Positions 1-32,000 of a stretch of 32,000 bases of DNA are shown one piece after another. Within the stretch, counting starts at the first letter, position 1, and each line of letters opens with the position of its first letter. The position numbers were made by a program, and so were the translations under genes. This DNA is from Wolbachia endosymbiont of Cimex lectularius (GTDB taxonomy: Bacteria > Pseudomonadota > Alphaproteobacteria > Rickettsiales > Anaplasmataceae). The notes under the pieces are model-generated. The model was not told the origin of the DNA and did not search any database. It worked only from the letters and a program-made list of their open reading frames with translations. The stretch spans positions 1,020,001 to 1,052,000 of the forward strand of contig NZ_AP013028.1 of assembly GCF_000829315.1 (NCBI RefSeq). Direction: 5' to 3'.

Positions 1-2611
1 TTGCAGTGAACTGTTCTTTGATCTTATTGAAGAATTCTTCACTTGCCAGGTGTTCTGGCGTCATTCCAGCGCATAACACTGGTTGGTTAGTTGTTTGGAT
101 AACTCCATTCAAAAGCTGGGAAATGATAGGGTAGCCGTTTTTGGCACTTGCCATAGCTTTCACAACACTACCACTATATGAAGGATGAAGATCACCGAAG
201 AAACTAATTGCTTTACTGCCTTGCTTATACACTAATATTCTATCTTTATTTTGCATCTTAGGAGAGAATATTGGATCTACTTCTTCCCCTGATGAACTCA
301 GGTGAGCGAAATATCCATTGCTTAATTTAAAATGCTTTCTATCTTCCGTTGCAATGACTGTATTTGGCTCAGTACCCACTGCTATAAGAACAGAACGTGC
401 TTTTATACACTTGACTTTGTGAGACTTTGTGTCTATCAGTTTTATCGATTCAGCATGGTTATACTTACCCGTCACAAATTCAACTGGCTCTAGGTTTTCG
501 ATAAAGTAAATCCCTTCTGACAGTGCGTTTTGCACCTCCTCACTATTTAGTCGGTAACTTGGTGAACTTTTTAGCTCTTTTCTATATACAACTTTCACTC
601 CCCCTAAACTCTGCATTAACTCCAATATTTTTGCTTCTCTGTTCTCTTTTTTTGCTAATTCTTTCTCTTTTTGGATCGACTGTGCGTGCAATATAAACTC
701 ATTCGCAATTTCACGTTCTTCTTCTGTCCAATCTTTTTCAACGTAGTCTTTCCCATATTTACCAACCAATGTCTCGTAGCGAAGAAGAAATTTTTCTACT
801 TGAATCGGATAATACGCTAAAGCTTCAGTGGCAGTATCAATTGCAGTAAGTCCCGCGCCTATAACAACTATTGGCATGCGAATTTGCAGATTTGCTATAG
901 AGTCAGATTTAAGAGCACCACTGAGTTGTAATGACATTAGAAAATCAGATGCCATGCGCACCCCACGAGCTAACATGTTTTTTATCTTGATTATTCGTGC
1001 TTTACCAGAGCCAAGCGCTAGGGCTATGTGGTCGAAACCAAAATTGAGCACATCACTAACAGTTACTGTGCCACCAAAGCGAATGCCTCCATAAGACGCA
1101 AAATTTTTGCGTCTTTCTAGTAATAATCTAATAATCTTTAAGTAATTCTTGTTCCACCGAGAAGTAATACCATATTCTGCTACTCCACCAAACCCACTGG
1201 CTGTACGCTTACTCAATTTTTCATGCTTGAAATCTCTGATCGGCTGAAAATTATCAATCAGAGGTTCTATCTTTAATCCATCGATGGCGATAACATTATG
1301 TCCATCATTCAACAGATGATGAGCTAAATTAAAACCAGCAGGACCAAGGCCTACAACCAGGACATTTTTTCCAGTGTTTTCTTTCGGCAACGGCCGCTGA
1401 AAATTTAAAGGATTCCAACGACTAAGCAGAGAATATATTTCAAATCCGTATGGCAAACTGAGCACGTCATCCAAAACTCTTGTTTCAACCATTGGCACAT
1501 TCACAGGCTCTTGTTTTTGATATATGCACGAATTCATGCAATCATTGCATATTCTGTATCCAGTGGCTGCACATAATGGATTATCTATCATCACAATTGC
1601 AAGGCTGGCTATACTGTACCCTTCACTTTTTACCAGATTCATTTCTGATATTTTCTGCTCCAGTGGGCAGCCGTGCAGTTCAACTTTAAGTGGAGATTTT
1701 TTAAAAATCTCGCTTGGTTGACAAAATGTGGCGCTAGAATCTGCGTATTCTTTCTGGATCCCAGTGTCAGCCACTCGGATAACAGATGGCTGCAACCCTT
1801 TTGAGCAGCTGTCCTTATTTTGCTTATGACAAAATATGCAGTAGTGAGCATTATCTAATGCTTTATCTAAACCCACCCTTTCACTTGTTAGATCAAAACC
1901 ATATCGTCTTTTTACTTCATTTGAATACAGAACTTCAATCTCATCCACTTCTTTTTTAGAGAATGATACGAGATTTTCATAATCGATTTTTTTATGAGTA
2001 CTAAAAAGTATACCCTGTTTATTTTTCACTCTCCATGCTGCATATTGCGCTGCAAGTTCTATTTCCTCTTTGTGATGCTCTTTATCCTCAAACCAACACA
2101 TCACTTGCTCGGCGAAATTTTTTTCTGTTGTTGGTAAAGTAAGAAAATGACTTAATCTGCTAGTGACACAATCAATGTCTATGTTTGCTATGTCAGTGTA
2201 TTTCTTTAATGCATAGCGTTGAATAAATAACCTTTTGCATTGATATATTACAGCAAAGTCGTTGTGCTTTTTCTTTAGCTCTTCTGTTTCTTTTTCAATG
2301 TTGAAAAGCTTTGCGATGAATTCATCAAGTAAGTACGAAAGGTCTATAATTAGCTGACTATCTGTCGCTTGAGTGGTCGACATTTGTTGTTTTCTGGATC
2401 CCAGTGTCAAGCACTGGGATGACATGGAACAATACTGAGATGATATGGAGTGACACTGGGATGACACTGAAGCGTTTTCTCTTGCTTTAATCAGAGAACA
2501 AAATAAACTTTCATCGTATGATTTGGCGTAATTTAAAAATGTTTCATCTAGTTTTATTAATCCATTGCGAATATATAGATCGGGAAATGAGATGTTAAAA
2601 TTTAGCTGCAT
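1..2611 (-). CDS. FAD/NAD(P)-binding oxidoreductase, glutamate-synthase small-chain (GltD)-like; C-terminus lies beyond window start
   Basis: Absent from the ORF track because it has no stop in the window. Hand translation of the minus frame is open from ATG 2611 (alternative ATG 2635; upstream stop at 2642-2644) down to nt 2. Cys cluster CIFCHKQNKDSCSKG...GCPLEQKISE. Two Rossmann motifs: VLVVGLGPAGFNLAHHL and VVIGAGLTAIDTATEA. Carries two in-frame palindromic-repeat segments. Confidence 0.8.
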   Translation of the reverse strand, partial: MQLNFNISFPDLYIRNGLIKLDETFLNYAKSYDESLFCSLIKARENASVSSQCHSISSQYCSMSSQCLTLGSRKQQMSTTQATDSQLIIDLSYLLDEFIAKLFNIEKETEELKKKHNDFAVIYQCKRLFIQRYALKKYTDIANIDIDCVTSRLSHFLTLPTTEKNFAEQVMCWFEDKEHHKEEIELAAQYAAWRVKNKQGILFSTHKKIDYENLVSFSKKEVDEIEVLYSNEVKRRYGFDLTSERVGLDKALDNAHYCIFCHKQNKDSCSKGLQPSVIRVADTGIQKEYADSSATFCQPSEIFKKSPLKVELHGCPLEQKISEMNLVKSEGYSIASLAIVMIDNPLCAATGYRICNDCMNSCIYQKQEPVNVPMVETRVLDDVLSLPYGFEIYSLLSRWNPLNFQRPLPKENTGKNVLVVGLGPAGFNLAHHLLNDGHNVIAIDGLKIEPLIDNFQPIRDFKHEKLSKRTASGFGGVAEYGITSRWNKNYLKIIRLLLERRKNFASYGGIRFGGTVTVSDVLNFGFDHIALALGSGKARIIKIKNMLARGVRMASDFLMSLQLSGALKSDSIANLQIRMPIVVIGAGLTAIDTATEALAYYPIQVEKFLLRYETLVGKYGKDYVEKDWTEEEREIANEFILHAQSIQKEKELAKKENREAKILELMQSLGGVKVVYRKELKSSPSYRLNSEEVQNALSEGIYFIENLEPVEFVTGKYNHAESIKLIDTKSHKVKCIKARSVLIAVGTEPNTVIATEDRKHFKLSNGYFAHLSSSGEEVDPIFSPKMQNKDRILVYKQGSKAISFFGDLHPSYSGSVVKAMASAKNGYPIISQLLNGVIQTTNQPVLCAGMTPEHLASEEFFNKIKEQFTA
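1751..1783. repeat. Short palindromic repeat element copy (TTTCTGGATCCCAGTGTCA...GGAT family) inside the oxidoreductase CDS
   Basis: tttctggatcccagtgtcagccactcggataac is near-identical to 2391-2423 tttctggatcccagtgtcaagcactgggatgac. It reads in frame as SVIRVADTGIQKE. Confidence 0.7.
2391..2470. repeat. Compound palindromic repeat element, in frame in the N-terminal region of the oxidoreductase CDS
   Basis: 9-bp stem ATCCCAGTG / CACTGGGAT with loop tcaag, followed by further ...CACTGGGATGAC half-sites. Translates without stops as SVSSQCHSISSQYCSMSSQCLTLGSRK. Confidence 0.75.
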
Positions 2612-2656
2612 TGCTGTATTATACAGCGCATACATTGTTTTTTACAGATGAAAATT

Positions 2657-3097
2657 TTACTTGTTTTGCAACATGGCTAAAATTGTTGCTTCTGCAACCC
2701 TCTCTTCGTCTACATATGCAACACACTCAAACTTGCATGCACTCAAACGTGCATTTTTAATGTTAGATTGAAGAATCAGGGTGTCTCCTGGAGTAACTGG
2801 CTTTCTGAATTTTGCATTTTCAATGGACATAAAGTAAACAACTTTATTTTCCATTGTACTTTGACTTTCTTTACCAAGAACACATATTGCAGATGCCTGA
2901 GCTAGAGATTCAATTATTAAAACTCCTGGCATTATTGGATGGCCGGGAAAATGGCCAATAAAAAACGGTTCATTGAAAGTCACATTTTTGATTGCCTTTA
3001 TACTCCTACCTGGATCACATTCTATTACTCTATCCACTAAGAGAAACGGATAAGAGTGTGGTAATATTTTTATAATATCACTGATATTAAACTGCAT
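2657..3097 (-). CDS. fabZ: 3-hydroxyacyl-ACP dehydratase FabZ
   Basis: 146 aa. [13 protein letters not shown]...[23 protein letters not shown] is the hot-dog fold FabZ signature. Confidence 0.92.
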
Positions 3098-3115
3098 AAT
3101 ATCCTTAAAGTAAGC

Positions 3116-3691
3116 CTAATTGACGTCTTTCAAAGCGAATTCTGGTATTTCTTTGTTTATGTTTTTTAATACTGCATCTGATAAATCAACTTTATCTAAG
3201 TCAGCTTCATCCATAGAGTATAAAACCTGATTTTTCTTTGAAATAAATAGTACCAAGTCTATGTTGTTTTTTTCTGCGGTTTCTTTGGCAACTTCTTTTA
3301 TCTTGTTAAAAATACTATCTACTGCATCTCTGTAACTTTTTTCTAGGTATAACATCTTTTTAGCGTAACTATCTCTAGCACTTAGAGCGTGCTTGTCAAA
3401 TTGCTCTGTTCTTTCCTTTTTTGCTTCTTCTGATAGAAGTTCAAATTCCTCTTTTGAAGGCTTGAATTTTTCTAGCTCACTTTCAAACTCTTGCTGCAGC
3501 CCAGAACTTTGTTCTTTTATTTGCTGTTGTATATTTTGTAGAGCAAGAGACTCACTGATCACTTTGTCGCTATCAATAATCGCAACTTTTATGTTAAGCG
3601 CATCCTCAGGTTGATGTTTTACAACCTTATAACCCACAAACAGGAAAATAACTAAGACAATAACTGATATAAATAATTGTGTGTATTTCAT
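3116..3691 (-). CDS. OmpH/Skp-family periplasmic chaperone
   Basis: 191 aa with an N-terminal hydrophobic signal/anchor and a long charged coiled-coil body. Its start abuts the bamA stop (TAAATG). Position between bamA and fabZ is the conserved Skp position. Confidence 0.75.
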   Translation of the reverse strand: MKYTQLFISVIVLVIFLFVGYKVVKHQPEDALNIKVAIIDSDKVISESLALQNIQQQIKEQSSGLQQEFESELEKFKPSKEEFELLSEEAKKERTEQFDKHALSARDSYAKKMLYLEKSYRDAVDSIFNKIKEVAKETAEKNNIDLVLFISKKNQVLYSMDEADLDKVDLSDAVLKNINKEIPEFALKDVN

Positions 3692-6031
3692 TTAAATTCC
3701 TACTTCAATAGAAAACTTAACATTCGATGATGGTATTATATCATAAGGTTCCTTAACTAAAGGAAAGCCAAAGTCTAATCTAAACCTACCACCAAAAGGA
3801 GAAGGCATCGAAAAACCAAAACCTGGTGACACTCTTACGAGCTTACTGTCGTTGTATGGTTCTTTTTCTTTGTGTTTCTCATCTTTATTGTCTAAACCAA
3901 AAAGCGTTGCATAGTCAACAAAGAATGAGCCTTTGACGCCAATATAATCGTATAATTTAGGTAATGGAAAATCCACTTGTTGTGTTAAGTTAAAATAAGT
4001 CTTACCTCCTAATGAGCTTTTATCCTTTGCTCTTGGTCCAATGCCAGAGAGGTCAAACCCTCTAATCTCATTACCTCCTTTAAAAAAGTGCTGGCCAATA
4101 TTTAGCGGTTCATCGGTATAAGAAAAAATATGACCTGCTGCCATCTTAAAGCGCAGTATTGTATCATCATCAATCTTACTCAATATAGGATGTGTATAAA
4201 AAGACAGAAATTCAGATTTTAGGAAATTTACGTTTCCTCCCAGTCCTGAGGCGTCCTGGCTTAAGCGCAATAAATAACCATCTCTTGGGGCGTATGGATT
4301 ATCTAATTTATTATACGCTAATGTGTATCCTACTGATGAAACGTGATATTCACCTTCTCGGTCACGTATTATTTCAGGGATACTATCGTCTTTTCCACCC
4401 TTATTATCCAAGTGTATATGGTTATACTTATAAGAATAGCGGAGGGAATTGGTTAAGTTCTCTGTGACTTTATGTGATAATTTTGTAAAAAATCCCATGT
4501 CACAGCTATCAAAAGTAGTGTTTGGCTTATCTTGTTTTTCATAGAATACGCCTACACCTAATGATGTATCGGAATCATTAAAATTATTTTCAACGACTTC
4601 TAAATCAGTCGAAAATACGTATCGACTTCTCTCAATGGCAAAGGAGAGTTCTTTTCCGCTACCAAATAAATTACGGTCTTTAAAATCAGTTTTAAAAAAT
4701 GCTCCGCCAGGAAAAGACACCCCCCCTCCTAAATATAATGAGGTAGTGTTTTTTTCTTTAACATTTAAGTTAAGATTCACCACATTATCATTAATTGCAT
4801 AACTATTTATTTTTACTGCCTCAAAAAAATCACTGCCAATCAATTTTCTACGCGATTTTTGAATCTCAGATGTGTTATACGCGTCACCCTCTGCTACACT
4901 GAGCTTATTCCTGATTACTTTGTCTAAAGTACGGTCGTTACCATCTATTGTAATTTGATTTATGTAAATCTTTTTACCTGGCAGCACCTTGTAAGTTACA
5001 TCTACAACATTGCCACGCTGTGCGTATTCTGGATTAACTTTTGCAAATATATATCCTCTCTCATTTAAATACTTGTTTATTTTTTCTACCGTATTACTAA
5101 TTTTAACCTTATCAAATACTTTGTTGCCTTCCTTAGTTATTAGTTCTAATATCTCTTCTTTTAGGTTTGGGTCTTGAATTTTAGCTTCAACATCAATTTT
5201 ATTGCTTCCAAACAAATATTGCTCTCCTTCGTCAATCAAAAAAGTTAACACTACTTGATTGTTATTATCAACTTCAGCAATTGGCTGAATACTATTGTTG
5301 ATATACCCCTTGGACGAATAGAAGCGATCAAGCAACTCTTCGTTGATTAACAAGTACTGTGGTGAGTAATGATTTCCACCTTTAAAAACAGCTCTGAATA
5401 ACTTATTAAATACATCATTACTTTGCGTTTTAATAGCTTGCTCTAGCTCATTTTCTGAAAAGTTTTTATTGCCTATAAATCTTATGTCCTTAATTCTAGA
5501 TGTTTTTCCCTCTTTTATTTTAAAGACTAAATTAACCCTGTTACCATCAAGCTTATTTAGCTCATATTCAATTTTAGCACCGATCTTACCGTTGTTTCTA
5601 TAAGTTGTGATTAAATTCAGTAAATCATTTTGTAATTTCGTTTCAGCAAAAATAGTCAAGGGTTTTGATTGAATCACGTTATTTAACAGTTCTTTGCTTT
5701 TAAATAGCTTATTACCTTTTAATATTACCTTGTTAATTAGCGGATTTTCTTGAACTTTTATTACCAAGTTTTTTCCATCATCGATGTAAGCGTTAACATT
5801 AGCAAATAACTTTGTTTTGTATAAAACCTTTATAATTGAATCTATGTCATCGTTGTTTACATAACTGCTAGGTTCTAATTTTGTATAGAACTTTATTGTT
5901 TGACTGCCGATTCGCTCATTACCAACGTATTTAATATCCTTTATCTGCGTTTTTTTCCCGTTTTCTAAAGCAACAAGTAGTGTAGGAACAGAGATAAAAA
6001 TTACTATTAATATATAAAACAGTTTCTTCAT
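3692..6031 (-). CDS. bamA: Outer membrane protein assembly factor BamA (Omp85)
   Basis: Track ORF is 3692..6073. I prefer ATG 6031 (MKKLFYILIVIFISVPTLLVA signal peptide), 7 nt after the rseP stop. Repeated POTRA-like segments (IKDIKYVGNERI, IKDIRFIGNKNF, INQITIDGNDRT) precede a C-terminal beta-barrel. Confidence 0.9.
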   Translation of the reverse strand: MKKLFYILIVIFISVPTLLVALENGKKTQIKDIKYVGNERIGSQTIKFYTKLEPSSYVNNDDIDSIIKVLYKTKLFANVNAYIDDGKNLVIKVQENPLINKVILKGNKLFKSKELLNNVIQSKPLTIFAETKLQNDLLNLITTYRNNGKIGAKIEYELNKLDGNRVNLVFKIKEGKTSRIKDIRFIGNKNFSENELEQAIKTQSNDVFNKLFRAVFKGGNHYSPQYLLINEELLDRFYSSKGYINNSIQPIAEVDNNNQVVLTFLIDEGEQYLFGSNKIDVEAKIQDPNLKEEILELITKEGNKVFDKVKISNTVEKINKYLNERGYIFAKVNPEYAQRGNVVDVTYKVLPGKKIYINQITIDGNDRTLDKVIRNKLSVAEGDAYNTSEIQKSRRKLIGSDFFEAVKINSYAINDNVVNLNLNVKEKNTTSLYLGGGVSFPGGAFFKTDFKDRNLFGSGKELSFAIERSRYVFSTDLEVVENNFNDSDTSLGVGVFYEKQDKPNTTFDSCDMGFFTKLSHKVTENLTNSLRYSYKYNHIHLDNKGGKDDSIPEIIRDREGEYHVSSVGYTLAYNKLDNPYAPRDGYLLRLSQDASGLGGNVNFLKSEFLSFYTHPILSKIDDDTILRFKMAAGHIFSYTDEPLNIGQHFFKGGNEIRGFDLSGIGPRAKDKSSLGGKTYFNLTQQVDFPLPKLYDYIGVKGSFFVDYATLFGLDNKDEKHKEKEPYNDSKLVRVSPGFGFSMPSPFGGRFRLDFGFPLVKEPYDIIPSSNVKFSIEVGI

Positions 6032-6038
6032 ATTTATC

Positions 6039-7163
6039 TTAAAAAAGATGTCTGATATCATTTGAGATCGCAATTGCCATTAGCAAGAACAATATAGTAG
6101 CACCAAAAGTAGCAGCATATTTTTGGCATTTTAAACTCAAGTCTCTGCGTATAACTGCTTCTATAATGTAGAAGAATAAATGTCCGCCATCCAATGGTAA
6201 AATTGGCAGTAAATTAATCACAGCTAAAGTAGATGAAAGGATCGCCATGAAATATAAAACCATAATAAACCCCTGTTTAGCTGATTGTCCTGAATATTTT
6301 GCAATTTTTATTGGTCCACCTATTTCATTTATACTTCTCTTACCAACGATAATTTGAAAGAGAGCTTTGATTGTTAAGCTCATAGCGTAGTAAGTTTCAC
6401 TTACTGATAGGCTCATAGCTCCAAGAAAGGATGACTGCTTTAGCCCTGTTATATCAACTGAAGTAATTCCTATAACTCTTCTTTCTATTGTGGTATCGGA
6501 AGCGTCTTTAATTATTGATGGAGTCAGGGTAATTCTATGCTCTTCGTTATTTCGACTATATCTAATTTCGATTTCTTTCTCAAGGCTTGACATCATCACG
6601 CGTGAAATATCTTCAAAATATTTTATTTTATATTCATTGATCTGTGTAATAATGTCACCTGGCAATAAACCAGCTTGCTCTGCTGGTTTACCTTCAATTA
6701 CACTTCCAATCACTGGTGGAGTGCGATAATAGCCTACTGTACTAAAGAATATTGTAAAAGCTATAACAGCAAGTACCATGTTTGCAAATGGTCCTGCAAA
6801 AACTATTGCTGCTTTTTTATATCGCGGTTTTGTATGAAGTGAATATAACTTTTCTTCTTCAGTTAATTTTTGTTGATCAGCTGGAACGCTTGCTGCATTG
6901 CTGTCTCCTAGCATTTTAACATAACCGCCCAGTGGAACAGCACTTAATTTCCATCTAGTTCCAGACTTATCATGAAAACCAAAGATTTCAGGACCAAAGC
7001 CTATAGAAAAAGACTCAACTTTAACTTTGCATGCTTTGGCGATAATATAATGCCCGTATTCATGTACAAATACTACAACAGAGATGATTAAGGCAAATGA
7101 CAAGAGATTATATGCTCCATTACCAAGCTGATGGACAAGATTAGAAATTAATTCCACCTGCAT
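6039..7163 (-). CDS. rseP: RIP zinc metalloprotease RseP (site-2 protease)
   Basis: HEYGHY (HExxH) in the first TM, a PDZ-like middle region (GKPAEQAGLLPGDIITQIN) and LPILPLDGGH near the C-terminus. Track start 7214 is TTG; ATG 7163 is preferred. Confidence 0.9.
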   Translation of the reverse strand: MQVELISNLVHQLGNGAYNLLSFALIISVVVFVHEYGHYIIAKACKVKVESFSIGFGPEIFGFHDKSGTRWKLSAVPLGGYVKMLGDSNAASVPADQQKLTEEEKLYSLHTKPRYKKAAIVFAGPFANMVLAVIAFTIFFSTVGYYRTPPVIGSVIEGKPAEQAGLLPGDIITQINEYKIKYFEDISRVMMSSLEKEIEIRYSRNNEEHRITLTPSIIKDASDTTIERRVIGITSVDITGLKQSSFLGAMSLSVSETYYAMSLTIKALFQIIVGKRSINEIGGPIKIAKYSGQSAKQGFIMVLYFMAILSSTLAVINLLPILPLDGGHLFFYIIEAVIRRDLSLKCQKYAATFGATILFLLMAIAISNDIRHLF

Positions 7164-7254
7164 TTTAGATATTAACAAAATGTTAAGTATATTAAAACGC
7201 GCCTCGCTTGACAAGTGTTTAATTTAACCTTAAATTAAAGAAAGTTTAGTAACA

Positions 7255-7530
7255 GTGACAGATACCTCTTTATTAAGAAAAAAACTGATGTATAGAAGCT
7301 GGCATAGAGGGTGCAAAGAAACCGATATGCTTTTAGGGTATTTTGCACTGAAGTACCTTAATAAATTTTCCCTAAATGAACTAATTGAGTATGAAAAGAT
7401 AGTTGATCTTGATGATTATGAATTATATTGTTATGTAACTCGCAAAGCAAATCTTCCTTCCAACTTAGATAGTAAGATAATGGATTTAATTACTTGCTTC
7501 ATTGAAGCTAATCCTTTATGCACTCAATAA
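7255..7530 (+). CDS. sdhE: Succinate dehydrogenase flavinylation factor SdhE (SDHAF2/YgfY family)
   Basis: 91 aa with a GTG start. LRKKLMYRSWHRGCKETDMLLGYF matches the R-x-x-x-R-G-x-x-E-x-D-x-L core of the family (from memory). Confidence 0.7.
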   Translation: MTDTSLLRKKLMYRSWHRGCKETDMLLGYFALKYLNKFSLNELIEYEKIVDLDDYELYCYVTRKANLPSNLDSKIMDLITCFIEANPLCTQ

Positions 7531-7690
7531 TTTTATTTACTCTACTTAACACTTTAGTGTATTCCGTTCTTTTCTCGTTTCTATACTTTTCACACTCTTG
7601 ATTCATTTCGTCCAATTTTTTTGTTAATTCTAAAACTTTATCCTCAAGAGTTAGTGCTGCAAGTAGGAAATTTAGTGCGTCCGAGCCCTT
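7508..7690 (-). pseudogene. C-terminal fragment of a ZapA-like cell-division protein, cut off by IS copy 1
   Basis: Minus frame reads KGSDALNFLLAALTLEDKVLELTKKLDEMNQECEKYRNEKRTEYTKVLSRVNKIIECIKD then stop. No start codon: the frame runs directly into the IS terminus at 7691/7692. LLAALTLEDKVLEL resembles the ZapA helix motif (memory-based). Confidence 0.5.
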
Positions 7691-7691
7691 A

Positions 7692-8552
7692 GAACCTGTT
7701 TAAAATCTTGGAAATGTGAGGTAAAGTAAGCATAGATTAATAATGAGGTGTCTATGCAGAAAAGTTATCCAAGTAATATAAGTCAAGAGCAGTTTGAAAA
7801 AATCAGGCCAATTTTGGAGAGTAGCAAGCAGAAAACAAAACCAAGAAAACTTGATTTGTATGACGTATTTTGTGGGGTGTTGTACGTCTTAAAAAGTGGT
7901 TGTCAGTGGAGGATGTTACCAAAGGGTTTTCCAAGATGGGAAAGCGTATATTACTATTTTCGAGTGTGGAGTAAAAAGAATGGAGAAGAGCCAAGCTTGT
8001 TGGAATTAGTCTTAAAAAAAATTAGTTGGAGAGGTCCGTATCAGCAATGGTCGGAAAGAGAAAACTAGCTTTTGTATAATTGATTCTCAAAGCGTTAAAA
8101 ACGCAGATACTGCTGAAAAAAAAAGGCTATGATGCAGGTAAAAAGATTTCAGGGATAAAGCGCCATATTGCAGTTGATACACAAGGTTTGCCACATGCAA
8201 TTTATGTAACAACGGCAGAAGCAACTGACCGTAGCAGTGCTGTGAAAATGGTCGAAAATGCTAAAGCAAACCTCTCTGAAGTTAAAAACATACTGGTTGA
8301 TGCTGGCTACACAGGAGAAAATTTTGCAACACAAATAAAAGCTATCATTGGTGCGACTGTTGAAGTAATAAAGCGAAGTGAGTTACACACTTTCGTCGTA
8401 TTGCCAAAAAGATGGGTTGTTGAACGCTCTTTTGCCTGGTTAGAAAAGTGCAGGCGATTGTGGAAAAATTGCGAGCGGAAGCTCAACACTAGCTTACAGA
8501 TGATAGTCCTCTCCTTCATTTCTCTCCTGTTACGAAGATTTTAAACAGGTTC
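7692..8552 (+). mobile_element. IS5-family insertion sequence, copy 1 (861 bp, defective)
   Basis: Terminal inverted repeats GAACCTGTTTAAAATCTT at both ends. Flanks are TTA (left) and TAA (right), so they do not match. It has A9 at 8116-8124 where the other copies have A8, and A instead of G at 7980. Confidence 0.95.
7754..8544 (+). pseudogene. IS5-family DDE transposase (orfA/orfB), copy 1, extra frameshift
   Basis: OrfA has the CGVLYVLKSGCQWRMLP motif (DUF4096-type). OrfB has IIDSQSVK, GYDAGKKISGIKRHI, LVDAGYTG and VVERSFAWLEK (D, D, E). The A9 tract puts IIDSQSVK out of frame with the rest of the catalytic domain. Confidence 0.85.
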
Positions 8553-8582
8553 TAATGATGTGGTAGATGTCATTTAAGTAGC

Positions 8583-8612
8583 TTGACACTAGAATCCAGT
8601 TTTCTTTACAAT
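8583..8612 (+). promoter_or_regulatory. Sigma-70-like promoter upstream of era
   Basis: TTGACA (8583-8588), 18-nt spacer, TACAAT (8607-8612), 7 nt before the GTG start of era. Confidence 0.45.
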
Positions 8613-8619
8613 CCCCTTC

Positions 8620-9504
8620 GTGAAAGAACAAAAATGCTTATTTGTCACCATAGCCGGTTTACCAAATGCTGGGAAGTCTACGCTGATTAACAGCATTGTA
8701 GGTAAGAAGATCGCAATTGTTACTCCCAAAGTGCAAACAACGAGGACGCAAATAAGGGGTATTGCAATACGCGATGACACACAAATTATTTTTACTGATT
8801 CTCCGGGGATATTTTCGGCAGAAACGAAACTTGAGAAAACTCTAGTCAAATCTGCATGGTCAGCAATCAGGGGTGATGACATCACTTTGTTGCTGGTTGA
8901 TGCGAGCAATTATTTAAAAAATATAGAGAAAATCAAAACTATATTTGCGCGGCTGCAACGCACAAAAGGCAGATGTATTTTGGTTATTAATAAGATTGAT
9001 CTGGTAAAAAAACCTGAGCTAAAGATGGCGTATGAACATCTGAATTTGCTTTATAGGTTTGAAAGAATTTTTACAATATCCGCATTAAAGAGTGATGGAC
9101 TTTCTGATTTGATAAGTTATTTATCTGAAGTTGCGCCAGTGAGTCCTTGGTTTTATAGAGAAGATCAAATAACCGATTCTTCGACGAGTTTTTTATCAGC
9201 GGAAATTACGAGGGAAAAATTATTCTTGAATTTGCGTGAAGAATTGCCATATTCTATAGCTGTCATAACTGAACAAATTCAGGAGAAAAAAGATAAGAGT
9301 TTAATTATAAAACAGGTCATATTTGTGCTGAGGGATAGTCATAAGAAAATAGTACTAGGAAAAGATGGCAGTAATATTAAAAAAATTGGCATCGAGGCAC
9401 GTGTTGAGCTGGAGAAGTTATTCGAGTGTAAAGTTCACCTGTTTTTATTCGTGAAAGTGCGGCATTGGACTGACCGTCCTGAGGAGTATATAAGCGATGC
9501 TTAA
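8620..9504 (+). CDS. era: GTPase Era
   Basis: 294 aa with a GTG start. G1 motif GLPNAGKST, DSPG, NKID and a C-terminal KH-like region. Confidence 0.92.
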   Translation: MKEQKCLFVTIAGLPNAGKSTLINSIVGKKIAIVTPKVQTTRTQIRGIAIRDDTQIIFTDSPGIFSAETKLEKTLVKSAWSAIRGDDITLLLVDASNYLKNIEKIKTIFARLQRTKGRCILVINKIDLVKKPELKMAYEHLNLLYRFERIFTISALKSDGLSDLISYLSEVAPVSPWFYREDQITDSSTSFLSAEITREKLFLNLREELPYSIAVITEQIQEKKDKSLIIKQVIFVLRDSHKKIVLGKDGSNIKKIGIEARVELEKLFECKVHLFLFVKVRHWTDRPEEYISDA

Positions 9505-10315
9505 TTCTTTATTGGTATTTGATATTGAGACTATACCAGATATAAACTCCTGCAAAAATTTACTCAATATTTGTGATGATAGCAGTGTAGAAGAGAAAAG
9601 AGACGCGTTAACAAAATATCACCTTGAGATAACAAACGGACAAAACCCTTTTCTTCGTCAGCCTTTCCACCAAATTGTAGTTATCAGTTTTTTACTCTGT
9701 AATATAAGCTGCAAAAATGGTTATGAGGTGTTCACACTACAGGAAATTAGGTCTGGCGGCACACTAAATTCTAGTGAAAAAGAGCTAGTTAAGGGATTTT
9801 TCAATTATATGTCAGAAAAAAGACCAAGGTTAGTTTCATTTAATGGGCGCACTTTTGACATACCAGTGCTGAAATACCGCGCTATGGTTTATGGCATTCA
9901 AGCAGAATATTTTCATAAAGCTGGTGATAAGTGGAATAGCTATAATCAAAGATACAGTAGTGATTGGCATTGCGATTTACTTGAATCCCTCTCTGATTTT
10001 GGAGCTTCCGCGAGAGTAAAAATGAATGAAGTTTGTGCAGCGCTTAATCTTCCTGGTAAAATTGGGGTTGATGGGTCGCAAGTTATGGGTTTATACGATA
10101 GTGGCAAGATGCAAGAGATTCGAGAATACTGTGAAACAGATGTAATTAACACTTATTTGATTTACCTGAGATTTGTGCACCATCAAGGAAGAATCACTAC
10201 CGAGAGCTACAACAAAAGTGTGGAAGAGCTACTTTTAGAATGCGAAAAAAAAGCACATCTAAAAAAATTTAAAGAAGAATGGGAAGCAACTTGTGGCGGA
10301 AGGTTTTATATTTGA
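9497..10315 (+). CDS. Predicted 3'-5' exonuclease related to the PolB exonuclease domain (RNase H-like fold)
   Basis: 272 aa. LVFDIETIPD (ExoI DxE), FNGRTFDIPVL, YCETDV. Overlaps the era stop by 8 nt. Confidence 0.75.
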   Translation: MLNSLLVFDIETIPDINSCKNLLNICDDSSVEEKRDALTKYHLEITNGQNPFLRQPFHQIVVISFLLCNISCKNGYEVFTLQEIRSGGTLNSSEKELVKGFFNYMSEKRPRLVSFNGRTFDIPVLKYRAMVYGIQAEYFHKAGDKWNSYNQRYSSDWHCDLLESLSDFGASARVKMNEVCAALNLPGKIGVDGSQVMGLYDSGKMQEIREYCETDVINTYLIYLRFVHHQGRITTESYNKSVEELLLECEKKAHLKKFKEEWEATCGGRFYI

Positions 10316-10401
10316 ATCTAGAGGGATGGAATTACACCCCCTGTGTTATCCAAGTGACCGATACTTGAATGACATTCTTCCCGGTGGAGATTGCTCTTAA
10401 A

Positions 10402-11870
10402 TCATAATGTTCGTATAGCTGCGACCCGAGAGGTGCTTTCTCTCATCCATTGCAGATATTGCACGGTGCTGTCAACTTGGTCATTGTGATGTGCTTCTGG
10501 GAACATTAAAATTTCATACTCAAAATCATTGAGCCATATCGCCTGGTGCGGCAGAAAAACTTTTCCAGACTCTATAATGGGAACAATCTGGTGGAATCGA
10601 GCGAGTTTGTCATCATGCGGTACTATTTCAATAACGGGTAAATCACTGCTTGCCTTTAGCTCTTGCACCAATTGCTGACCGCTTGTTTTTGCTTCGATCG
10701 AAATTGCGTGTGGTGTCCATCTTGCGGCTAAGGACAAAACTTGTTCTTTAAGTTTTGGGTACTCGAGTTTTGTACGATATACATCGAGTAAATAGAATTT
10801 ATTGCCCGCTTTTGCCCAAGTGGTGCAGACGCTGAAGTTGCTAGAGTTGCTCGTTGAAACTGCAGTATCCCAGCTCTGGGTTACATGCGAGAGGTTATCA
10901 GGAAAATTTCTATAGCGCTTCAGCCACTCTAGTTTGATTATACCACTTGAAAGCGGTAGAGGGTTTTGCTGATATTGCGCAGCAAAAGCATAGCTTCCAA
11001 GTTCAGCCTTTATCATCTTAACTTCCTTTTTTCCTTCATCCACAGAATATAATAGCTGGCCTTCTTCTCTTGAGTATAACATCTTTGCAGGTCTAGCACG
11101 CAATGCTGTTTTATTGCTGGTGTACTCATTTATAGTTGACCGAGCTACTTGGATGACAGAAACAGGATGCGCTGGCTTTTTGATTGAGTAAATAATCTCC
11201 TTATTTTCAGATATCATTAGTAAACAAATGCAGTGCCATATGTTTTTTAGTTTGGAGAGAAGGTGTCCGGTTAAGTCCTCTTGATGTAGCCTGTGCATCA
11301 CAAGGACAATAACTCCTTTTTTTCTATTGTTGAGCCTGCTTATCAGAGTCTGATCAAACCAGTTTGTGGCACGCTTTCTAAACGTTTCACTCAGAGCTTG
11401 AGTGGAGCTCAGTGGATCATCCACAATGATGAAATTTCCACCTTCGCCGGTTAGTGTCCCTCCAACAGATATTGCGATTCTATATCCTCTCTGCACTGTT
11501 TGAAATTTGTATTTAGTGTTTTGTTCTGTGGATAGCTCTACCTCTGGAAACAGCTCTCTATACCAACTAGACTGCATCACGCACCTTGTATCGAGCGAGT
11601 GCTTTTCGCTCAGCCGCTGAGAATAGCTTGCAACTATTATCCTTGCAGTTGGCTGATTGCCCAGTATCCACGCGGGCCACGCAACGCTCACACACATGGA
11701 TTTCATCGAGCGCGGCGGCATATTGAATATTATTCGCCTCATTTTGCCAACATTTGCTGCTTCAAGCCTGTCTGCTATGACTTTTACATACTATAGTCGT
11801 TATACTCACACCCCGGCATCACCGTTTTAAAGCATAACTCAATGAATTTTAGAAAGTTTATGTTTTCCAT
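10402..11870 (-). pseudogene. Phage terminase large subunit, orphan and frameshifted
   Basis: Track ORF 10402..11742 begins mid-domain. Upstream, ATG 11870 (preceded by AGGAG) opens MENINFLKFIELCFKTVMPGCEYNDYSM, with a stop at 11784-11786. The main frame (open from 11790) continues KVIADRLEAANVGKMRRIIFNMPPRSMKS. C-terminal nuclease-type end HHNDQVDSTVQYLQWM. Confidence 0.75.
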
Positions 11871-11892
11871 ATTAGTCTCCTATTATCCAAGC

Positions 11893-12572
11893 AGCCTTTT
11901 CTTGTCATCCAAGTACTTCCTCCTCCTGTCATCCCAGTGCTCCGACACTGGGATCCAGTTTTCCATAAAAATAGTGCATTTTAACATAACTTTTATGCCC
12001 ACTAGCCTAATAAAGTTTCTGGATTCCAGCGTCACGCGCTGGAATGACACCACTTGCTGTAAAAATAAATGTTCGTTCATAGATTGCAACTAGCTATAAA
12101 TATTTAAGAAATTTGCCAGACGAGAAAAAAAGGTAAAAGAAACTCTAGTCGGTATTTATTTTCAGTATTGGCATTTTTTTAAGTCTTAAACGCTGCAATT
12201 TAGCGACTTTTAAACTGCAACAGACCCTTAGCTTAAGTGCTAAGAAATTTACTAAGCAGAAAAAAAAGGCAAAAGAAACCCAGAGCAGCTAGTATTCAAA
12301 TTCTCCCTTGTTCTATTTGACGTTCTATACTGTCTTAAACGACTTATAAGCGCGTTTCAGCTTGTATAGGCAAAAACCTAGAAGTTTTATGAAGACATGG
12401 AGTGCACATAGTGCAAAAATTTAAACATGAGACGCTAAATACAAAGTTTCCTTTGTCGTTTTAATCTGCAGATTGCGAAGTTAAATGAATAGCTTCAGTA
12501 TCATTATAAGGGGGTTGGAGGAATTTGTCAAGCAGTTTTTTTTGCATATGTTAAAACTAGCTTGATATGCGA
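11893..12572. repeat. Left arm of a large imperfect inverted repeat (palindromic elements plus tandem modules of about 150 bp)
   Basis: The reverse complement aligns by eye with 15487-16011. For example, the rc of 12491-12535 is cttgacaaattcctccaacccccttataatgatactgaagctatt, against 15530-15574 cttgacaagctccttcaacccccttataatgatactgaagctatt. Internal boxes gtcttaaacg at 12183 and 12332; taagaaattt at about 12105 and 12241. Confidence 0.85.
12503..12531 (-). promoter_or_regulatory. Perfect consensus sigma-70 promoter (minus strand) in the left repeat arm
   Basis: On the minus strand: TTGACA (12531-12526), 17 nt, TATAAT (12508-12503). Confidence 0.6.
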
Positions 12573-12577
12573 GAAAT

Positions 12578-13390
12578 CTATTGTGCAGCCGCGTTTTTTT
12601 CTTCAACTTGGGGATTCATAACACACACAACGGGCGTATGGTCAGATGGGCTTTCCAGCTTGCGCAGCCTGCTATCTATATAACACGTTTCCAACCTGTC
12701 AATAGCTTGCGGTGATAGCAGCATATGATCTATTCGCATTCCTTGATTATTTCTTAGTGAACTGCCTTGGTAGTGCCACCAGGTAAACTGTTGCAAATTC
12801 GGGTGGGATGTCCTAAATGCGTCTTTAAACCCGAGATTCAGGATTGCCCTTAATTTCTCGCGTTCTTTTATATGAAAACACACTTGACCATTCAGTAAAA
12901 TTGGGTCAAAAACGTCAATTTCGTCCGGTGCAACATTGTAGTCGCCAGCTATAATAGTTAGCTCCTCATTCTTCAGCAAATAGCCCATTCTTTCATGTAG
13001 GTTATCGAAAAACTTGAGTTTATACGCAAACGCGTGAGAGTCTGGGCTTTGACCATTTGGAACGTATACGCTTCCTACTCTTATCTTCTGGTTATTGTGC
13101 TTTACTTTGCACTCTATATAACGTGCTTCTTGATAGCTTTCTACAACGTCAATTTTAAATTCCTCTATTATTGGATGTTGAGATAAAACACAAACACTAT
13201 TTCTTGCAACTTGCCCATAGACGGCGCATTCATACCCAAGCTTCTCTATTTCCGCATAGGGAAATTGCTCTTCCGTGCACTTTATCTCTTGCAGCAGGAT
13301 TATATCTATCTGACTATCAATTACGAAACTACAGAGCTGCTCAACTCTTTTGCGTATAGAGTTGACATTCCAAGTGGCAATTTTTAGCAT
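12578..13390 (-). CDS. xth: Exodeoxyribonuclease III
   Basis: MLKIATWNVNSIRKR...ILLQEIK...SDHTPV. ATG 13390 shares its A with the hemD TGA stop (TGATG coupling). Track start 13396 is TTG. Confidence 0.9.
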   Translation of the reverse strand: MLKIATWNVNSIRKRVEQLCSFVIDSQIDIILLQEIKCTEEQFPYAEIEKLGYECAVYGQVARNSVCVLSQHPIIEEFKIDVVESYQEARYIECKVKHNNQKIRVGSVYVPNGQSPDSHAFAYKLKFFDNLHERMGYLLKNEELTIIAGDYNVAPDEIDVFDPILLNGQVCFHIKEREKLRAILNLGFKDAFRTSHPNLQQFTWWHYQGSSLRNNQGMRIDHMLLSPQAIDRLETCYIDSRLRKLESPSDHTPVVCVMNPQVEEKNAAAQ

Positions 13391-14097
13391 CAGCAATCCT
13401 TATTAATCATATCAATTAAACTCTCTTTAGTAGGTAACCTCGATGTTATGACTTTTTTCCATTTGATTGACTTCAAACTATCAGCAATATTCTTACTCAT
13501 AGCGCATGCAACTATATCGCCCATTGCATGAGATAGGCCACTTTTTGAAACTAAAGAACAGAATATTCTTGCTGTCTGTGAAGAAAAAAAAGCAACACTA
13601 TCGATTTTACTACCTGATAACAAATTTTTGCACCTGTGAGTTAGGTTCCTTTTAATAATTGTCTTGTAGAGTATAACTTCCCTTACGTTAAAACCTTCTT
13701 CAGATAACCTTTTTTTCAAATCACATGATATTTCCAGCCCCCTGATATATAGGAACTTTACTGCTATTGAATAGTGATTTTTTATAAATGATATCAGACC
13801 CTCAACATTACTGTCTGCTGATATGATATCAGAGAACCCTAAATCCTTTGCAGTTTGCATCGTTGAGCTACCAACTGTAATGATTGGAAGGTCATCTACT
13901 TTGCATATTTGGCTAAATGCTTTCACGCTGTTTTTACTTGTGGATATTACCACATCAAATTCATGCGCAGATATATCAGGCTGCAGATATTTTATTGTGA
14001 ATACTGGCTCTATATATACTTTATACCCATATTTCCTCAGCGCACTTCTCGTATCCAGTGAGTCTGATAAAGGCCTAGTCAACAAGATAGACTTCAT
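13390..14097 (-). CDS. hemD: Uroporphyrinogen-III synthase
   Basis: 235 aa. N-terminal ILLTRP motif and two-lobe HEM4-like layout. Assignment by family pattern only. Confidence 0.7.
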   Translation of the reverse strand: MKSILLTRPLSDSLDTRSALRKYGYKVYIEPVFTIKYLQPDISAHEFDVVISTSKNSVKAFSQICKVDDLPIITVGSSTMQTAKDLGFSDIISADSNVEGLISFIKNHYSIAVKFLYIRGLEISCDLKKRLSEEGFNVREVILYKTIIKRNLTHRCKNLLSGSKIDSVAFFSSQTARIFCSLVSKSGLSHAMGDIVACAMSKNIADSLKSIKWKKVITSRLPTKESLIDMINKDC

Positions 14098-14296
14098 TCT
14101 AATCTACTTTACTACAGGTAAAATAATACCTTTATAAAAAAATTACTGAATAAAAATTTTTAAACAGATTATATTACCAATGCTGGACTTCACTGAAGTT
14201 TTATAGTTAAGCCTTACAGGATTTGCAAGAAAATAAATTCTTGTTTACAAAAATTTCGAGTAGACTAGCCTTATCCTATCAATTAACGTACTAAAT

Positions 14297-15454
14297 ATGC
14301 TATTAACATTACTCGCTGTCTTTATTTTATCGTTCTTATTTGGAGATTTAATCCCTGTTGATGCAAAGATTTTTTTATATTCAGTGAGCTTGAATATCAA
14401 GGAAGTTTTAAACTTTACAATGCCTTTTATTATTTTTTCTTTGATATTTAATAGCATTAATAATCTAAAGAATGCAGCGATTACATTCATCATATTACTA
14501 CTAGTGGCGGTCTTTTTGTCAAATTTGTTTTCAAGCCTTATTGGTTATCTCACAGGATATATTATTACACAAAATCTTCATATTAGTTCTGAAATAGTGT
14601 TGCCTCAAAGCGAACTAAGCAGCCCATGGAGATTCAAATTACCAGCATTGATCTCAAACTTTCATGCTCTACTGCTTGGGCTCATCGCTGGAGTAACTGT
14701 ACATAGAATCATTCCGCAAAAGAGCGACATTATCGCTAAAAAACTAGCGAGCATAGCGTTCTTTCTTCTCAGAAGAATATTAATTCCTGTTATGCCTGTA
14801 TTCATACTAGGTTTTGTCTTAAAATTGCAACACGACAAAGCATTATCAGCCGTTTTTGAGGATTATATTGCAATTTTTACTATCATGATAATTGTTATCT
14901 ACACTTATGTTATATTGCTATACGGAATCGCAAATTCATTTAAGGTAAAGGACTGGCTAACTAGCATGAGAAATATGCTACCTGCAATAGTAACGGCAAT
15001 TGCAACATCGTCAAGTAGCGCTACAATACCTGTTACTTTAGAAGGAAGTAAAAAGAATGTAAAGGAGCATAATATAGCAGATGCCATGGTTCCTGTAATT
15101 GCAAGTACCAATTCTATTGGTAGTTGCTTCAGTATTATTGTTCTGGTTTTGGTAATCATAGAATCATTCGGCACTCAAACGTTAACAATATGGGAACATG
15201 CACGTTTTTTGTCATATTTTCTGCTGCTGAAATTTGCTGCTGCAGCGCCAGGCAGCGATATAATTGTGGTGCTTGGACTTCTTGAGGGATTGGGTTTTTC
15301 TCCAGCCATGTTGTCATTAATAACTGCGATTTACGTGATTCTTAATCCAATTATCACTGGTGCAAATGTTGCTGGAGATGGTGCATTGGTTATCATCTTC
15401 ACTAAATTTCACAGGAGACTCTTTGCAAGAGAGAAACAGAGGGCTTTAAAGTAG
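14297..15454 (+). CDS. Dicarboxylate/amino acid:cation symporter (SDF/GltP-DctA family)
   Basis: 385 aa polytopic protein. ATSSSSATIPVT (SSSA-x-x-P family motif) and a hairpin-like ASTNSIGS segment. Confidence 0.8.
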   Translation: MLLTLLAVFILSFLFGDLIPVDAKIFLYSVSLNIKEVLNFTMPFIIFSLIFNSINNLKNAAITFIILLLVAVFLSNLFSSLIGYLTGYIITQNLHISSEIVLPQSELSSPWRFKLPALISNFHALLLGLIAGVTVHRIIPQKSDIIAKKLASIAFFLLRRILIPVMPVFILGFVLKLQHDKALSAVFEDYIAIFTIMIIVIYTYVILLYGIANSFKVKDWLTSMRNMLPAIVTAIATSSSSATIPVTLEGSKKNVKEHNIADAMVPVIASTNSIGSCFSIIVLVLVIIESFGTQTLTIWEHARFLSYFLLLKFAAAAPGSDIIVVLGLLEGLGFSPAMLSLITAIYVILNPIITGANVAGDGALVIIFTKFHRRLFAREKQRALK

Positions 15455-15486
15455 AATATTATTTACCTAAATACGACTTTTTTTGT

Positions 15487-16011
15487 CAACTTGCACATCA
15501 AACCAGCTTTAGCATATACGAAAAAACTACTTGACAAGCTCCTTCAACCCCCTTATAATGATACTGAAGCTATTTGTTTAACTTCCCAATCTGTGCACTG
15601 CATGTCTTTTTAAAACTTCGGGTTTTTACCCATACAAGCTGAAACGCGCTTATAAGTCGTTTAAGACATCACCCAACGCTGGATTTTAAAATAGAGAGTG
15701 GAATAACTAGCTACCTTGGGGTTTTATTGTCCTTTTCTCTGCCTGGTAAATTTCTTAAATATTATAGCTTAGACTAGTTGCATTTAAAAGCAGCTAAATT
15801 GCAGCGTTTAAGACATAAAAACGCCAATACTGAAAATAAATACCGACCAGGGCTTCTTTTGCTTTTTTTCTCGTTTGGTAAATTTCTTAAATATTAAAGC
15901 AATTCATGAACGAACATTTGTTTTTACAACAAATGTTGTCATAAAGTGAAATGAGATCCCATCGTCACGCGCTGGGATGACAGGAAAGGGAGATGCTGGG
16001 ATGACAGGAGA
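15487..16011. repeat. Right arm of the large imperfect inverted repeat, abutted by IS copy 2
   Basis: Inverted counterpart of 11893-12572. Boxes cgtttaagac at 15658 and 15805 (147 bp apart); ggtaaatttcttaaatatta at 15745 and 15877 (132 bp apart). Palindromic elements at 15955-16010. Confidence 0.85.
15531..15559 (+). promoter_or_regulatory. Perfect consensus sigma-70 promoter (plus strand) in the right repeat arm
   Basis: TTGACA (15531-15536), 17 nt, TATAAT (15554-15559). Confidence 0.6.
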
Positions 16012-16014
16012 TAA

Positions 16015-16873
16015 GAACCTGTTTAAAATCTTGGAAATGTGAGGTAAAGTAAGCATAGATTAATAATGAGGTGTCTATGCAGAAAAGTTATCCAAGTAAT
16101 ATAAGTCAAGAGCAGTTTGAAAAAATCAGGCCAATTTTGGAGAGTAGCAAGCAGAAAACAAAACCAAGAAAACTTGATTTGTATGACGTATTTTGTGGGG
16201 TGTTGTACGTCTTAAAAAGTGGTTGTCAGTGGAGGATGTTACCAAAGGGTTTTCCAAGATGGGAAAGCGTATATTACTATTTTCGAGTGTGGAGTAAAAA
16301 GAGTGGAGAAGAGCCAAGCTTGTTGGAATTAGTCTTAAAAAAAATTAGTTGGAGAGGTCCGTATCAGCAATGGTCGGAAAGAGAAAACTAGCTTTTGTAT
16401 AATTGATTCTCAAAGCGTTAAAAACGCAGATACTGCTGAAAAAAAAGGCTATGATGCAGGTAAAAAGATTTCAGGGATAAAGCGCCATATTGCAGTTGAT
16501 ACACAAGGTTTGCCACATGCAATTTATGTAACAACGGCAGAAGCAACTGACCGTAGCAGTGCTGTGAAAATGGTCGAAAATGCTAAAGCAAACCTCTCTG
16601 AAGTTAAAAACATACTGGTTGATGCTGGCTACACAGGAGAAAATTTTGCAACACAAATAAAAGCTATCATTGGTGCGACTGTTGAAGTAATAAAGCGAAG
16701 TGAGTTACACACTTTCGTCGTATTGCCAAAAAGATGGGTTGTTGAACGCTCTTTTGCCTGGTTAGAAAAGTGCAGGCGATTGTGGAAAAATTGCGAGCGG
16801 AAGCTCAACACTAGCTTACAGATGATAGTCCTCTCCTTCATTTCTCTCTGTTACGAAGATTTTAAACAGGTTC
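16015..16873 (+). mobile_element. IS5-family insertion sequence, copy 2 (859 bp)
   Basis: Same termini as the other copies, flanked by TAA/TAA. One C is missing near 16848 (tttctctctg where the others have tttctctcctg). Confidence 0.95.
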
Positions 16874-16890
16874 TAAGGACTTTAGAATAG
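16077..16890 (+). CDS. IS5-family transposase, copy 2 (orfA/orfB; altered C-terminus)
   Basis: Identical to copies 3 and 4 except for the 1-bp deletion. The ending changes from ...ISLLLRRF to ...ISLCYEDFKQVLRTLE and reads through the right terminal repeat into flanking DNA. Confidence 0.85.
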
Positions 16891-16893
16891 AGT

Positions 16894-16921
16894 TTTAATC
16901 ACTCCATAGTTTCTGTATAAT
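16894..16921 (+). promoter_or_regulatory. Possible prs promoter
   Basis: TTTAAT (16894-16899), 16 nt, TATAAT (16916-16921), 22 nt upstream of the prs ATG. Confidence 0.3.
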
Positions 16922-16943
16922 CTTACAATTCAATTGATAGATT

Positions 16944-17870
16944 ATGAAGATAATAATAGGTAGCGCTAGTAAAGAATTAGGGGAATCAATAGTTAATAAG
17001 CTAAATGTTCAACCATCCCTTACTCAGGTATCAAGATTTGCCGATGGTGAGATGAATGTGTACGTGGGAGGCGATGTTTATAATCAAGAGGTATACATAA
17101 TACAATCCATTTCTTCTCCTACAAATGACAATCTTATGGAGCTGCTGATCACAATTGATGCAGTAAAGAGGTCAAGAGCTAAAAGAATAACGGCGATTAT
17201 TCCCTATTATGGATATAGCAGGCAAGATAGGGTTATTAAAAATGACAATATACAATCTGCTTTGAGTGCGAAATTAGCTGCAAATCTCATCCAGGCTGCA
17301 GGTGCGAATGGTATTGCAATTATTGATTTGCATTCAAGTCAAACTGAAGGGTTTTTTGATATACCAGTCGCTAATTTGAGCTGCCTTGAAGCATTTGCTG
17401 ACTCTATACACACGGAGAATTTGGCAATAGTTGCACCCGATGTTGGAGCAATCGGTAGAGCGCGTGCTTTTGCAAAGACTTTAGAGAAAAAGTATGAGAT
17501 GGGATTGAGTAATAAGATTATCGTAATAGATAAATATAGAGAGAAAGCAGGTACATCTCAGGTAATGAATGTAATAGGAGAAGCGGCAAATAAGAATTGT
17601 GTCATCGTCGATGATATAGTTGATTCTGGTGGAACATTATGCAATGCCGCTCTTGCTTTGAAAAGTCACGGGGCAAAGTCTGTAATTTCATGCATCACAC
17701 ATGGTGTTCTTTCAGGAAATGCAATTGAAAAAATCTCTTCCTCTTCTCTAGGTAAATTAGTGATCACAGACACCATACTTCACAAATTTGAAAAAACTGG
17801 TAAAATAGAAGTTGTTTCAACTGCAAATATTTTGGTTCACTTCATTAAAGGGGATAAGAATGCCAGCTAG
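16944..17870 (+). CDS. prs: Ribose-phosphate pyrophosphokinase
   Basis: 308 aa. FADGE, PYYGYSRQDR, DLHS, and VDDIVDSGGTL (PRPP-binding loop). Confidence 0.93.
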   Translation: MKIIIGSASKELGESIVNKLNVQPSLTQVSRFADGEMNVYVGGDVYNQEVYIIQSISSPTNDNLMELLITIDAVKRSRAKRITAIIPYYGYSRQDRVIKNDNIQSALSAKLAANLIQAAGANGIAIIDLHSSQTEGFFDIPVANLSCLEAFADSIHTENLAIVAPDVGAIGRARAFAKTLEKKYEMGLSNKIIVIDKYREKAGTSQVMNVIGEAANKNCVIVDDIVDSGGTLCNAALALKSHGAKSVISCITHGVLSGNAIEKISSSSLGKLVITDTILHKFEKTGKIEVVSTANILVHFIKGDKNAS

Positions 17871-18213
17871 ATCAACGGAAGACGTCATCACTTCGCTAAT
17901 AGAGTTTGTGAACAAAAGAAAAGTAACAATTACTAAGGAAGAAATGCTTAAAATTGCACAGCTTGTAAGAATTAAGTTATCAAATGGCGAAATTGAGCAC
18001 TACTCCAAAGAACTAACGATGCTGGATTGGATACATGATATTTTGTTGCAAGTTAACACTGAAGGTGTTTCTCCTATACGTTATGGTAGTATAGATAAGG
18101 ACATTCACGTACGTAATGACGTTGTCAATGCTCAGAACATTAAAGAGGAGATATTATCCAACACAAAATCTGAGCATGGATATTTTGTAGTGCCAAAGGT
18201 TATAAACGATTGA
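17860..18213 (+). CDS. gatC: Asp/Glu-tRNA amidotransferase subunit C
   Basis: ATG 17860 is preferred over the track start 17812; it overlaps the prs end by 11 nt. ITKEEMLKIAQLVRIKLSNGEIEHYSKEL...VNTEGVSP fits the GatC pattern, with an N-terminal extension of about 20 aa. Confidence 0.75.
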   Translation: MPARSTEDVITSLIEFVNKRKVTITKEEMLKIAQLVRIKLSNGEIEHYSKELTMLDWIHDILLQVNTEGVSPIRYGSIDKDIHVRNDVVNAQNIKEEILSNTKSEHGYFVVPKVIND

Positions 18214-18272
18214 AATAAGGCTGTGTTGTACAGTCCCAAAGTGCGTGGCATGATAAAGTATGAAAAAAATAG

Positions 18273-18301
18273 TTGACTTTCCCAAATTCACCTGTTATAC
18301 T
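18273..18301 (+). promoter_or_regulatory. Strong sigma-70-like promoter in the gatC-mtaB spacer
   Basis: TTGACT (18273-18278), 17 nt, TATACT (18296-18301). Confidence 0.5.
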
Positions 18302-18307
18302 ATAAGA

Positions 18308-18365
18308 CTTTTTCTGTAAAAGGATAAGTAGCTTCAAGCACCAACGTCAAGTTGGTGCGATTTTT
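18308..18365 (+). ncRNA. Candidate small RNA of about 58 nt (promoter-to-terminator unit)
   Basis: Lies between the promoter above and the terminator hairpin at 18338-18365. No ORF. Ends are predicted, not measured. Confidence 0.3.
18338..18365 (+). terminator. Rho-independent terminator
   Basis: GCACCAAC (18338-18345), loop gtcaa, GTTGGTGC (18351-18358), then ga + TTTTT (18361-18365). Confidence 0.6.
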
Positions 18366-18549
18366 CTGGGTTAATATTCCTTAAGCTGGTTTTAATATAT
18401 ACTAAGTTGACACAGTTACATACTTTCTTTATTGGAAAATTAGAGAGGCAAGTCATTCTCATGTTTCTGAGCCTGGTCATAAGAGGCTTAATGACTTTAC
18501 TTGAATATTTGATATAATAATTAAATTATAAAATCGATTGAAGTCTAGC

Positions 18550-19785
18550 ATGAATGAAGTAGTAACATTTGGCTGTCGTTTGAATTTTTATGAGAGTGAG
18601 TTAATTAAAGAAGCACTAAGAAAAGCAGAGAGAGAAAATGTTGTTGTAGTACACAGTTGTGCAGTGACAAATGAAGCAGAACGCCAGGTGAAACAAAAAA
18701 TACGTAAGATTCATAAAAATGATCCAAGTAAAGAAATCATCGTAGTTGGCTGTGCCGTTCAATTAGATCCTAAATCGTACAGCAACATTCCCGGTGTAAG
18801 CAAAGTGCTGGGCAATCAAGATAAGCTAAAGACTGAAAATTATTTGCTAAATAATAACAAAATATTAGTCAGTGATAATCAAGCAAGCAAATCAGAACCT
18901 ATTTTAATTAATAAGCTTGAAGATAAATCAAGAGCATTTATTGAAGTCCAAAATGGCTGTAATCATAGCTGTACATTTTGCTCAATTACTGAAGCAAGAG
19001 GAAACAACCGATCCGTACCAATAAACAATATTATAGAGCAAATCAAGGTTTTCGTAGCAAATGGCTACCAAGAAGTAGTGTTTACAGGTGTTGATATTAC
19101 TGATTTTGGTACAGATTTATTTGGCAAACCTTCACTTGGTTCAATGATCAGAAGAGTTTTAAAGGATGTACCGGAATTGAAGGGACTTAGGCTTTCTTCC
19201 ATTGATGTTGCTGAAATTGACGACGAGTTAATGAGCTTAATAGTTAACGAATCAAGATTTATGCCACATTTGCACTTAAGTTTGCAATCTGGTAATAATT
19301 TAATCCTAAAAAGGATGAAACGTCGTCACAGCAGGGAGCAAGTGATAGAATTTTGTCATAAAGTAAGGGGCTTGAGGCCTAATATAGCGTTTGGTGCTGA
19401 TATTATTGCTGGATTTCCAACGGAAACTGATGAAATGTTTCAAGATACTGTTAATCTACTAAAGGAAACGAACATAGTTTACCTACATGCTTTTCCATAT
19501 TCAAAGCGAAAGAACACGCCTGCTGCACGAATGCCACAAGTGCCAGAGAGTGTGCGTAAAGAAAGGGTAAAAAACTTAAGGGAAATAAGTAGAGAAATGA
19601 TGAGTAACTTTTATCAATCTTTGATCGGCACTAAACAAAGCGTTTTAGTTGAGCAAAATAATATCGGCAGGGCGGAAAATTTTGCACTAATAAAGCTTTC
19701 ATCGGAGGTTCAGGCTAAAAGCATTGTAAAAGCTAACGTTATAGGAATGGAAAATGGTTATTTAATTGGTTTCTTAATTTCTTGA
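18550..19785 (+). CDS. mtaB: Radical-SAM methylthiotransferase, MiaB-like (MtaB type)
   Basis: ATG 18550 (MNEVVTFGCRLNFYESE). N-terminal UPF0004 cysteines, radical SAM motif CNHSCTFCSI, C-terminal TRAM-like end. Track start 18538 is TTG. Confidence 0.85.
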   Translation: MNEVVTFGCRLNFYESELIKEALRKAERENVVVVHSCAVTNEAERQVKQKIRKIHKNDPSKEIIVVGCAVQLDPKSYSNIPGVSKVLGNQDKLKTENYLLNNNKILVSDNQASKSEPILINKLEDKSRAFIEVQNGCNHSCTFCSITEARGNNRSVPINNIIEQIKVFVANGYQEVVFTGVDITDFGTDLFGKPSLGSMIRRVLKDVPELKGLRLSSIDVAEIDDELMSLIVNESRFMPHLHLSLQSGNNLILKRMKRRHSREQVIEFCHKVRGLRPNIAFGADIIAGFPTETDEMFQDTVNLLKETNIVYLHAFPYSKRKNTPAARMPQVPESVRKERVKNLREISREMMSNFYQSLIGTKQSVLVEQNNIGRAENFALIKLSSEVQAKSIVKANVIGMENGYLIGFLIS

Positions 19786-19804
19786 TGTGAGAAAAAACTT
19801 GTTT

Positions 19805-20596
19805 ATGATGAAAAGATCTACTGTTTTTGATGCATTGATAATCTTGTGTATTAGCTTTTTTTCCGCTCAGGCTAATGCAGGTGATGTTGAAGATCTAATG
19901 CTTGCAGACAAACTTGTATGCCATAAATCTAGAAAATATGATGAAAAAGAAGTTACATCGGTTAAAGACAAAAGACTTAATTTCTATATTAGCGCCAACG
20001 GTGGCAAGATATATCACGATAACTCAGAGATATTTATGAATGGCATAAAAGCAATCGGAGAAAGAGTTCTCACTTTAGTTGAAAGCCGTTGCGGTTCTAT
20101 AATAAGAAATATAGTGGCAGGTAAAATTGAGAGCATACAGAAGTTTGATGGTAAAATTGATTTCCAGTGGCTCAGCAGCATATCTTTAGGTTACCATGCT
20201 AGAGAAAATGGACGAATTGATTTTGAAACTATGTATTCTTGGGCCAATATTAAAAGTGATAACCCTCTACCAGTATTTGATAAATCAGTCAGTATATTCG
20301 CATTTTTGTTAAACTTCTATTATAATCCTAGTATTCAGGATACACAATTTGCTCCATATATTAGTCTTGGTATAGGACCAACAGTTTTTAGATTAAAAAA
20401 GGTTAATGGTTCACCTAAAAATTCAATGCCATTGAATGTTCCTTGGTTTGCTTATCAAGTGAAACTTGGTGTTAATTATTCAATAATTCCGGAAGTCAAA
20501 GCCTTCCTTGGTTATCGTTACTTCAGCATTCCAATACCCGTTGCAGATGACATATCAACTCATAATGTTGAAATCGGTTTGATGCTTAGTTTTTAG
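19805..20596 (+). CDS. Outer-membrane beta-barrel protein (surface-antigen/Wsp-Msp-like family)
   Basis: Signal peptide MMKRSTVFDALIILCISFFSAQANA. Alternating beta-strand pattern, LGYRYF motif, and a C-terminal aromatic residue (...IGLMLSF). Confidence 0.7.
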   Translation: MMKRSTVFDALIILCISFFSAQANAGDVEDLMLADKLVCHKSRKYDEKEVTSVKDKRLNFYISANGGKIYHDNSEIFMNGIKAIGERVLTLVESRCGSIIRNIVAGKIESIQKFDGKIDFQWLSSISLGYHARENGRIDFETMYSWANIKSDNPLPVFDKSVSIFAFLLNFYYNPSIQDTQFAPYISLGIGPTVFRLKKVNGSPKNSMPLNVPWFAYQVKLGVNYSIIPEVKAFLGYRYFSIPIPVADDISTHNVEIGLMLSF

Positions 20597-22108
20597 TTAA
20601 TATATATATAAATTCTCATCCTTTTTATCTAACAAACCAAACGTTGGTACAATTGTTGCTTTTAAAAAGATGACGGTTTCTACTGTTCTCATGTTATCCG
20701 CTAGCCTTTTTGACTTCTGATGCAATGTAGCTTTAAGGCTTTGCTTATCTTCTCTATGCTCTATAAGTCCGCCAATTACCATAACTTCACCACTCTTGAT
20801 TTTTAACATAGAGTTCATTTCCCTAATTTCAATAATTGGAATGTTACTATTCAGTTTTGTTTTACTCTGCTGCGCGATGTACTCTATATTTGGGTCTTTA
20901 GTGTAGCCGTTAATTCTCGATAAGGTTGGGTGTATATCCATGAATATTTCACTAGTATCAACATTGATGCTTGGATGGATTATTAATACAACACCTATTG
21001 GAACGCTATTCATTTTGGTAACTAAGGTATGATTGGAGTTTTTTTGTATATCAGAGGTAAAATAAACGTGATTTTTAGTGAAAGAAATCATCGCTTGCTG
21101 ATTATTTATAGCATGTACTCTAGGGCTTGAAATCACAGTTGAAGTGCCAAATTTGTCTAGACTTTTTACTAAATTCCCCAGATCACCCACACCGAAGTTC
21201 ATTGCTAGATTAATAATGGAACTATCTTGACTCATTACAGGTTTGCTTCCATCGCGTAAATCATCTAAGTTGATACCAGAAAGGTACTTATCGTCTAACA
21301 CGACTTCAACTATCTTTGCCTCTATCATTACTTGAGAAGACGCTAACTGCTTAACTTTATTAATATATTCTTCAACAGCTTTGTGGATGCTTTTTCTAGC
21401 ATTCAAAATAATAACACCGGCTTCTCTATTAGATGAAAGAAATTCTCCATCATTCACCCCGTTAACATCCATTATTGCATTCAACCCCTTTTCCAATGAG
21501 TTCCATAAATCGCTGCTATATTGAGACTTTATAACACTATTATAATCCTTATCGGCATTGATCCCATCACTGCTGGTAATATTGTTGTTAACAACAAAAC
21601 TGCTTTGAGCAGAGTGTTGAATATTGATAAAGTCTACGTAATAATTTTGCGTGTACGGTAAATCCTGCTCAATTCTAATCACGCCATTACTTGTTGAGTA
21701 ACGCAGTTTGGCGCTATCAGCTATGCTCTGAATTACTTCATTTATATTTTTATCTTTTAGCTTTAAAATAATATTGCCTGATATTTTTGGATCTATATCT
21801 AAGTTAATGTCAGAAAGTTTTCCTATCTCAATCAGCAAATCCTTTACTGGCACTTCTTCGCCAATATTAATAGAAATAAGCTGGCTACTGGCCGTGAAAT
21901 CAGGAAACTTTACGGGCAAAGGTACAATCTCTGGTACTGTTGGTTCGTTGCTCTCCGAAGGAAAAATTTTGCCCTTACATTGCCTCAGTGAGTGGTCATG
22001 CTCAATATCATGATGATTTTTGTCGTCTATGTGGGTAATATATCCCTGAGTAGGTAAGCATATACAGGAGATGATAAAAAGGAGCATTGAGCATCTAAAA
22101 ATGGTCAT
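20597..22108 (-). CDS. Secretin-family outer-membrane channel, MshL/PilQ-like lipoprotein
   Basis: 503 aa. Lipobox-like LLFIISC. N-domain ISINIGEEVPVKDLLIEIGKLSDINLDIDPKISGNIILKLKD. Secretin core VISSPRVHAINNQQAMISF, IPIIEIREMNSMLKIKSGEVMVIGGLI, ETVIFLKATIV. Confidence 0.85.
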   Translation of the reverse strand: MTIFRCSMLLFIISCICLPTQGYITHIDDKNHHDIEHDHSLRQCKGKIFPSESNEPTVPEIVPLPVKFPDFTASSQLISINIGEEVPVKDLLIEIGKLSDINLDIDPKISGNIILKLKDKNINEVIQSIADSAKLRYSTSNGVIRIEQDLPYTQNYYVDFINIQHSAQSSFVVNNNITSSDGINADKDYNSVIKSQYSSDLWNSLEKGLNAIMDVNGVNDGEFLSSNREAGVIILNARKSIHKAVEEYINKVKQLASSQVMIEAKIVEVVLDDKYLSGINLDDLRDGSKPVMSQDSSIINLAMNFGVGDLGNLVKSLDKFGTSTVISSPRVHAINNQQAMISFTKNHVYFTSDIQKNSNHTLVTKMNSVPIGVVLIIHPSINVDTSEIFMDIHPTLSRINGYTKDPNIEYIAQQSKTKLNSNIPIIEIREMNSMLKIKSGEVMVIGGLIEHREDKQSLKATLHQKSKRLADNMRTVETVIFLKATIVPTFGLLDKKDENLYIY

Positions 22109-22110
22109 TA

Positions 22111-22970
22111 GAACCTGTTTAAAATCTTCGTAACAGGAGAGAAATGAAGGAGAGGACTATCATCTGTAAGCTAGTGTTGAGCTTCCGCTCGCAATTTTTC
22201 CACAATCGCCTGCACTTTTCTAACCAGGCAAAAGAGCGTTCAACAACCCATCTTTTTGGCAATACGACGAAAGTGTGTAACTCACTTCGCTTTATTACTT
22301 CAACAGTCGCACCAATGATAGCTTTTATTTGTGTTGCAAAATTTTCTCCTGTGTAGCCAGCATCAACCAGTATGTTTTTAACTTCAGAGAGGTTTGCTTT
22401 AGCATTTTCGACCATTTTCACAGCACTGCTACGGTCAGTTGCTTCTGCCGTTGTTACATAAATTGCATGTGGCAAACCTTGTGTATCAACTGCAATATGG
22501 CGCTTTATCCCTGAAATCTTTTTACCTGCATCATAGCCTTTTTTTTCAGCAGTATCTGCGTTTTTAACGCTTTGAGAATCAATTATACAAAAGCTAGTTT
22601 TCTCTTTCCGACCATTGCTGATACGGACCTCTCCAACTAATTTTTTTTAAGACTAATTCCAACAAGCTTGGCTCTTCTCCACTCTTTTTACTCCACACTC
22701 GAAAATAGTAATATACGCTTTCCCATCTTGGAAAACCCTTTGGTAACATCCTCCACTGACAACCACTTTTTAAGACGTACAACACCCCACAAAATACGTC
22801 ATACAAATCAAGTTTTCTTGGTTTTGTTTTCTGCTTGCTACTCTCCAAAATTGGCCTGATTTTTTCAAACTGCTCTTGACTTATATTACTTGGATAACTT
22901 TTCTGCATAGACACCTCATTATTAATCTATGCTTACTTTACCTCACATTTCCAAGATTTTAAACAGGTTC
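22111..22970 (-). mobile_element. IS5-family insertion sequence, copy 3 (860 bp, apparently intact)
   Basis: Flanked by TTA/TTA on the plus strand (22108-22110 and 22971-22973). T8 tract at 22641-22648. Sequence matches copy 4. Confidence 0.95.
22119..22908 (-). CDS. IS5-family transposase, copy 3 (orfA/orfB joined by +1 frame change)
   Basis: OrfA 22594..22908; orfB frame open from the A8 tract to stop 22119. DDE motifs as in copy 1 but with a continuous orfB frame. Confidence 0.85.
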
Positions 22971-23083
22971 TTAGAAAAAAAGCATATAAAACCATTCTAA
23001 TAGATTTCTGTAAAAATATTAAAAATGTATTTAATTTTGTTTTTATCTGGCAGAATCACTACACTAAATGCTACAAATTTACA

Positions 23084-23137
23084 GGGGCGATGACAGAAGG
23101 AGAGGCACTGGAATGACAAGAAAAGGAGGCGCTGGGG
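23084..23137. repeat. Degenerate palindromic repeat elements in the secretin upstream spacer
   Basis: ggggcgatgacagaaggagaggcactggaatgacaagaaaaggaggcgctgggg contains the ...CTGGAATGAC / GATGACAG half-sites seen at 15955-16010. Confidence 0.55.
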
Positions 23138-23242
23138 TCTTGGTAGGCTCAAATCGTAATGCTCATGCAGTTGTGCATCACGCGTTCTGGTTTTTTTATA
23201 TGGTTGTACGGGAAGTCTAATCAAAAAGCTTAAATTATAAAG

Positions 23243-23271
23243 TTGACATTAGTTACAAAATTATGTAATAA
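23243..23271 (+). promoter_or_regulatory. Possible promoter of the IS-split membrane protein gene
   Basis: TTGACA (23243-23248), 17 nt, TAATAA (23266-23271). GAAGGAAG Shine-Dalgarno-like purine run upstream of ATG 23305. Confidence 0.35.
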
Positions 23272-23445
23272 CAAAGGATTACAATAACTTGAAGGAAGAA
23301 ATTTATGTCTGATCAAAAAAAGTTTGCATCATATGCATTAATAGCCATAGGATCTGCAGGACTTATAGCTGGTATCGTAGCTCTCAAATACTGTTCTAAT
23401 TTATCGCTTTTGATTGCAGGGGGAATAATTGGTTCTACGCCTTTA

Positions 23446-24305
23446 GAACCTGTTTAAAATCTTGGAAATGTGAGGTAAAGTAAGCATAGATTAATAATGA
23501 GGTGTCTATGCAGAAAAGTTATCCAAGTAATATAAGTCAAGAGCAGTTTGAAAAAATCAGGCCAATTTTGGAGAGTAGCAAGCAGAAAACAAAACCAAGA
23601 AAACTTGATTTGTATGACGTATTTTGTGGGGTGTTGTACGTCTTAAAAAGTGGTTGTCAGTGGAGGATGTTACCAAAGGGTTTTCCAAGATGGGAAAGCG
23701 TATATTACTATTTTCGAGTGTGGAGTAAAAAGAGTGGAGAAGAGCCAAGCTTGTTGGAATTAGTCTTAAAAAAAATTAGTTGGAGAGGTCCGTATCAGCA
23801 ATGGTCGGAAAGAGAAAACTAGCTTTTGTATAATTGATTCTCAAAGCGTTAAAAACGCAGATACTGCTGAAAAAAAAGGCTATGATGCAGGTAAAAAGAT
23901 TTCAGGGATAAAGCGCCATATTGCAGTTGATACACAAGGTTTGCCACATGCAATTTATGTAACAACGGCAGAAGCAACTGACCGTAGCAGTGCTGTGAAA
24001 ATGGTCGAAAATGCTAAAGCAAACCTCTCTGAAGTTAAAAACATACTGGTTGATGCTGGCTACACAGGAGAAAATTTTGCAACACAAATAAAAGCTATCA
24101 TTGGTGCGACTGTTGAAGTAATAAAGCGAAGTGAGTTACACACTTTCGTCGTATTGCCAAAAAGATGGGTTGTTGAACGCTCTTTTGCCTGGTTAGAAAA
24201 GTGCAGGCGATTGTGGAAAAATTGCGAGCGGAAGCTCAACACTAGCTTACAGATGATAGTCCTCTCCTTCATTTCTCTCCTGTTACGAAGATTTTAAACA
24301 GGTTC
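23446..24305 (+). mobile_element. IS5-family insertion sequence, copy 4 (860 bp, apparently intact)
   Basis: Flanked by TTA (23443-23445) and TTA (24306-24308). A8 tract at 23768-23775. Confidence 0.95.
23508..24297 (+). CDS. IS5-family transposase, copy 4 (orfA/orfB joined by +1 frame change)
   Basis: OrfA codons start at positions divisible by 3 (stop 23820-23822). The orfB frame starts at positions congruent to 1 mod 3 and opens at 23770 inside the A8 tract. Confidence 0.85.
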
Positions 24306-24907
24306 TTACTAATTGCATGTGTTGGTTTTGGCGTTTTATTGCTTATGGATAAGATTTCTCTCGACAAAATATATGGTGATACGTACGATCAAAATAGCTT
24401 TAGTAAACTGGTTATATCTGCTATAGCACATGTTGGCATTTCTTTTGGAATCGGAGCAGGCTTAGTTGCTCTTGGCCTTAAATCTCCCCTGGTTATAGCT
24501 GTCTTAACTCCAATAGCATGCAAAGTTATTATGTTACTTTTTAGTGCGATAACTGAACGCTCTTCTTCTCCACCAACACCACCAGGTGATCCTGATCCAA
24601 GCAAAAAAGACCCTTCTTCTCCACCAAGGCCACCATGTGTTGACAGCAACGTGAAGACTGACGGTGCAAATCCCACAGATCACCCAGAAAGAAGAGAATA
24701 TGATGGCAAACGTACTGAAAGAAAGTGTAAAACATATGCCACCCGCAAAAAGCCTATTATAGTCATAGATGAGGATAAAGAGGATCACATTAGCAAAGAA
24801 CAACAGCTTGTACAAAGTTTAGAGGACCACTTCAAAAGAATAGCAAATTTGAAAATAGAAATTCCAGGGAATGCTGATGATGTTAATAAGTGTAGTTTTC
24901 CTAGCCA

Positions 24908-25840
24908 CTAGTCAATTCTTTCCATCCAAGCATTCACTTGCCTTAACGTTTCAACAGAAGGCAAGTCTTCTGTGCTGAGTGGTAGACGGACAGTTTTGTG
25001 CTCTATGAGCCCAATATCATGCAGGAGTGCTTTGGTAGGTATGGGGTTACTGGCAATAAATAGTTCTTTGCAGGCTTGTTGCCAAACATCCGCTGAGCTT
25101 TTTACATTACCTTCTGTCATTTGAGCAGTTGTTTTTTTCTTAGATTCCAGCGTCATGTGCTGGAATGACAGTAGGCATCGCTTAACATATTCATGCGCTA
25201 CGTGTGGCCAAATATTGGAGGCAACAGAAACCAGGCCAGTCGCACCACAAGCAGCCATGTCAGATATCATATTATCATCTCCACAAAAAACTTCGACGTT
25301 TGGCGCAACTTTCTTATATTCAATTAAAGTATCAACAGTACCACTTGAATCTTTGATAGCCCAAAATTTTTCGTGGCTGGATAAATTGCGTACAGTTTTA
25401 GTATGAAGATTCACTCCTGCTCTCGATGGAATGTTATAAAGCATAGCTGGCACATGTGCTTTCTCAAGTAGCTTTTCAAACCATAAAGTCTGCCCCATGA
25501 TTCCAGGCTTTGTATAAATTGGAGTTGTCATGAGATAACCATGAATAGGCATATCCTTGCAAAAGTCAAGCCACTTGAGAGCATGATATAAATTCACTCC
25601 CGGTACGCCAATCATAATTTTCGTGTTTAATGCCAGCTTACACACGAATTCAACTAATGTACGTTTTTCAGAATCAGTGAGTGACAAGCCCTCACCTGTG
25701 CTACCTAGCAACACTACGCCATTTCCAGCTTCAGCTTGCATTGTAAGTAAACGCTGCAAACTGCGGTAATCTATGCTGTCTCCGCTACAATTAAAAGGTG
25801 TGACACAAGCAGTCCATAGAAATGTAGATAATGATTTCAA
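24908..25840 (-). CDS. dapA: 4-hydroxy-tetrahydrodipicolinate synthase
   Basis: 310 aa with a TTG start. VTPF...LLGSTGEG...YNIPSRAG...IKDSSG...NPIPTKALL. Contains an in-frame palindromic element. Confidence 0.88.
   Translation of the reverse strand: MKSLSTFLWTACVTPFNCSGDSIDYRSLQRLLTMQAEAGNGVVLLGSTGEGLSLTDSEKRTLVEFVCKLALNTKIMIGVPGVNLYHALKWLDFCKDMPIHGYLMTTPIYTKPGIMGQTLWFEKLLEKAHVPAMLYNIPSRAGVNLHTKTVRNLSSHEKFWAIKDSSGTVDTLIEYKKVAPNVEVFCGDDNMISDMAACGATGLVSVASNIWPHVAHEYVKRCLLSFQHMTLESKKKTTAQMTEGNVKSSADVWQQACKELFIASNPIPTKALLHDIGLIEHKTVRLPLSTEDLPSVETLRQVNAWMERID
25135..25172. repeat. Palindromic repeat element copy inside dapA
   Basis: ttagattccagcgtcatgtgctggaatgacag (stem ATTCCAGC / GCTGGAAT) matches 12016-12050 tttctggattccagcgtcacgcgctggaatgacac. 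Confidence 0.7.
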
Positions 25841-25849
25841 TTGAAGTTA

Positions 25850-26332
25850 TCAAAACGGTATTTCATCATCAATGAGCTCTTCTTTTATCTCACTATCAAA
25901 ATTTTCATACTGATTTTTTTGCTCTGTTTCGTTTTGCTTGTATTCATTTGGCTTATAATCAGAGCTTGGTGCACTATTTCGTGAGTCCAAGAGTGTAAGA
26001 ACGCCACTAAAATTCTGTAGCAACACTTCTGTGATATATTTTTCACTACCATTTTGGTCAGTATATTTCCTAGTTCTCAAAGAACCTTCAATGTAAACTT
26101 TACTGCCTTTGCGTGCAAAATCCTTGACGACTTTTACTAATCCTTCACTAAACACTACAATATTATGCCACTCTGTCTTTTCAGAGCGTATACCGGAAGA
26201 CTTATCAGTCCAACTTTCAGATGTGGCTATTGAAAAACTTGCCATCTCTTTTCCATTTTGCATAGTTCTAATTTCAGGATCCCTTCCTAAATTACCAATT
26301 AATATGACTTTATTTATAGTACCACTAGACAT
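25850..26332 (-). CDS. ssb: Single-stranded DNA-binding protein
   Basis: 160 aa. NKVILIGNLGRDPE OB-fold start and an acidic tail ending DDEIPF. Confidence 0.93.
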   Translation of the reverse strand: MSSGTINKVILIGNLGRDPEIRTMQNGKEMASFSIATSESWTDKSSGIRSEKTEWHNIVVFSEGLVKVVKDFARKGSKVYIEGSLRTRKYTDQNGSEKYITEVLLQNFSGVLTLLDSRNSAPSSDYKPNEYKQNETEQKNQYENFDSEIKEELIDDEIPF

Positions 26333-26358
26333 AATTATGCTTTGAATAAACTTTTTAT

Positions 26359-26387
26359 ATTATCTTATGCGAAAATACTATTGTCAA
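26359..26387 (-). promoter_or_regulatory. Sigma-70-like promoter for ssb
   Basis: Minus strand: TTGACA (26387-26382), 17 nt, GATAAT (26364-26359), 26 nt upstream of ATG 26332. Confidence 0.45.
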
Positions 26388-26393
26388 ATCTAA

Positions 26394-26467
26394 TGCGCTT
26401 GGAGGGATTTGAACCCACGGCCTTTGCCTCCGGAGGGCAACGCTCTATCCAACTGAGCTACAAGCGC
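26394..26467 (-). tRNA. tRNA-Arg (anticodon CCG)
   Basis: 74 nt: GCGCTTG TA GCTC AGTTGGATA GAGC G TTGCC CTCCGGA GGCAA AGGCC GTGGG TTCAAAT CCCTC CAAGCGC A. Perfect acceptor, D and anticodon stems. One U-U mismatch in the T stem. CCA is not encoded. Confidence 0.9.
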
Positions 26468-26479
26468 ACATATATTAAA

Positions 26480-27298
26480 TTATCTAATAGATAAGCTATC
26501 TAAGTCAAATTTTTGGCCCGGATAGAGCGTGAACATAACGTTCCCATCACCTAAATATACATTCTGAGAATTATTCGCTCGCTTTTTTATTACTTTTTGG
26601 TCTACAATCCATACAAAAGTTACATAGTTTTCAGTCACTGAATGAACTTTTAAATCCTTAGCGTTCGAAAACAGCCTTCCATTCACCCATATTCTCCATG
26701 TATCAGAAGAAAAGTATAAAATCGAATCTAAACTCACCATCTTATAATTAAAATTATCTAATATCCTTTCTTCTGCAGCTCCCGAAGATCGCAGGTGAAA
26801 TTTTTCCATTTCACTGACTATCTTATTAATTGATTCCTCATCAAAAAAAATGCTTTTCATATCATTATATTGTGATAAGACGTCAAAGTCACTCTCTACT
26901 GCTTCCTTTATTATATCATCCTGATCAGTATAACTTGTTTTGCGATCGTTTATAAAAAAACATTCTTTTGCACGCAAATTTGCTATGTTAATAAAATCAT
27001 CGACTTCTTGATTACCAACTTTGAAAACGCTCTCGAAATATTTTTTTTCCATCATTACTCCATGTTTAGAGTGATGACAAACCATTTCATCATTATCTTG
27101 TTTTTCTATATATACACATAAACCCTTGCTACTTAATCCCAGTATTCTGTGCTCGATAAAGTCCTCATTGCCAATATATTGTCGACAAGTATATTCTTTA
27201 CAAATTTCTATGCTTTCTATAATACCTTTACAACTGCAATATACATTCACACTGAAAAACAGTAGAGTAAAAATAAAAAACAGCTTTATCTTCATCAT
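26480..27298 (-). CDS. Secreted/periplasmic protein with a C-terminal PilP/GspC-HR-like beta domain (MshK/PilP position)
   Basis: Signal peptide MMKIKLFFIFTLLFFSVNVYC, Cys-rich N-domain, acidic linker, and a beta-rich end LDSILYFSSDTWRIWVNGRLFS...VTFVWIV. Start lies 1 nt after the upstream stop (TGAgATG). Confidence 0.45.
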   Translation of the reverse strand: MMKIKLFFIFTLLFFSVNVYCSCKGIIESIEICKEYTCRQYIGNEDFIEHRILGLSSKGLCVYIEKQDNDEMVCHHSKHGVMMEKKYFESVFKVGNQEVDDFINIANLRAKECFFINDRKTSYTDQDDIIKEAVESDFDVLSQYNDMKSIFFDEESINKIVSEMEKFHLRSSGAAEERILDNFNYKMVSLDSILYFSSDTWRIWVNGRLFSNAKDLKVHSVTENYVTFVWIVDQKVIKKRANNSQNVYLGDGNVMFTLYPGQKFDLDSLSIR

Positions 27299-27299
27299 C

Positions 27300-27907
27300 T
27301 CATCTATTTAGTATAGTGTACCAGTCAAAGACCATATTAGCTCTCACTATCTCTATCATATTACCATTCAAAATCTGATTCATAGTTGAAGCATCAATAT
27401 CTCTCTCTTTATTTAGAATAAGAGATTTGATCGTAACATAACCAGGCAGACTTGGAATAGACTGTAAAAATAAAAAAATATGCTTATCGCTAATTGAACT
27501 GAAGTTTAGGGTAACTTTACTTTTTATCACTTTTGTGTGTTCAGTTTCACCGTGTAATTCAACTTCCTCAGGTATGGAAATTGATATCTCAGGCTCTAGT
27601 ATGTAGTATTTTTTATATAGCTTGCCAAGCTCGAAATTCAGATTTGCAATGTATCTGCTGCTGTGTAAATTTGAAGAAGAAATTCTTTTCCACAAATCTA
27701 GGTTTTTATTTAAAACAACTTCCTTTTTTTGGACTTCAGTGATTTGTAGATTTATAGAACGTATCTCATCAATGGCATTTTGGTTTTTACTATGGACTTT
27801 TTTGTATAAATAACAACGTAAGTTAACGCCCCTATTAACCCAACAGATAATAACAAATAAAACACAAGTTGAATTGCAACTCTTTTTTTTAATTGGAAGA
27901 TATTCAT
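27300..27907 (-). pseudogene. PilO/MshJ/GspM-like bitopic membrane protein, one frameshift
   Basis: ATG 27907 opens MNIFQLKKRVAIQLVFYLLLSVGLIGALTYVVIYTKK..., with a stop at 27752-27754. A second frame continues ...NQNAIDEIRSINLQITEVQKKEVVLNKNLDLWKR... into track ORF 27300..27695. The frame switch must lie in the T4/T5/T6 runs at 27778-27803. Confidence 0.55.
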
Positions 27908-27911
27908 TAGT

Positions 27912-29321
27912 TTACATAGCCTCTCCTATTTTAACATCAATAGATATATTTTGCTTTTTAATGACAGGCAAACTAGAAATATCAATGTCATAGGTGCGAA
28001 AATTGTTGTTTAATTTTTTTTGTAGTTCCTTGTATTGATAAGAAACACCTTTGCCAGGTTGAAAGTCAAAACTTAAAGCTGTAGTAATATAATTTTCCGC
28101 CTCATTATAACTCCACTTAAATGATTGAAGTTCGACACCCGGTACTTTTAATTTTTCTACATACCTCACTTGCACAAGAGGAGAATATTCCATCTTAGAT
28201 AAAATGTTATTGATGTTAATAAAATCATAGACCTCACTTATTCTTTTCACATTATAGTTTTGGCTGAGTTTCATTAATTGATTATCTAAGGCTCCCTTTC
28301 TTGCTGATAAATTACCGGCAACGTTAAGATTTGAATGCAAACTTAACAAATAAAGGGTGTTGATTACAATTAAAATTGAAGCAAAGTATAGAAAAATTCG
28401 AGGAGAGTGAAAATAAAGGTAATTTAATAGATAAAATTCTTTAGTTTCTTTTGTATTGAAAATAGCTGCCGGCTTATTCTTAAAACTGTGGAATAGAATT
28501 ATGGTATCGCAGAAACTGTCTTTCTCACTTACAACTAATTCTAACCCTAGCAATTTACCCAGCTCATATGGAGTTAATATGCTCACGCTATTCTCCGAAA
28601 AACTTATGATTGATAAACTAGTCTTAATATCTTCTGGTACTACCATGCAAAGGTCGATAAGGTCGTTTTTCTTGAGGCCAAACTTAGTTAAGGACCGAAT
28701 AGTATTTCGCACTTCTTGATATATTCCACCCGCAATAATTCCTGGTAGATTATCCTTAGTAAACGGCACTAAACGCGTAAATACCATTTTATTCTCTTTA
28801 AAAACCAACTTGTCTATAGCCTCCAGTTTTGGTTGCAACAACTATGATCTTCCAATTATCAGGGTCTTTATAGAAGACCTTTTTTGCCATATTATCTATT
28901 TCTATAGGAAACATTAATATTCCCTTAAAGTTAGAGCCTATCTCTATAAACACATTCAACCAATATTCCACTAAATGTTTTGCTTTTGATGACACAAGAA
29001 GATAATACCAGTTTTGGTTAAGTTTATTTGGTTTTTCAACCAAATAAACTGAGCTTATATCGTTATTGCGAGCAAAATGCTCCACCTTTGCTTTTGCTGA
29101 TAGGTAGGCACTAATCCTATTTACTTTTGGAATGGACTGTAGCAAGTAATTCTGATCTGCATGATTAAGTACTAGATACAAAGGTGCTTTTTTATCCGAT
29201 GAAAGGCATAAATTTAGATCAGATACTGCTTTATCATTTTGTCCTTAATGAAATATCTTTTATTTAAAATGTTATTTTTGAAATATAGTAATATTATACC
29301 TCCTTCTCCAACAGAAAGCAT
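27912..29321 (-). pseudogene. PilM+PilN fusion-like protein (MshI/GspL architecture), two frameshifts
   Basis: Three frames: 29214..29321 (MLSVGEGGIILLYFKNN...), 28798..29244 (...WKIIVVATKTGGYRQVGF) and 27912..28841 (...KENKMVFTRLVPF...GIIAGGIYQEV..., TM IFLYFASILIVINTLYLLSL, then about 140 aa periplasmic). Breaks lie at the homopolymers 29237-29240 and 28800-28804. Confidence 0.55.
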
Positions 29322-29649
29322 GAACCTACTTTTGGATTTTAAACTAAACATATTAACAGAGTGTATACTTATCCATAATTAAAAAAGCAATTTATTGAAA
29401 TTTATTAAACGTTATAGGGAAATATTGTTATAAATTTCTACAACAACATTATTTATATTATAATTTTATTAATAAATTTAGTACTAATATTAACCAATTT
29501 ATATAATAAAATTAAGAAAATTTATTTTACAATTTTAATTGACATAAATCATTAACCTGGTTATGATTAATATAGTATTAATACGTGGGGTAAAAAAGTG
29601 GTATCTGTGCAGCTAAGCAGTGTGAGAAATAATAGCTATATATAAGCTA

Positions 29650-30870
29650 CTATTGAACATAATACACACAATTAAAGCTATTACAACTTGAACACTTGTA
29701 ATCCCACTGCTTTAGCTGTTTACTACAGTTTTTACATTTCCAACATGGGTCAGGCAAAGCTTCTGAACCCATCTTGTTTAGTAAGTGAATTGCCTCGTCG
29801 TATTCTTGCAATTTAATTTTAAGCCGCACCATAATAAGGTAGACTGATATGTAATTAGCTTTTTTCATAGCAATGTCTAGATGTTGATTTGCAAGATCAT
29901 ACTTACCTAAGCTAATTGAAGATAAAGCAAGTAAACAATAACTAAAATAATAATCAGGACGCAAGCCGTATAGTTTTTCAGCACCTTTACTATTTAAACT
30001 GATGTAAATTTTTGCTGACTCAGGAGTAGGATTTACTGTATACTCTGCCTCTAGTACTGCAGAAGCTTTTCTGATTTTTCCAAGTTTAATATATAATTTC
30101 GCCTTTAAATAATTGATAGGCTGAAAAGTTGCGCAATGATTTTGTGCTCTAAATAAAGACTTTATAGCTTCCTTATAATTCCCTTTACTTTCATATTGCT
30201 TTGCTAAAGCGCAATAAAAAACTGCTAACATTTTTTTGCAATCAAAAGGAAGAAAAATATTGAACTTCGCAGCTTCCTTTAACTTCAAAATTGCGCAAGC
30301 CCAATCTTCTTGTAATATGCAATGCTCTATTTGAAAGGGAATAGACAGAATTTTATCATTAACCGAACTTGAGCAATACTCTATGAATTTTTGAAAGATT
30401 GCTCCTTCTTGTTTGAGATGGACAATTAGTTTATTGGCCAGAAGTAGAGCTAAGTTGCGATTTTTACTTGCAATGTTTGTTAAACCATTGCTGAAGAAGC
30501 TGTAATTTCCCATCTTACCTGAGTTAAAGAGCTTTATTAAAGATAACTTATCGCTTTCCTCATTTAGATTTTTAACCAGCTTGTGAGCGTTCTCTGTATT
30601 GCCCAAATCCATGCTAAAAAGAGCTTCAAAAAGAAGCAATTCTTCTTTATCCTTTCTTCTATTTCTTATGTTGGCAAATGTTGATGAAATGGAAGAACAA
30701 AAGCGTGCAAGTATAATTAATAAAAACAATAAAAATACACAAGCAAAAATAATGAAATATAGATCAACACTTATAGTGTAACTGCCTAATTCTAATCTCA
30801 TTACTTCACCGCTCACTTTGACCCATATGCCAAATAAAAAAGAGAGAGCGAAAACTATGAAGTAAATCAT
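29650..30870 (-). CDS. HemY-like membrane TPR protein with C-terminal Cys4 zinc-ribbon
   Basis: 406 aa. Two N-terminal TM helices, TPR-like repeats, and the end CWKCKNCSKQLKQWDYKCSSCNSFN. Its ATG overlaps the upstream stop (ATGA). Confidence 0.65.
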   Translation of the reverse strand: MIYFIVFALSFLFGIWVKVSGEVMRLELGSYTISVDLYFIIFACVFLLFLLIILARFCSSISSTFANIRNRRKDKEELLLFEALFSMDLGNTENAHKLVKNLNEESDKLSLIKLFNSGKMGNYSFFSNGLTNIASKNRNLALLLANKLIVHLKQEGAIFQKFIEYCSSSVNDKILSIPFQIEHCILQEDWACAILKLKEAAKFNIFLPFDCKKMLAVFYCALAKQYESKGNYKEAIKSLFRAQNHCATFQPINYLKAKLYIKLGKIRKASAVLEAEYTVNPTPESAKIYISLNSKGAEKLYGLRPDYYFSYCLLALSSISLGKYDLANQHLDIAMKKANYISVYLIMVRLKIKLQEYDEAIHLLNKMGSEALPDPCWKCKNCSKQLKQWDYKCSSCNSFNCVYYVQ

Positions 30871-31598
30871 GAGATATATTGTAATAAGTGATGATATATT
30901 ATTGAAATATTCTTAGAAGCTACAATAAAACCATTTAATTTACTGAGCCATGGTTTAAATTCTGGATGTGTTAAATCGCCTATTGTGGTAGCTATGCTCT
31001 GCCAATCATTATCGTTTATTGACTCCTCAATTTCTGCCAACTTTACTCTCAGTGGATCGTTTTTATCTTTTACCTTTATCCAGTTGGAAATGATTCTTTT
31101 AAAGAATGTACTCTTATTGTAGTCAATAACAGCAATGGTCTTTTCAAAAGATAACTTCAACTCATGTAAAGTATTTATCTCTTTTAAACTTTCCAATTCA
31201 CTCACTGCATTCTCTATCTCTGGGTCGTCAAGCTCCGATATTAAAGGCTTTATTGAATTTATATGATTATCAAATCTTGCTTCTTGTAATAACGAATTCT
31301 TCATTTTAATCACAAGTAGCAGCAATTTTGCAAGGTTCTTATGCCTTGAGCTACCATCACCTTGCTCACATTGAGTGTGCAGATTCCTCTTTAGTTCAAA
31401 CATCTTTTTTTCTATTCTAGATTGATTAACCTCAAGTAACATCTTGAGCTCATCTATGTTTTCCGTCAAAACCTTTATATTATCCTCGCTTTCTTGCTGA
31501 TTTATTTTTAAAAATACTATGTTATTTATTGTAATATAACTGACAAACAATAACACAATTAAGAACCAGCCTATGCATTTTTGCTGAGTATCATTCAT
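30867..31598 (-). CDS. HemX/Mic60 (mitofilin)-like membrane coiled-coil protein
   Basis: ATG 31598 (MNDTQQKCIGWFLIVLLFVSYITINNIVFL as TM), a long coiled-coil, and the C-terminal segment LAEIEESINDNDWQSIATTIGDLTHPEFKPWLSKLNGFIVASKNI. Track start 31649 would overlap the lolC/E gene. Confidence 0.5.
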   Translation of the reverse strand: MNDTQQKCIGWFLIVLLFVSYITINNIVFLKINQQESEDNIKVLTENIDELKMLLEVNQSRIEKKMFELKRNLHTQCEQGDGSSRHKNLAKLLLLVIKMKNSLLQEARFDNHINSIKPLISELDDPEIENAVSELESLKEINTLHELKLSFEKTIAVIDYNKSTFFKRIISNWIKVKDKNDPLRVKLAEIEESINDNDWQSIATTIGDLTHPEFKPWLSKLNGFIVASKNISIIYHHLLQYIS

Positions 31599-32000
31599 AC
31601 CGTAGTATCTCCGCAGGATCTTGCGCAGCTGCTTGTAATGCAGGAGCAATTGTTGCTAAAAATGACAGAAACAATGCAAGTGCAAAAATATTTACCACGT
31701 CTTGGGGAACTAATATCACTGGCAAGCTTGAAAAAAAGTATATCATAGGATCAAATAATTTAACGTTAGTGATGCTCTCTAAAAACACTCTAATATTTTC
31801 AATATTGAGAGAAAAAACAACACCTATAATACAGCCAAGACAAGTTCCTATAAAACCAATCAGTAGCCCACAAGTGCAAAATATGCGCATAATGCTTCCA
31901 GTTGTTGCACCAAATGTACGCATGATTGCAATTGCAGATTTCTTTTCTTGCACTATCATCATTAAATTTGAGACAATATTGAATGCTGCCACAATTATAA
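31591..32000 (-). CDS. Lipoprotein-releasing system permease LolC/E (FtsX domain), C-terminal part only
   Basis: Frame is open to the window edge. MRTFGATTGSIMRIF...FLATIAPALQAAAQDPAEILRYE is the typical FtsX-type C-terminus. Confidence 0.8.
   Translation of the reverse strand, partial: IIVAAFNIVSNLMMIVQEKKSAIAIMRTFGATTGSIMRIFCTCGLLIGFIGTCLGCIIGVVFSLNIENIRVFLESITNVKLFDPMIYFFSSLPVILVPQDVVNIFALALFLSFLATIAPALQAAAQDPAEILRYE

Follow-up and report, generated by a model that had tools for sequence, protein, structure and literature searches.

What are three genes that resemble the inner-membrane alignment complex of a type IV pilus doing in an obligate endosymbiont, with no pilin, ATPase or platform gene beside them? 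The question arises from a 32,000-nucleotide stretch of DNA from the Wolbachia endosymbiont of Cimex lectularius (wCle; contig NZ_AP013028.1, positions 1,020,001 to 1,052,000), which we call the window and in which all coordinates are counted. The origin of the window agrees with a 100% protein match to this endosymbiont. A first-pass annotation, drawn from the sequence alone, had proposed that an operon in this window encodes a PilM-PilN fusion, a PilO-like protein and a PilP-like protein. The three genes, here termed A, B and C, do lie packed on the minus strand, with gaps of 4 nt between A and B (A stop codon 27912-27914, B ATG 27907) and 1 nt between B and C (B stop codon 27300-27302, C ATG 27298), and every peptide motif that had been cited was located in the sequence.

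Gene A (27912..29351, minus strand) is a pseudogene of 479 aa once repaired, in which a cytoplasmic domain, predicted to be PilM-like, is fused to a periplasmic one of PilN type. The length of about 470 aa given previously was close, but the start at 29321 was not retained, as orthologues place it at 29351 (MFSLKSKSRF-MLSVGE...), 30 nt further upstream. Gene B (27300..27907, minus strand) is likewise a pseudogene and yields a repaired product of 202 aa, PilO-like in its predicted layout: a membrane helix at the N-terminus, then a coiled coil and an alpha/beta domain. Gene C (26480..27298, minus strand; 272 aa, BAP00350.1) is intact, and its signal peptide is followed by a Cys-rich N-terminal domain, a linker and, at the C-terminus, a beta domain; 11 nt downstream of it follows a tRNA-Arg(CCG) gene (26393..26468, minus strand), a neighbour outside the module. 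A promoter and terminator scan was uninformative: 19 promoter-like sites were expected and 23 counted, with no terminators. The larger ORFs in the window that were scanned against Pfam are BamA, RseP, Era, an exonuclease, a terminase-like protein and a member of the endo/exonuclease-phosphatase family, together with a sodium:dicarboxylate-family transporter, PrsA, a radical-SAM enzyme and a WSP-like outer-membrane protein, as well as ssb, dapA, IS copies and a HemY-like protein. Among them, the Pfam scan revealed no ATPase, platform or pilin gene, as the earlier remark on missing partner genes had it.

Predicted architecture of the A, B and C proteins

The structure of A was read from an AF2 model of a 93%-identical orthologue, a model of moderate confidence (pLDDT 63, pTM 0.34) with pLDDT 70-83 over residues 400-479. 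Model and Foldseek search together point to a cytoplasmic actin-like domain of the PilM/GspL type (28542..29351, minus strand; residues ~1-270) built from two beta-beta-beta-alpha-beta-alpha-beta-alpha halves. A single transmembrane helix is predicted behind it (28332..28403, minus strand; residues ~317-340, IFLYFASILIVINTLYLLSL), visible as a hydrophobic stretch in the sequence and as part of a long helix, residues 301-364, in the model. The rest of the protein (27915..28331, minus strand) would form a coiled coil and a PilN-like domain, as judged from the model and from hhalign to the B family; its alpha-beta-beta-alpha-beta-beta order, at residues 391-478, comes from the predicted secondary structure. 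On this model, an actin-like (ASKHA) domain of the PilM/GspL type would be joined in A by a single membrane helix to a coiled coil and a periplasmic domain of ferredoxin-like fold.

Searched against the PDB with Foldseek, the A model returned PilM or the actin-like BT_3980 as its 11 top matches (E 1e-10 to 5e-9), the best being PilM 3jc8_Ma (1.4e-10) with 5eoy and 2ych close behind; FtsA came after PilM, followed by GspL/EpsL/PulL at 1e-7 to 2e-6. The TM-scores between A and PilM are low (0.2-0.3), and the match depends on local 3Di similarity. Sequence profiles were far less responsive. The A family is large (778 representatives at 50% identity, E <= 1e-3; intact orthologues of 469-500 aa), and neither the window ORFs nor 72 family members matched Pfam PilM_2, PilN, T2SSL or GspL_C or the NCBIfam Pil/Msh/Gsp models. 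Nor did PDB sequences yield anything significant when searched with profiles of the three families, the A family reaching a marginal PilN match (3jc8_Na, E 0.25). The proposed PilM-PilN fusion with GspL/MshI architecture is supported by the ranking of PilM at 1e-10, then FtsA, then GspL. The wider expectation, that profile or structure searches would recover the Pil or Gsp families, was borne out by the fold match of A to PilM but not by the Pil/Msh/Gsp profiles, which matched neither A nor B.

For B, the informative comparison was internal. Aligned with hhalign, the B family matched the A family with a probability of 89% (E 2e-6), residues 37-157 of B pairing with 347-454 of A, while the control of B against C gave 0.85%. 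Judged by this profile alignment, B is a distant paralogue of the periplasmic part of A, as PilO is of PilN, and the PilO/MshJ/GspM architecture suggested at the outset gains support from this relationship. None of 64 B members matched Pfam PilO/T2SSM or NCBIfam models, and the PDB sequence search with B was also empty. B is the orthologue of wMel WD_0772, and the Wolbachia B orthologues, as listed, all have 202 aa but for one 196-aa partial sequence.

The C-terminal part of C is a candidate secretin-binding domain of the HR type (GspB/GspC/PilP-like; 26483..26746, minus strand; residues ~185-272). An AF2 model built on 31 sequences, mostly from Wolbachia, shows a seven-strand beta domain at residues 187-265 (pLDDT ~75-87). 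The HR domain of GspB shares the PilP/GspC fold and attaches to the secretin's N0 domain (PMC9239104). Pfam T2SSB was matched by 9 of 57 C-family members (best E 0.0026), and GspB 4wfw_A recurred in the PDB search with the C family at a sub-threshold E of 0.11-0.17, in competition with weak FN3 matches. Foldseek against the PDB came up with nothing for the C model, neither PilP nor GspC nor GspB, the best E being 0.16. NCBIfam scans of 57-72 members per family returned only noise and matches that reflect membrane helix plus coiled coil (FtsL, FliL), and Pfam and NCBIfam scans of the window ORFs gave nothing for A, B or C. The all-beta domain of C weakly resembles, at the sequence level, the secretin-binding domain of GspB/GspC/PilP; of the previous PilP/MshK/GspC assignment, the recurrent GspB/T2SSB matches speak in its favour, but the fold search came back empty. 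The Cys-rich N-terminal domain of C is common to its Ehrlichia counterpart.

Synteny with pilus motor genes in less reduced relatives

The strongest evidence for a pilus ancestry of the trio is synteny. A locus search with a 14-sequence subset yielded 77-78 loci from less reduced Rickettsiales and other alphaproteobacteria. Counted from the A-like gene, a B-like gene stood at +1 in 73 of 77 loci and a C-like gene at +2 in 70 of 77, with PilC/GspF at -1 (64/77), PilB at -2 (60/77) and a pair of PilT/PilU genes at +4/+5 or +5/+6. HMMs derived from these B-like and C-like genes recovered Wolbachia B at 1e-37 and Wolbachia C at ~8e-21 to 1e-22, the latter at its C-terminal beta domain. By NCBIfam, the neighbours were identified as PilB (1e-155, with an MshE-type c-di-GMP domain above cut-off), GspF (7e-87) and PilT/PilU (above cut-off), and one locus, L067, also contained a prepilin. 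It may be that the MAG relatives have, at some other place in the genome, a canonical pilMNOPQ set as well. A comparison of orthologous loci, proposed along with the first-pass annotation, bore fruit: the trio is present in wMel and Ehrlichia ruminantium (there as A-B-C'), with motor genes not adjoining, and stands next to PilB-PilC in less reduced relatives.

We consider it likely that A-B-C was inherited vertically and is what remains, highly diverged, of the ancestral Rickettsiales type IVa pilus, namely of its inner-membrane alignment subcomplex, and that this remnant is decaying in wCle. The ancestral-type order would be pilB-pilC-A-B-C with pilT/pilU alongside, as in free-living and less reduced relatives. 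A would have filled the PilM and PilN roles in one chain, its actin-like cytoplasmic domain docking the PilB/PilC motor, and B would be a PilO-like partner, presumably pairing with A via coiled coils and alpha/beta domains. Among the Anaplasmataceae, the loci examined have no motor genes adjoining the trio, A is kept across the family, and Wolbachia also retains one orphan secretin.

An orphan secretin near the operon

This secretin (20597..22108, minus strand; 503 aa, BAP00341.1) lies 4.37 kb past the end of C on the same strand and is a possible outer-membrane partner of the trio. It is annotated as GspD and matches Pfam Secretin at 5.6e-19; its best model is MshL (NCBIfam, 1e-41), with 142.7 bits below the cut-off of 250.2. 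Between trio and secretin are ssb, dapA and two inverted IS copies, the IS pair on the dapA-secretin side. One copy (22105..22974, minus strand) abuts the secretin start codon and belongs to a set of four copies of this IS in the window that are identical over their shared length; the inverted copy (23445..24306, plus strand), identified by IS comparison in the window, lies between secretin and dapA. A secretin beside the trio was absent in wMel, in Ehrlichia and in 80 of 80 related loci, and in the relatives examined none was ever within 10 kb of it. We rejected nearness as evidence of a functional link, since relatives do not conserve the adjacency and IS copies intervene. The MSHA-type arrangement once read into the locus holds for a MshL-like secretin 4.4 kb away on the same strand, but not for an I-J-K-L order, and in relatives the secretin is non-adjacent. 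We do infer that trio and secretin may be physically linked.

The secretin also bears on an alternative that we regard as unlikely, namely that A-B-C is the assembly platform of a type II secretion system (T2SS), of GspL/GspM/GspB(C) type, working with the GspD-annotated secretin. The fused GspL-type architecture of A, the GspL cytoplasmic domains among its fold matches, T2SSB/GspB as the sole recurrent family match of C and the platform gene of the relatives, which scores best as GspF, would all fit such a system. However, two PilT/PilU retraction ATPases flank the operon of the relatives, whose assembly ATPase scores slightly better as PilB and has the MshE-type domain; PilM ranks above GspL in the fold search, and the best model of the secretin is MshL, not GspD. 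The two machines are homologous, and the distinction is one of degree.

Decay of the operon in wCle

In wCle, A is broken into three ORFs (29214-29351, 28798-29181 and 27912-28841) and B into two (27752-27907 and 27300-27695). A DNA alignment with an intact, 97%-identical relative (L084) revealed exactly three single-base indels across both genes. The first, in A (29237..29240, minus strand), is a 1-nt deletion that leaves an A4 run where L084 has A5; the second, also in A (28807..28808, minus strand), is an extra T (CAAGTTGG vs CAAGTGG); and the third, in B (27804..27805, minus strand), is a G absent between these two bases (TATACAAAAAAG vs TATAGCAAAAAAG). Mending the three frameshifts in silico, as had been suggested, restored full-length frames of 479 aa for A and 202 aa for B, the lengths of the orthologues, with zero further stop codons.

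That the operon is nevertheless functional in wCle, with frameshifts that are sequencing errors or are corrected by slippage so that full-length A and B are made, appears very improbable. It is true that the repaired frames are free of stop codons apart from the three indels, that dN/dS against the close relative is still low (0.16-0.19) and that one indel sits in a short A run. Nevertheless, the same truncated products recur on several other contigs and in separately deposited assemblies: the 131-aa fragment of B is found on 11 contigs, including separately deposited MAG assemblies, and fragments of A on 6-7. RefSeq lists the A and B fragments as separate proteins, and two of the three indels lie outside homopolymers of slippage length (A4, GTT/GG, lost G in TAGCA). 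Sequencing error was rejected on these grounds, namely the same fragments on other contigs and the two indels outside homopolymer runs. In a sister strain, moreover, C has acquired a nonsense mutation independently, a sign that constraint may be relaxed in the wCle clade.

A and B are pseudogenes in wCle. Because only C and the secretin are still open reading frames there, A having two frameshifts and B one, the module is in course of loss, and wCle, an obligate nutritional mutualist, offers a case of gene decay in progress. That the set might have a purpose other than a pilus, as suggested earlier, is inapplicable to wCle because A and B are pseudogenes there, but is plausible for other Anaplasmataceae.

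Retention across the Anaplasmataceae

Outside wCle, most relatives in the family appear to have retained unbroken genes, without a pilus motor. A is retained in Wolbachia, Ehrlichia, Anaplasma, Neoehrlichia and Mesenet, where it is annotated as "hypothetical". In wMel, its orthologue is the 479-aa gene upstream of WD_0772, by position apparently WD0771. With a dN/dS of ~0.15 between Wolbachia strains (0.13-0.19 for comparisons with wMel), sequence comparison indicates that the trio is under purifying selection between these strains. WD0771 and WD0772 were listed in 2007 among Rickettsiales 'signature proteins', hypothetical and of unknown function, and their restricted Rickettsiales/Anaplasmataceae distribution was already noted then (Gupta and Mok 2007, PMC2241609). 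Our literature search found the module undescribed in these endosymbionts, the wMel orthologues figuring only as hypothetical 'signature proteins', in agreement with the first-pass annotation, by which no such alignment complex is known for this kind of obligate endosymbiont.

Because of this purifying selection, the trio probably still works in Wolbachia strains, most likely as a filament-less scaffold. In other Wolbachia, it would span the envelope and position or stabilise the secretin. More tentatively, we propose as one possibility a re-use in Anaplasmataceae of the PilMN-fusion, PilO-like and HR proteins after loss of motor and pilins: as a filament-less, envelope-spanning assembly, they could form with the secretin, in Wolbachia, a gated outer-membrane channel or an inner-outer membrane tether, or else a cage for, e.g., the rvh type IV secretion system. 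If this re-use is true, that of PilMNO in the Helicobacter pylori flagellar motor would be a parallel, and wCle and its sister strain would be natural knock-outs in a nutritional mutualist.

Could Wolbachia and its relatives instead still build a type IV filament, with a motor whose genes lie at another place in the genome and with pilins that are very diverged or unrecognised? A trio that went unannotated for 20 years implies that other diverged parts could hide too, and purifying selection is maintained; we nevertheless hold this to be highly improbable. PilB, PilC and PilT are highly conserved and easy to detect (E 1e-87 to 1e-155 in the relatives), and none of them is in the annotation tables of 29 Wolbachia genomes, the published source for saying that Wolbachia lacks PilB, PilC and pilins. 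In these tables, Wolbachia genomes have a single T2SS-like protein and no annotated pilus genes (PMC7397232, Table S8). The type IV pilus is an ancestral trait of Rickettsiales that is seldom found in the crown families (PMC9352585, PMC10847448), and published reconstructions put pilus loss in crown Rickettsiales. Least probable of all is a superficial resemblance without pilus ancestry, with A a generic actin-fold membrane protein (e.g. FtsA-like) and B FtsL-like: FtsA is among the fold matches of A, a few family members weakly match FtsL models and the Pil-family sequence models have no match, but the operon linkage with PilB and PilC is strict (~60-73/77 loci), PilM ranks over FtsA, and the FtsL matches (3-6 members, E > 1e-4) reflect membrane helix and coiled coil only.

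The alignment-subcomplex reading gives a testable identity to conserved hypothetical proteins of tick-borne pathogens (Ehrlichia, Anaplasma) and of the Wolbachia used in mosquito control, and a possible explanation for the lone 'T2SS protein', the secretin, annotated in most Wolbachia genomes. It would mean that the ancestral pilus was lost only in part, its scaffold outlasting the motor, and it raises the question of the role of a filament-less alignment complex inside a host cell. The Pfam and NCBIfam models tested miss this diverged alignment-complex family, which has at least 778 representatives at 50% identity; where Alphaproteobacteria are surveyed for type IV pili with such models, these components could therefore be undercounted.

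Comparison with known systems

The proteins known from the signature-protein study are the wMel orthologues of A (by position) and B; that paper described no link to pilus machinery and no synteny with pilB-pilC.

The GspL-GspM-GspC/GspB platform is matched by the fused actin-like domain, membrane helix and periplasmic domain of A, as in GspL, by B, which parallels GspM or MshJ alike, and, weakly, by the beta domain of C, whose only recurrent matches are to GspB (T2SSB). The fused GspL-type architecture is shared by MshI. With MSHA, the secretin of wCle has its best model, MshL, in common, and the ATPase of the relatives has the MshE-type c-di-GMP domain. As differences from this pair of systems, GspL falls below PilM in the A fold search, C is without the PDZ domain of GspC, there is no contiguous I-J-K-L order, the MshL score of the secretin is under the family cut-off, and the relatives of the trio carry retraction ATPases.

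In H. pylori, an orphan PilM-PilN-PilO operon forms a flagellar motor cage, with no type IV pilus (PMC10823254). Alignment-complex homologues are likewise kept there without other recognisable pilus genes, a precedent for re-use. Wolbachia, in contrast, is without a flagellum, and any new partner would have to be sought in the orphan secretin or in some other envelope machine. H. pylori encodes the proteins as separate chains, and re-use in Anaplasmataceae is proposed by analogy.

Compared to the PilM-PilN-PilO-PilP complex of type IVa pili (Pseudomonas, Myxococcus, Thermus), the trio differs in having its PilM and PilN parts fused and no match to the Pfam/NCBIfam models, in that C is not a lipoprotein and has an extra Cys-rich domain in Wolbachia and Ehrlichia, and in that it follows pilB-pilC instead of preceding pilQ; in Anaplasmataceae, it is also without an adjoining motor, platform or pilin gene. 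What it shares with PilMNOP is an actin-like cytoplasmic component whose best match is PilM, two apparently paralogous bitopic proteins with coiled coil and alpha/beta periplasmic domain (part of A, and B), C as the third, periplasmic protein, bearing a small predicted beta domain, the order M/N, O, P, and, in relatives, linkage to PilB, PilC and PilT/U.

Synteny of the trio with a type IVa pilus operon

Genes A (27912-29351), B (27300-27907) and C (26480-27298) of the Wolbachia endosymbiont of Cimex lectularius (wCle) lie on the minus strand, packed as the first-pass annotation described, with gaps of 4 nt (A-B) and 1 nt (B-C). Pfam and NCBIfam models recognised none of the A, B or C ORFs. 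When 57-72 diverse members per family were scanned singly against both libraries, A and B again gave no Pil, Msh or Gsp recognition, and profile searches of the three families against all PDB sequences returned no significant match. An exhaustive HMM search yielded 778 representatives of family A at 50% identity. We took 80 loci from species-representative genomes, all of them metagenome-assembled Rickettsiales or other Alphaproteobacteria, including the Athabascaceae MAG UBA6187, and clustered all neighbouring ORFs; A could be placed in 77 loci, which served as the denominator. An ATPase of 600-700 aa occupied position -2 of A in 60 of the 77 loci, a polytopic membrane protein of ~400 aa position -1 (64/77), a B-like gene position +1 (73/77) and a C-like gene position +2 (70/77), and two ATPases of ~380 aa were encoded on the opposite strand at positions +4/+5 or +5/+6 in ~30-37 loci each. 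By NCBIfam, the ATPase neighbour is PilB/GspE (1e-155), with an MshE-type c-di-GMP-binding N-domain that exceeds its cut-off, and the membrane protein is GspF/PilC (7e-87). PilT/PilU neighbours also exceed their cut-off, and further neighbours comprise a weakly PilW-like TPR protein and, in one Midichloriaceae locus, prepilins. HMMs of the B-like and C-like genes match Wolbachia B at 1e-37 and Wolbachia C at 1e-22, which makes the Wolbachia trio orthologous to the final three genes of a pilB-pilC-A-B-C operon. Judged by synteny, A-B-C belongs to the type IVa pilus machinery, with no need of a fold argument.

In the same 80 loci (L001-L080), position +3 of A holds an ABC-transporter ATP-binding protein of ~250 aa (best NCBIfam model GldA-like), encoded after the C-like gene and in the same orientation in 61 loci; it may share an operon with the pilus genes.

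Predicted architecture of A and B

Protein A was modelled with AlphaFold2 from an intact, 93% identical orthologue (pLDDT 63). Residues 1-267 of the model form two beta-beta-beta-alpha-beta-alpha-beta-alpha halves, followed by a long helix with a hydrophobic segment and a C-terminal alpha-beta-beta-alpha-beta-beta domain. A Foldseek search of the PDB ranked PilM of Myxococcus, Pseudomonas and Thermus at the top (E 1.4e-10 to 5e-9), followed by FtsA and then by the cytoplasmic domains of PulL, EpsL and GspL (1e-7 to 2e-6). Poor packing of the domains in the model keeps TM-scores low, and the evidence is thus one of local structural similarity rather than global superposition. The product of gene B carries a membrane helix at its N-terminus and a heptad-rich segment. 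Its family profile aligned with the periplasmic part of the A family at an hhalign probability of 89% (E 2e-6), compared to 0.85% for the B versus C control. B thus relates to the periplasmic part of A as PilO does to PilN, and as GspM does to the C-terminal part of GspL. The structural reading made from sequence, with A as a PilM-PilN fusion and B as PilO-like, was right in kind: for A it agrees with the PilM-topped list and the predicted fusion architecture, for B with the paralogy to A.

A candidate secretin-binding domain in protein C

The model of C (pLDDT 67) proceeds from a signal peptide through a Cys-rich domain, a disordered linker and a helix to a seven-strand beta domain. C had been proposed as a PilP/MshK/GspC protein. 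The beta domain is present in the model, and Pfam T2SSB (GspB) is the only family that C matched recurrently, though weakly (9 of 57 members, best E 0.0026); Foldseek of the model found none of PilP, GspC and GspB. The only non-FN3 PDB sequence match for C was GspB 4wfw_A (E 0.11-0.17). The HR domain of GspB, a small periplasmic beta domain, has the fold of GspC-HR and PilP and binds the N-terminal (N0) domain of the secretin (PMC9239104). C is thus a plausible, but only putative, HR-type secretin binder.

The N-terminal domain of C (26983-27235, residues 22-105) contains eight invariant or nearly invariant cysteines and is confidently predicted as alpha+beta (pLDDT 74-87). The C-like proteins of the MAG relatives lack such a domain and the PDB offers no matching fold; the domain appears to be an Anaplasmataceae innovation.

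Distribution and flanks in Anaplasmataceae

Comparison of the orthologous locus across strains located the trio in wMel and Ehrlichia ruminantium. Family A, annotated 'hypothetical' throughout, also occurs in Candidatus Mesenet, Anaplasma centrale, A. capra, A. bovis and Candidatus Neoehrlichia. In E. ruminantium, A has 482 aa and B 208 aa (HMM match 4e-37), and the match of the third protein, of 180 aa (L085:12067-12609), to Wolbachia C (E 2e-8) is confined to the N-terminal 176 residues of the latter. This counterpart covers the Cys-rich part and the 'KSIFF' helix region and lacks the candidate secretin-binding beta domain. The wMel trio (WD_0772 and the genes adjoining it, WD0771-0773) is flanked by an ABC transporter on one side and by ssb-dapA on the other, and no secretin is close by; WD0771 and WD0772, both hypothetical, have been listed as signature proteins of Rickettsiales and Anaplasmataceae, respectively (Gupta and Mok 2007, PMC2241609). 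Upstream of A in wCle (29650-31649, minus strand) we found instead a HemY_N/TPR protein of 406 aa and a protein of 260 aa that matches no family and is predicted to be membrane-anchored. The upstream flank of the trio is therefore not conserved, whereas the downstream ssb-dapA is.

Decay of the module in wCle

The frameshifted state of gene A was confirmed, its start being moved by orthologue comparison from the 29321 of the first-pass annotation to 29351, 30 nt upstream. In wCle, A is split into three ORFs and B into two, and C retains an intact open frame of 272 aa (matching BAP00350.1); the product of the largest ORF fragment, 298 aa, is 100% identical to a RefSeq protein of the bed-bug Wolbachia. 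DNA alignment with L084, a 97% identical relative with intact A and B, located exactly three single-base indels in A and B, all given on the minus strand: A4 in place of A5 at 29240-29237 and one T too many at 28808/28807 in gene A, and a G lost between 27805 and 27804 in gene B. Their repair in silico restored, as anticipated, reading frames of 479 aa for A and 202 aa for B, with no further stops and with the lengths of other Wolbachia orthologues. The 131-aa B fragment was found on 11 contigs, some from separately deposited metagenome-assembled genomes, and the A fragments on 6-7. Because the fragments recur across contigs and two of the three indels fall outside homopolymer runs long enough for slippage, we class wCle A and B as pseudogenes; as encoded, the module cannot work there.

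Judged by the still low dN/dS against the close relative (0.19 for A, 0.16 for B), the decay of A and B in wCle is recent. Between wMel and supergroup-F strains, dN/dS values of 0.13-0.17 for all three genes indicate long-term purifying selection on the trio. The closest relative with intact A and B, a supergroup-F-like strain, carries a lesion in gene C (L083:2458-3147 and L084:2357-3046), where TGG is changed to a stop at the nearly invariant Trp230 and the sequence beyond is still in frame. This lesion is independent of those in wCle and affects the same operon in a sister lineage, which suggests that constraint on A-B-C has loosened in the supergroup-F clade of wCle.

The secretin and the missing pilus parts

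The secretin (20597-22108, 503 aa, matching BAP00341.1) is recognised by Pfam Secretin (5.6e-19), and its best NCBIfam model is MshL (1e-41), at 142.7 bits under the cut-off of 250.2. The wMel secretin is WD_RS02220. Four IS copies of ~860 nt (7688-8558, 16012-16848, 22105-22974 and 23445-24306), identical over their shared lengths, each contain a 106-aa and a 118-aa ORF in different frames, apparently a transposase split by frameshift; two copies face in opposite orientations, with 473 nt between them. One copy abuts the secretin start codon and has thus taken the place of the native upstream sequence, and the stretch from the secretin to dapA holds a second, inverted copy. Neither wMel nor Ehrlichia nor any related locus shares the placement of the secretin 4.4 kb downstream of C. 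The earlier reading of an MSHA order with a nearby secretin therefore fails, and this proximity is most likely a by-product of IS-mediated rearrangement, giving no evidence of co-function.

The secretin N-terminus (22030-22108) has a signal sequence (MTIFRCSMLLFIISC...) with a lipobox-like I-I-S-C motif, suggesting a lipidated, self-piloting protein. Adjoining an IS copy and converging on dapA is a 190-aa ORF (24339-24911, plus strand) whose product is predicted to contain membrane helices and has a proline-rich tail (SSPPTPPGDPDPSKKDPSSPPRPP). Elsewhere, a 446-aa ORF (10402-11742, minus strand) matches a terminase RNaseH-like domain (Terminase_6C, 2.5e-14), probably as a relic of a prophage or gene-transfer agent.

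A scan of the larger ORFs of the window revealed no pilus, pilin or prepilin gene, in line with the partner genes having been reported as missing. For Wolbachia as a whole, pilus loss rests on published genome annotations: in a survey of 29 genomes, the secretin is the sole 'T2SS' entry of each genome, and no pilus, pilin or prepilin is listed; wOo and wOv lack the secretin, and in wVitB and wWb it is a pseudogene (PMC7397232, Table S8). A type IV pilus has been placed in the last common ancestor of Rickettsiales, its components occurring 'only rarely' in crown families (PMC9352585, PMC10847448).

Discussion

Our data establish the homology and ancestry of the trio and, as far as structure prediction goes, how A and B are built. 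A-B-C is a very diverged, partly fused alignment subcomplex, orphaned in an obligate intracellular family. In the inner membrane, A and B would pair as a heterodimer of the PilN/PilO kind, the C beta domain may touch the N0 ring of the secretin, and in Anaplasmataceae the filament-less scaffold may keep some non-pilus role. Such a role, which the first-pass annotation had considered, would apply, if at all, to other strains and not to wCle, which is losing the module. A precedent is provided by H. pylori, where a PilMNO operon is kept without any pilus and its products are built into the flagellar motor cage (PMC10823254). As Wolbachia has no flagellum, the partner of the trio would be the secretin or another envelope machine.
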